Source: Schizochytrium sp. TIO01 (lineage: Eukaryota; Protista; Bigyra: Labyrinthulomycetes). Taken from it: a DNA stretch of 64,000 bases. Location: assembly GCA_004764695.1 (NCBI GenBank), contig SMSO01000032.1:3380483-3444482 (forward strand), read 5' to 3'. Under the pieces are notes generated by a model that was given only the letters and a program-made list of their open reading frames with translations, did no database searches and was not told the DNA's origin. Positions within the stretch are counted from its first letter, which is position 1. Every line of letters begins with the position of its first letter. The position numbers and the translations under genes were made by a program. Below are positions 1 to 64,000 of this stretch, piece by piece.

Positions 1-2946
1 GTAAGTTTCATTGCATATACAAACGAGGCCATACTCCCTCTCTTGCACAGCACATTGGGACTGTGCGTATGCCACACCAGCAATGGCAAGCACGCCTACG
101 ATCGACCTCATGGTCCAACAAGTCTTCACGCGGCGGATCCTCAACTCGTCTCTGTGTTTGGTTAGGGCTGTGCTTCTTTGAGGCATCAGAGTTACGTAAT
201 ACCCCTAATACATAGTGTTACTAGAAGGTAGATACGATATCTAGTAGGTGTATTTTCCCCCCAGGAAATCATGAAATCTATGTTGACCATAGCTAGTCCA
301 TCAACTTGGCTGTCAATCTCGTAATAAATGGGACATGGTAGCCTCGAACAAGTTTTTTGTTTGTATTACTGAAGCCCAGTCGATGTTGTTATTACTGCTG
401 TTGTCGCTCACCAGGACCCGAAGCCGGCCGATGATTTCATTACTACTTTCGATCATAAGCTCGTCCAAACTATATCCGTAGCTCTCGGTCGCTCGACTGG
501 CTGCTTCTATTACAGAGTCGAACCGGTACATTCCGTGTTGAAGTTGGCTGCTCGCCGAATTCAAGTCATACTGATTACAAAACAAAAATCACAAACAGGC
601 AAGAAAAAAGTATCTGATCAAATCTAGTTTACGGGACGGTTCAATTTTTCCTTCTAAAGACAATATAACCTGTTGTATTTTATTTTTAATGGAACTCACA
701 ATGTATATGTGTCTTAAGTATCTAAAGATATACACGTCAAACTTGCAATGAAATCCCTAATCAAACTAACCTATATGCACTTCGTTAGACCGTCTATGCA
801 ACAATTTCAAACTGTCATAAATAATATCCCTCATCTCATGAATTATTGGGAAGCATATCCGGCATGAAACGCAGTTTTGCATACTGGTAACGTCGCGTAC
901 ACAAATAAGAAGTCACGCTTGCTCGAATTTGATAACCGTTTGATGCGGCCGACGTCTACGTCTAGCCCTCGTTGAATTAACCCTGTCGTAATAAAGCAAG
1001 AAATGCATGAATTGATGCTTGTTTAAATGAAGAGGAGCAGCAAACAGGGCTTCTGTACAAGTGGACCAATGGTACATCACTGTAAGAGCTGACCACGAAA
1101 GATTTGGGCACGTAGGTCAAGTTTGTACTTGCTACTTCCCAACTTGATCGATTTGCATTACAAAAGAACCAAATAGAATTCAGTTAGACAACTTTAGAAC
1201 TAATGGTTGGGGACCTACATTAGATCCTTATTCTTGAAATCCATATTTCTTGAAATCTTGGAATCCTTATTGTTTTAGACACCTCAGGGTGTACTCCCTG
1301 GACTTTCTATATTCAGAAGCCAAAGCGTCCCTCGATGAATTATATCTAACGTCAACAGATCATTCAATTATAAATATCCAATCTTTCTTCTCTTAATCTT
1401 TCGTTTGAAATTGATCTTTGATCTGTTATAGAGCGCCAAGCTTCTATCCCTCTGTAATAAGACACGGCCTTTTGTTTTGTGATACCGCACATTGGCTACC
1501 AAATTTTGTATCGCAACTAATTACACACCGGCTAAGGCAAAAGCAAAAAATTTGATGTTTTCTCTTAACAATAATTGCATGGATTCTATGATTTCACACG
1601 ATGAAAATCATCGTATGCACGTTTACAGGAGTAGTGAAGTATGAATTGTTCATCATTTGGGTCCATGACACTTTTTCCTGGCTGTACGTTTATAGAATTT
1701 TCACGAAGGGCTTGAAACTTCACAGAAGAAAAGAATTGTGAAAAAAAAAGAAAAGAAAAGAAAAACTCGTTTAAACTACATTGTTTTTCTAAATATCAAT
1801 TTTTAATTTAAAAAACCTTTTTTTTAATCATTATTTTCAATTAAATTAAAAGTACATGATATAAAAGAATAAAAGAAGTATAAAAGGAAGGTGAAATCTT
1901 TTTCTTTTTTTTAATATCACTTTTTTTTAAATTAGAAAAAGAGAGTTTGTAACAGAGTAGGTTAGCTGTAAGTCAAAGACAATTTATGCGCTGTTTCCCA
2001 CAAAGGATGCAATCCTTATATTGCACGCTGGAATCCTCAATTTGGCTGCTGTAAACCTTTGAAGAAAGTTAAGTATTGAGGTAATTTGATATCTTTTCCT
2101 CTGGTGCTGAATAATGAATCAACTATCCTGATACTTCACATTGAGTGGTCACTTGGCTAGGGATGGTTTATGAAAAGATCTCGCGTCCTCAGAGCTGCCG
2201 GCATTACAATAAATACAAAAATAAAAGTTACAGGTCTATTCTTGCTTCTTTTCATTTCCTTCTATTTTCTAAACGTGGCCCACAGGAGCTTAGCACTACT
2301 TAGTCCTTCCTCTTATCTGTCCATTGGTGTGCACCCAAGGTCCATGGATTGCGCGCACACCTTTTTTTCTTGTTTTTGTTTGTATTTTTATTTACTCTAG
2401 GTGTTCAAAAGTGAATTCTCGATCAGTCAGAAAGATGATCCACCTCAAAACCAAACTTCACGCTTCAGACATGGGTTTCATGCTCTGGGAACAAAACTCT
2501 ACGCCACGGGCCTGCCGGGCTTTGGGTGGTTTGCAATCTAGCGCTGGCCACAAAATGCAGTTCTCTGCACTGCTTACAAGGGTGTTTGCAAGGGTGGGTG
2601 GTGGTATGACAACAAAAGGGTGGCATTTTAGTCAGAGTACACCAGAGTCAAGAGGGTATGCACGTAGTATGCACACATACATGCATACGGAATCATGATG
2701 CTCCCGAGCCATGACTTTGCCCACGACTTCAACCCGAGGTTTAGCATTCCGAGCTCTCTTCGACGCGCCGCACGGACTCATCTCCGGCCGGACCCTCCGG
2801 GATCCTGGCACACTCTGCTCGAGCTCGACGGAGTGCCGCGTATCTTTAGGCTCGCGATGGGACACCTCGGGTCCGGATCTTGGCGCGGTATTTGCCCAAG
2901 GCATTGGCTGCCGTGCTATCTCCGCCATCGTTTACACGACAGAGCT

Positions 2947-2996
2947 GCGTCGCGTCGCGTCGCGTCGACTCGAGTCGAGTCGAGTCGAGTCGAGTC
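2947..2996. repeat. Compound pentanucleotide microsatellite (CGCGT)3-CGACT-(CGAGT)5
   Basis: Read directly from sequence; CpG-rich units. Confidence 0.95.
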
Positions 2997-3350
2997 ACTG
3001 CTCGAGCAGTACTCAGCCCACGCTTACCCGAGGAGTCCTGCTGCCGATAGCGCCAAGAAGGTGAGTGATGTAGTCGCACAACCTCAAGTTATGGTAAGAG
3101 CACCAAATCCCGGCTGCAAAGATCTCCTCCGAGTCGCCAAAGTTTTCATCATCAGCTGCACGGCAGCAGGTGGCTCTGCTCAACGCGTCCACTCGGTGCC
3201 AGCAGTGGGTGACTTCCGGCACGACACTGCACTGCGCTGCGCTGCACTGCGCTGCACCGCACTTTCTGAGATCCTGCGCTATGACTTCGTTCCTTCTCAC
3301 TGCGTGTCCAAGCCTCTTGGCGATCTTCCCGTGTCACAGCCTTTGTGCCC

Positions 3351-3618
3351 TGCATTACATTGCATTATTTTGCATTGGATTATATTGCATTACATACCAT
3401 TGAATTGCATTGCATTAAATTGCATTGCATTAAATTGCATTGCATTAAATTGCATTGCATTAAATTGCATTGCATTAAATTGCATTGCATTAAATTGCAT
3501 TGCATTAAATTGCATTGCATTAAATTGCATTAAGTTACATTGCATTAAGTTACATTGCATTACAATATATAGCCTTATATAGCAGTACATTGGATTGCAT
3601 TGCATTGCATTGCATTGC
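3351..3618. repeat. TGCAT-derived satellite with a core of 8 perfect 15-bp units (TGCATTGCATTAAAT) at 3406-3525
   Basis: Read directly; degenerate TGCAT pentamers flank the core. A short GCACT/GCGCT run lies at ~3226-3262. Confidence 0.95.
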
Positions 3619-4228
3619 CTTGTATTCCACCGCATTTTTTTACATTTCTTGCGCTCTTGCGTCCTTTGCTCTTCAACCACCCCGTCGCTCCTTGCCGGCG
3701 CCTCTGCCCTTCCAAGATCGACGCCATTCTCCTCTCCGCGTCCACCCTCGCACGAGTCCCTTCCTCTTGACCTCCTCCTCCGCCGCCTTCAAAGCTCTCC
3801 ATCCGCTTCTGCGCACAGGGAGTTAGTTCTTCGGCCATCGTGGCGTTCCGTTCTGCGCGACCTCTGCGAGTCACTCACGCCGCAGACCCCAAACCTGCCT
3901 GTCTGTCGGCCGTCGCGTGCTTGCTTGCTTGCACGGGCATTCAGCGCCTCCTCGGCATTCAGAGCGGCATCTTGTCCATACCCTGCCCGTTCAGCGCCTC
4001 GGCCACCTTGGTCTCGTAGACCATCTCGCTGACCACCTCGTCGTTGCCCATCTCCACTCTTCGGCGCTCTTCCGCGCCGCATTCCATCTCTCTCTCTCTC
4101 TCTTTCGATGAATTCACTGCAAACTTTGAATGCAACTTCCGCCACCGAGTCCGGCTGAATCCGTGCATCTGGAGCCGCTCTCAGCGCCGCCGCGTTCGCA
4201 ATTCAGACGCAGCCGCCGCAGGGAGGAC

Positions 4229-4368
4229 TGTCTGTCTGTCTGTCTTTTTGTCTGTCTTTTTGTCTGTCTGACGGAGCGGAAGCCTTGGCTCGTGCCTTTC
4301 TTTCTTCGAGGCCGGCGGCGCGATCTTCAGCTGCTGCCAAGATTCGATGCCCTCTGAGAGCGTAGGTT

Positions 4369-4432
<64 letters not shown>

Positions 4433-4767
4433 ACTTACTTTCTTACTTTCAGGTTCGTTCTTTCTTTGAAGTTCTTTCTTTAATGGCTCCGCTGTCTGCG
4501 ATATTCTTCTTCCTCTCCTTCTCGTGAACTAACTCATTTGCTTTCTTCTCTCAAAACCAAGGCTCTTTGTCTCTCTCTTGCGCGAAACAAACAACAGCTT
4601 AATTACGCGAAGCACTTTCTGTTCTATTTTTAATTTTTTTGTTGTTTTTTCTTCAGTCTATTCTCTTTACTTTATTTTAATTGAATTTTAAATTCAGTTC
4701 AAGATACTATGAAATGAAGTATGGATACGTCTTGGTTGGTTGGTTGGTTGGTTGGTTGGTTGGTTGG
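4229..4767. repeat. Microsatellite cluster: (TGTC)n 4229-4270, (TTTC)16 4367-4430, (TTGG)9 4732-4767
   Basis: Read directly. Confidence 0.95.
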
Positions 4768-6421
4768 TTTGTTTGTATCTTGATGGCGTGCTTGCCTGCT
4801 CCTTCGGCTTATATTTCTATTTTAGGCTGACGCGCGGTTGAGAGGAACTTGAAGTTCGAGTAGAGTTCACGCTCCAATGAAGAACAGTTCTTTGGCGGCC
4901 GCCGAAGGGAGGAAAGTGCTGTCTTCTACTTCAGGACGCCACCACCCTTATGTTTTTTCTGTTTGTTTTTGTTTGTTTTTTGTTTTTTTGTTTGTTTTTC
5001 GACTTTTTCAAAATGGACTCTGCTGTTTGGGGGGTTTAAAGCGCCTGAGAGGACCTGAGAAGGCAGCTAGCTCTCAAACAAGCAAACAAGAAATCAGGGT
5101 GGCTTGGCTGTCAGCTTTCTGATGGGCTTCGGGAACAACAGAAGGAAACGCCAAACCAAAGCAGCAAAGTCTCACTTTGGAGGGACCTAAAACAGCCGTC
5201 GTAATTTTGCGAACAGAGTCGATTGAGCGTAGGATTTGGCACTTGGAACATGAAACACTTGGAATGGATGCCGCCCCTTACCAGTAAGTAATGGTAGAAA
5301 AGGGATCCAAGGTCGCCTTGTTTATTGGTCTATGCTTTACATTTGAAAGATTGTTCTATTTATTTATTTATTTCTTATTATTTCTTATTATTTAGGTACT
5401 TCGTGTTTTTTTTTTTTTTTTTAAAGCTATTTTGTAAGTTATTTTCGAAGGAAAAATCTTTTGTAAGTAAAACAAATAACATTTTGGAGGCGATTTCCAC
5501 TGGAGCCTCTTTTTCTCTTTATTGGCTTGCAGATCCTGAGAGATGATAGATAGCCTGAGCAAAAGCTGGCTTGGCCTCGAAACCAATCGTCTGATCGCGC
5601 GTGGAAACAGACTCATCACACGTCAGCCAAGAACCTGGTTGGTGGCTGCGGATCGATCGAGGCGTCCTGCTCTGATTACGGGACCGTGTTTTCTCTTAGC
5701 ACAGAAACCCTCCCAAGCTCAGAGCAGGAAGGCGCCTGCCTGCCCGCCTACCATCTATGCATCTTCTTCTTACGAGCCGCTTCAAAGGTCCAAGTACCAG
5801 GCACCTTTGGCGAATCTTGCTGTGGTTACAAAACACCATCTGGCTCATCGACACCTTACTCTTCGAAGATGTTCTGCAGATCAGGCCTTCGAATTGGTCA
5901 TCACGTGACCCTTTTGGAGCGGTCTTCGCCTTCCACGCCGCTCTAGTTTCGTACAGAGCATCCAATCGTCCTCAGATCCACCATGAATGCATGCATACAT
6001 TGCATGCATGTATGAATGGATGGATGGATATTGTCTGTTCCTATGTCCTCTGACCATTCAAGAGTCACCATGAGCTCTTCCAAAGCGCCGCTGGGGAGGG
6101 TTTCGCCGTCCATCTGAAGGCCCAAATTAGCAAGCAAGCCAACCGAATGCCATTGTAAATGCAGTTGTAAATGCCATTCATTGCGAATATCCGCGATGAT
6201 CGATTCTTCAACCAACCATTCGATCGCCGTCGAATCGTTTCTGGCCGTCGGCTCGCAGACGCCGCCCTGCGCCGCAGGGTGGTTTCATCTGGCTCCCGCC
6301 GCGCTTCCACAGAGCGACGGCTTGGAGACCTTGGGGACAGCTGACCTCCTCCACCTCACGTGTCAAGCAAGGTCTCTCTCTTCACCTCCTTGGAGGAGGT
6401 CCGCCAAGATTCGAATCCTGA

Positions 6422-6697
<276 letters not shown>

Positions 6698-9600
6698 TGA
6701 GCTGCCTCCAGCTCGAGGAGCCTCGCAAATAGCGCGTGCTTCTCAGCCACGCTCCTCGGCGTCGCAAATAGCGCGTTGCTCGAGCTGCTTTTGGTGCGGA
6801 TGATCGTCGTTGGCGCCTTCGACCGAACAGGGTTTCAACAGGGCATTTCGAAATCGCTTTTGAATGTTTGTCTTGGACAAACCAGAGCAAACCAAACCAA
6901 ACCAAACCAGAGCAAACCAAACCAAGAGACGAAAGCGATGCTCTGAGAAAGACTTCAAAACCGCCACAGCAGAGCAGAATTATGAACGGAAGAGACTCGA
7001 GGCCAGGAAATGACCGTGAGCCGCGAAGTTAAGAGCTGTCCGAAGAATCGATGGCGCCAGTCACTGCGAACCTTAACGCCGCACTTCATCAGCGCAGGCA
7101 AGCCGCCAGAGGCGTTCAAGACGAGACACCTAGCTCGTCTACGATCAGGCAGGGAAACTGATCAAATATCGAAGCTTGCTTTTTTCGGGGGATTCTGACC
7201 GCTGCTCTTTCGATCCAAGTCTTTACTCGAATCGATCAATCCTTTCGATCAATCATTCAATTAATCCATCCATCTCTTTTTTGAATTTGAGTTTTTCGTT
7301 TCAATTTTATTTTTGTTCAATTTTATTTAATAAATAAACACATTTCAAACTTCGAACGTTTAACTTGTCCTGCGCGTTCCCAATAGCTGATCCCTTTGCT
7401 GGTTCTTCCCGCAGCAAAGCCATCTCCTGGGATCCTGAGAGGGCGCCAAAAGCTTTTGTCCAGAGGGCCCAGAGGGCATCTGCTTCTCAACTGAAAGACC
7501 CGCCCTTATAGCTACCCAGCGTGCCCCCATCAAGCGGATGAACAAGGCAGAGTAAGCAGTGAAAGTGCTTCTCAGGGGGTTGCTTGGGAACACTAGGCGT
7601 GAGAGGCTGCGGATTGCGCGACTTCTGGCCCCAGTGGAGAGCGAATCTAGTCAGGTGTGGAAGTGCACGCGGACGACGCGTGGTGTCCCGCTCTCTGCGC
7701 CACTTGAATATTATAGCAGGCAGGCACATTGGTACCTCCTACCAATTCAAAGAACAGAAGTCTGCTCATCGGCAGCAGTTGATTGCACCAAATAAAAACC
7801 CACGAGTTCCATTCTTGATTGAAGGTTGACTTACGTCCAAACCAAACCAAACCAAACAGCCTGGATTTGGATTTCTACGCCTGAAATGCGGCGCTCGGCA
7901 ATCATTGACGTTTGATGCTTTGCGAAAAAGAAAGAGACCTAGCGAACGGGTTTTTTATTTCTTTCGATTGTTCAATGCGAATGGTCGCAAATGAATGAAT
8001 GTCCAATGGAAGTGATGATGTTAGCAGCGCTCTGAATAGCGGTGGAATGTGTAATGGGTACATGAGTTGAAACTTTCGCGCTTCCTTTTCAGCGCGATTG
8101 AATGGAGGGCAGCTTCTTTTTTCTTCCTTGACCCTTTCTTTTGACCCATCCGTCAGTTCACGGAGTTTTCTTCCGCTTGCCCGTCTGCGCTTTGGAAGGA
8201 ACTGAAGAAAACCTGTTACCTACGGCTTTCAATCCTTCTTTCGATTGATTGTCTCCCGAAATCGAAGTTGAAGGCGAAACTGAAGTTGGAACCCGTCGTT
8301 GAGGCTGATTACTGGAGCGTCGAAAGCTTTCGTCTTCGGAGAAGGCACGAAGTGTTCTCAAACTATTTGAAGTTTTCTCTTTGCTTTTGCGTCTTTTTGC
8401 GTCTGTAATGCAGAACAGTTTTTCTGCTGCTGTCCTGAAGGAAGGAGAAACTTTCACGGAGAACCAACGTCATTCTATGTTTGGTTTCTCTTTTCTCTCC
8501 ATTTTGTGGACCATGCCATCTCACGTACTGATCAGTGGCGCAGTATAAAACATTCACTTATTTGATTTTATTCTGTAAGTATTTTGAATTTTGAAAAGAA
8601 AAAGGTGTTTATTTATTTTATTTTATTTTTATTTGCAAAAGTATTTAATTTTTATTTATTTTTAAGTAAAAGTGAAAAGAAGAAGCGATCCCCGGCGTCG
8701 TTTCCTTTGCATTGAGAACGTTTCGTTTGGTCTGTTTCCTTCTCCAAGCTTTGGCTCCTGTCGTTTCTCGATCTCTTCTCTGCATTCAGACGAAGTTCAT
8801 GGTCGACGATACAGCAGTCCGAATGTTAACAAAGGACGTGGCCACCCTTGCCACCCTGCCAACAAGTGAATGGATGAGTTGCTTAACCCACTCACTCACT
8901 CACTCAGTCAGTCACTCACTCACTCAGAAATACAGAGCGCACGAGCGCCACCCTTCGAGTTAAGGCTCTTTTCCACCGCTCGAATTTCGAGCTTTTCTTG
9001 GGATTTTCGACTCGAGGCCAAATTTCACGAATCAAGGCGCTCGCGAAGCTTCTTCCGCAGAAGCTGACGGCGTAACGTGGAGTGGCAATCATCGCAGACT
9101 CGATTAGAGGGCGACCAGCCGTCACCTCGATGCTTGCGACACGCTGCTTGCGAATGCTTTTCTCGTGTGCTTCTTCTTCTTCGTTGTCTATCTGCTCGTT
9201 TGGTGGTATTGAGTTCCTCGCCGAGGTCATCATCGCCACTATTCTCGTGCCGCAGCTCACCTCTGGCGATATTGGCAACGAGCGAGGCATCGATTTTAGA
9301 AACCGGCACTGTAAATTCTCAGTTTGATCCCTCGAAATCAGCAACAAGCTTCGTGACCTTCAACTTTGAGCTCCAACTTGCACGAAGACCTTCAGCGCCT
9401 GATAAATAAATTCATTCTGGTTTCTCTGGGTGGATTGAGATTATTAGCTGCGAGTAATTTATGAATGAATGAATGAATGAATACATTCACAGATTTACGA
9501 TGCAGCATTAGACTTTCACGAGCATTCAAGAGAAAACCTTGCCTGGCGAAATGAAAATGAGCGTCATCATCGCCATTATCATCATCTCAGCGTACTGCAG

Positions 9601-9714
9601 CGCAGACTGTCCATGATTTGATTGATTCCCCGCATATTTGCAGTTCTTGTCGTCCTCCTCGTCACCACCTTCAAATTGGCTGCAGGCAGCGCCATTTCTG
9701 ATCGCCTCATCAGC

Positions 9715-10207
<493 letters not shown>

Positions 10208-10865
10208 ATTTTTTTGTTTGTTTGTTGTTCTTCTTACTTACTTGCTTGCTGGCGACCCGAATCCGCGTCCGGCACCAGTGCTTCGCTTTGCTTTCGTTCA
10301 GATTGGCTGCAGCTGCCGTCGAAGAAGAAGAAGAAGCAGATACGCAGACTTCTGAACGGGTCCATACGGAGCGCGGGCTCCACGCGGCAAACGCGGCGAA
10401 CGGGAGAAGATTCGAAAAAGCAGCACTTCTTTCTTTCTCTCTTTCTTTCTTTCTCTCTTTCTTTCTTTCTTTCTTTCCTTTGCTTGCTTGGTTTCCCTTG
10501 GTGGAATCCCGCCTTATTGCCTTCCTCTTCTCTCCCCAACATCTTTTGTTTATTTAGAGCTTCCTTTTTTGTATATTCTTTTTGCTTTTTAATTAATTAA
10601 TTAATTAGCTCCATTTTATTTAATTAAAAAAATACTCACAATGAAAACAACGTAATTGAAAAATGTTTTTTAATATACCTAGGTAGACCTAGATAGATCT
10701 ATCTATATAAGAAGAAGCGGCTTCCCTGTAAAGCAAGGACTTACAAGGCACATACTGCTTTCCGCCCCTTCTCCAGTAGACGCTATCAGGGCGAAGCGGA
10801 GGCGCTCGCGGCGAGGAAAGCCGCTGCTCTGAGCCAGAGAAACCTCGAGGAAGAAGATTCGATCA

Positions 10866-10905
10866 GCATGGCTGCATGGCCGCATGGCTGCATGGCCGCA
10901 TGGCT
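10866..10905. repeat. Octamer repeat GCATGGCY x5, last base strictly alternating T/C
   Basis: gcatggct gcatggcc gcatggct gcatggcc gcatggct. Confidence 0.9.
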
Positions 10906-13041
10906 GGCTGAGACAGCGGAAGGCCTCGCGGGTCCTGGGCCCTCGAGGCGTAATTAGGGAGAAACAGCCATGAAGAAAAAAAAAAAGCGCAAATTCGCCA
11001 TAGAACGGAAAAGCTGAGACCGCACAGACTGGTTTCCGAAAGTCTGCCGAAGACGAGCTCTCGATTCTTTCGAGGCAAGTCAACGCAGGACACGCGAGTC
11101 GGTCTCGGCCAGAGGATCTCCAGGAGCCCGCTTGCGTTGATTGGTCTCTGCGAATTGGAGAACTCTGAGGCTTCGGAATGGGGGTGGTTGAAGGCGATGT
11201 GCTCTTGAAGAGTTGAAGCTTCTTTCTAAGTTTTCTTTCTCTCCGAGTCCCCTGTCAGAAATGAAAACCTTTTTAACATGTAAGTTTAGTTTAACTTTAA
11301 TTAAAATAATATTTTTAATTTTGTAAATACATGAATAAAATAGAATGAATGAAATGAAATGTAATGAAATGCAATGTTTGCTTTCAACTTGTGCTACGTT
11401 GAATCAGAGAAGAAGAAAATGGTTGGTTTGGCTAGCTTTGTTTGTTTGCTTGTTTGCTTGCTTTTCCTGTCGCTTCTGAAGCATAACGTAGGCTTTTCAA
11501 GCCCATCACCAGTGACGAAGGCCGAAGGGTTATTGTAAGAAGAAGACAAAGGAGGGGAACATTCGCTGGTAGGTAGCTAGGCAGTGGCTAGTCGGGCTTA
11601 CCGTACTTCTTGGAAAGTTCACATTCTCTGCACCTCCAACATCCACTCTTGTAAAGCACAGCAGCAGCAGCAGAAAGGTCCGGATAGAACAAGATCGCAT
11701 CCGACCGTCTCATTTTTAAAAGAAAGACAACGTACGATAACTGCGCTAGAATGCGGTGAGATCACCAAACGAGGTAAGATATGATAAGAACTTGGAGGAT
11801 GCCAACGAAGCCTGATTTATTGCTCTTAGGGGACACAGATGGAACATCCCGAGTGGTGCCTACAGAGCGAAGCTGCCAATTAAAGGTCGCGTGGCCAGTC
11901 GCTTTTGTACGCTTTCGCAAAGATTGAAGGCTTTGTGGAGACTGGCGATGAGCCAAGAATTGGTGCCGGCACTTCGCTTTGGCTGTTTGTTGACTTGCCT
12001 TTGCTTGGCTTGTTTGTTTGTTTGCCTGATCTTGGTTGCGCCGTGACTTCATGGCGAAGGGTTGTGGCTTGAAGTTAGAAGACGCGCGGCGACCACCCAT
12101 GCATCATGTACTCACTAACTATCCTAAATGACTTCATCCTTTTAAGCGATCAAGATTATTCGAAACTAAGGGAAATGGTTTTCTACACAGAGAGACCCGC
12201 ACACTGACAGCGCTTATTTCTTTGCATAGTCGTGGTTTTCTTTTCTTTCTTTCTTTCTTTTTCTTTCTTTATTTCTTCATTTTAAATATATTTATCCATT
12301 TTGATGTTTTAATAATAAATTTTTTTTAAAAAAATTAAAAATGATGATATGTTTGCTTTTGAAATTCGTGGTAGGTACCTAACTAGGCATAGGAACAATA
12401 AATGAAAGCCAAGTCTATGTTTTTCCAAAGAAAAATGATCATGGAACGTATGAAAATTGAAAGGACTGGAAAGTGCGCCAAAGGTCACTGCACGCACACT
12501 ATGACTCGGAAAAAGAGATTGAGGCCAACCTATACTTTAAGGGTGAGTCGCGTGCTTGTAAGCGATCTCTCTGATTCTTACAGTCTATGAGTGGATCGCT
12601 TATGCCGCTGCGAAGTTCCCAATGTTTATAGTTTCTTTCTTTTCGTGCTGTACAAAGTTCAAGTTAGGTTTTTCGACTTTTCATTATTTTCTAATTTTTT
12701 TAATATAAATAATATAGTAATAATAAAAATTGGGGGGAAATGGCAAGAAGAAAAGAAAAACTTTATTTGAAAAAGAAACGCGGACTCTACATAACCATAA
12801 TGAGGTACATCTGATAACAAGATAGCAAAAGACGCAGAGGCTCGTCGAAAGGCAAACCAGGATCAGCAAACCCAAAACTCGAACCTGGGGAAAGAAATAA
12901 AAGTAGAAACCAAACAAAGACTTCTTCTATATATCTGGTCTGCATCGCGAACTGATTGCCGTGCAGCAGAACCGAAACAGGTACAGTGTTTGCCCAACAA
13001 TAAGATAGAACAAGAAGCACACGCAAATCTATAGTTGCAAG

Positions 13042-14751
13042 ATGGCCACATTCACCCCCAAGGGCGTGGCAATTGGTTTTGGCCTCTTCGTCGGCATCCT
13101 CTTCTTTCTTTACTGGTTCCTTGTAGGCCTCGACCTTTTGGGTAATGCCTTCAAGCTCCTCGCTGGTGACTCTGCCGGCTCCCTCTTCGGATCTGTTGAT
13201 AACCCAGTTGCCGGTCTCATGGTCGGAATCCTTGCCACCGTTCTGGTTCAATCATCCTCGACCACCACCTCAATTATTGTTGCTGCTGCTGGTGCTGGCG
13301 TTCTGCCCGTTTCTACTGGTATTCCCATGGTTTTCGGTGCTAACATTGGTACCTCTGTGACCAACACAATTGTCTCCCTTGGTTTCGTAGGCGATCGCGA
13401 GCAGTACCGCCGTGGATTTGCCGGTGCCACTGTTCATGACATGTTTAACTACTTGAACGTGATCCTTTGGCTTCCTCTCGAGTGCATTACCTCAGCCATC
13501 AACCATGGTAACGGTGGTGTTCTCTACCTGCTCACTGCCGAAATTGCAAAGGGATTCTCTGCCTGCGAAGTTGACTGCGAAGACTGGGAAGGCCCTCTCA
13601 AGGTTATTACTGAGGCAATTGCAAAGAAGATTATCTCAGTCGATAAGGATGTAATCAAGGATTTCGCTTATGGTAAGCCTTCGATTGACCTTTGCACAGA
13701 GTTCCTCTGCACGATTCAATATGACTCCGAAGACAACCAGTGTGCTGATCACAAATTTAGCCAGAAGCGTTGTGCTGAGTCTGAGTACGCTGTCAAGGGC
13801 TGGTGTGGTGATGGTGAAAAGAAAGCCAAGGCTGCATTCAACTACTGCATTCGTGAATCCGCTGATGTACCGGTCTCACAAATTACTGTCAACCAATCTG
13901 CTTTGAATGGAGCTATTGAGCACTTTGAGTCTTACAAGCTTAACAAGGGTGGCTGTTTTTATGATGCTGGTCTTTCATCTACTGCAGCTGGCTGGGTTTC
14001 TCTCATCCTCTCCCTCACAATGCTTATTGTTTCCCTCCTCTGCATGGTTAAGCTTCTCGGTATTGCTATTCGCGGAACCGCCGAGGACGTCTTGAAAAAG
14101 GCGCTTAACATGAATGGATACCTCGCCATTGTTGTTGGCTGTGGTGTCACCATGTTTGTGCAGTCTTCTTCGATTACCACCTCTTCCCTTACCCCCCTCG
14201 TGGCCTTGGGCACTCTGTCCCTCGAGGGCATGCTTCCGCTTACGCTTGGTGCCAACATTGGTACCACGCTTACAGGTGTTCTTGCATCGCTTGTCGGATC
14301 GTCCGCTGATGGTTTTCAGCTTGCCATGTGCCACGTTTTCTTCAATGTCTTTGGAACCCTGCTCTTCTACCCGATTCCTCGCATTCGTGCACTCCCCTTG
14401 GGCGCTGCTCGTCGTCTTGGTGATTTGGCAGCCACCTTCAAGGCTTTCCCGATCTTCTACATCATTATGCTGTTTCTTTTCTACCCTGGATTCTTCCTCG
14501 GTATCAGTATTGGCTTCAACATTGGTGGCGGCAGTCTCGCCGGTTCCATTGTTGGACTCCTTGTCTTCGTCGCTATCCACATTGGCTTCTTCTTCTGGTA
14601 CTTCAAACGCGATGGCGAGGCGGTCCTGGTCCGTAGATTTGGGTTTGATGAGGACACCTTTAAGAAGCCTGAGGTTCAACCTTCTTCGGCTTCTAACATG
14701 GAAATCAACGAAGATGTCAAGGTGCAGCCCTCGAGCATCGTCATGGCCTAA
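13042..14751 (+). CDS. SLC34: SLC34-family (NaPi-II) sodium-dependent phosphate cotransporter, 569 aa
   Basis: Two repeat units with QSSS motifs (LVQSSSTTTS, FVQSSSITTS), each followed by GANIGT; FAGATVHDMFN; many TM helices; strong codon bias; caagATG start. Confidence 0.96.
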   Translation: MATFTPKGVAIGFGLFVGILFFLYWFLVGLDLLGNAFKLLAGDSAGSLFGSVDNPVAGLMVGILATVLVQSSSTTTSIIVAAAGAGVLPVSTGIPMVFGANIGTSVTNTIVSLGFVGDREQYRRGFAGATVHDMFNYLNVILWLPLECITSAINHGNGGVLYLLTAEIAKGFSACEVDCEDWEGPLKVITEAIAKKIISVDKDVIKDFAYGKPSIDLCTEFLCTIQYDSEDNQCADHKFSQKRCAESEYAVKGWCGDGEKKAKAAFNYCIRESADVPVSQITVNQSALNGAIEHFESYKLNKGGCFYDAGLSSTAAGWVSLILSLTMLIVSLLCMVKLLGIAIRGTAEDVLKKALNMNGYLAIVVGCGVTMFVQSSSITTSSLTPLVALGTLSLEGMLPLTLGANIGTTLTGVLASLVGSSADGFQLAMCHVFFNVFGTLLFYPIPRIRALPLGAARRLGDLAATFKAFPIFYIIMLFLFYPGFFLGISIGFNIGGGSLAGSIVGLLVFVAIHIGFFFWYFKRDGEAVLVRRFGFDEDTFKKPEVQPSSASNMEINEDVKVQPSSIVMA

Positions 14752-15321
14752 ACGAACCGTCTCTTATCTCGTTTAGACATAACCTTATTCTTGCAATTCG
14801 CACTGTGAATGCTTCAATCATCACAATTGACTCCATTCATCAACTTAGAAGTCCCTGATATGCCATAATAGCACCACCTAACCTGTAGAATTTTCTTATT
14901 TCGTTTTGATTGAGTTCAAATTTTGTGTATAAATAAATCCCTCAAGCACTCTTGAAAGCTAGAAGTACTCGTGTGTATGGCATGCTCACTACTTACAGAG
15001 ATACCTCAACTCAACTTTTGGAGGGGCTAAGAACTCAGATTAAAGCACATCGACATATATATTTTCAAGGCAGTGGATAACGAGTCGGCATTGCTTAGAG
15101 ATCATGAATTACCACCTAAAACTACAGACATAAATATCCTTGTCATGGTGCTATTAAAAATGAAAATAAAGAAGGATGAAGAATAGCAATACTATGATTT
15201 AAGCACAGAGAAATTTAAAAAAATTAAAAAATGTATTAGAGTTTAATTCTAAAGCTCTTATGATGTGCTCTTTGATGAAGAATATGTAGAAAACCAATGA
15301 GAGTAAAACCTTACATGCTCA

Positions 15322-17325
15322 CTAACTTGATGAAGACGTGGCTAACACCTCAAGCTGCTCAATGAATTCCTCCAGAGTGTCAGCTCCCTTTGCAAGGGAT
15401 TGGATACTCGCCGGAGATATCTTCACACGATGGTCGGAGAAAGTGTTTTCGATTCGACTCCGATTCTCATCGGAAAGGACTCCAAACATATGTTCTGTCA
15501 TCTCGCAAGCTTGTTTTGCCTCAACATATGTGAAATGAAAGATTTTGTCAATGCGCCCCGGCCGAATTAAAGCGTTGTCCAAATGGCCAATATGATTCGT
15601 CGTCATAATTACCAAACGCCCCTCAGTACTGAAAATACCATCCAGTACTTCTAAGATTCCAGCAAGAGAAAGTTCATCATCTTGCGAAGGTTTCTTAGAG
15701 GCTCTACGAGAAAACCGCGAGACTTTCTTTGTGTCATCGACTTCTGACTTGTCTGTAATAGAACCATCATCTACGCCGCTTGCTTCTCCATCTGACTTCG
15801 ATGATTTGGTGTTCAAAGTTTTCTCGTCACTCTGCTTTGGCACCTTTTCGTAGTGTTCAGCATCTGAGCCAGACTCGCTTTCAGCGTCGCTTTGTTTTGG
15901 CACCTTTTCGTAGTGTTCAGCATCTGAGCCAGACTTGCTTTCATCAAGACTCTGCTCCGGCAACTTTTCGCAGTGTTCATTATTCAACTCAGCCGTGCTT
16001 TCATCACCATGAGCAGGCTCAATGGTTGCGGTACATGTATCCGCAGCAGAGTCGGTATTGGTTTGGGCCTGAGCATCACCTGATGGCTGGCTCGTGGAGG
16101 CCTTGGTAGCAGAAGGAACTGACTCAATGGTACCCTTTTTACTGCTTCTAGGTACCGTCTTGACACGGTCGTCATCAATTTTCTGGTTTCCAATCTCTCT
16201 ACTGCGAACGACTGGAGAGTCAGCGTCGATGTCTTCAAGCAAAAAGACAACATCCTTAAACTCGAGAACGTCTGGCATGTCTTCCCCTGGAATTTGGAAC
16301 TGTAGGTCCATCATCACAGCAAAGAGAGCTTCGTTGGTTTTAATTCCGTTCAGGTTGACGACCACGAGATGACGGTTCGTATATTGAGCCACTGCTCTGG
16401 CAACCGATGTTTTGCCTGTGCCCGGCTCGCCATACAAGAGAATTCCAAGTTTGTACGGGAAACCAGGTCTCGAGTACATTCCACTTTTCTGCTGGAAAGT
16501 ATCAAGTAGACTGATGAACGATTTCTTCATGGGGAAAAAGACATTACTGAACGAATCTCGCCTGTTCATAGGGCTTCTATGTGCAGTGACACGAGCAGAA
16601 GAGCGTTGACTATCTCGCCTATAGTGGTAATCACCACGATCCGATTTACCGATTTGAAGCCTGTTATATATGTACCTCGCAGACCCATCACCTCCCTTAC
16701 GGACAGTGTCAATGTACCAAGCATATGCATCTGCGAGAAATGCGTCAATCCTCTGGACACTACCGCTACCTGTAGCGCGAAATGTATAGGTGGTCACTTC
16801 TTTTTGCATAGTCCAACGGAACGACAAATTATGGTCGAGTTCGATCCAAGAATTTTCACTGGGCGTTTTCACGACCTTGTACCTACCCAGTTGCTTGGCT
16901 GACGTGCCAAAGTGATAGGAATAAGTATCGTAATCAAAGTCGCCTGCTTCTTTGATCGCAATAAGACTAATATCTGCATTTTTTTGTAAAGCAAAGTCAT
17001 ACTTTGCATCGAGGTACATTTTGATGCATTTTACGAAAACACTGTTGCGTTTGCCGACACTGAATTGATTATCTTCATCTTCTTCTTTTGCATTGTATTT
17101 GATCTCCCGAAAGCTAGTCTGAGGCAAAAAGAGCTTCTTATAACATAACTTGATACAAGGTATCAGCACTCGCCAAAGAAGTTCACGACTTATTATCAAG
17201 GAGAGGCTCAAGAACATGGGAAATTGCATGTCTAATTCGTGCTCGTTGATGCGAAAAAGTCTCATCAAGCTATAGATAGGCGCAGTGACAGCTCGAAAAA
17301 CGCGATTCGCAAACAGAGGTTTCAT
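15322..17325 (-). CDS. BCS1-like AAA+ ATPase, paralog A, 667 aa
   Basis: Walker [15 protein letters not shown], Walker [20 protein letters not shown], sensor-1 MTTNH, Arg finger RPGRID; hydrophobic N-terminal segment. Confidence 0.9.
15828..16005 (-). repeat. In-frame 60-bp coding tandem repeat (~3 copies) inside paralog A
   Basis: [20 protein letters not shown] / [20 protein letters not shown] / [20 protein letters not shown]; DNA copies aligned at 60-nt spacing. Confidence 0.9.
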
Positions 17326-18307
17326 TGTACCGAGAAGGAGCAGTAGCTATAGGTTGTGTCTATGGGAAAGATAGACCCTTACAACTGTTCACAAAGCTTC
17401 TTTCTGTCTATGTAAACTCTCTGTGCGACACAGCCTGGAGCAAGTTTCAGGTATGCTTCATCCAACTTTTGCGTTGGCTTCACTTGTTGTGGACCTTTTA
17501 CCAGGATTCACTTTAGTTAGTAGTTTAGCATTGAGAGTTTGTTGGTATTATGGTCATCCCACAGCAATGCAGTTTAATAATAATAATAAATATTGTCAAT
17601 AATAATAAATGTTTTCAGTTCCTTGTATTCTAGCCCAATGTGTATAAGAGTAGAGAGCATCCACGGAGGGCGACGACTGGTCCAAGTTATATTCCTACCT
17701 GCGATGTCTACACTTGACTCCATGTTCTCCCGCTGGAATGATAATGCCTCGTCATCAGCGTTTCCCTTCTACCAGACTCTCTTTCATTCAGCTTGAGCAG
17801 AACCCCCCGTCCAAAAAATAAACAAAAAAAACAGTTTCATTTCAAGAGCGGCGTATTAAACTGACTTGGAGCTTCATGACCAGTCACAGGCAGAGAACTT
17901 TACCTAAGTAGTGCAACTAGAAGCCAGTTCTTGTATTTAGACACACATTTCTCATCATCATTATTATTATTATTACTGTGAATACTACTTGTATTACAAG
18001 ATATTTTTTTCGCAATTATATATAATTAATTATAAATGAATAAATAAAATACTTCCATCGGAGAGCGGACTCTCGGAGCTCATAATGAGTCGCGGTTTCA
18101 GCTTCAGGTTTATCTAAAGGCTTGATAGGAGATGCTTTTAACTAGCGAGCTAGTTATCATAGAGCATAATGGTAAGTCAACATTTATCCAAACACTCCAT
18201 CCGACTCGGGTTTGGGCAGACACCATTCATGAAAGAGGACTGGGAGAACATCGTTTTTTATTATGATTACTCTACTTAACCTTGCTTTGGACAAGTGCCC
18301 CAGGCCT

Positions 18308-18496
18308 CACCACATCCTAGCAGAGTGCAGAAAGGGAGTTCTTTTAATACCTAGCTTAGCTGCTTATTAGCTATGTAGCTACTTAGTGCCCAAGGAACGG
18401 CACGTGCGGACCTCCCCACCATATCCTAGCAGAGTGCAGAAAGGGAGTTCTTTTAATACCTAACTTAGCTGCTTATTTGCTATGTAGATACTTAGT
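18308..18496. repeat. Near-perfect ~80-bp direct repeat (18308-18387 and 18417-18496) between divergent paralogs A and B
   Basis: cacca(c/t)atcctagcagagtgcagaaagggagttcttttaatacc...acttagt occurs twice at 109-bp period with few mismatches. Confidence 0.92.
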
Positions 18497-19472
18497 ACAT
18501 CATTCCGGTTTTATTCGAATAGATACCTGAAACTGGAAGAAGCTGGAGCTAGCAACATGGATTAGAGTTAATGACTGATTTGGCTTGAGTCTTTGCCCCA
18601 AGACAAAAGTGAACTTTACTTTTCTAAAAATAAAAAGGACCTGGAACATATTGAACTTTCAAATTCCTACATGTAGACCAGTATTTGGGTTAAATCCATA
18701 GAATATTTTGGCTTGAAATATTGGTCAAGCGTTTCTTAATAAAGTTGTAGGACGTTGCTCATGACCAATAACACCACCCTGGCTTTAAATGTGTATACTT
18801 GAAAGTAAGGCAACTTATAGCGTAATATCCAAGTTGGTGATGCAGTGCTCAAAGCCCGCATCGTTGGACCCTACCTCTACCTACCTAATAACTCTAGGTA
18901 CCTCATGAAGAGGGAGAGTGATGAATACTCTTTTTTAATATGGGAGTAGGCTTCCATATCAGCAACTGACTGCATTCGGAAGAGCGAAAGGAAGTGATCC
19001 CAGATGAAATCATACCGGCCATTAAGGATAACTTTTTCTGGTAATAGCCTAGAGATTGAAAAGTTAATTGCAATTCAACTGGTCGAGACGATAATAATTA
19101 TCTTGATAGTATGCTGCTACTTCTATTGCTAAAATTCTAAGATAAGACGCGAGGTGGGTAATGGTAGCAGCATGACTAGTTAGTTTCTCTCGAATTTTTG
19201 ATTATCTCCAGATTATTATTTTAAAAAAAAAAAATTACTTCTATGTATACGAGTAAAAAATAATTAGCAATTATAATTTTTATCAATATTATTATTATTA
19301 TTATGAAGTGGGGAGACTTCCAAACTCTAATAGAGTATGTATGCTTCCTTAATTTGCTTCCTTACTTGCTTGCTTTTTTCTTTAGAGGCATTTTGCAAAA
19401 TCAAAACCAAAACGCTGAAGGAAGAATAAACATTTCTTGCCGACAGTCAGGCTAATACTAGTAAACGAAGAG

Positions 19473-21125
19473 ATGATGGAGGAAATGTGGACGAACCCCA
19501 GTCTGCAAGGTATCTTGGTGAACCTGGCGCTTGACATAGTCCGCACAGGTAACCGGCAATTTGACTCTATGATTTCCATGGCACTATTCACCCTCTTCAG
19601 CGCCAGGTCGGAACCCTTTCAAACCTTGACGACCAATGTTTGCAAATATTTGGTCAAGCTGATTTGGTCTGATACTTCATTCACGCGCAACATCATCGCT
19701 ACTAATAACATCAAAAGAAGGTTTCTCTCCAGAGACCCCAATCCAACTGGTGAGCGAAATATACTTCTACAAAAAGCTCTGATATTGTATCTCCACGAGA
19801 AGTACTCAATTGCTTATAAAGATGCAGAGTCTAACCTTATTGCAGCAAAAGAGCTGCAAACGTATAGTCATTCATCACGTTTAACCTCCTACGGGAGCAC
19901 TGTTGAGCACCTAGCCCAGTACAACATGGTCAAAGAACCCTGTGAGGATGAGTGGGTAGAGATAGAAGATAATCTTATGATTTGTCGCCATGTTGTGGAA
20001 AGTAAAGAGGATCAACAAAAGAATTCCCCGGAATACAATATTGAAAAGATTGTATACAAGCTTTGCTCTACACGCAAGGACGGAGATGAACATATTGAAG
20101 CACTCGTCAAAAATGCATTCAGCTGGTACATTGATAAGGTACAGCAGGTGTCCAGTGGCACCAAGCGTTATACTTATGACTTGCTACTTAGCAAACATAA
20201 AAGCTCCAGCAGTCTCGAAGACGGCTTACCCACAAGAAGAAGAGAAATCGATTGCACCAAAACTCTTGAGAATATTTTCTTTCCTGAAAAGGATCAATTC
20301 GTGCGATTAATTGATACTTTTCTGAAGAAGGAGGGTAAATACTCTTCACCTGGTTTTCCCCACAAACTCGGTATTCTTCTTCATGGAGAACCTGGCACCG
20401 GCAAGACATCTATTGCAAAAGCACTTGCCGTGTACACAAACCGGCATCTTGTTCGTATTAGGCTGGGCTCTATTCGTACTAATACGCAGCTCTACCAGGC
20501 CATGATGGACTGTTCCTACAAAGTCCAAGGTGAGGACATGCCAGTCAAGCTTGAATTTAAAGACATTATCTTTTTACTCGAAGATATTGATGCAGATTCA
20601 AAGGTAGTACATCAAAGAGGTAACTATGATGATGAGGATGAAGATGAGAAGGCAAAAGAATTCAACGTGGAGGCCAGGAGCATGATTAACAGACTACTCA
20701 CAGAAGCCAATATAAATGGTGCTCAAGGTCTATTAGAGGATCCCGATTCTCACGAAAAACTCTCTCTTGCAGGCATTCTTGATGTTCTGGACGGCATTCT
20801 CGACACTGAAGGTCGTATCGTTATAATGACAACAAATCACCCTGGCCACTTGGACAATGCACTTATTCGACCTGGTCGTATTGATAAAAAGTACCACCTT
20901 ACATATGCAAGAGCGGAAGCTGTCTGCGCACTAACCCAGCAGTTCTTTGATGGAGTTACTGATGTCCACTTGAAACGAATTAACGAGGTTTTTGGTGATT
21001 CTCGAGTTAAAATTACACCTGCACATGTTGAGTCTCTTGCGAAAGGTGCAGAAAGCGAAGATGATTTCATAGAACAACTTGAGACTTTGGCGGCAAACTC
21101 ACTTCGACGTATAACGTCCATCTAG
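19473..21125 (+). CDS. BCS1-like AAA+ ATPase, paralog B (~550 aa from first ATG)
   Basis: [32 protein letters not shown]; N-terminal RTGNRQFD plus hydrophobic segment shared with paralog C. First ATG is 19473; the track start at 19437 is non-ATG. Confidence 0.9.
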   Translation: MMEEMWTNPSLQGILVNLALDIVRTGNRQFDSMISMALFTLFSARSEPFQTLTTNVCKYLVKLIWSDTSFTRNIIATNNIKRRFLSRDPNPTGERNILLQKALILYLHEKYSIAYKDAESNLIAAKELQTYSHSSRLTSYGSTVEHLAQYNMVKEPCEDEWVEIEDNLMICRHVVESKEDQQKNSPEYNIEKIVYKLCSTRKDGDEHIEALVKNAFSWYIDKVQQVSSGTKRYTYDLLLSKHKSSSSLEDGLPTRRREIDCTKTLENIFFPEKDQFVRLIDTFLKKEGKYSSPGFPHKLGILLHGEPGTGKTSIAKALAVYTNRHLVRIRLGSIRTNTQLYQAMMDCSYKVQGEDMPVKLEFKDIIFLLEDIDADSKVVHQRGNYDDEDEDEKAKEFNVEARSMINRLLTEANINGAQGLLEDPDSHEKLSLAGILDVLDGILDTEGRIVIMTTNHPGHLDNALIRPGRIDKKYHLTYARAEAVCALTQQFFDGVTDVHLKRINEVFGDSRVKITPAHVESLAKGAESEDDFIEQLETLAANSLRRITSI

Positions 21126-21875
21126 GTGGCTTTACATACTTCTATTCTAAATCCTCATTCGATATTCCGTTTATCGGTAAATCCATAGCTAGCAATTTTT
21201 TCTTGTTTTCAAACGAACATCAAAGCATATGATTCTACTCGAAAGAATACCAAACTTTTTTTATATAACTGGAATGAACTTAAATCATGATGCATTGCAA
21301 TCATATTTTAATCGCTCTCCCACGTAGTTAATCGCTTTAATTCTTTCCGATGCTTACAATGTATTCGCTTAATGTTGACAAGGTGAGAACTTTGTAGAGA
21401 TACATAATTAGCAATAGAACCTCGTTTTGAAGCATACACGTTATCATGATTAATAATCCAAAAATAGCAATTGTAGTCACAAGTAAAAGAATACAAAAGT
21501 TGCGAGCCTCCCGAAAATTGCATTCCCTAGAGTACTTCAACAATACCCCCTTACTCTTTCTCGTGAGACGTTTTGCTCTTTAGCTACCAATTCTGTTGTT
21601 AGAGATAACAAGAGTATTTGTTGATTGTGATAAGAGCTTTGAAGACCTTTTCATCAATTTTCGGATACATAGGCATTTTCGCATTATCCTTCGGCAGACG
21701 CATTTCTGAAGGTTTAGGGAAACCAGAAAGAAATCACAAGGAATAAAAACAAACACGCAAAATATGCAGTAGATGCTTATCTTTTAATATGCAGTCACTT
21801 GACTGTTGCAACCATGGACTTTATAGATAAAAGTTTCAAGATGTATAGACAAACGAATTGTTGTGATATAAAGGT

Positions 21876-23792
21876 TCAAGCATAAGCCTCTGCTAACATT
21901 TCGAGCCGAGCAATAAACTCCTCTTCTGTATCTGCCTCCGCAGCAACAGATTCAATCTTTGCTGGCGTGATTTGAACACAGGGGCTGGAAAAGGTCTTCT
22001 GAAGACGGATGCGATTGGCCCTAGTAAGGCTGCCAAAATATAATTTGGTCATGTCACACACAGCGTCAGCTTGCACGTAGGTAAGGTTGAAGATTTTGTC
22101 GATGCGGCCAGGGCGTACCAATGCTTCATCGAGGCGCTCACGATGGTTGGTCGTCATAATCACAATTCGCCCTTCAGTATCGAGAATCCCATCCATCACC
22201 TCTAGCAAGCCCGCAAGGGAGAGTTTGTCCGTCTGAGAAGCCCATGTAGAACGGGTCAACGAGGTCTGATCACCCTTTGATCCGCCAACCGGAGTTGCAA
22301 GGCTTGCGATGATGGCACCAAGCATCTCCGCAGAACCACCCTCAGGTCCACCCTCAGACCCAGTACCATCTAGTATTTCAAGGTCGTCATCATCAGATCC
22401 GTCATTATCCATGATGTGGGAACCAGAATCGTTGTCTTCTACCCCATCAAAGCTCGTGCTAATTGATACGGTCTTAGTGTTATTAAAATCAGATGAAATC
22501 TGGGTACACGATGACGTTTCTTCCTTACACTCTGTTACAGCCGCGCCAATGTTAGTTGTGCTGGCAGGCCTCTCGTTGGCTTCTCCGCTTGGACGACGGT
22601 TCCGGTTGACCTTGGCAGGCGCACGACGATGTACAATCTTTGTGGCCGCATCAACATCCTCAAGCAAGAAGATAACATTCTCATATTTGAGAGTCACAGG
22701 CATGTCTTCCCCTGAGACGCTATAGCGACAATCAATCATTGCACGCTGAAGTTCTTCGTTTGTACGGATGGCCCCCAAGTTGATGGAGATGATATGCCTT
22801 CCAGTGTACTGTGCGAGGGCCTTAGTCACCGATGTCTTGCCGGTTCCTGGAGGGCCATGCATTAAGATCCCGAGCTTGTGCGGGAAGCCCGGGATTTGAT
22901 ACTTGCCACGTTTGTGCATAAAGTTGTCAAGAACTCGCAAGAGATTGTCTTTCTCTGGGAAGAAAATAGAATCAAAAGTCTTACGCCCACTCAGCTCATA
23001 CCTGCGAGCAGGCAATGCATTCGGTGTCTCATCTTGGTTGTCGTCATCGTCGCCTCCCTTGGACTTGCGTTTATTGTTCAGAATATAAAGGTATTTGGTT
23101 TTGTCATCAGTGGTTTTGCGAATGGTTTCTTTATACCAGTCGAATGCACGCTGCAGAAATGATGTAATGTGTTTTGCCCCGTCTGTACGAGTGGAGCGGA
23201 AAGTAAAAATTGTCTTCTTCGTGCGATTTGAAGAGCTTCCACTGGATTCCTCATTGTCTACAACCACCACCTCCCGATAGAACATAAGGTCATCCTCAAT
23301 TTCAGCCCAGTTCTTCTGCATAGGCATATCGATAAGCGAGTAAGCCGAAAGTTGGTCAGCAGTTGTACCATACTGAACATCCCAGGTGTCCTTGTTCATC
23401 GTGTAAGCCTCTTTGGCTGCCATGAGACTGGTCTCGGCGCTCTCATAGTGAATTTTGTCGCGAAGTTCTCCAATATACAATGTGATTGCCTTCTGAAGAA
23501 TATTGTTGCGCCGATCGCCGTCACTAGAGGATCTGCGATAGCCGCCTGACTCCTCAAAGATAATTTCGCGCTCGTACGCGCTGCGACGGCGAGTCAGTTT
23601 GGCCCAGAGAGCAAGCACCCATCTACGCAAATACTGCCTGTAAAAGTTGATTTTAGCCTGCACAATTATGGGCAGCATCATTGCCGCGAACATATCAAGC
23701 ACTGGGTTTCCTGTGCGAAGGATGTTTAAAAGTCCTGACGCAAGACCGGGATTGGCCTGCAAAGCGTCCAGCGGAACTTGTTCATCCGACAT
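21876..23792 (-). CDS. BCS1-like AAA+ ATPase, paralog C (~638 aa from first ATG)
   Basis: [32 protein letters not shown]; N-terminal RTGNPVLD plus hydrophobic helix; aagATG start at 23792. Confidence 0.92.
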
Positions 23793-24846
23793 CTTCGGTT
23801 TACCTTTAATTGCTCTCAAACAGACTTATCTTTTCGGTCAGCTGGTAGCAGCTCCAAGAGCCCAAGCTGAGCAAGTCGCTTTCGCCAACTCAGTTCCTAC
23901 TTTTAAGTAAATCTGGAGAGTTCGGGTTTTGCTGCTGTCAAGGTCTAACTTGGCTTCGATTGCTTTTTCAGAACCCGCTCTCATCACCTCATCATCGGAA
24001 AGCTGTTCATCTCTCCGTCTTGTATCGTTCCTGTATTGTTCCTGTACTGTTCTGGTTCGGTTCTTCACATGGTCGTGAAACCTAAGCCTGAAAAACTCAG
24101 CTTACACTACGAACAAATTGTTGGCCACGTCTAAGCAACGCTCAGTAAGTTGGGCTTGAAACACGTGGCCATACCTCCAAGTTCATAAATAATGTTCTGG
24201 CTCAGAAGACTGGAGCTGTGGCATCTAACAGCAGCCGATCGTAGAACCATCGGCGATTCTATCTGCTGATACTTTTTTAATTTAAAAAATTAAAAGTTAA
24301 AGTTGCTTTTTAATAACAAATCTATACAAACGTTTTTTTGTTTTTGTTTTAATACAAATTAAGAGTTTTTTCAATAAATAGATAATATAATAATAATAAT
24401 AATTATTATTATTATTACAGTAATAACTCGAACTTGCTAGCCTGAGTGAACTTGAATAAAGAATAAAATAAAAGAATGAGTCTGAGAGAGATGATCTCTT
24501 TCTGAATGAGTCCGGCGCTGGACTTCGCGATGATGCTCTCTGGTGTTTTCTAAACGCCTGCTTTGTTCTCCCAAACTTTTCCTTGGGGAGGTTCCTTGTC
24601 CATCATTGGCGCGCCGGACCGACCTTGAATTTCCTAACAGGCTCTTAGGAAATAGAGTGTGTGAACGTGCCGGTGAGCTACGATTTTCAACAATTTCCAG
24701 TTCACTCGGGTTCTGCAACTTTACAATCAACTCCAGCCTCAGCTGGCACACATTGGCTCTGAACTGAAGCCCCAGGTTGCGCAACCAGAAGCGACTTGGA
24801 TTAGGAAAGCACCACAGTGACAGTCATGATATGTATATTACTTCTT

Positions 24847-25095
24847 GAGATAGGTACAAACTCACATCAATTATTACATGAATGGCTTCTAGTTGTACTA
24901 CGTACTACAACATGCACGTGCTGATTTTAGTTTTTCAAGTTGCATGGACCAAGGAGAGTTGTCTAGAGATAGAGATAGGTACAAACTCAAGTTTAAGCAC
25001 ATCACTTATTACATGGGTATCCACTATGATGGCTGAAGGGCTTCAAGTTGTACTACTGACGCGCTGGTTTTAGTCATTCGAGTTGCATGGGCTAA
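24847..25095. repeat. Degenerate ~110-125-bp tandem duplication
   Basis: gagataggtacaaactca...ttattacatg...agttgtactac...ttttag...agttgcatgg occurs twice (~24847-24953 and ~24972-25095) with indels. Confidence 0.75.
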
Positions 25096-25983
25096 GAATA
25101 TTGATGACCATTTCATGATACCCATAATTGTCACGGTGGTGATGAATATGACGGTTTTATCTGAAGGTGCAACTTGAAGAGATGGAAAACTCATCTCACA
25201 GCCCAACTTATTAAGTTCAAGTGGGTCCGCTAAAGGACGCGAAGATCAACATGCACAACTTGGGAGTGTAGCGCATTGAAGATGAGTTCACGTGTGGGAG
25301 AGAGCGATTACGAACTTTAAGAATGCCAGCATCAAACAGTAACTTGCACGCGACCGCATTGGATCGATCCGAGCCCGTTCCACCATCAATCTTGGGCTCA
25401 GACACGACAATTAATCACATTCAAGATGCTTCCAGCAAGACCTTGAGAGGAGCCTGACAGAAATCAACCTACGGTTGTAGGGACGCGAGATGTATTGCAT
25501 CAATCATTGATGCTCGCAAGCTTCACAAGCCGGTCTGTGCTGTGCTAACTGTTGCAGCTTTTCTCTGTACTGGGCTGGAGAGAGTGTGGAGCGCTGTTAA
25601 GTTTCTGCGATGGTGATGGTCTATATTGCTATTATTAATGGTTCGATTCTAGCACAACTTCAAATTGATCTCACGTTCCTGTATTCTTTATTTGTCATAC
25701 CTACACAATCTAGAACTTCACAAAGATCATATATGAATGCAACTGTATACCTACTTCTTGACAGGTGGTATTGCAGCGAAACTCCATCAAGTCCTACCTA
25801 GGTAGAGGTCTTTTGCAGGTTCCTGCTGTTCCCTTGGCAAGGATCACATGGTTCGTGTGCGGGGAATGAATTGTCTCGCTACCTCATCAAGAAAGTAATA
25901 ATAATATGAGTTTTAGGATATGCACTAGTACAAGGTTAAGCAGTAAATGCCTGAGGCAAAAGACCAACGCGAGCTCTTCGAAG

Positions 25984-28431
25984 ATGGCACCCATCTACTT
26001 GGACTACAACGCAACAACACCTCTGGCACCGGAGGTGTGTGCGAGCCTGGGGTCTCTCCTCCAGGTTGAAGGCAACCCCGCGGCAGTACTCGCGCCGGAG
26101 CTTGCTTGGGGGTAGGTTCACTCACTTCATGAGGTCAAGAATCTCTTGATGATCACAAAAGCTATAACAACAACAACTATAACAATTCCGAAAACAGCAA
26201 TACTGGAATTTGCGATCTACATAGAACTCGATGCTAGTCTGTACAAAATAACCTGAAACAGCAAAATGACTGACGCAAAGCAAAGGTGGATTTCCTTTTC
26301 CCATATTTAACAGCAACCCTTCTTCAGGGCATGTCTATGGCACTTCAGCTAAGACCAAGCTTGAGACTGCTCGAGCTAAGGTTGCAGAAGCTATTGGTGC
26401 TGCAGAGCCACAAGAGATCCTCTTTTTAAGCGGAGGTACAGAATCCATCAACCATGCGATTCAAGGTGCGCTTTGGTGTTCTCGCTTTGAGTTTCAGGAT
26501 CGTAAGAAGCAAGGTGAGGCCAAGCCTGATCCTGGTCAAGAAGCAAATCACGTAGTCACTAGCGCGGTAGAACACGTTGCAGTAAGCGACACTATCAAGT
26601 ATCTTGTAGATCGACATGGATTTTCGTCAACCACAGTTCCGGTAGACGAAAAGTGCCGTGTATCCACTCAGGATGTAGTTCAAGCTGTCACCGAAAAGAC
26701 TGTTCTGGTGACGATTATGTTGGCCAATAATGAGGTTGGCTCTATACAGCCTATTAAGGAGATTGTCCAGGCAATTCGCCAAAGCCCTCACGGCCAGCGT
26801 GTGCTTATTCACACTGACGCGAGTCAGGCAATTGGAAAAATACCTGTCGACGTTCAAGACCTTGGAGTTGACATGATGGTAAGTATCAGACATAATCTTC
26901 GGTTTATCCACTTTGCTCAACTTTCATGCTATGAACAGTCTTTATTTGGGATATTTATGTCACGCATCGGAGGATCTAGACTAACATTGCTATAACGAAA
27001 CTCGCACAAAATCTGTTTTACTTTTGAGTGAAAAATCATAATGACGTGCATTTACAACAGACGTTGGCAGGGCATAAAATATACGGCCCAAAAGGCATTG
27101 GTGCTCTATACATTCGCAGAGGTGTGGAAACTCGACTTTGCAAGTTCATGCACGGCGCTGGCCATGAGCGCGGACTCCGAGCTGGTACTGAAAATGTTCT
27201 TCTTGCCACGGGACTAGGTCGGGCCTGCGAGCTCGTTCAGAACAACATTAGCGAAGAGGTCGAGTTTTATTCAAGTCTCCGTGACAGTTTGCAGCAAGCA
27301 ATTTTATCCAAGTGCCAAGATCTCGGGATAGAAACGTGTGTCAATGGGCACCCGCAAGAGCGCCTGCCGAATACGTTGTCCATATCGTTTCGTGGAATCC
27401 AATCTCCAGATATTCTCGCTCGCCTCGCAGGTCAGGTGTCCTGTAGTGCCGGCGCTGCTTGTCACACTGGCGGTGTGTCTACATCTCATGTTCTTCGAGC
27501 AATGAAGCTAGACGCTGAGTTTGCTGTCGGTACTCTACGCCTCTCGGTAGGTCGGTACACGAAGCCAGAGGACGTGGCGCAAGCTGCAGTTGCCATTACA
27601 GACGCCGTGCAAGCGCTTGCAAACGTTAAAGTAGATTCAGAGAGCCCTTCCACAGGCTGCATACCAACCAAGCTAAAGTATATGGAAGACACTCATTGCT
27701 TTGAAGCAGTCGCTCACGTGATTGATGTTGTTGAAAAGCTTCAGGACGCCAAGGACCCAGACACTGCTGTTATTGTACTTGATGAGACGATCTTTCACCC
27801 CCAAGGTGGTGGCCAGCCTGCGGATGTGGGTGAGATTATAGATGCAGCCACAGGTGCCCGCTTCATCGTTATGCATGTTGAGAAAGAAGCTGGTGTTGTC
27901 AAACACCTGGGCAAATTTGCGGACTCAACTCAAGTTATCCAGGCTGGTTGCAAAGTACACCTTCGCATAGATGAACAAAAGCGAAGGTTTCACGCTCGCA
28001 TCCACAGTGCTGGCCATCTGATTGACCAAGCCATGCGTCTTGCAGGTTGTTCATTACGTCCAACAAAGGGCTTTCACTTCCCATCTGGCCCTTCAGTCGA
28101 CTACGAGGGTGCTCTGTCAGCCGAAGAACGTGCTACATTGCAAAGCTCTCTTCAAGAGTACGTGAATGGCCTCGTGCAGCAGTCCATTCCTACCCGTGTT
28201 TTTGAAACAACTAACGCTGAAGCGGCTGCACATTGTCTTGAAGGACTCGCGCCTCCGGCTGATGAAAATCCTAACGCTGAAATTCGTATGGTCATTGTAG
28301 GCGGAGCTCTTGGATGCCCTTGTGGAGGTACACATGTGAAAAACTCGAGTGAAATCGGACCTATTCACATCCGCAAGCTGCAGAATAAAAAGGGCAACCT
28401 TCGTATTTCCTACGTTGTTGAGGAACAGTAG
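25984..28431 (+). CDS. Selenocysteine lyase/cysteine desulfurase (class V PLP enzyme) fused to a C-terminal AlaX tRNA-editing domain; 3 exons, 687 aa
   Basis: Exons 25984-26111, 26314-26878, 27061-28431 (GT-AG introns, frame preserved). Lyase motifs IYLDYNATTP, AWGNPSS, SGGTES, EH, ANNEVG, HTDASQ, GHK (PLP Lys, 27076), RAGTEN, SAGAACH (catalytic Cys, 27460). AlaX motifs TIFHPQGGGQPAD, HSAGH (28003), CGGTH (28321). Confidence 0.93.
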
Positions 28432-30131
28432 ATTGTTGCTAGTCCGTTGCGGCGACAGCAAGTAAAACAAGGAAAAAGTAAGCATTTATAAAAGAAGTAA
28501 ACATGATTACATTGTCACCAACCGCGACATCTACCATGCGAGTGTTATTAAGTTTACAATGAAAATAATACAGAGTACTCTTGTTTCGTTTTATGGACAA
28601 AAGCCATACAACTGTATTGGCAGCTTTCTATACATGCAAACACAAGACACATGTCGAGGATCGTGAAGAGATGCAGCCATCAAGTCATTAATATAGAAAA
28701 CCAAAACTTGAGAAGCTACATCAGATCAATCTCAAACGAATCATTTTCGATCAAGTTGATATTTAATGGTGGACCATGACTGGCAGAATCTAATCTGCGA
28801 AAGAAAAATTAATGAGTGCAAAAGAACGCCCTAAGAGTTAGTCAAAGATATGTTACGTCATAGAAACGAAGAAGTCGAAACGCGCAATCCATTGATTAAT
28901 TGAAGTAGAGATGACTCGCTACGGTTATTAGTCCGAAAGCATTGGCGGTTCAAGAAAATCTTCTTCAGATCCATTGAGCTAGTCTCGAAAAACAAAGCAA
29001 GCTCAATAAGAAGCTGAATAGAGATTAACATCAGCAAGTAGATCCTCATTTACCTGCCATCTCTATACAATTGTGTCCAGGATAAGAATGGTATCTCGAG
29101 GACCTTCAGAGACTTGCCCGGCAAGTTGGCTTGCTGAGTTTTCAGAACCCCTCCGTATATTAATCTCCAATGCGCGCCCACGGGAACACCTTATCATCGG
29201 CGTCGCGCAGCATGTTGCATAGTATCGTCATCGGGGTGCCATTATCCATCTCCATTGCTCGTTTCCTCGTCTTGGTCGCACTTACCTCGCCATTCATGGT
29301 CTGCTTGATATAGGCATGGGCCTGCTCATGCAAGGCCATTCATTTGCTGCCCTTTAGTTTCATGAAACAGAACAATGATGGAGAAATGAAGGTATGCCCA
29401 CCTAATAGGCTACTATACTAACCTAGGCTTGTAAAAGGTATATCGATCTAACCTTTCCATTTTTACTCAACGTTTCATCTATGTCACATGAATCACCACT
29501 ACTACGATCATTAATAATTCATCGATTTTTATTTTATTTTATTTTTAAACTCTGATTCCGCATTCCAGGACCACACGTTCTCATCCTCTCTGTAGTAATT
29601 GGATTCAGAGTTTGGCCTGGAAACCACTGCAACTAACTACCTTCCTGCCAACCAACTGCCAAACTTCAGGAGTTCTTCTATCGACCCTCATGGGTGACAT
29701 GTAGGGATTTCTCATTTCAAGATGTATGATTGATTTGATTCTATTTGATTTTTGATATTAATGGTTGATCGAACTACTTCGGGCTCTCGATTGTTCTCAA
29801 CGATACTCGACTTTAGATTCCTATAACTCACTTGCGAATTCTATACTCCTAATATAGCAAAGTATAATCTACTTGCATAAGTAGGTTATAGCGAGACCTG
29901 TCCACTGAGGTCTATAGCGACTCTATACGTAGGTAGCGACTGGTCGAGAGAAGGCTTGCAGAAGAACCATTTTCAAGAGTGGTGGAATTCGTCAAGTGAA
30001 TTTCGCTGCTAGACAGCGGTCGCTTTTGAGAAGATCAATAAACCGTGGCATTGCGTAGCGTGGCGTGATTGCTACGTCACGTTACACTCTCTCCAGCCTC
30101 CTTCCTTTGTTTCTCATCGCGTGCGGTCGCC

Positions 30132-32309
30132 ATGAGTGATTCTGAGGATGATGCTGTCCAGGACCGCCTCGTGGTGAACAAGGCTTTCGCTCGCAAGTTC
30201 AACGAGCAGAACCGCCAGGCTGAGCTGCGCCGTGCCGAGCAGACAGGACTTCTTCGCGGTGACGCAGACTCCGACTCCGATGACTCCGAAGACGAAGACG
30301 ACCACGGCGAAGCCCTGACTGCCAAGCTCGACTTCGACATTATGAAAACCATCTCAATGATTCACAACAAAGACAAGCGCATCTACGATGAGAACTTCAA
30401 GCCCTTTGACGGTGCCGATAAATCCGAGCAAAACGATAGCGATAGCAGCGACGAGGAAGACGGCGCAAGCAAGGCCAAGAAGAACAAACCAATGCGTTAC
30501 AAAGATCTCGTGCGAGCACAGGTCTTGAAGCAGGCCGAGGAAGGTGGAGATGCAGCACAAGTGTTTGAGGATTCTGACGACGAGGACGGTGGAAAGAATA
30601 GGAGAAAGGGAAAGTTTGCTGAGGAAAGCGGCGAAAGCGTGCCGGTTTACGATGAGCAGCAGAGACGTCTGAAGGAGGCTTTCAAGGCACAGGCGGACGA
30701 CGAAGATGAGAGCGAAGAAGAGGACGATGAAGACGATGAGGATAAAGATGTTCTTCGAAAAAAAGTGAAGTCCAAGGAGGAGCTAGAGGCTGAGGAGAAC
30801 AACTTCAACAAGTATATGTCCAGCTTGGCGAAGCAAGACCCTAGAATGCGCAAGGCGCGTAAGGAGGATGTGGAAATGTTGGAAACTTTCTTCAAGGAGC
30901 CTGCGAAAGATAAGGATGAGGCGTTCCTGCGAAAGTTCTTCTTGAACCAGGCATGGACGGACCAGGAGGGTCTCGAAGCGTCGCGACAGAATGCATTGGA
31001 TGACGAAGATGAAGACGAGGAGGCCCTTGACGAAGCGGACCGCTTTGAGGCCAAGTACAACTTTCGCCATGAAGAGCCTGGCGCAGGCGAATTGGGATCT
31101 ACACAGGTGGACCCGAACTCCACGATTCGACGCAAGGAAAGCTCTCGACGCCGTCAGCGAGAGGCAAAGCGTCAACGCAAACAAGAGGAGAAGGAGAAGC
31201 GCAAGGAAGAGCTGCGCAGACTGAAGAACCTTAAACGCAAGGAGCTCGAGAAGCGTCTTGAGAAGTCTATTCGTATGGCCGGTCTCAATGAGGATGCCGA
31301 AATTGGCCTCAAACCCGAGGATCTCGAAGGCGACTTTGACCCTGAAGAGTTCGACCGTCGTATGGCACAGATCTTCAACGACGACTATTACGATCAGGAC
31401 GACGATGGCTTCGAGGCTACTGGCGACGTCGCTGCCGAAGAAGAAATGTTTGGCAAGGGTGACGACGAGGAGGATGAAGACGAGGAGCAGAAGAAGGACA
31501 GCGATAGCGATAGTGACAGTGATAGCGACGATGAGGACGAAGGTGTGAAGATTGTTGACCGAGCTGAAGACGATCCCTCTACCCAAGCAGCCGCAGAAGA
31601 CGAGAAGCAGAAGAGAAGAAAGAAGAAGGGCAAGGAAGAAGAACTCAAGTCAATATCGGTGAAGGACTTGAAGGACAAGGTTATCAACGAACAGCTGTAC
31701 AAGATGGACTACGACGATGTCATTGGTGGAGACATCAAGACCCGCTTCAAGTACCGCAAGGTTACTCCGAACTCATATGGTCTGAGTACAGAGGAAATCC
31801 TCTTCGCCGACGAGGATTTGCTTAACAGCTTCGTCTCTATCAAGAAACTCGCTCCTTACGAGGAGAACGAGTGGCATGCATCTACAAAGCACCGTAAGCG
31901 CTTCCGTAAGGCACTTAAGGACCGTATTGAAGGTGTTACTGAGATGAAGGAGAAGAAGACCAAACGCGACCGCAAGCGGGCCAAGCTTGAGAAGCTCAAA
32001 GCTAAGCAGGAGGCCCTCGAAGAGTCCCAGGAAGAGGAGGATGACAACGAAGAGACTGAGTCCGCACAGAAGGGAGACAAGAAGAAGAAGGACAAAAAGG
32101 AAAAGAAGGAAGATAACGAAGACGGATCAAAGAAGAAACGCAAACGTAAGCGGAAGAACAAGAACGGAGACGCCGGCGAAGGCGAGAACGAAGAAGAAAA
32201 CAAGCAAATTGAGGAAAAGCCTGAGGACAATGCTGAAGGTGAGGATGGCCAAAAGAAAAAGCGGAAGCGGAAGCGGAAGAACAAGACTGCTGAGAATGAT
32301 GACGAATAA
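30132..32309 (+). CDS. KRI1: KRI1 40S ribosome biogenesis factor
   Basis: DEAFLRKFFLNQAW, DRFEAKYNFRHEEPG, DLEGDFDPEEFDRRM, TRFKYRKV..NSYGLSTEEILFAD, LNSFVSIKKLAPY; acidic and basic tracts; ATG at 30132. Confidence 0.93.
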   Translation: MSDSEDDAVQDRLVVNKAFARKFNEQNRQAELRRAEQTGLLRGDADSDSDDSEDEDDHGEALTAKLDFDIMKTISMIHNKDKRIYDENFKPFDGADKSEQNDSDSSDEEDGASKAKKNKPMRYKDLVRAQVLKQAEEGGDAAQVFEDSDDEDGGKNRRKGKFAEESGESVPVYDEQQRRLKEAFKAQADDEDESEEEDDEDDEDKDVLRKKVKSKEELEAEENNFNKYMSSLAKQDPRMRKARKEDVEMLETFFKEPAKDKDEAFLRKFFLNQAWTDQEGLEASRQNALDDEDEDEEALDEADRFEAKYNFRHEEPGAGELGSTQVDPNSTIRRKESSRRRQREAKRQRKQEEKEKRKEELRRLKNLKRKELEKRLEKSIRMAGLNEDAEIGLKPEDLEGDFDPEEFDRRMAQIFNDDYYDQDDDGFEATGDVAAEEEMFGKGDDEEDEDEEQKKDSDSDSDSDSDDEDEGVKIVDRAEDDPSTQAAAEDEKQKRRKKKGKEEELKSISVKDLKDKVINEQLYKMDYDDVIGGDIKTRFKYRKVTPNSYGLSTEEILFADEDLLNSFVSIKKLAPYEENEWHASTKHRKRFRKALKDRIEGVTEMKEKKTKRDRKRAKLEKLKAKQEALEESQEEEDDNEETESAQKGDKKKKDKKEKKEDNEDGSKKKRKRKRKNKNGDAGEGENEEENKQIEEKPEDNAEGEDGQKKKRKRKRKNKTAENDDE

Positions 32310-33073
32310 ACTTTCACACACAAGACTACTCCTCCCCAATTACACAAAACACATACCTTTGTCTCGGTCCTGGTTGCCTCGAGCAATTAGTGTCAAGGCG
32401 ATAAACCCTTCGCTAGCTATACCTACCAAGGCTTACATGGCCTTGTCCGTGATGGATTGATTGTAACCATGTTTATGCAATTTACTCGTTTCCTATACTT
32501 GTTGTCTCACTCTTGCTATGCTCCTTGCATTTGATGAAATTGGCACTCTGACATTCAGCGTCTCCTTTCATCTTGCATTTTAATCACGTTTGAGGCATTA
32601 GAAAGGTACTTCTGTTTACAAAATTTGACGGAATTAGTGGCTTTGCCTACCCCAGTATTGCAGCGTCTGGAATCAGTATAAATGATGTTTTACGATCGAC
32701 GCAATCTTTTACAGGTTGTATGATACACACGAGAAATAAATGTTTATTGTTTAGAGTTGCATAGTAAGACTATAAGTCACCAGAGGCGGGGTTTAGAAAG
32801 GTGAACGATGAATACAGGTGGGCGAGGAAAAGGATACTCATACGACGCGCCTGTACGAACTCAGTCAAGTTACGGGCAAACTAGCATAAGCTAAGGAGAG
32901 CATCTGCCGTTAGGACTAAAAAGAAAACTTGCAAAGGAAGAGGGGAAGAAGCAGAGTAGAGCTTGCAAAAATGAAACGTTTGCATAGGTTTCTTCAAACA
33001 AACAAGTACTCCACGACATGCTAGATTCCCATTCCTTGTATAGGGTCTATGTCGTTCGCTAGCTAAGAGATAG

Positions 33074-34531
33074 TCAATGCGAGGGCGGCTCGTGGTCCCC
33101 ATTGGCAAAGGATTTGTTCAGCGGAATGCGCTCAACATCGCAGTCATAGGTTTTCGGGTTGAGCTTGATAACAGTGTTGAGAGGGATCGACACAAAGGGT
33201 GCATCCTCGCGAGTACCGCCCACAAAGTAAGCATAGATTATCCGGAGAATTCCCTGGTGTCCAACAATGAGGACGGGGTCGCGCTGCTTCTCTACTTCAT
33301 GGATAATGGGATCAAGACGGGCAATAACATCAAGGTAGGACTCGCCACGAGGGTAGCGGTAGCCGAGCTTATCATCCGCACGGCGTTTGAACTCCTCAGG
33401 TGCCTTCTCTTCAATCTCTTTATAGGTGAAGCCGTCAAAAGCACCAGCATGAATCTCTGACAGGCTCGAGCAGATGCGCGGGCGCATGATAATCCAGCCA
33501 TCGTCGCATTTGTGGTGCACAATGTGACGAGCCGTGAGCTGCGTGCGCTGCAGTGAACTTGTGTAAAGGCGTGCGTGCGGAACAACACGGTTTTCCTCAT
33601 CTTTGAAGGTACCGTCCTCGTTGAGTCCAAGAATCTCAGTGTGCACGAACCTGGCTAACTCCTTTGCGTATTGTTCGCCGCTCTCGCTCAATTTTGAGTC
33701 ACCTCCAATTTTGTTAAGCACATTATACTGGGATTGGCCATGTCGAGATAGGAAGATCTGACGAGGTGTAGTGTGAAGATTCATGAGAAACTGGACCATT
33801 TTGCCGGGCAAGAAGCCAGAGATGTGGTTCATAGAAATATTACGGCCTCCATCGATGAGCTTAATCCAAGAGAGTTCGCGATCAACCTTGGACTGTTCGT
33901 CGAGGGGCTCATACACTGACCTGTAGTGCTCAATACGCTGCATAAAGTCTTCCACGGCGCTCTGCTCGTCCATGTCCTGGTAATCTGGCATGCTCAATTT
34001 GGTTTCGCGCACATTAGACTCAATCATCTCGCCGCTTCGCACAACACTCTCAACAAAGATAAGTTTGTTTGTAGTTTCCAGGTGAGGAAGGAGCTGTTCG
34101 CAGATCCATGTGCGGCGCTCACGGCTCGTGTTCGTGGCGTCGTAGATGGCAACTCGGGAGCGGTGGTCCGAGGTCTGAATCCACTGGATTAGGTCATCCA
34201 TGGCTTCCTGAGCGCATTGGTTGCGAAGCTTGCAGTTTTCCTCGTTGGACGGGTCGAAGAAGGTGTGAGGTGACTTGGCACCGACCAACTTGCGGCGGTA
34301 GTTACCCACGTTGAACACCTTGGTCTCGGCTCCATGAAAGAACTGCAAGTACTGGTTAAGCCTCCGAGCAATGTAGGTCTTGCCAGTGGCGGGAAGTCCA
34401 ACCAAGGCAATGACGTACTTGTCTCCATTGTTGTACACCGTGGGCATCTCTGCTTGAGGTTCAGGGTTATCAACATCAGCGAGGAGGTGGTCGTAGCCCA
34501 CCAGGCTCGTGCTGCTCGTGGATTCCTGCAT
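33074..34531 (-). CDS. PFKFB: Bifunctional 6-phosphofructo-2-kinase/fructose-2,6-bisphosphatase, 485 aa
   Basis: Kinase motifs GLPATGKT, FNVGNYRR, DATN; His-phosphatase motifs RHGQS, YRYPRGESY, HQG. Confidence 0.95.
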   Translation of the reverse strand: MQESTSSTSLVGYDHLLADVDNPEPQAEMPTVYNNGDKYVIALVGLPATGKTYIARRLNQYLQFFHGAETKVFNVGNYRRKLVGAKSPHTFFDPSNEENCKLRNQCAQEAMDDLIQWIQTSDHRSRVAIYDATNTSRERRTWICEQLLPHLETTNKLIFVESVVRSGEMIESNVRETKLSMPDYQDMDEQSAVEDFMQRIEHYRSVYEPLDEQSKVDRELSWIKLIDGGRNISMNHISGFLPGKMVQFLMNLHTTPRQIFLSRHGQSQYNVLNKIGGDSKLSESGEQYAKELARFVHTEILGLNEDGTFKDEENRVVPHARLYTSSLQRTQLTARHIVHHKCDDGWIIMRPRICSSLSEIHAGAFDGFTYKEIEEKAPEEFKRRADDKLGYRYPRGESYLDVIARLDPIIHEVEKQRDPVLIVGHQGILRIIYAYFVGGTREDAPFVSIPLNTVIKLNPKTYDCDVERIPLNKSFANGDHEPPSH

Positions 34532-35166
34532 CTTATATAGTGCGATTGCAAGTAAAATTAATACTGTTTGGCTGGCAAGAACGAAGCTGGGAAGAGATGG
34601 ACCTACTTCACTAGAGACAGAAAAGCTTGCCCCTAGAATGAATGCAAACGCTGGAATCTAACTCGGCGAATTCTGTCAACTTCACGCTCTCTATAGCGAA
34701 AAGATCCCGCCCGAATATTCTAAAGTCAAGCACTTTGGCAAACAAGCAATCAACAAAGCAAGTAGGCAACTAAGTTAGCACCTAGCTCTTCAGTACGCCG
34801 CCACAAGCCTTCGTCTTTCGAGTTCCCTCGCAAGTTTTGGACACGTGGTATTCGTGAACGAGACAGACTGCTGCTATTACCAAGACAGCACTGAGTGAAC
34901 AAGTCCCGTCAGCGTCGGCTCCAGCCTGAGTCTCAGTGCACGCGAAAACTGCTTCGGGTTGCGAATTCAATCGTGAAGCCTCGATGCACGCTTCCACAGC
35001 GCTCTCGCGATCGTCGGAGGTCTTCGCGGCAGGCGTCGCGGAGAGGATCTGGATGCTTTCCCGCGGCCGCAGTCAAAGTGAATCACACAAAAGATGACAA
35101 ATTTAGTAAAAGAAAGAATGTTCAATTTCATGTTTCAATTACCTACTACCTACTTGACCTATCCTA

Positions 35167-35265
35167 TACACATACATACATACATACATACATACATACA
35201 TACATACATACATACATACATACATACATACTCACACATACATACTAATACATACTAATACATAT
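35167..35265. repeat. (CATA)~15 microsatellite with degenerate tail
   Basis: Read directly; lies upstream of the PFK-2 gene. Confidence 0.95.
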
Positions 35266-36750
35266 ATTATAGCCATTTCATTTCATATGTAAGCATTCAT
35301 GTTTTCTTTGTTGCAAAAGAAAAATAACAACTTCGAAAGAGAAAGAAAAAGCCCTCAAAAATCCCACTCGAGCTAGGACTGCTACCTTATCTGCTAAGCA
35401 CAGGCTAGAGGCAGAAAGGCTTTTTCGTGCCTCCGCAAAGCCACAATCATTGATACCACTTTCGGCTGAAAAGCACTCCATTGCACGTCTCGTTGTATCC
35501 ACCCTACAAATGCATGAAGGCGCGTTAGTAGTTGGCTAAAGATCACTAGTAGCGGCACTGTCGGTCTATGGCCTTGAAAAAGGGAGAATGCAATGCGATT
35601 TCAAAGGAATGGAACTCACGATTGGCTGAAGAAAAGGTGGACTTCAGGCTCGAGCACATCGCTGGGAATAGGAGCTGGGGTGATAAACAAGATCAGGAGG
35701 GGCTACGAGACTGCCCTGAGCAATGTGGAGGTGTTTCTCCAAGTTTGCCACAAACATCTTGAAGTAAAGTTGTGGAAAAGGAGAAGAAACAGCAGCAGAA
35801 GAAGAAAAGAAGAATAACTCACAAATCAACGAGCTGGCAGGGGACTAAGCCTAGCTATGCAACCACTAGCTATAGGCGAAATTGCGATGGATGATTTATT
35901 TGTTGTAAAAACTTTTCTTTCTTTCACTCTTTTACATGTAACATAAGATGGAAGAATAGTAAAAGTCTTCTTCTTTATGATAAAATTGAAAAGAGCGAGA
36001 TTGTTTCAGAGGAGCGATTATGTAGGTGGGGATACTTAAGTTCTCAGAGACTTACTTACTGACAGGTAGCGTTGGTCTTTGATCATTGATTGTGCTTAAT
36101 CTTTAAAGCCACTCCTCCTTGTCCACTCTTCGTAAGGATCCCATGGACGCTTCGCATTCGAGGTCTCTTGAACAACTTGAAGCAAAGTCTCGAACCTGTA
36201 TCTGTATGGAGTCAGCAGCCACGTATTACACTACGTTATGGGAAAATATGAGGATTCATTTGCACTATGATAACCTCAGTAAAAGCACAGCGCTTTCATG
36301 TTGGTTTTAGTAAAAAGAGTAACAGTCCCCACCAATAATATGGGTTCGTTAGTCCTGAGGAGGTTTGAAAGAGAGGGGGGATGAGCGAGAATCGATGGGT
36401 CAAAAACGAGAGACGAAATGAAAATGAAGAAGGGAGAAATCTGAGACCCTTCCAATTCCTTTTATTCTTTTGTTCTTGCGTCCCTAATTTTCGTTTCTTT
36501 TTTTCTGCTTATTTGACCCCATGTATTTAGGTTTCCAGGGACGAATTTTCTTCATATTTCTAAACTTTAAAATGTTTTAGAAAATAAATTAAAGAACACT
36601 GGGTTTTGTTTGTTACACGAAGAGCTAAAGGTCAAGGCAAAACAAAGTTTGAAGAACCATTATTCTATTTTCATTGTTCATGGAGCAAGTATTAGGTGTG
36701 TAGAACTCGAGCAAACAGCTCAAATGAGGGTAAGAAAAGTAAATTAAAGC

Positions 36751-38584
36751 TTGAAAGAACAGGCAAATGCGCTGCGCGGGATTATTGAACATGACTTTTC
36801 TTATCCTTATACAGTTGATTTCTTGCCAGCATACGCCGCAATCTGCGAGTATGAGGATGAGCTGGGGAAGCCTAGCCTTACAACTCTGAAAGAAGTCAAT
36901 CAAAGTCTCAGCGTGCAAGAATGGAGAAACGTAGGTAAAAGAGGCCAGCAACAGCAAAACTCTATGCCTGTGCGTGCAAGGACGCAATTAAGTCGGAAGA
37001 TATACCACCTAAGATCTCAAGCTGAAATGACTTTCTAAAAGACGTGGCGACCAGCGTATATTGGTAGGATTGAAGCACTGCTCGATCTCACAACCCTGCC
37101 ATCATTTTTTGACTCATTTGCAGAAGAAGAATATCAGCAACGTGAGGTCTTTCCTGCAGAAGCAAGTTCATGCGAACTGATGATAGAATTTGTACAACAT
37201 GTGATGAACCACACTGCACAATTCGAAGAGTTCAGGGTGTCTTTCATCCAAGAAAACTCGCATCCAAGATTCAGGACCGACTAGACAACTGTGAGGTTTG
37301 TAAAAGCGGGAAAAGGTAATACTCTGCGCGAATAATGTGGGATCTCTGCATTTGAAGGTGTTTGGTGGACTGCACATGAGTATTACTCGCGAACATAAAG
37401 CTCCTATGTACTCCTTACCCCGTCCACCTGAAGATTGAAGCAAACGAATCATGCGAAGATAGTCCTCAGGGAACTCTGCGTGATAAACCCCTACTGCTCG
37501 TGTATGACAATTCTGAAGAACATTGGATCCATATTCAGGATCAAGAGAAGTATACGCTAAAGGACTTCGCTTCCCGACCATCCAGGTCTGTGCTATATGA
37601 TCCGTGTTCTTATCTGTTATAATGTTTTAAGCACAAGCGGCCGAACATGCTTTATGTAGTTGACCTCCACAAATTAACTGAAGATCTCGAAATGTTACTA
37701 CGGGATAGCAAAACGCTTGAAACCAGTGAAGTTGATTTGTGCAGCTTTCGTTGAAAAGAATACGGTTTCAATTCAAGATGCAAAGAAATTCCTATTACCA
37801 CTCCTGATGGTCCCACATCGATGCTCCGAGATATTGAAGAGTGAATGAAAGTCACTGTATGATCGTATTGTTCAGAATTAAAATCGTTGGAGGGTGATAT
37901 GACATCTTCTGTAACTTGCGGCTTGACGCACCACATTACTAAGATGGGAAAACAAGCTATGGTTGAGGCTAACAAAGGGTCAGGTGGTTCCGGCGGTACA
38001 ATTATTGACCAATGGTAAGCATTTAGAAACCCTTTGCTGTTAAAGCTGAACCGAATTCCAGATCACGGTGGCTTTTTAGACGTCGTGCAAAGCTACCATG
38101 CAGATCAAGACGCATTTGCACAGCGCACAAGACCCGTGGCGTTGATTACTTTGCAAAAATCATATTCCGAAGAGTAGTTCGCGAGAATCTTAGCGACGCA
38201 ACCGCGATCTTCAAGAACGAAATGAATGTATGCGAAGCACTTCGGCTAATTAGGAGAGTCCACGAGTCTTTCACCTGTATGGAGGCAATCATGACCTTGA
38301 TGACCTGATTGTAGTTGTGCCATACCATGGCGGGTGCCTGAGAACTATTTTCACCATCAATATCACCTCTTCTGTCAAAAAGGAGGCTCAAAATGCGTAC
38401 ATAACGTGAAGTTGCACACCATGACAATGCACTACACAATTTCCTAATTGACTCAGACAAGGCTGTCCGGGTGATGGTCTTTGATACGGCAAGGGTAAAT
38501 GAGTCTAGCAAGCAGATAGCCGCGGCCATCCACCATTCTAAAATAACTGTTCGTTTGTACAACATTAGAAACACTAATTTGTAA
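36751..38584 (+). pseudogene. Decayed gene ending in a protein-kinase-like domain
   Basis: + strand frames broken by stops and frameshifts. Kinase landmarks in order: YFAKI (38147-38161), FKNEMNV (~38210-38230), LYGG..LIVVVPYHGGCL, VAHHDNALHNFLID (38411-38452), VRVMVFDTA (DFx with D->V). Confidence 0.6.
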
Positions 38585-39881
38585 CTTCTTTATTATTTAT
38601 TGATTAAATTAATAGCCTTTTTATATAAGCTTTCAAAGTTGCAATAGTTCGATTTTTCTCTGCTAAAGTCTCAGCTCCTTCTAGACTCTCGTAACGGCGA
38701 GATCGTCAGATCATGGCCGCTTAAGCTGGGTTAACCCTTTCGTTGCTTCTCTTTTCTTGGTGAAACTTCATGTATTAAAAGGATGGCGTAAACAATTGTA
38801 ATTAAACATCATGCGGCAAGTCATGAACCTTTGCAAATTTGCTGCAGTCTTTGCGAACTCTAAACCGTATGACCTAGAAGTGCTCAACTTGCACCAGAAT
38901 TGGGCACACAAATTGAAAACTAGACAGGAGAAATTACTCACGCAACAATGCATGGTTAGAACTTTTTTATAATTGGTATATAATTAGATGTTGATCTAGA
39001 GACTGGAGACACAACTCAGAGAGAAATCCGTGCTCTTCGCGGATGGCGGATGTTAAATTCCCGAAATGACGCTCGGAAACTGGATCACCTCATGCTCACT
39101 CAATGATTTTTTAATAGTTTATACATAATCTAAACAAACACCCATTGAAGAAGAAATGCTAACGTCTAGAATAATATTAAACAATTCAGATCTACAGTAA
39201 ACCTACAGCGGCATCTCTCATGGGCAATGAGAAGATACTGCTGACTTTTCAGAACTGGAAACCCCATCTAATAAATATAAATCTCTGAAGGACACTTTGA
39301 CTCTGATGGCGCTGAAAATCGCTAATTGGATTTGAAAAGGAGAGGTCAATAAGAGATTTTTGTTTGTTTTGACAGGTTGAGGGAGGCGTTGATTACGACT
39401 AAGTAGGTAACCTACAAGTTCTGGCCCTGGAAGCCACGGCGGAACCAATTTGGAACCAAATCAGAACTTATGGTACTATAGTTTGGTACTAGAGGACCTA
39501 CGAGATTCCGTGTACGTGGTGTTCAACGGAGGACATCGCGAGCATGATACGTATCGCGCTTACCGAGGTTTTGCGAGGCCTTTGCGGTGACCCAGTTTGC
39601 AAAACCTCAGGGGAATCAAACGTTTTAGTTTGTCTGCGCATTTGTCAAAGTTTTCTAAAGACCTTTGCAACTGGAGAACGAAAAGAAAAGTGGTTGGTGA
39701 AAGCTTGAAAAGATCCTTTCCAGCAAGTTCAACAACGTGGCAAGCTATAACTTTACAACAACTTTAAAGAGCGCACTAAAAGCATCCCATTCGAATCGTT
39801 TTGCTCAGAACAATAGTGGTTGAGATTACCACCAGTAACAAGGAGTGTGAACCTCTATTCTGCCAAACCATTTTGGGCGAA

Positions 39882-42086
39882 ATGGACCACCGAGCTGCCG
39901 CTGAGCAGGTACTCTCGTTCTGGTTTGGCAATAGTACAGCTCGTGACCTTACACAACGACGAAGAGAATTATGGTTCGTGGCCGATGCGTCAAAACGAAA
40001 GCAGGTAGATGCTGATGTAGAGAAAGCACTTGGGCCTCTTCTGCAGCAGGCTCGGGAACCCTCAAGCGAACTCGTAAAGGCATGGAGTAGCTCTAACGCA
40101 TCAGCGCGTGAAATGCTATCTCTAGTCATCGTTCTTGACCAAGTCTCGCGCCATTTATACCGCGGACAAGATGACGAAATCAATGCATGCACAAGAGAAG
40201 CTGTTAAATACGTGCGTGTAGCTTTGGAAAGGAATCTTGACAAGCATTTGCGATCAGCAGAATTTTGTTTCTTGATTCTGCCTCTTCGTCATTTTCTGCA
40301 GAGATTACCAGAAGACCCTGCTTGCCCTGAACTTCGTAGCTTACTCAAGCTGTCTGGTGACGAGCGCCAGGATGACGAAGCTGCCCACTCGCGTGCTCTA
40401 GAAGCGTTTGATACAGCAACGGCTGCTTCTGATGTCCTAGGCACCTCGAGCAACCGCAACCACATCACCGTACCTACACACAGCGATGCAGATGTTTTGG
40501 AGGAGGAATGCATGGTGCCACAAGTTGAAGCCCCAATGTTGGAGGAGGAACTAGCCAACATTGCTAAGGACCGTGTTTTCTCTGTATTGTCCAACTACCT
40601 TGACGAGAGGGTGAGCAAGGGTGATGATCTTTTTGTTTCCCTCTCTGGAGGCGTTGATAGTATGGTCATCGCAAAATGTCTTGCTGCTTATGCTCGGCTT
40701 CCACGTGGATTTGCGCTTCAGGCCCGTAAAAAACGGCGCGTGGAGGATGGTAGCCCTGTGCTGGAGACACCGAGACATCGAGTTGTAGCTGTACACATTG
40801 ATTATGGCAACAGGCCCGAAAGTGGTCAAGAAGCAGATGTAGTGCGCCGTTGGTGCTTAGCCCACGGAATTCATCTCAACATTAAGACCATTACTGAGAT
40901 CAAACGTGGGGTGACGCCGCGTGATGAGTATGAGAAGCGTTCAAGAGCGCTTCGCTACGACGCTTACCGGGACGCTATGGGTACAAGCCCAAGTGGCATT
41001 ATGTTTGGACATCATCAGGGCGATGTTCAAGAAAATGTTGTTAGTAACACAATGAAGGGTGCAAATGTACTAGAGATTTCAGGAATGACTCCAGAAAGCA
41101 TAGTTGAAGGCGTGCGAGTATGGCGACCCCTCTTATCGCTTCACAAGGACAGCATTTATGCTTTTGCACGGAAACACCAGGTTCCCTGGTTTAAAGACAC
41201 GACTCCGCGCTGGTCTACACGCGGGAAACTGAGAAACCGTCTTTGGCCTGCTCTTGGGCTTGTATATGGCTCTGGTTTTGGCGCTTCTCTGAGCTCCCTT
41301 GCGCAACAATCTGATGAGTTGCATGATATGCTGCGCAACGAAATGTTTGATCCGTTCTGGAATGCAATTACCTTTGGCAAACTCGGAGCATGGATTCCTC
41401 TTACCACCCCAGGTCTTCTAGATCGTCCATTCTTCTTTTGGCGACACGCCATGCGCCACGTATGTCACCGGCTGCAAGCAGGGGCGATCCGGGAGCAACC
41501 CATCGCCCAGCTTGCCCAACTACTTCAGGAACGGCAGTTTACGGGTAAAAACTCTGACCATTGCCGTTGGATTGAGCTTCGGTTTCAAAATCCGAGTCTT
41601 CTATTTGACAATGGAAAAGCGCTTTGTATCTTCAAAGAGCTTCCTAACGCCCCCTCTCGTCGCGGTGCATCTCAACAGGAGGGCTTTTGGCAACTTCTTT
41701 CTTTGGACGAAAAGATTTGCTTTAAACCCGATGGACCTCCTCTTACATTTGGGCCTTACCGAATTTGTGTCGTAAGCAATTCTCAAGATGAGGCATATCC
41801 CACCCTAGACTTTGATTTGCAGCACTGGGTAGAACATGGCAAATTGGAGTATGCTTTGCCAAAGTCTGATACGTATGTGCCCTGTCCCCAATACGGGCGT
41901 AAGATTGACTTCTTTCGTGGCGCTGATCGTAAGCTCCGCTCTATGATCCCTGTGCTTATTAATGCAGACGCTCTTGTTGCTCAGCCTAGTGCAGTTGGTC
42001 AAGCCGTCAACGCCCCCTTGGCATCTGCATCGACAGCGGGCGAGACTGTTCGTGTATCTATCGAGCTAGCCAGTGAGGAATCATAA
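39882..42086 (+). CDS. tilS: DUF924-like N-terminal domain fused to a TilS-like (tRNA(Ile)-lysidine synthetase) PP-loop ATPase
   Basis: N-terminal VLSFWFG...LWF...VD, LSLVIVLDQVSRHLYRG, FLILPLRH (DUF924 pattern). TilS motifs SLSGGVDS, HIDYGNR, RALRY, GHHQGD..EN, VWRPLL, RGKLRN. First ATG at 39882. Confidence 0.85.
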   Translation: MDHRAAAEQVLSFWFGNSTARDLTQRRRELWFVADASKRKQVDADVEKALGPLLQQAREPSSELVKAWSSSNASAREMLSLVIVLDQVSRHLYRGQDDEINACTREAVKYVRVALERNLDKHLRSAEFCFLILPLRHFLQRLPEDPACPELRSLLKLSGDERQDDEAAHSRALEAFDTATAASDVLGTSSNRNHITVPTHSDADVLEEECMVPQVEAPMLEEELANIAKDRVFSVLSNYLDERVSKGDDLFVSLSGGVDSMVIAKCLAAYARLPRGFALQARKKRRVEDGSPVLETPRHRVVAVHIDYGNRPESGQEADVVRRWCLAHGIHLNIKTITEIKRGVTPRDEYEKRSRALRYDAYRDAMGTSPSGIMFGHHQGDVQENVVSNTMKGANVLEISGMTPESIVEGVRVWRPLLSLHKDSIYAFARKHQVPWFKDTTPRWSTRGKLRNRLWPALGLVYGSGFGASLSSLAQQSDELHDMLRNEMFDPFWNAITFGKLGAWIPLTTPGLLDRPFFFWRHAMRHVCHRLQAGAIREQPIAQLAQLLQERQFTGKNSDHCRWIELRFQNPSLLFDNGKALCIFKELPNAPSRRGASQQEGFWQLLSLDEKICFKPDGPPLTFGPYRICVVSNSQDEAYPTLDFDLQHWVEHGKLEYALPKSDTYVPCPQYGRKIDFFRGADRKLRSMIPVLINADALVAQPSAVGQAVNAPLASASTAGETVRVSIELASEES

Positions 42087-42765
42087 ATCGAATCATGACT
42101 TTCAAAACTTCGATCTAATTACATAGCGTTTGCAGAGCATCTTGTCCAAAGAGGATTTGCATCTGCTGTAAGCTAGAGTCGAATGAAGAATGCAGAAGCA
42201 AAGTGCTGTGGATCAATCTGTTTTGGACAAAATACCCCGCTCGCATTCGCAGTCTATAAATAACAACACAAAATCACAATTATCTATACCTGGAAGAAAT
42301 GATGCTTGTTTTGTTCAAGGAAAATATATGAAATATCGAGTTATATCATTCGTAAATCTTTTTCTTCTGTTTTGTTTATTTGTTATTAAAGAAAAGGTTA
42401 TATCTGCAAAGTTTAGGAGCGTTGATCAACGTTTACATCATTGTTGCCGAAACTAGGTGTGTGCCTTAAGGCAGGGTTGGCTGTGCGGGTGGTCATGAAT
42501 GCTAGAAAGTATGCTTTTCCATCTCTATTTCTTTATCATTTTTCTCTTCAAAACAAGACCCTCAACAATCCTAATTTTGGTGGGAAAAGTGATATCTGCT
42601 GCATTTTTTTTCTCCATGTGAGAAATTCTCCTGAATGTTGACTGTCCTTTTCCATTCTAAGAGGTAGGCAAGAACATGAAGATAGAAAATAGAACAGCAT
42701 CCATGAAAGAATATATATGTGAGAAGAAAAGCAAATGATAATGCAACCAATGTTTAGCGATAAAA

Positions 42766-43551
42766 TCACTGAGCCTCCTGCTCCTGCTGCTGTTCGTAAG
42801 GTGAAGTGGTCTTTACGTAACCTTCAGCAGGGCAAACAAGCATAACAGAGGTGCCACGACAGACAACAAGGCCAAGGGCACGCATTTCGTTGGTTGTCAA
42901 GCTGGGGTCTTCAGGATCGCGCATAAACTCTACCGTATCTTCCAGCACAATGTTGACGAGCTGGTCATATCCCTTTAGTGTACCAACGACTGTAAATTCA
43001 GCCCATCACAGAGAAAACATGTTATTTAGTAAATGCAAGCAAAAACCAAATGTATCATGTTAGTCTTGACAATATCAACAAGGATGAGGATCCATTTGTT
43101 GGATCTTTCGGTGTCCAGGGTCGGGCTTGCGCAATTTTATAAGTCGGCTTGTTCTTTGGAACTTGGAAAAAACGACCCTGAAACGATTGTCAAAGCAAGT
43201 TAGCTTACCTTCACGTCCTCCCTGGAATCGCACATGAACCTTTTTGTTGACGTGATCTTTAAGATCCAAAATCGACTGATGTTTTTGCTATTTCTCACCC
43301 AACATCCACACAACACCAGCACGGTAATAATTCACACCAAAATCAAATTTAAAGCGTGCATTTCCACTTCTTCATTAGTTCTCAATCTTCTCCTTCGCTC
43401 TTCTGCCCAGCAACCAGAAACCGGCTGTGGTCGTTGTACTTGGTCAACGATGATTACAGACTTGGTATTTTTGGCGTTCCTCCACTTCAAGTACTGAAGA
43501 AAAAAAAAGTGGTACCGCGCCAGTTCATATAGGTCCAGTGAAACTTACCAT
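42766..43551 (-). CDS. LSM7: U6 snRNA-associated Sm-like protein LSm7; 3 exons
   Basis: Exons 43549-43551 (ATG only, caagATG|gtaagt), 43209-43287, 42766-42989. Product MQKHQSILDLKDHVNKKVHVRFQGGREVVGTLKGYDQLVNIVL...LGLVVCRGTSV. Confidence 0.9.
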
Positions 43552-44201
43552 CTTGACAATCCCTGAGATGTTCTCTTGTCGATCTCCACGTCACTCCAGG
43601 TCACAGCAATGGGCAAGCTCACTTGCCTTCTTCTACTTTATATCCCCAGCTTCTTCTTCGCTCTTCTTTCCCTCCTTAGTACTATCCCTTACCTCATTGC
43701 TACTAAAGTGCCCAAGTATTCTTCATTCTCACTTATGGCAACTGAAGAAAGGTAGCTATACAATAGCTTATAAAATTATACTATAGAACAAATAACTTTA
43801 CAATGTATACAATATTAAACTCTCTGTTGTAGACAAAGGTCAAGTCATCTGGGAACACCTGGAACTTCAGCCTATTTATTCAAGAGCTAGATAACACTAT
43901 GACATCGAAAAGTATAGTAAAACTCGTATGTATACTAGTGCAACAAAATACCCTATTAAGTGGTTCAAAATAAGCTCGGCCGTCTCGCTTCGTGGAGCAA
44001 AATTTCTCCGACGCTGCTGTGCGCCGTACTTTTATAACCCTAGCCATGAAAAGCAGGGCTTAGTATTTGTGGTAGAGGTCTATTAGGCCCAGACAGCCAC
44101 CGAAGCGCGCCTATGAAAAGCAGGGGCGCCCGAAGAGACCGAGAGGAGGCGCGGCAGAGCATAGACCCAGAGCGAGCAAGGTCATCTGCAAGCGAGGCAC
44201 G

Positions 44202-45106
44202 ATGGCACGCGGTACGTGGAGAAGGTCTCGTCGGCTGCAAGCGCAGCAGCGGTGGATTCTGGCAGCATTGAACTGCTCACGGCTATTTCTCTGGCCGTCG
44301 GTGCTGGATGCAGGACGGCATGGCGGCCATGCATGGCCACCTTGCAAGAACCACTGGCTGGCCTGTTGAAGCACGACGAAAGCGCCTTGTGGCATGGATA
44401 AGCACAGATTGGTGATGGAATTGAAGGAATGGAATGACTGACGATCTTGCGTTTGACGATGATATGATGATTGCAATAAATGTTGCGACGATCTCTGTGG
44501 TGACTGGACACTTTTCCTTGGATGACTGGTTATGTTTCTCATGTGGGTGGACAATGATGATAACACATGCCTGACATGTTTTTTTCTGTTTGATTTGCAA
44601 TCAACAACACTGCTTTGATGTTGAATCGTATTTCGTGGGTAATCAACTGGTGGATTGCATTTATTTTGATATCTACAGACCAGAAGCAGAAGGCCCAAAA
44701 GGCCGCCAACGCTCAGCGTGGCTCCAACAGCTCCAAGAGCGTCAAGCTCCGGACTAAGGCCCACTTCTACCGCCCGTTCACCAAGCGTGACCACAAGGCC
44801 CCCACCTTCACTCGCAAGAGCAATGCCGGCAAGCAGATCTCGAAGATGGACAAGTACCGTGTTATTCGCTCCCCTCTGTCCACCGAGTCCGCCATGAAGA
44901 AGATTGAGGACCACAACACCCTCGTCTTCATCGTCGACGTCCTCGCCAACAAGCGTCAGATCAAGGCCGCCGTCAAGGAGCTCTACGAGATCCAGGCCGA
45001 GAAGGTCAACACCCTTGTTCGCCCTGATGGCAAGAAGAAGGCTTACGTCAAGCTTACCCAGGACCACGACGCCCTTGAGATTGCCAACCGCATTGGCATT
45101 ATCTAA
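44202..45106 (+). CDS. RPL23A: 60S ribosomal protein uL23 (L23a/L25); 2 exons
   Basis: Exon 1 44202-44211 (ATG GCA CGC G|gtacgt), intron to ctacag at 44678, exon 2 44679-45106. [38 protein letters not shown]; extreme codon bias. Confidence 0.95.
44460..44578 (+). ncRNA. Candidate intronic box C/D snoRNA with a U14-like guide
   Basis: C box ATGATGA 44464-70; TTCCTTGGATG 44514-24 complementary to the conserved 18S segment CAUCCAAGGAA; D'-like CTGG 44526-29; C' ATGATGA 44554-60; D box CTGA 44571-74. Confidence 0.4.
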
Positions 45107-46030
45107 ACGAAACGGATCTTATTGTGACGCTTGGTTGGTCTACCATGTTTTACTTGGTTGAGCTCTCCAGAGTTTTCTTTGTCCTCCTTTAGGGAGCTCT
45201 TTGATGCTGGAGTGGGAAACACAATACACAACCTTGGACTATCCTTTCCAGGCTCTCACTATGACTTGGGTGCTTATTAGGTCCTCCCTTCCCCCCTCCA
45301 TACTTTTGCCTTTAAAACTACTATTAAAGTCAGACCTTGACCACGAATCGCCATCAACATTTGTTTTACTTCCCCGATGTATTCACTTCCCTTGTCATTA
45401 TTTCTCCGATGACTTCTTTCTATTGTCACCAGGAGGAAGTATGAGTAGCTTGCTGTTTGTGTTATCTCTGACTTGGGTGCACTTACCCTACGTTGTAACT
45501 TGTTGGAAATACATACGTATGTATTGTACATATCATATCTAAATATGAGAAGGAAGACTGTAGTTAGGTTGAAGGTTACCCTCCAGTTTTGACAAAGCAT
45601 ATAATTATAGTCTCTAGCTAAAAGGGGTTAATGGGTTAATGTTGAACACGTGATAATATAATCTCAAGGTGAACCTTCTAGCTATCCTGATGCAAAACAG
45701 AGGGAGTCAGCGATGAGAAAGGAGAGAGAGTTTTCACCTGTCTCTATTAGCCCATGTATTTAGATTCTGTTTTGACAAGGCAACGAATAAGCTAGGTTGA
45801 GATAGTGAAAAGAAGAAAGAAGCATTGCGATGGGCAAATAAATCGGAATAGACAAGAATACCTACACACCAATACAAAAAACAAAAAACAAAAACAAAGA
45901 ATTGTATGGGGTGTAGTCAAAAGAAAGTTGGGATGGAAAACAAGGCAAAGAAAGATACCGAGTGAGTAGATAAGAAAGTCAACGTATGTGTAGCAGAATT
46001 TAAAGAGTTACTTGACTGACATGTGCATAC

Positions 46031-46723
46031 TTATGCGGCAGGGTCGATACCGCGCTGGGCCCAGCGCTTGGCAGGCTTCACATCAGGGCTACGGTCGTAC
46101 TCAACCTGTTGTGTTTGTTAGGAGAATTATGATCGGTTTCGGCATCAGTAAATATTCATTCGAATAAAAACAAAGATCCGCACGGAATGAAGATCAAGAA
46201 GAAGAAAAGGAGATTGTTAGTTGATGTGCTAAATTTAAAGTGACAACCGAGTCTATGCAGATACTCCGAGGCAAAATTGGAAGATTTGCGTATGAAGCAC
46301 CTCAGGGAGGCCAGGCATTAATTCAAGAAAAGGTAAAACTTACAACGTGGTGGTCAGCCCAGACGGCGACAGTGACGCCAATGACGGCCATAGCACCAAC
46401 AGCGAACATGGTGTTACGACGCCAGTTGACGTTGTCTTGCCACCAGCTATCCAGGAGAATCCATGAAAATGTATGAACAGCAGTAATACCGCACCAAGGA
46501 ACCACATCAATATAAAACAAAGAACTGTCAGTCCTCTCTTGCTCTCTATCTATAGTTGAGGCCATATGCAAAAAAAAATAGAAAAAATAAAAAAAGCAGA
46601 ATGAGGAGCTAGCGCATTCACCTTCTGCACATGGGACCCAAAATCATCGTTGAAAAGATCGACTTACCCTCCAGAAGGACTCCAGACATATTTGGGGTAG
46701 TTGTACCTTGGACCGCCACCCAT
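46031..46723 (-). CDS. Small mitochondrial complex I accessory subunit, NUUM (NDUFB6)-like; 77 aa, 3 coding exons
   Basis: Exons 46668-46723, 46344-46446, 46031-46105 (GT-AG, frame consistent). Product MGGGPRYNYPKYVWSPSGGWWQDNVNWRRNT-TM helix-...DPAA. Probable 5'UTR intron 46738-46979. Family call is from recalled similarity to fungal MGGG.YP.PK.V.S..GGW...NW proteins. Confidence 0.8.
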
Positions 46724-49097
46724 GGTTTCTAAAGTATCTACGAGGAAACTGTCCCCAGTAATCCACCACCGGCACACAAGCACAAGATGAAGAAGAAACC
46801 ACACGCCCAGAAATAATGGATCAGATACATGAGAATCAACAGCAGGCAGAAACAATGTCATAAGGTATAGAACAAGAGAGCACATGGTATCATCACAAGG
46901 CCAACCGTGCCGATTAAATCATCATAAGTCACAGAATTTCATTGTCAGTAAACCCTCCATACGACCGAATTGAACTCACTCCCTCCGCCCTCCTCTCTAA
47001 GCTCTCGTCGGCGTCCTTCGTGAAGCTAGCTATTCATTTACGTTTATACCATCATTTCAAAGGCTCACGAAGGTAAGCTCATCGACCGCAAGTCGCTGCC
47101 GCCGTCGCGACCGGCGTCACGCAGAGCAGCCAGTAAAAGAAGTCCAGGTGCACAGAGGCACCCACCAGGGGACGAAGGTCGGCGGCCAAGCCGCACAGCG
47201 CGCGTACCTGAAGCGAGCAACTCCAGCGAGCTCGATCAAAGTCTAGCCTCTCTTTCTCTCTCTTCTCTCTCTTTCTCTCCTATCTCCGGCCTGGCAGCAG
47301 CGCCTCCACCTTAATGCATCCACCTTAATCCACGCATAGTCATCTACCTATCACTTAAGCGAGGACAGAGAAGATAGAACAGTGGAACGCAGAGTGGAAC
47401 GGGTGCTTTGAAGAGGTAGCTAAGTGCTATTGTAGTATTGTAGGGGGAACGAAGAGAAATCGTCTCTAAGGCATCGAATTTGGTCAAAGTTGAGTTGAGT
47501 GGAGAGCAACTGGAGAGATTTGAGAAGGCAAGGAGTAGGAGAGGACCAGCTAGATCTAATTTACAAAATTGTGGAGGGCTGGTTTATGTTTTGTTGATGA
47601 GAAACGAATTGTGGAGTTTGATGAATTTGGTGCATGAAATATGCAAAGTTTAACCTTTTGTGTTACGATGCAAGTTCATTCCTGAGAACCCATATGAGCG
47701 TGTGTTCTCTGTGAACAAGATCATGATGGCCTTCAGGATGAATCCTGCTCATGGCAGTATTTCTACATCTTTCAATATTAGCTCACGCAGTATCCAAGAG
47801 AAATGGGTCATTTCCTGAGCATCAATTTGGTCCTATGGTACCAAACTTGGTCCTGTGAAAACCCCTAGTGGACCTTACCGAACTCCTAATGGTCACTACG
47901 CAAGTGCACTGCGCTATACCTCCTCACTTAGCTCTTACCATAGGACCTTTTTCTCCTCAGAGTGCCCTGCATTTGCAAAAGCGGAGTTAGACATTCAATC
48001 AGTACGTGTAAGTAAGTGCACATGCTTCCACGCTAACGTGCCGGTTATCAGCACGACCTCATTCAAGATTGTCTGGCTTGTCACGCCTGCCCAATACTCC
48101 AGACGCAGAGTCCTCCGAATGCACGAGCAGTATGGATGCAAGCATTTCTATATTTCTATAGAATTAGAAAGAAGGATAAACTCATATGAACACTACGGCT
48201 AAGCCCCCATTATACACTACCTTAAGAGTGTTGCTGCCAGCCCTTCAAAGCTTTGCTATGCCTTACACTGGCACACTCTCTCCTATACTTTAGGGTAGAT
48301 GACTGCTAGCCGTGGATGATAACCAGAGAACTCTGTTCTTCTTCTTATTTGAATGTTTTCTTCTTCTCATTGTAAATTAGTTAATTCTGCAGCGTAGCAA
48401 AACAATTGGCGTCGCAGAAGGGCTGTATAACTCACTTGCACTGCGATTTACACAGTGGGTTATGCTTTTGTACAATAGAACTTATGTCGTATAACTCACT
48501 TGTGGGGCGTATAACGTATTTGGCCTTGCTCTCCTCCAATGAGCGGTGGCAGCCAAGTAAATCATGGTACCTAGCTAGCTAATGTCGTCGAGTTTCCGAC
48601 TTTGATACCTGCGTCGGCTGCTGTAGCTGCTGATGGCTTGCGTCTTTGTTTGATTCTTTGTCTTTTTGTTTTCTTTGTTTCTTGGCCTGCTTGTATGTTG
48701 AGTAGAAGAGACAGAGTCGCCTTGCGTTGTGTGTTGCTCTCCTTGTATACTTTACCTTGTCCAAGTTGATTTTGGTCTCTCCATTGCCTCCTTTAACCCA
48801 TAGTGCCTCGTTTGCTCTACTGTATGCGCCCATTTGTTCTACTGTAGCCTGCCTATACTTGACTATATCTCGCTTTTTTGTTTCACTGTGCTTACCATCG
48901 ACAAATTAGCCAACGAGAAGGCCTTGCCATTCTGCTGTTTGTTTCCTGTCCATACTGAAGTAGCTTGCTCGCGAGCAGACCGTCGGCTAGGCAGCGACCG
49001 GAGCCCGAGGTAGCGAGGTATCGGCTTCTGCAAACCAGAGGCGAGCGGCGAGAGGTTGTGAGATCCTGGAGAGGCTCCAGGTTTCGTTTCAAGCACC

Positions 49098-50201
49098 ATG
49101 CAGCAGTCGATTCGCCGGCTGGCCTCCTTGGCCGCAGCCAATGCTCTGAGCGGCCCGCGTTTTGTGCGCGGCGTGCCTAGCGCTAGGATAGCGCGTGGCC
49201 TTGCATCCTCTGCAGGAGAGAACCCTGCGGAGCCTCCTCTTCACCCTCTCGACGCTGCTGGCCACGCACCTGCAGACCCTGCCGCAGATGCGTCCCCGTC
49301 TTCGAGTGAGGCCGTCTTCGAGGCGCAGCAGATGGAGGCGGCTGTGGGACGTGCCGCAGCCAGCTCTAAAAACGATGGCCCTGGTGTGCCGTTTGGAGAT
49401 GACAAGCCAACCTTCGATGGCCCTACTCCCCGCAAGAGAGCCGTGCTTCCGCGTGAGCGCAAAATCAAGGAGGACCCTGAGTTTGCGCGTATTGGAAAGA
49501 ACGCGCACATGACACCGAAGCAGGCCCTGGACCTCGCGAGACACTTTATGCAGTACACCCCGAACCACCCTGCAATCACCGCCACTGTGCAACTGAACAT
49601 TGATGTGCGCAAGGCAGACCAGGCTCTGAGAACCTCATGCACTCTCCCATACGGAACGGGCGCCAAGAAGCGTGTGGCAGTTTTCGCGGGACCTGAGATG
49701 GCCGGCGAGGCGCTCGCGGCAGGTGCCGAGATGGCAGGATCAGAGGAGCTTCTCGACAAGATCAAGAACACCAACAAGATCAGCAAGATTATTGATATCG
49801 TGCTTGCCACTCCTGATCAGCTTCCTGTGGTACGCCAGGTCGCACGTGTGCTTGGACCTAAGGGACTTATGCCGAATGAAAAGGTGGGAACTGTCACGAC
49901 AGATCTTACCCATGATGTTCCTCTCTTCGCTTCCCGCACCCTCGAAATTCGCGCAGATAAGTTTGGTATCGTTCACGGACGCATTGCAAGCACCAAGATG
50001 GCAGATGAGGAGATCCTGGCGAACTTTCGTGCGCTCATGAAGAGCATCCAGGACAACAAACCCCCTGGCGCCAAGGGTAAGTACATCACCGCCATCTATA
50101 TTTCCACCGCGCAGGGACCTGGAATCGGAATCGACCTTGCCTACGGATCTCCGGTCAGCTCCCACTTTATGCGCAACGAACCTGTCCCCCAGAAAAGGTA
50201 A
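49098..50201 (+). CDS. MRPL1: Mitochondrial ribosomal protein uL1m, 367 aa
   Basis: Arg/Ala/Ser-rich presequence; LPYGTG, VAVFA, AGAEMAG.EEL, LGPKGLMPNEKVGTV, ISTAQGPG (bacterial-type L1). Confidence 0.92.
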   Translation: MQQSIRRLASLAAANALSGPRFVRGVPSARIARGLASSAGENPAEPPLHPLDAAGHAPADPAADASPSSSEAVFEAQQMEAAVGRAAASSKNDGPGVPFGDDKPTFDGPTPRKRAVLPRERKIKEDPEFARIGKNAHMTPKQALDLARHFMQYTPNHPAITATVQLNIDVRKADQALRTSCTLPYGTGAKKRVAVFAGPEMAGEALAAGAEMAGSEELLDKIKNTNKISKIIDIVLATPDQLPVVRQVARVLGPKGLMPNEKVGTVTTDLTHDVPLFASRTLEIRADKFGIVHGRIASTKMADEEILANFRALMKSIQDNKPPGAKGKYITAIYISTAQGPGIGIDLAYGSPVSSHFMRNEPVPQKR

Positions 50202-51118
50202 AATTATTACTTCATTTGCCACATTTTGACGTTTGTTTGATGGTCGAAACCGCACACAGAAACTACCCAGCTTGTTTTTTTGATGTGATGCCTTAATTTT
50301 TGGCCTTGCCTTGTTTCCCCCCTGGCTTTCGCTCCTTATCTTGTTCTTGCGTTAAGCTGATGTTAAAATGAGATACCTTACTATTAACTCCATGTATGTC
50401 AACATCAGCATAACACTTTGAAAGTCACTGCGTGTTACAGTATGAATTATGGCTCCACCTAAAGGCAAACAAGCCAAATAGACATAGTGAGTGAGTAATC
50501 ATGAGAGACACTGATTCTGCAAGTGATTTGCTACCTTTAAATGTCCTCTGAGTAATCAAATTTAGGTTCCCCAATGAGAATGATGGGAGAGAGTCCACAA
50601 ACAAATTGGAGGCCGGATACTTTAAGAACGCTTCGTCTTACCTTTCTTTGTTTTAAAATATAATAATCGACGACGTCGTGAAACCAAGACTCAAATATTC
50701 TGTAATTAATATATTTCACTCTTCAATACTCTTGCTATTGTCACAAATATGCTCGCCGGAATCTACCCCAAAAATTCTCGTTGTCCTTCTTCTATTTTCA
50801 TAGCTTATTGCGTGAAATTAGCCTATCCCTTCTTTTTATTTCTGTGTGAAATTATTACTGAGCAACCCCAATTCATCCTCGGAGTTGATTGTCAACGGCT
50901 CTGTTCTTTATCTTAACACTAAGATGAGATGGTTGCGGCGAGATGGGATGGCGTCCAAGACAGTGAATTTGAGGGCTTTCTTCAACAAGGATCTCCCTTC
51001 CTCATCAAGACGAAGTCATTGTGCACAGTATAGTAGCGTATCAAACCGATTATTAGAATCTTATCGGTTTTAGCTGCCCTCACGATCGAAGAAGTGGATT
51101 GATCAACTCATCACTGCG

Positions 51119-53041
51119 ATGCTGCGCACACCTAAAAGAGCTCCACTGCAACGTCAAAGACCCACAAGCGCTGCTACAACGTGGAGCTCTCCGAGGCCTC
51201 TCTCATCACAATCGAATCGCTCACATGACAATGGGGAATTCACAATTGACGAAACCCTACCAGCGACTCACCTGATCAGTTCTTCATCATCGATATCGTT
51301 ATCGCAGCCATCAAGTTCAACATCAAGCTCAGACCCATCAGTTTCATGGAGAATTGCAGATGGTGATGCGATTCTTTGTGGAAAAGTTGAATGCGCGCTT
51401 GGGCTTGCACGCCCCGCAAAAACGCTCGTGAAGGTTTCATATGTCGAACCAGGAGATCCTGGCACAAATGTCATGTTCCGTAGCAAACAGGTCATCTTTG
51501 AGACCCAACCTGTAGAAGATAACTCAAATGATCCAGAGTGGAATGCTCCTTTTGAGTATAATATTTATCGCCCTGCGTCTGGTGACTGGAGAGATCTTGA
51601 AGGCGACCTTCTCTTCACGATTTACGAAGATCAAGGCCAACGACGCATTTTTGTAGGTCAGGCTCTTGTACCCCTGCTGCATCTCCTTGACTACAATTCT
51701 ACAAGCTCCTCTCAAATCAAGGGGCGCCTTGCTAGGGTCCATGGTGGCACCCAGAGAGTCGGGACAGAGCTTTTCCCTCTATCAAATCGCGATGAAAGTC
51801 TCGCACGAGGCACACTTGCTTTAGAACTCAGGCTAGAGCTTCCACCTGACGAACCAGTTAATGTAATAGGAGACAGTTTATCATCTACAGGCACAGACAG
51901 CGAAAAACACACTATTGATCACCGTTCTCTCGCTGCATCCAGCACTCACAGCCGAAGAGTTGGCAAGAAAGTAAAATCCAAAACACCTGCCATCCACCCC
52001 GCGGAAGCTCGAGCAATGCACCTTCAACGTCAACGTCAGCGTCAGCAGCAAAAGCTCGATCAGGAAAATCGCAATATGCAAAAGCGCATTCGCAAAGCCA
52101 AAAGCTCAATGGCTCCCACTGCTCGCGAAATGAGCGAATCAAAAGCCACCGAGGCCTGGCGGAAGAAGAAAGCAAACTCTGCATTTTCTCAACAACATCA
52201 ACAGCAGCAACACCAGGGACCGAGTGAGATGGAATTGCGCTCCATGACACGTGAAGCCGGAGAATTACGACAGAGTATTGTTGCTCTAAAAGATGAAATC
52301 ACTCATATGCGAGCCGGAATCGCTCGCGATGAAACGATTCTTCGAAGGCAGCGCATTCTTGAAGAGCAAATGGACCGAGCGCACCAGGAAAGCAAGTCTC
52401 GTGGTGTTGTACGCAAGGCACGCGCGCATGGTCCTCGCCAAGCCGTCTCTCAACTTGACAATATGATAGGAACTGATCAGCCATCTGAAAAAGACCTTCG
52501 AGAGATTCATTTCCGTCTATTCCGTGCCCTTGATGCACATCGTGCACTCAATGAAGAAGCACAGACCCTGTTACAGCGTCGAACAAATGCACAAGAAAAA
52601 GCTGCTGAGTGCGTACTAGCCGTGGAAAAGGCCACGCAGAGCTTACAAAATATACGAAAGGAAGAAAAAACGAAGCTTCGACAGGTCAGAGATGGGGACA
52701 TCTTAGCCTCTTCAGACCTGCATGATCTTCGCATTGCATTTTCGGTCGCCAAAAATGATTTTGTACTTCAGCAGAGAGCTTACGAACATGACGAAAACTT
52801 GCTTGCTGATGATATTGAGCGCCTAAAGGGGAAAATTGAGCGCAAGATGACAAAAATAGAGCAAGCTCAGGTAGATTTAGAGCATCTTCACTCAGAAACA
52901 GCTGAAATTAAGTCGCGTCACCGTAAGAAAAGTGCAGGAGCGTCAGAAGAAATTACTCGTCTTCAGGCAGCTATTGCTCAGCTTCTTTATGCTAAAGAAA
53001 AGAAGGAACAAACAAAGAGCTCACGGTCTAGGCGTCGTTAG
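51119..53041 (+). CDS. Uncharacterised protein, probable N-terminal C2 domain plus long coiled coil, 640 aa
   Basis: Long ORF. C2-like pattern VECALGL..., ETQPVEDNSNDPEWNAPFEY, LLFTIYED, FVGQALVPL; E/K/R/L-rich heptad C-terminal half. Confidence 0.75.
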   Translation: MLRTPKRAPLQRQRPTSAATTWSSPRPLSSQSNRSHDNGEFTIDETLPATHLISSSSSISLSQPSSSTSSSDPSVSWRIADGDAILCGKVECALGLARPAKTLVKVSYVEPGDPGTNVMFRSKQVIFETQPVEDNSNDPEWNAPFEYNIYRPASGDWRDLEGDLLFTIYEDQGQRRIFVGQALVPLLHLLDYNSTSSSQIKGRLARVHGGTQRVGTELFPLSNRDESLARGTLALELRLELPPDEPVNVIGDSLSSTGTDSEKHTIDHRSLAASSTHSRRVGKKVKSKTPAIHPAEARAMHLQRQRQRQQQKLDQENRNMQKRIRKAKSSMAPTAREMSESKATEAWRKKKANSAFSQQHQQQQHQGPSEMELRSMTREAGELRQSIVALKDEITHMRAGIARDETILRRQRILEEQMDRAHQESKSRGVVRKARAHGPRQAVSQLDNMIGTDQPSEKDLREIHFRLFRALDAHRALNEEAQTLLQRRTNAQEKAAECVLAVEKATQSLQNIRKEEKTKLRQVRDGDILASSDLHDLRIAFSVAKNDFVLQQRAYEHDENLLADDIERLKGKIERKMTKIEQAQVDLEHLHSETAEIKSRHRKKSAGASEEITRLQAAIAQLLYAKEKKEQTKSSRSRRR

Positions 53042-53543
53042 CCCCTTCACATCAAGCTGCGCATACACAGTCATACGATTATTGACAAACAATTTCGAAC
53101 TGATCATGATTCTATTAAGATTGCGTACATGGGTGCCTACAAACAACGAGTGTTAATTGTTCCTTCTATCGAGCCCCTTCCCGAGTCAACGTATCATTTC
53201 GAATTGCTGCTACCTAGCTAGAGTTTGTATTTTGTAAAGTAATTTCTTATTCGACTAGTTCTGCCTCAATAGATCAAATACAGTTTACTGTCATACATCT
53301 GAAAAATGAGAATTGACAAGTCATTAGCAAGCCGAATTAACAAACGTGGTCACCAAGGAAGTGAGATACAATGAAACTTGGCAAGGTATGTAAGATGGGA
53401 TGGGTGAGATTACAGAGAAAAGGCAGATAAGTAGTTATGTTGACTTTGGGATCTCAAAGAGCATTAAAGGGTGCAGTTGAAAAGGAACTTTGTGTGTGAA
53501 TGTATGTAGATTTGCAAGTATGTATGAAATACTGGACTCGAGC

Positions 53544-54317
53544 TTACATCTTGGCCTTGACAGCACTGGAGGCAATAATGTCCTTGAACTCGGCCTTGAG
53601 GGAAGCACCACCGACAAGAAATCCGTCAATGTCGGCCTTCTTAATAAGCTCCTCGCAGTTGCCAGCCTTGACACTACCTCCGTAGATGATACGAACTCCA
53701 GCGGCAGCCTCCTCTCCGATCTTAGTCTTGAGGTACTCACGGATCTGCTCGTGAGTCTCCTGTGCCTGCTCCGGGGACGCGGTGACACCAGTGCCAATGG
53801 CCCAAACCGGCTCGTACGCCACCACCACGCGGTCAATGGCGCCCTCCGGCACAGCAGCAATGATCGGCTCAAGCTGCTCCTTGCACACCTCCATGGTGCG
53901 GCCAGCCTCGCGGTCCTCAAGCTGCTCACCGACGCACGCAATCACGCTCATGCCGCCTTCGAGCGCCACCTTCGTCTTGGTACCTACAATTTCAGCAGTC
54001 TCGCCACAATATGCCCTACGCTCGCTGTGGCCCAAAATGCACCAGTCAAGACCGAAATCCTTTACGATGTCTACAGTGAGCTCGCCAGTCCACGCGCCGG
54101 CGGCAGGCTCGCTCCAAATGTTTTGGACGGACACGGCCACGTCCTTGCGCAGGTTGGCCTGGACGGCGTGAATGTGGAGAGCGGTGGGAGCGACGACAAC
54201 TTCGGCGTTGGTGGGGAATTCACCAGCACCGTTAAGGAGGTCCACGAGCTCCGCCACGGACTGCTTGGTGCCGTTGCATTTCCAGTTGCCACCGATGAAG
54301 ACCTTCTTGCCGCTCAT
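53544..54317 (-). CDS. TPI: Triosephosphate isomerase, cytosolic type, 257 aa
   Basis: GGNWK, GHSERR, AYEPVWAIGTG, YGGSV, GFLVGGASL; no presequence. Confidence 0.98.
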   Translation of the reverse strand: MSGKKVFIGGNWKCNGTKQSVAELVDLLNGAGEFPTNAEVVVAPTALHIHAVQANLRKDVAVSVQNIWSEPAAGAWTGELTVDIVKDFGLDWCILGHSERRAYCGETAEIVGTKTKVALEGGMSVIACVGEQLEDREAGRTMEVCKEQLEPIIAAVPEGAIDRVVVAYEPVWAIGTGVTASPEQAQETHEQIREYLKTKIGEEAAAGVRIIYGGSVKAGNCEELIKKADIDGFLVGGASLKAEFKDIIASSAVKAKM

Positions 54318-56173
54318 CTTGAGAAATTGATTGGTTGCTTGTTGTTTTCACGAAGAAGCGAAGCAGCTGACTGTGCTCAAAGAGGCGTAAGGAGGAGTCT
54401 CAAGGAAAGAGTGGCGGACCGACAGTCGAAGAGTCAAAGGTTCACGTGGAGGAAACAGTTGAGGGTTTGCTAATCCAAGCAGATGAAAATCGTCACAAAA
54501 CAAAGCCTCTTGGATATTCTCGCCGATTCGTCGGCTTCACCTCCTAAGAGCAACTAGAGCAAGTAAACTCTTATGATATCCAAGTCTTATAACTGCACAC
54601 TCCCCGCCTTTTCGGCACCCACATAGCACTTAATTATCGTTGCTAAGGTGAGACAATACTACTAACTATTAACAGAATACGAAGTACAGGAATGAGAAAG
54701 TATTTTTTTTAATTTTAAAATGAAAAGAGGCCTATGTGTATTATTATGCTTTTTATAGACAGACCTTATCAAACTGGTAGGGCTGATAAAAACGTACCTG
54801 CCTAGTACCAGTGACGTAGGTGACTTAGGTAAGTACGTCCCAAGTTAGGTATGCGATCAGAGGCGAGAGAAACCTGAGGGTCAAGAATGAGCCTTGATGC
54901 TGCAGCTGAAGGTTATCACAGAACCGACCTCCAGGCACTTCCACGATTTCCAGCAACATCTCAGACTTAGAGAACTAAATAGCTATACCATATGACGTCA
55001 TCATAGATTTCGCTGTAATGACACATGTAGAATGAAAGCATCCGCTATTTCCGAGTCTGTATTGATCAAGACGATATTAAATCTGATTTGACATTACATT
55101 CGGCGCGAATGGAGCTTCTAGGAATCGAATATACTGTGGCTCTGGTGAAGTCTGAGAACTTCAATCATCTGCTTCATGGTTAGCGTGGAATCTGGCATGA
55201 CCTTTTCGTTAACAAATTCCGTTCCCAAGACTTTGTGAGGTTTAGGTTTTCCAATGGCACATCGTTAAATGTGTTCGCCAAACTCAAGTTCTTGATGAGC
55301 CCCTGATCATGTCTCTGCCGGTGATCCATCTGTTGCGTATTTTCAGTTGCTATATTACGGGTTGTTCTTGTGTTTCCCTGTGCAAAAGCAGAAGCTCTGG
55401 CTGGCCATGACGTAAATGCGTCTTTACCGATGAGAGCGCTTTTACGCCTTTGGGGATCAAAGCACAGTCTATGATTTCGAAGCGACAAATTGCCCACTCT
55501 TTGGGCGCGTGTTTTCGATCTTAAATATTCATAGCTGGCATGGAAATCGTGAATACGTCATTAGAAAATATAGCTAGCACCTACCCTCGTTCGTTGTCAT
55601 TAATTTACTCGAGAAGAAGAAACGATGATAAGATGTTGTAGAGGATTTGGCCTGGAGTTGTGAGGCCTTTGGCGGCTCGGGCGAGGAGGAAGAAAGAAGT
55701 CGCCGCCTGGTGTCCGATGAGACCGAGACTCGGGTAATTTGTGAGGTGTGTGCTCACTACAGTATCTTAGTCACTGATAGGACTACCTGGCATCGATACT
55801 AACAAATCTTGAAATCCATTCACGATAGAATTAATAGGTACTTTGGGCCTAAATACCCGTCTTAGGAGATTAGTATCCGAGTAATTTCGCACTTTATGGT
55901 CATGGATGGATCTTCATAACGAAGCGATGACTTTACAACGAAAAAAAGGAATTCAGGAGATTTTATGATCAATTTATGGTGAAGTTGTCATGGCCTTTCC
56001 TTTTATAGGAAAATAGCATGTTCTTGGCATGGCGGTAGAGGTAATTGTCGATATATTGTTTACAATAAAAAGATACTAATTTCTTACATGTTGATATAGT
56101 TAATGTTGATAATGTTGTCAATGTCGTAAATCTTGTAACGTTTGGCTATAGGATTTTCTAAACGCATTATAGC

Positions 56174-59100
56174 TTAGTCATCGAGGGCGCAAAGCATTGC
56201 AACACCTCGCTTGATCCAGAAAGGAGCCGGCTGATCGCGAACAGGGAGGTTGAGGAACATTACGAAGTTACTTGAATGACCGGTAGTGGCAAGAACACCA
56301 CGACGAGCTGATGTCTTGTAAACAGGACACTCATAGGCATCGGTGGGCTTGATCTTTGTCACCTCTGTTGGCAGTAGCTTAATGCAAGGCATTGCAACGA
56401 AAAGTTCTTTGGGTCGAGAGTCCACCAAGACACACCCTTCATCCTCCCAACCTGCGCCTTGCAAATGCAAACCAGTGATATAATGACCATCGTCAAGACG
56501 CTTTGAGCAATCTAGGTCACGCGGGAGAATTTGATTGGTATACTTGATCAAATCAATAGCGATTTTGTGCTTACGAGCAAAGTTTTGGCGCACACCGGTT
56601 GTGAAACCAGGAATCCAAAACAGGTATGAAATGACTACAACAGGAGGAGTACCATCCGTCATCCACTTGTTGAAAAACTCAAGGCGATCCAACAAGTCAT
56701 TAACCCAAGATGATAAAGGCTTCAAACTCGGATAAGCTGCACGAGCCCACATCTCTGGTACAAGCATATTGGTCATAGAGTTACCCATAGCCTCCAACTC
56801 ACTACTCATGACCACGAGACCGCAAATAGCGAGCTGGACGTCCTTTAAGGAACGCTTCACAACTCCAAGGAGATTGTTGAAACGCTCAAGCTCCTGACGC
56901 AGGGTCGAGTTCATCGATTCTTCGTAAAGCACAGGGAAGCGCACTGCAGCAACCTCAAGGTCAAAGAGGTCGGGAATACGTTTCTCAATGTCACTGGCCA
57001 GCTCCATTAGCTGTTCGGCCCACGACATGCCCTCACCACCGCTAGTACGCGGCTGGAGCTCCAAAGCGGCTACCATGAGTGCGTTTGTGCTTGTGATAGC
57101 AGTGGTAATTTCAGCATTCTCATGCAAACCAAATACCTCGGGAAGCTCCGTAAATGGCAACTTATTGATGTATTCAATATAACTATCCATTCCACCTTCA
57201 GGAGGTGCAAAGTATATTCCAGATGGACTGAATCGATGTTTATCATCAAGAATTGGTGGGCGGTAGAAGTCGGCAACGATTGTATCTAAGCAGCGACGAT
57301 CTTTGTCATCTGTAACACGACCACCATAGTTACAACTCGAAGTAAGATAGTGCAACATTGCCCAAGGAATTTGCTCGTATTCATTCAAAAACAAGTGTAA
57401 CTGATCTAGAGAAATACGCTGATCACTAGCAGAGAACTCGTACGGAATATTCCATCCAAGCGGCCCAAACTTACAACGCTCACGGACTAGTGCATGCAAA
57501 AAGGCAATGCCAAAACAGATTTTATGAAAGGCTTCAGGCTTAAGACAGCTGTCAAACCAATCGCGATCTAAAGCAGCATATGAACCCTTCAAGTTTGCAC
57601 GAAGTCCCTTTGGAGGCTCCAAAGTCATTTTAATACCGTTCTGTAAAACTGATACTGGGAACTCCTTGCATGGAAGTGCCGTCAACCAAAGGCGAAAATC
57701 TTCATGAACAACGTCTGGGTGAAGATCTTCGACAATCTTTTCGAGCATTTCGAACCATGACGGCATCACATGCAAGTTCTCAAGAGCGACCCAGCCACCT
57801 TTGTCAATGGCTTCTGAAATAGTACGCTCCGCAATAGGACCTTGACCTTGACCCATAGATACAGAGGCTAATTTGTTATCCATACCTAGCTCCTCGGCAA
57901 CGCGAATAAGCTCTGTCATGGCATCAGCACCAGGTGTAAGCACAAATAGAAGCGGAGTGGTACAAGACGAATCACGATAACCTGCACCCAGATCGAACGG
58001 AGGCGGTTCAATGAACTTTTGTCCGATTTTAGCCATGATGAATTCCATAAGCGCTGGGATCACTTTATCCAAGCGGATGCAACGAAGCAGCAGGAGCTGT
58101 TGAAACGGTGAATAGCGTTCCTTATATTTTTCGCGAATTAGCTTCAGCGGATCTTGAGCATTGGAGACGTCCTCCCAGAAATTGAGCTCTTTTTCCACCT
58201 CCTCATGAAAGTGTGGGTAAACTCCACCGGGGATATCATGCAGCGCCAAGAGGTCCGCCCAGCACTTATCCGAGAGGAATCGACCTTCGGAGTCTGGATT
58301 TGGACGAGACAAATCGACAGCTGTAGAACCAGTGAGGAAGAACCGCAGTTCGCCCGGATCCATTTCGTCACGCAGTTGTAACATTTTGATACAAAGCAAG
58401 AAACTAAAGAGTAATTTGTCCTTCTCGAACAAACTACGACAGACATTGTCGTACAAAATTTCAGCAAATGTGTCTGTCAAAGCCTTGAGGCGGTCATTGA
58501 GATTACTTCCCTTTGCAGCACGGTCAATAGCAAGATTGTAAAGGTTGGCATACCAATCCAAACTGAACTGGTACATGGGGTCGACACCAGCGAGATCTGC
58601 TACACAGAAGAAGAGGTTAGACGAAACACGCGCAACAGGAACATATCCTGCACGGGTGTTATTAATCTTCACAGCAGTCTTCTCAGCAATGGCAACTTGC
58701 TTCATGATCTGGTCAGAGGTAGCCTTAGACTCGGATAATGTGTTGATAAGAACCTCATCATCAAGAATGTTGCCCTCAGCCTTTGCCAAAAGTTCAAGAA
58801 TCTTGTCTTCTAGCTCCTTTAGGATCTTCTTGTTTGCAGCATCTTCCACCACAAGCTGCTCGCGCTGTGCTTCGAGCTCTGGCGTCTCACGACGCACCGT
58901 GATACCAAGCATTTGATCCTTCAGACCCTCTTCGTTAGCAACAAAGTTAATTAAGGTGACTTTGACAACTGTTTCAGGTGAGTAATGCGGGTTACGCAAT
59001 TTTGTGGTCATATATAATCTGAAACGTTCATCATATTCAACGATGTTGTCACCTAGCTGCATGGTCTTAGCACCACCCTTGTTAATGATCTGTTTCGTGA

Positions 59101-62100
59101 GAATTGGTTCAAGGATAGGGTCAAGGCTTTCACCAACATTCTCTAGAAGAACTGGTAAACCAAAGGAAATTGCATTCTCCAAGTTGCGAACGAAATCAGA
59201 TTGTGTCTGCTTGACTACCTTGAGGCCTTCCTCAGCTTCCATGTTTCGTACCCATCGGTTGGCTTGGCCTTGTGGATCAATCATGAGTGGCCAACGATTG
59301 GATGCGTACAGCATGATCGCGTTATCAATAGAAAAACCATCATTGGGCAGCTTGGCAATGGTCCATGCACGAATCTTCACAGGCTCACCAAGAGTTTGGT
59401 TGAGAGAAAATGGAGTTGTGGACGGAATTGAGTTTTGTGCGAGCTGGCTACCCCACTCTTCTAAACAAGAGGAACGGTAAGATTGCGTGAAGACACCAAG
59501 GTATGCGATGACACCCGAAGATAGAAGGATATCACCAACTGCGTTCTCATACTGTACACCAAGATCAGCAACGAACTGCGTCCACCGAGTCTTTTCACCA
59601 CCGAGACCACCAATAAGACGAGACGCACGATCAAGTTTCGTAGCACAATCCTTTACCTGCTGCTCGAGGGCCTCCTTCTTGTCCATGGTATCTTGCAACT
59701 CAGCTTGTAGCTTCGCAAGGTTGTCAAGAACAGCTTGGAGCTCAGATTGCTTTTGGTGAAGCATTGTCATAGCTTCTGCTAGATCGGCATTTGCTTTAGC
59801 CAAAGCAGCACGCTTGGGAGCAACTACACGAGCGATACGTTCGTATACAACCATGGCGTGAACCCACTTACACAAACCAGCAGCTGCCACGGAGGACTTT
59901 TTGATCACATCGGGTTGGAAGTCGTCACGCTCGCAGAAAGGTTTGACTTTCTCAATGACCGCCTCCGAGATATTGTCCTTGTCATACTCGACAAGACGCT
60001 GCAAAAAGCGAGGATCATTGAGCAATTCTTTCTTTGCAGGCTCCCAGTAATCATCAACTTTACCTTTGCCACTTGGGTTCGGAATCTTTGCAGGTTTAAC
60101 ACCCATCATGATACAAACTGCTTCCATGGTAAGCTTGACACCTGCAGGCGGTGTTTTCAAAGACTTAACCTCTGTAATATCACCCTTACTGAGAGTTGAA
60201 AGAGCCTTCACGGCACCTTCCAAGGCAGGAATAGCTTCAGCTAGCATTTCCTCACATTCAGCTTTATCCTTTTCACAAGAAGCCGCCTGTTCCTTTGCCT
60301 GAGCCTCGTCTTTTTGCACAATCTTCTTCTGCTCGTCAGCTTCTTTCTGTTTTCCCTGCACCATCTGCAGCTTCGCGTTGGTCTCCTTTTGAGCAATCAC
60401 AAGCTTTGGTTGCAAAGCTTCAAGCTCTTGCCGCATCTCTGCGACCTGTTCCGCAGTTTCTTGCAGCTTTTGCAGACCATTAGCATAACGTGAGCGCTTT
60501 TCTGAGATTGCAGTACGTTGTCTCTCAATGAGTGTCTTGAATGTGTTGATAAGCTCAAGATATGATGTTGGGGTAACATAATAGTATCTACCCATCTCCT
60601 CCAGGAATCGCTCTGCCATTCGTGAAGTACGCTGCTGCATATCGACACAAACGTCAACAATACCCTTCTTCATTGCGTCACTGAGCGCGATACTACTTAA
60701 GAAGTGGTGCGCAACACTGACTAAGGCATCCTTTGGCCACTCTGTGAACCAATCAATGGCGCAGCAATTGACTAGAGATGGGAATCGACGGAGACGGTCA
60801 CGGAACGAGTCGCCAACGGGTGAAAATGCCAACACAACATGCAGATTTTGACGACAGCGCTTGACAAAGAACTGCATCACCTCAGCTTGAGTATTGAGTT
60901 CAAGACCCAACTTCTCTGAGATAGGTCGTACAGCTTCCACAATCTCAGTCTGGTCTTCCGTATTGAACAAGTTAGGCACTTCACCAGTGTTGAGAATATT
61001 ATTGATATCCTCAACAAAACCTTCGTTCACTACTTGTGTGTCAGCAAAGAGAAAGACAGTTGACTTTCCGCTCACACCAGCAAGTTTAAGCATTCGACGT
61101 AGATCGTCGTGCCATTCTGCCATACCATAAACCTTCGAGATTTCGATCTGGAAGAGAGTCTGCTCGTTTAATGAAACAGCTAAGGTGGTTAATGACTTAC
61201 GACCTGAACCACCCACACCTACCAAAAGAGCATTACCAAGAGGTTGACACAAAATACGGCTGATACGAGACACATGCTCGATAGCATTCATGAAAAGTAC
61301 AAGGTTCATTTTTTTGGAAGACATGTTGTTGTAATCAACAAGGTAACCTTCCATGACTTCCTTCAGCAAGGACATATCCTCAATCTCGTCGTACATACGA
61401 GATTCCACAAGTTGAGTGGGATCGATGAAATTGCCATAGATCAAAGGACGTCCTCGTGGGGCAATCTTCGTCCACTCGGCGTTGAAATTCTCCTGAACTT
61501 TTGTGTTCAATGCCTCGTCAAACCAGGTTCGGTCCTCTTCATTGATAAGTCGGTCCTTAAAGACACGCATACATTCATGGCCCCAAAGACGAATGAGCTG
61601 AGTAGACTCCTTGATCCTGTCCGGGGTTCCCATGCAAATTCCTTGAAAGACCTTACTTAAATCACGCAAGTTGAATGTGTAATGCGATTTTGCAGGGGTG
61701 GGCAACATGTCAACTTCGATCTGGTTGTAGAGGGAGATAGTAGCAGAGACAACATTTGTCACAATTGCCTTGATCTTTGGGCCAAAAGGCTTGGCAAACC
61801 ACTCCATAATCGATCCAAAAATTACAGAGAGTGAGTTCGCGTCAAAAGCAAGAAGGTTCAACATAGAATAGTGGCGTACGTAGCGTTGGGTGATCTGCGT
61901 ACGACCACCACCCGGAGGTCCCATAGCAGCGACAAACTGAATATCAATAAGCTTGCGAAAGGTAATCTCTTTTCGGTCAAACCAGCCTTGGTGGTCCATG
62001 TATTGACGTAAAATTTCAATAGGAGGCTGGGCACCGTAGACTTCCTTTGCTGGCATGTTAAGGTCATCCACCATAATAACCAAGCGTTGACCAATAGGAG

Positions 62101-64000
62101 GACCAAAAATACCCTTGCGACGCTTGTCGAGCTTGCCATCAATGATATCCTGCGTTTGATTAGCACTAGTTTGAGCACTAAAGTTGATAAACATGGGCTT
62201 GTAGACGGCTTGATTAACCTCCAGAAGCAAAACTTTCTTTAAACTCACAGTTTTTCCTGTACCTGTTGCACCAGTGACAAGCACAGACTGTCCATGCTCA
62301 ATAAGGCGTTGCATAATCCACTCGTTACGAGTAGTGTCTACTGTAGGAACCAGGATATCTTGATATTGTGTTTCCGAGCCCGGCATAAACCGTGGGGTAA
62401 TATCTTGCCATGGCGTCCAGTTACCCTTGTCGCAGAAGAAAACATAATCGAAAATACTACCCTGATCAAAGGGCATCGGGGTTCGTAACTCGCGAGGCTC
62501 GTCCATAGCATTTTTGTATGACGGGTTCTTAAGCACGAACTGGTCCCAAGCTGCCTGGCCCTCCATTGTGCCAGTAATGAGCCGCTTGAAGAAGTTGTCA
62601 AGGTTCTGATGACCACGCGCGTCAGTTACACCACCGACTGCCCAGATCAAAGCAAACAGGAAGGCACCTTCAACAACCCGTAGAGGGTCCTTTGGCGCTT
62701 CTTTATCCTTTGCTGTGAAAGGATCAAACAGTGTGCTGTACATAAGCCGAAGAACAGACGCACAAAGCTCGCTATCTGTTATTGGGGTTGGAATTGCGCA
62801 GGCATCACGGAGCTGAAATACTAATGGCTCAAAGTATGCATTGAATAGTGTCAAGATCTCTTCACCTGCTCCGCACTCTGACAAAAGCATGGGCAGTTTA
62901 TTGACCCAGGAGCGTACAAGAGGCCGCCATCCCAGACGTTTTTGCTCCAAGAAGACCATACCTACACGAGAAACTGTGGCTGGACTAGCCTCTTCAAGAT
63001 CTTCTGGCTCGAACATCATAGTCATTCGAGCCGACATTTTCACGATCTCACCACTTTGCAAACATAGCTTCTTGTTATCATCAAGGACAGTATTCATATC
63101 CTCAATCCATACGGCATCTACAGGGCCATCAAACATAATCCACTGGCGATCCTCACTTGTGTCTTTAGATGCATTTCTGTAGGTCACAGCAAGAATACCA
63201 TCAGTCCATTCGTGTGTGTTCTCGTCAAAGGAGCCGTACAGCTGTCCCTGGGTAATAGATTTGGGGTTCATTGTATAAATCTTTACAGCTCCCTCAAACT
63301 TCGGATCATCACGAATGCGAGTCATTGCTTTGGCCAAAGTATGGGTCACACGAGTTTTTCCTGAGAACGTTTCTCCGACAACCATGAGACCGTGACGGAC
63401 GCATACAGTCTCGTAGAGCTGAATAACTGCACGCAAGAATGGTTCGTCCAATTGAAGATTGTCTTCTTTGCAAACTTCTCCAATCGCTTGTAGTAGAGTA
63501 CGGTAGTCAGGAGTGGGGAGTTCAACACCTGGAAACAAATCGGAGGTAATACCCTTGAACAAAGGAATATCAGCCGTGTTGAACTTTGGCAAGTTAACAT
63601 CTGTGACAGCCGAAAGAACAATCATGGCTTCCGACCAGACATCACCGAGGTCTTGACGAAGCTTGCCGGCACGCACAAGAATCGAGAAGACAGCACGCAT
63701 ACCATAATCGTAGTGCTTTTGGGAACTCAACTGTTCTGAACACAGAATCAAGACTTGAGTAAGCTTCCGCGCCAAATTACGATTATCCTCAAAACCAAAT
63801 GAAAACAACTTAATCTCTGCAATCAGAGCATAATCTGGCACCATCATAGCACACGGACGAAAGAGAGCTTGCAAGTTATCAGGAAGCTCCTGACGACCAG
63901 CATAACCGGGGTTCATAGTAATGAAGGAGTTGGCATCAGGATTCAATGTTAGTGTGGAGCCTTCAAAGTCGAATCGCTTGGCTCGTGCACGTTTGGCCTT
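56174..64000 (-). CDS. Axonemal dynein heavy chain, probably single-headed inner-arm class; 5' part lies beyond the window
   Basis: Frame is open to base 64000. FITMNPGYAGRQELPDNL, HYDYGMRAV, P-loops GETFSGKT, GATGTGKT, GVGGSGRKS; stalk coiled coil; C-terminus WIKRGVAMLCALDD; no introns over 7.8 kb. Confidence 0.97.
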   Translation of the reverse strand, partial: KAKRARAKRFDFEGSTLTLNPDANSFITMNPGYAGRQELPDNLQALFRPCAMMVPDYALIAEIKLFSFGFEDNRNLARKLTQVLILCSEQLSSQKHYDYGMRAVFSILVRAGKLRQDLGDVWSEAMIVLSAVTDVNLPKFNTADIPLFKGITSDLFPGVELPTPDYRTLLQAIGEVCKEDNLQLDEPFLRAVIQLYETVCVRHGLMVVGETFSGKTRVTHTLAKAMTRIRDDPKFEGAVKIYTMNPKSITQGQLYGSFDENTHEWTDGILAVTYRNASKDTSEDRQWIMFDGPVDAVWIEDMNTVLDDNKKLCLQSGEIVKMSARMTMMFEPEDLEEASPATVSRVGMVFLEQKRLGWRPLVRSWVNKLPMLLSECGAGEEILTLFNAYFEPLVFQLRDACAIPTPITDSELCASVLRLMYSTLFDPFTAKDKEAPKDPLRVVEGAFLFALIWAVGGVTDARGHQNLDNFFKRLITGTMEGQAAWDQFVLKNPSYKNAMDEPRELRTPMPFDQGSIFDYVFFCDKGNWTPWQDITPRFMPGSETQYQDILVPTVDTTRNEWIMQRLIEHGQSVLVTGATGTGKTVSLKKVLLLEVNQAVYKPMFINFSAQTSANQTQDIIDGKLDKRRKGIFGPPIGQRLVIMVDDLNMPAKEVYGAQPPIEILRQYMDHQGWFDRKEITFRKLIDIQFVAAMGPPGGGRTQITQRYVRHYSMLNLLAFDANSLSVIFGSIMEWFAKPFGPKIKAIVTNVVSATISLYNQIEVDMLPTPAKSHYTFNLRDLSKVFQGICMGTPDRIKESTQLIRLWGHECMRVFKDRLINEEDRTWFDEALNTKVQENFNAEWTKIAPRGRPLIYGNFIDPTQLVESRMYDEIEDMSLLKEVMEGYLVDYNNMSSKKMNLVLFMNAIEHVSRISRILCQPLGNALLVGVGGSGRKSLTTLAVSLNEQTLFQIEISKVYGMAEWHDDLRRMLKLAGVSGKSTVFLFADTQVVNEGFVEDINNILNTGEVPNLFNTEDQTEIVEAVRPISEKLGLELNTQAEVMQFFVKRCRQNLHVVLAFSPVGDSFRDRLRRFPSLVNCCAIDWFTEWPKDALVSVAHHFLSSIALSDAMKKGIVDVCVDMQQRTSRMAERFLEEMGRYYYVTPTSYLELINTFKTLIERQRTAISEKRSRYANGLQKLQETAEQVAEMRQELEALQPKLVIAQKETNAKLQMVQGKQKEADEQKKIVQKDEAQAKEQAASCEKDKAECEEMLAEAIPALEGAVKALSTLSKGDITEVKSLKTPPAGVKLTMEAVCIMMGVKPAKIPNPSGKGKVDDYWEPAKKELLNDPRFLQRLVEYDKDNISEAVIEKVKPFCERDDFQPDVIKKSSVAAAGLCKWVHAMVVYERIARVVAPKRAALAKANADLAEAMTMLHQKQSELQAVLDNLAKLQAELQDTMDKKEALEQQVKDCATKLDRASRLIGGLGGEKTRWTQFVADLGVQYENAVGDILLSSGVIAYLGVFTQSYRSSCLEEWGSQLAQNSIPSTTPFSLNQTLGEPVKIRAWTIAKLPNDGFSIDNAIMLYASNRWPLMIDPQGQANRWVRNMEAEEGLKVVKQTQSDFVRNLENAISFGLPVLLENVGESLDPILEPILTKQIINKGGAKTMQLGDNIVEYDERFRLYMTTKLRNPHYSPETVVKVTLINFVANEEGLKDQMLGITVRRETPELEAQREQLVVEDAANKKILKELEDKILELLAKAEGNILDDEVLINTLSESKATSDQIMKQVAIAEKTAVKINNTRAGYVPVARVSSNLFFCVADLAGVDPMYQFSLDWYANLYNLAIDRAAKGSNLNDRLKALTDTFAEILYDNVCRSLFEKDKLLFSFLLCIKMLQLRDEMDPGELRFFLTGSTAVDLSRPNPDSEGRFLSDKCWADLLALHDIPGGVYPHFHEEVEKELNFWEDVSNAQDPLKLIREKYKERYSPFQQLLLLRCIRLDKVIPALMEFIMAKIGQKFIEPPPFDLGAGYRDSSCTTPLLFVLTPGADAMTELIRVAEELGMDNKLASVSMGQGQGPIAERTISEAIDKGGWVALENLHVMPSWFEMLEKIVEDLHPDVVHEDFRLWLTALPCKEFPVSVLQNGIKMTLEPPKGLRANLKGSYAALDRDWFDSCLKPEAFHKICFGIAFLHALVRERCKFGPLGWNIPYEFSASDQRISLDQLHLFLNEYEQIPWAMLHYLTSSCNYGGRVTDDKDRRCLDTIVADFYRPPILDDKHRFSPSGIYFAPPEGGMDSYIEYINKLPFTELPEVFGLHENAEITTAITSTNALMVAALELQPRTSGGEGMSWAEQLMELASDIEKRIPDLFDLEVAAVRFPVLYEESMNSTLRQELERFNNLLGVVKRSLKDVQLAICGLVVMSSELEAMGNSMTNMLVPEMWARAAYPSLKPLSSWVNDLLDRLEFFNKWMTDGTPPVVVISYLFWIPGFTTGVRQNFARKHKIAIDLIKYTNQILPRDLDCSKRLDDGHYITGLHLQGAGWEDEGCVLVDSRPKELFVAMPCIKLLPTEVTKIKPTDAYECPVYKTSARRGVLATTGHSSNFVMFLNLPVRDQPAPFWIKRGVAMLCALDD

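Follow-up and report, generated by a model that had tools for sequence, protein, structure and literature searches.

A three-exon gene on the forward strand of contig SMSO01000032.1 of Schizochytrium sp. TIO01 (25984-28431; all coordinates are positions within the window, the 64,000-nt stretch of this contig that was analyzed) encodes a product of about 687 amino acids, as read from the sequence and its translation. The product begins with a group-I NifS-like PLP enzyme, which a short linker connects to a complete AlaX-M domain at the C-terminus. Our preferred reading, to which we assign a probability of about 0.45, is that one gene supplies two canonical activities that are tethered on a probably cytosolic protein, in which the PLP domain recycles selenocysteine (Sec) and the AlaX-M domain is unaltered. 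Both halves are well-known enzymes, and nothing was found that links them; the fusion is a hint that selenium handling and tRNA quality control are connected in a way that has yet to be studied.

Gene structure, transcripts, and conservation of the fusion

Exon 1 (25984-26111, +) supplies the start codon together with the N-terminal part of the PLP domain (MAPIYLDYNATTP...AWG) and, according to its translation, ends in phase 2. Intron 1 (26112-26313, +; 202 nt) and intron 2 (26879-27060, +; 182 nt) both follow the GT..AG rule and were identified from the sequence and RNA-derived contigs. Exon 2 (26314-26878, +) encodes the middle of the PLP domain (NPSSGHVYG ... HTDASQ ... VDMM), which was recognized by Pfam and NCBIfam. 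Exon 3 (27061-28431, +) encodes the remaining C-terminal third of the PLP domain, followed by the linker and the entire AlaX-M domain, and closes with the TAG stop, as indicated by domain searches and unbroken RNA contigs; the domain junction is thus located within this exon. The motifs quoted in an earlier note on this DNA were all present, including YLDYNATTP (25996-26022), AWG and NPSS on the two sides of intron 1, GAACH, HSAGH, and CGGTH. That note had described a PLP enzyme that continues in frame through a linker (27622-27669) into an AlaX domain with intact zinc motifs, and the sequence, domain searches, and RNA contigs agreed with this description. It had also placed the entire arrangement in a single exon, which is correct for the linker, AlaX, and the final ~190 residues of the PLP enzyme, whereas the PLP domain as a whole is distributed over three exons.

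RNA-derived contigs from four studies contained joints at exactly 26111/26314 (skipping 202 nt) and 26878/27061 (skipping 182 nt). Contigs of all four studies crossed the linker without a break, exon 3 was covered by single contigs, and one 2747-nt RNA contig contained the whole spliced coding sequence. Both introns are therefore removed as predicted, the two domains are carried on one mRNA, and the transcripts neither splice nor end between the domains. Intron 1 was kept in some of the lower-depth contigs (unspliced contigs of 261 nt, 26082-26342). An assembly or annotation artefact was ruled out by the domain junction within a single exon and by the RNA contigs. The absence of a presequence, another claim of the earlier note, holds for a product that starts at the ATG at 25984, but translation from an ATG further upstream in the same frame (25906) would lengthen the product by 26 residues. 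This optional extension from the ORF list (MSFRICTSTRLSSKCLRQKTNASSSK; 25906-25983, +) is presequence-like, being basic and hydroxylated. The upstream ATG is probably outside most transcripts, because RNA contigs started at 25908 (run X8) and 25956 (run X5); lower-depth contigs extended further upstream in runs X2 and X4.

The same two-domain fusion was identified in at least 22 protein clusters (90% identity), including complete ORFs from transcriptomes. The carriers include Hondaea, an MMETSP thraustochytrid transcriptome, and Platysulcus, and metagenomic homologues were also present. These clusters ruled out a fusion that is unique to, or confined to, the present assembly. The catalytic residues of both domains were invariant in 19 fusion homologues (among them H234, K235, and C363 of the PLP domain). 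Current annotation mislabels the fused gene, as in Hondaea, where the homologue is annotated as "cysteine desulfurase, mitochondrial." A full-text literature search yielded no paper on a NifS-like/AlaX architecture, in line with the earlier view that this architecture is uncharacterized. Functional partnership is predicted comparatively well by gene fusions that have been retained in distantly related lineages. That deep protist lineages have kept this fusion suggests a benefit beyond co-expression, which counts against the preferred reading.

The NifS-like domain and its selenium context

The PLP domain is about 410 amino acids long. When the exons were searched separately, Pfam Aminotran_5 matched exon 2 with 116.5 bits and exon-3 residues 3-173 with 69.2 bits (cut-off, 21.5), and NCBIfam NifS (TIGR03402) gave 157.8 bits (exon 2) and 172.3 bits, relative to an equivalog cut-off of 530.75. 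A SelD (AIRS/AIRS_C) domain was not found in the exons of the fused gene by Pfam. The PLP-binding Lys of the A-G-H-K motif (27076-27078, +; invariant in the 19 fusion homologues) and the catalytic loop Cys were both retained; the latter is part of GAAC-H-T (Cys and His codons at 27460-27465, +), in which the Cys codon (27460-27462) is invariant and the His occupies the position of SCL H389. The closest relatives of the PLP domain, with 51-56% identity, are bacterial NifS-like proteins of 382-383 amino acids and NifS-SelD fusions of ~739 amino acids, and about half of the nearest bacterial NifS-like relatives are fused to selenophosphate synthetase. The PLP domain and these bacterial relatives have a common signature, namely, EH-[P/V], A-GHK, and C-H. 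In a PLP tree that comprised fusion sequences, bacterial NifS-like sequences, and NFS1 of this genome, the fusion sequences formed one group (support, 92) within a starred clade, nested among bacterial NifS-like sequences, and NFS1 of the same genome was positioned far outside this group.

In human SCL, D146 is the key residue for Sec specificity; group-I desulfurases carry a Lys at this position, which in human SCL was both required and enough for desulfurase activity (PMC3266270). Furthermore, H389 of human SCL follows the catalytic Cys, and V256, a Val instead of Ser/Thr, precedes GHK (PMC3266270). An alignment to rat SCLY (EHDSI) placed the Val codon of EH-V (26576-26578, +) at the position of human SCL Asp146, and this position was occupied by V, P, A, I, C, or E among the fusion homologues. 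The equivalent of V256 is Ala, that is, neither Val nor Ser/Thr, the equivalent of H389 is His, and the domain lacks the Lys characteristic of group-I desulfurases. A Sec preference of the PLP domain is unproven, because Asp146 of animal SCL is missing. A profile of the family scored 395 bits for IscS, 390 bits for NFS1, and 374 bits for SCLY, and this measure does not place the domain nearer to animal SCLY than to IscS/NFS1. ESM Atlas matches were all 0.82, for SCLY and desulfurases alike, and are thus uninformative. The resemblance to SCLY that had been proposed earlier was consequently upheld in part: the Cys-His motif, the absent group-I Lys, the SelD-fused nearest relatives, and the Sec machinery agree with it, whereas the Val at Asp146 and the profile scores, which favor IscS/NFS1, do not.

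The same profile order and the absence of Asp146 would be in line with a cytosolic cysteine desulfurase that provides persulfide for tRNA thiolation or for regulation of the AlaX Zn-Cys site, and IscS-type enzymes do feed tRNA thiolation. This alternative is nevertheless very unlikely: the desulfurase Lys is missing as well, the nearest relatives are SelD-fused, and AlaX is not known to act as a sulfur acceptor. According to the preferred reading, the PLP domain would transfer selenium or sulfur from selenocysteine or cysteine onto the loop Cys with release of alanine. The domain falls in a eukaryotic clade nested among NifS-like proteins of bacteria, which in many cases are fusions with SelD, and because of this nesting its most likely task would be selenocysteine recycling, in which selenium is handed to the SelD/SPS2 of the organism. 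Some cysteine desulfurase activity may also occur.

The genome encodes SelD, SepSecS, and tRNA-Sec, and a selenium-delivery role for the PLP domain is therefore plausible. SelD is encoded by a separate gene on another contig, as a fusion with a pyridine-nucleotide oxidoreductase domain. Besides the fused gene, the genome has a single group-I enzyme, an NFS1 that carries an N-terminal extension of ~97 amino acids, and an AARSD1-like gene is also present. Neither selD nor alaX was detected within 10 kb of the unfused NifS-like relative in 80 Dehalococcoidia/SAR202 loci, and the neighbors that were checked were unrelated. Among 201 Chloroflexota genomes, 193 had a NifS-like match and 146 had SelD; SelD was present in all 12 genomes with a NifS-like match of at least 53% identity, which is a weak test given the SelD background. 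The lack of Asp146, a profile that is not nearer to SCLY, the absence of selD and alaX near the SAR202 relatives, and the SelD background were counted against the preferred reading.

The AlaX-M domain, the linker, and possible coupling

The AlaX-M type editing domain (27670-28428, +; beta-barrel and editing core) is about 255 amino acids long and was delimited by NCBIfam AlaXM, an AF2 model, and TM scores. Pfam placed an AlaRS beta-barrel piece at exon-3 residues 192-306 and tRNA_SAD at exon-3 residues 408-449, and the NCBIfam AlaXM match (108.2 bits) was below the equivalog cut-off of 300. The domain belongs to a broader AlaX-M-like group, because its relatives include many proteins of 220-260 amino acids with 36-51% identity. 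The Gly-rich GGGQ motif of the beta-barrel subdomain (27805-27816, +) is invariant in fused and free AlaX-M, the HSAGH zinc motif (28003-28017, +) aligns with H564 and H568 of E. coli AlaRS, and the CGGTH zinc motif (28321-28335, +) aligns with C666 and H670 of the same enzyme. The AF2 model of the domain (pLDDT, 95.9) contained the two-subdomain fold of beta-barrel and editing core and had TM scores of 0.82-0.83 to 2E1B, 9IUW, and 3KEW. All 34 strongly conserved positions were identical between fused and free AlaX-M, and the comparison of specificity-determining positions between the two revealed none that was fusion-specific, which argues against a new Sec/Cys specificity. The domain would most likely hydrolyze Ser- and Gly-tRNA(Ala), similar to free AlaX-M.

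These observations bear on the proposal of the earlier note that AlaX removes Sec or Cys from tRNA that was charged with them in error and that the tethered lyase then destroys the freed amino acid. The usual substrate of AlaX is Ser, of which Sec and Cys are close analogues; moreover, the lyase domain is located on the same chain, and the fusion is conserved. However, the residues of the AlaX pocket are those of free AlaX-M and nothing marks a shift to Sec/Cys, the literature search found no report of AlaRS charging Cys/Sec or of AlaX acting on them, and a flexible linker offers no channel, which makes this mechanism unlikely.

The inter-domain linker (NVKVDSESPSTGCIPT; 27622-27669, +) was defined from the sequence and a comparison of homologues. 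Its length ranges from roughly 15 to 100 residues across homologues, and it is poorly conserved. In a homologue model, the linker had a pLDDT below 50 and is thus predicted to be disordered, and the two-domain homologue model (pTM, 0.61) contained no confident inter-domain pose. The lack of a predicted pose is unfavorable to a third mechanism, in which the PLP domain converts aminoacyl-tRNA itself (for example, Cys/Sec-tRNA to Ala-tRNA) and AlaX serves as a tRNA-binding module. Fold-type-I PLP enzymes that act on aminoacyl-tRNA exist, namely, SepCysS and SepSecS, the latter is present in this genome, and the fusion sets a tRNA-end-binding domain beside a PLP site. On the other hand, the PLP domain has kept the full NifS signature for free amino acids, with 51-56% identity to ordinary NifS modules, and AlaX has kept all of its hydrolytic residues and is thus not reduced to a binding module, so that such a conversion is extremely improbable.

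A different kind of coupling would result if AlaX recognized the seryl end of Ser-tRNA(Sec), thereby linking selenium recycling to Sec-tRNA synthesis. AlaX could dock the selenium-mobilizing domain beside SPS2/SepSecS, or it could remove Ser-tRNA(Sec) that stays unconverted during selenium shortage. Human AARSD1/AlaX hydrolyzes Ser-tRNA(Sec) in vitro with relaxed tRNA specificity, according to a 2024 report (PMC11260482). The SelD-fused nearest relatives of the PLP domain, the SelD, SepSecS, and tRNA-Sec of the organism, and the retention of the fusion across protists are consistent with this idea, which we nevertheless regard as rather unlikely. The human enzyme is of the AARSD1 type and not AlaX-M, the genome has its own AARSD1-like gene, and fusion-specific residues are absent. 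Moreover, exon-3 residue 448 is R and aligns, with a register that is uncertain by one residue, to R693 of E. coli AlaRS (G3:U70 contact); a basic residue at this position (K or R in most homologues) may therefore be kept, which would favor tRNA(Ala).

No support was found for the three coupling mechanisms of the earlier note, and none of them was refuted. More broadly, the fusion may, as a tentative possibility, record a functional link between selenium recycling and seryl- or selenocysteinyl-tRNA, in which a selenium-delivering lyase sits next to an AlaX that acts on Ser-tRNA(Sec) or on tRNA charged with Sec or Cys. AlaX-M would then play an unrecognized part in the Sec pathway of protists and, more generally, in organisms that encode the two proteins separately. 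Such a link, if functional, would tie the mobilization of selenium (or sulfur) to aminoacyl-tRNA quality control, and it would fit the in vitro activity of human AlaX on Ser-tRNA(Sec) reported in 2024. It would also offer a testable handle on selenocysteine recycling in protists and on the function of eukaryotic AlaX-M. Under the preferred reading of two tethered canonical activities, the flexible linker would join domains that each most likely perform their canonical chemistry, and we infer that the fusion would provide co-expression and co-localization at the aminoacyl-tRNA/Sec-synthesis machinery, and not a new reaction. Even if the two halves act independently, the gene would probably still represent a clean, expressed, and conserved bifunctional enzyme.

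Comparison with known systems

Animal SCLY (EC 4.4.1.16; PDB 3GZC and 3A9X) resembles the PLP domain in its group-I fold (model TM of about 0.9; 39-40% identity), the Cys-His pair of the active-site loop, the absence of Lys at the D146 position, and the lack of a long N-terminal presequence. Both also contain an insertion after the GGTES helix, due to which exon 2 matched rat SCLY best (122 bits). In contrast to SCLY, the fused protein has Val at D146 and Ala at V256, its SCLY profile score is lower than those of IscS/NFS1, and it carries a tRNA-editing domain that SCLY does not possess.

NifS-like proteins deliver selenium to SPS, and fusions of the two have been described (PMC4561486). The NifS-SelD fusions of bacteria (Geobacter FRC-32) and certain protists (Acanthamoeba and Naegleria; PMC4561486) contain a NifS-like module with 51-56% identity and the same signature, and their Se/S-mobilizing PLP domain is likewise N-terminal to the partner domain. 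However, the partner in the present protein is an AlaX-M deacylase instead of selenophosphate synthetase.

Free AlaX-M proteins (P. horikoshii PH0108, 2E1B; P. furiosus, 9IUW) share the two-subdomain fold and the GGGQ, HxxxH, and CxxxH motifs with the fused domain, whereas the latter is only ~25% identical to these archaeal structures and is positioned C-terminal to a PLP enzyme on the same mRNA. AlaX modules on proteins other than AlaRS have been described in Plasmodium TrpRS, which carries an N-terminal AlaX-like domain (PMC3680381), and in human AARSD1/AlaX (PMC11260482). The partners in these proteins are a tRNA synthetase or C-Ala and not, as in Schizochytrium sp. TIO01, an amino-acid-degrading PLP enzyme. 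These proteins also provide a eukaryotic AlaX precedent in which several seryl-tRNAs, including Ser-tRNA(Sec), are substrates.

Gene structure, transcripts, and occurrence of the fusion

The fusion gene (25984-28431, + strand) comprises three exons with a total of 687 codons. The first exon (25984-26111) terminates in phase 2 before the donor GTAGGT, exon 2 (26314-26878) is preceded by an AG acceptor and followed by the donor GTAAGT, and exon 3 (27061-28431) ends in the stop codon TAG. When each exon was searched separately against Pfam, Aminotran_5 was detected in exon 2 (116.5 bits) and exon 3 (residues 3-173, 69.2 bits), and exon 3 also contains the AlaRS beta-barrel piece at residues 192-306 and tRNA_SAD at residues 408-449; thus, the junction between the PLP enzyme and AlaX lies within one exon. 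In NCBIfam, the top-ranked model was NifS for the PLP part and AlaXM for the C-terminal part. All motifs quoted in the earlier note were found where it had placed them. Its description of a single-exon fusion applies to the enzyme-enzyme junction inside exon 3, but not to the PLP domain, which is spread over all three exons.

A run search returned 23 sequencing runs from 12 studies containing the stretch of the fusion gene, and runs of 20-49 million letters contained 0.80-0.89 of its words, which is about the fraction expected with both introns removed. Contigs from four runs of four studies were aligned to 25500-29000. Precise splice skips of 202 nt (26111 to 26314) and 182 nt (26878 to 27061), with GT..AG ends, were observed in all four, and in each run exon 2, exon 3, the linker, and the 3' region were present on a single unbroken contig; one 2747-nt contig covered the entire spliced CDS. 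The fusion therefore withstood the transcript check, as the transcripts seen in the four runs neither splice nor end between the domains. Intron 1 was retained in lower-depth contigs, and unspliced contigs over 26082-26342, found in three of four RNA-type runs, represent intron retention, pre-mRNA, or DNA carry-over. An A>G change at 27716, seen in three runs, replaces His with Arg (CAC to CGC) in the variable first part of the AlaX beta-barrel and probably reflects strain polymorphism; two runs carried G>T and T>C at 25943-25944.

Because only three residues separate the start codon at 25984 from the conserved core, a cytosolic location is expected for the main product. Translation from an upstream in-frame ATG (25906) would yield a basic, presequence-like extension of 26 residues (25906-25983). 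Transcript starts appear heterogeneous: two runs had RNA contigs starting at 25908 and 25956, and those of two others extended farther upstream at lower depth. Two out-of-frame upstream ATGs open a 2-codon uORF (25920) and a 40-codon uORF (25947-26069) that overlaps the main start. The flanking housekeeping genes (19437-23819, 30069-32309, and 33074-34531), namely two convergently oriented AAA-ATPase genes, a KRI1 homologue, and a 6-phosphofructo-2-kinase/fructose-2,6-bisphosphatase (PFK2/FBPase-2), are functionally unrelated to the fusion gene, which is single-copy in the source genome (64 Mb, 37 contigs).

Approximately 20 clusters spanning both halves were recovered with exon 3 from 5.8 billion proteins, and two more from a search of representatives, ruling out a fusion peculiar to this assembly. 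They include a homologue in Hondaea fermentalgiana (62% identity, annotated as "cysteine desulfurase, mitochondrial, partial"), complete ORFs of 695 and 689 aa in MMETSP transcriptomes, and a 678-aa protein of Platysulcus tardus; a TSA entry contained a fusion of 729 aa. Other homologues, from metagenomes, look like diatoms and high-GC algae in composition. Several short "free" AlaX entries were fragments of fused genes, sharing 90% clusters with proteins of 657 or ~790 aa.

The PLP domain and its relatives

The PLP Lys, the loop Cys, RAGTEN, LPNT, and the substrate Arg were invariant in 19 fusion homologues. Sec-specific human SCL is distinguished from desulfurases by three positions, D146, V256, and H389 (Collins et al., PMC3266270). 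At D146 (Lys in group-I desulfurases), the TIO01 protein has Val, aligned to EHDSI of rat SCLY, and the fusion family has V, P, A, I, C, or E; at V256 (Ser/Thr in group I), it has Ala, invariant in the family; and at H389 (Thr/Ala in group I), it has His, as does most of the family. The proposed closer resemblance to SCLY than to NFS1 holds for exon 2 alone, which matched rat SCLY best (122 bits) and also contains the SCLY insertion, but not overall. Exon 3 scored 113 bits with NFS1/IscS versus 85 bits with SCLY, the whole-family profile ranked IscS (395 bits) and NFS1 (390 bits) above SCLY (374 bits), and the predicted structure matched all three alike (TM about 0.9). That the domain is not mitochondrial NFS1 was confirmed, since the NFS1 of this genome is a separate gene and a distant outgroup in the PLP tree; its PLP domain begins ~97 residues into the open frame. 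Distant Aminotran_5 paralogues were also present, three within 27 kb (contig C36, 3077769-3104888), one of them in a frame of >1000 aa, and two in tandem (contig C6, 334689-337820).

Non-AlaX relatives of the PLP part of a fusion homologue used as the query (P0004) showed 51-56% identity over the whole domain. Those from bacteria were NifS-like proteins of 382-383 aa and NifS-SelD fusions of ~739 aa that carry the name "cysteine desulfurase NifS/selenium donor protein"; those from eukaryotes were one NifS-SelD fusion and one unfused Bigelowiella protein. Each of the 102 bacterial sequences examined contained EH-P, A-GHK, and C-H. AlaX-fused and unfused eukaryotic PLP domains formed one group (support 92) in a quick maximum-likelihood tree; this group lay within a starred clade, nested among bacterial NifS-like and NifS-SelD sequences. 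The tree is compatible with a single origin of the fusion.

NifS-SPS fusions exist, and NifS-like proteins supply selenium to SPS (Mariotti et al., PMC4561486). Judging from relatedness and fusion logic, selenium mobilisation is the most likely role of the PLP domain, given its SelD-fused relatives, NifS-to-SPS delivery, and the Sec machinery of the genome. Sec-containing SelD was found in all five SAR202 genomes with an unfused relative, a weak test because 73% of the Chloroflexota genomes sampled (146/201) contain SelD. An in-frame TGA in SelD was very common in Chloroflexota/SAR202, with one TGA in most matches listed. Neither selD nor alaX was found within 10 kb of the unfused SAR202 genes.

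The AlaX domain and its tether

The AlaX domain had 259 relatives below 1e-30 among 1.84 billion representatives, mostly free eukaryotic and archaeal proteins of 220-320 aa with 36-51% identity. Its model (pLDDT 95.9) matched the AlaRS editing domain and the AlaX-M structures 2E1B, 9IUW, and 3KEW with TM 0.82-0.83, and its zinc ligands aligned with H564, H568, C666, and H670 of E. coli AlaRS; at the counterpart of R693, the Arg contacting G3:U70, the alignment may be shifted by one residue. In a comparison of 21 fused with 136 free sequences, the 34 strongly conserved columns were all identical, no column was conserved in the fused set alone, and the active site thus shows no sign of change. 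Ordinary deacylation of Ser- and Gly-tRNA(Ala) would be the simplest expectation. The idea that AlaX may release Sec or Cys for the lyase found no support and is not favored by the unchanged AlaX pocket; that the PLP domain may convert Cys/Sec-tRNA(Ala) in situ was likewise unsupported and is not favored, because both domains retain the full signatures of free-standing enzymes.

In the AlaX tree, fused sequences were confined to one half and interspersed with free ones. Close AlaX-M relatives (P0249, P0251, P0268, and P0377) showed apparent N-terminal fusions to an IF-2B family domain (MtnA/eIF2B-like), AMPK1_CBM (CBM48-like), and FG-GAP repeats. The genome also encodes another AlaX, unfused and of a different type: an AARSD1-like 424-aa frame with tRNA_SAD and a beta-barrel piece (contig C30, L012:910-2181, - strand).

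The linker varied from roughly 15 to 100 residues among homologues and was unconserved in sequence. The AlphaFold prediction for a full-length homologue shows two well-folded domains (mean pLDDT 85.6), and no fixed mutual pose is predicted because the linker pLDDT was below 50 and the pTM 0.61. We favor, with a probability of about 0.45, two canonical activities joined by a flexible tether, in which the PLP and AlaX domains would each perform their usual reaction. Zeng et al. (PMC11260482) showed in vitro hydrolysis of Ser-tRNA(Sec) by human AlaX regardless of acceptor-stem sequence, which lends some weight to the main alternative, in our view an unlikely one, that the AlaX module places a selenium-delivering enzyme at tRNA(Sec) or polices Ser-tRNA(Sec).

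Selenium machinery and known fusions

The Sec machinery of the source genome includes SelD, SepSecS, and tRNA-Sec (70 bits). The tRNA-Sec candidate (L098, C36:4224424-4224509, - strand) scored 70.4 bits against a gathering score of 47 and shares its contig with the SelD gene, ~31 kb away; two weaker matches (45 bits) occurred on contigs C15 and C37.

A full-text literature search found no paper describing the PLP enzyme-AlaX architecture. The families of both halves are known, as are fusions of each half to other partners. SelD itself is encoded by a 647-aa open frame (L015:619-2559; SelD match at C36:4255747-4256697) and is a Cys or other non-Sec form because the frame has no in-frame stop. 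Pyr_redox_2 is located N-terminal to AIRS/AIRS_C, the architecture of the "NADH dehydrogenase-like-SPS" fusion reported in protists (PMC4561486).
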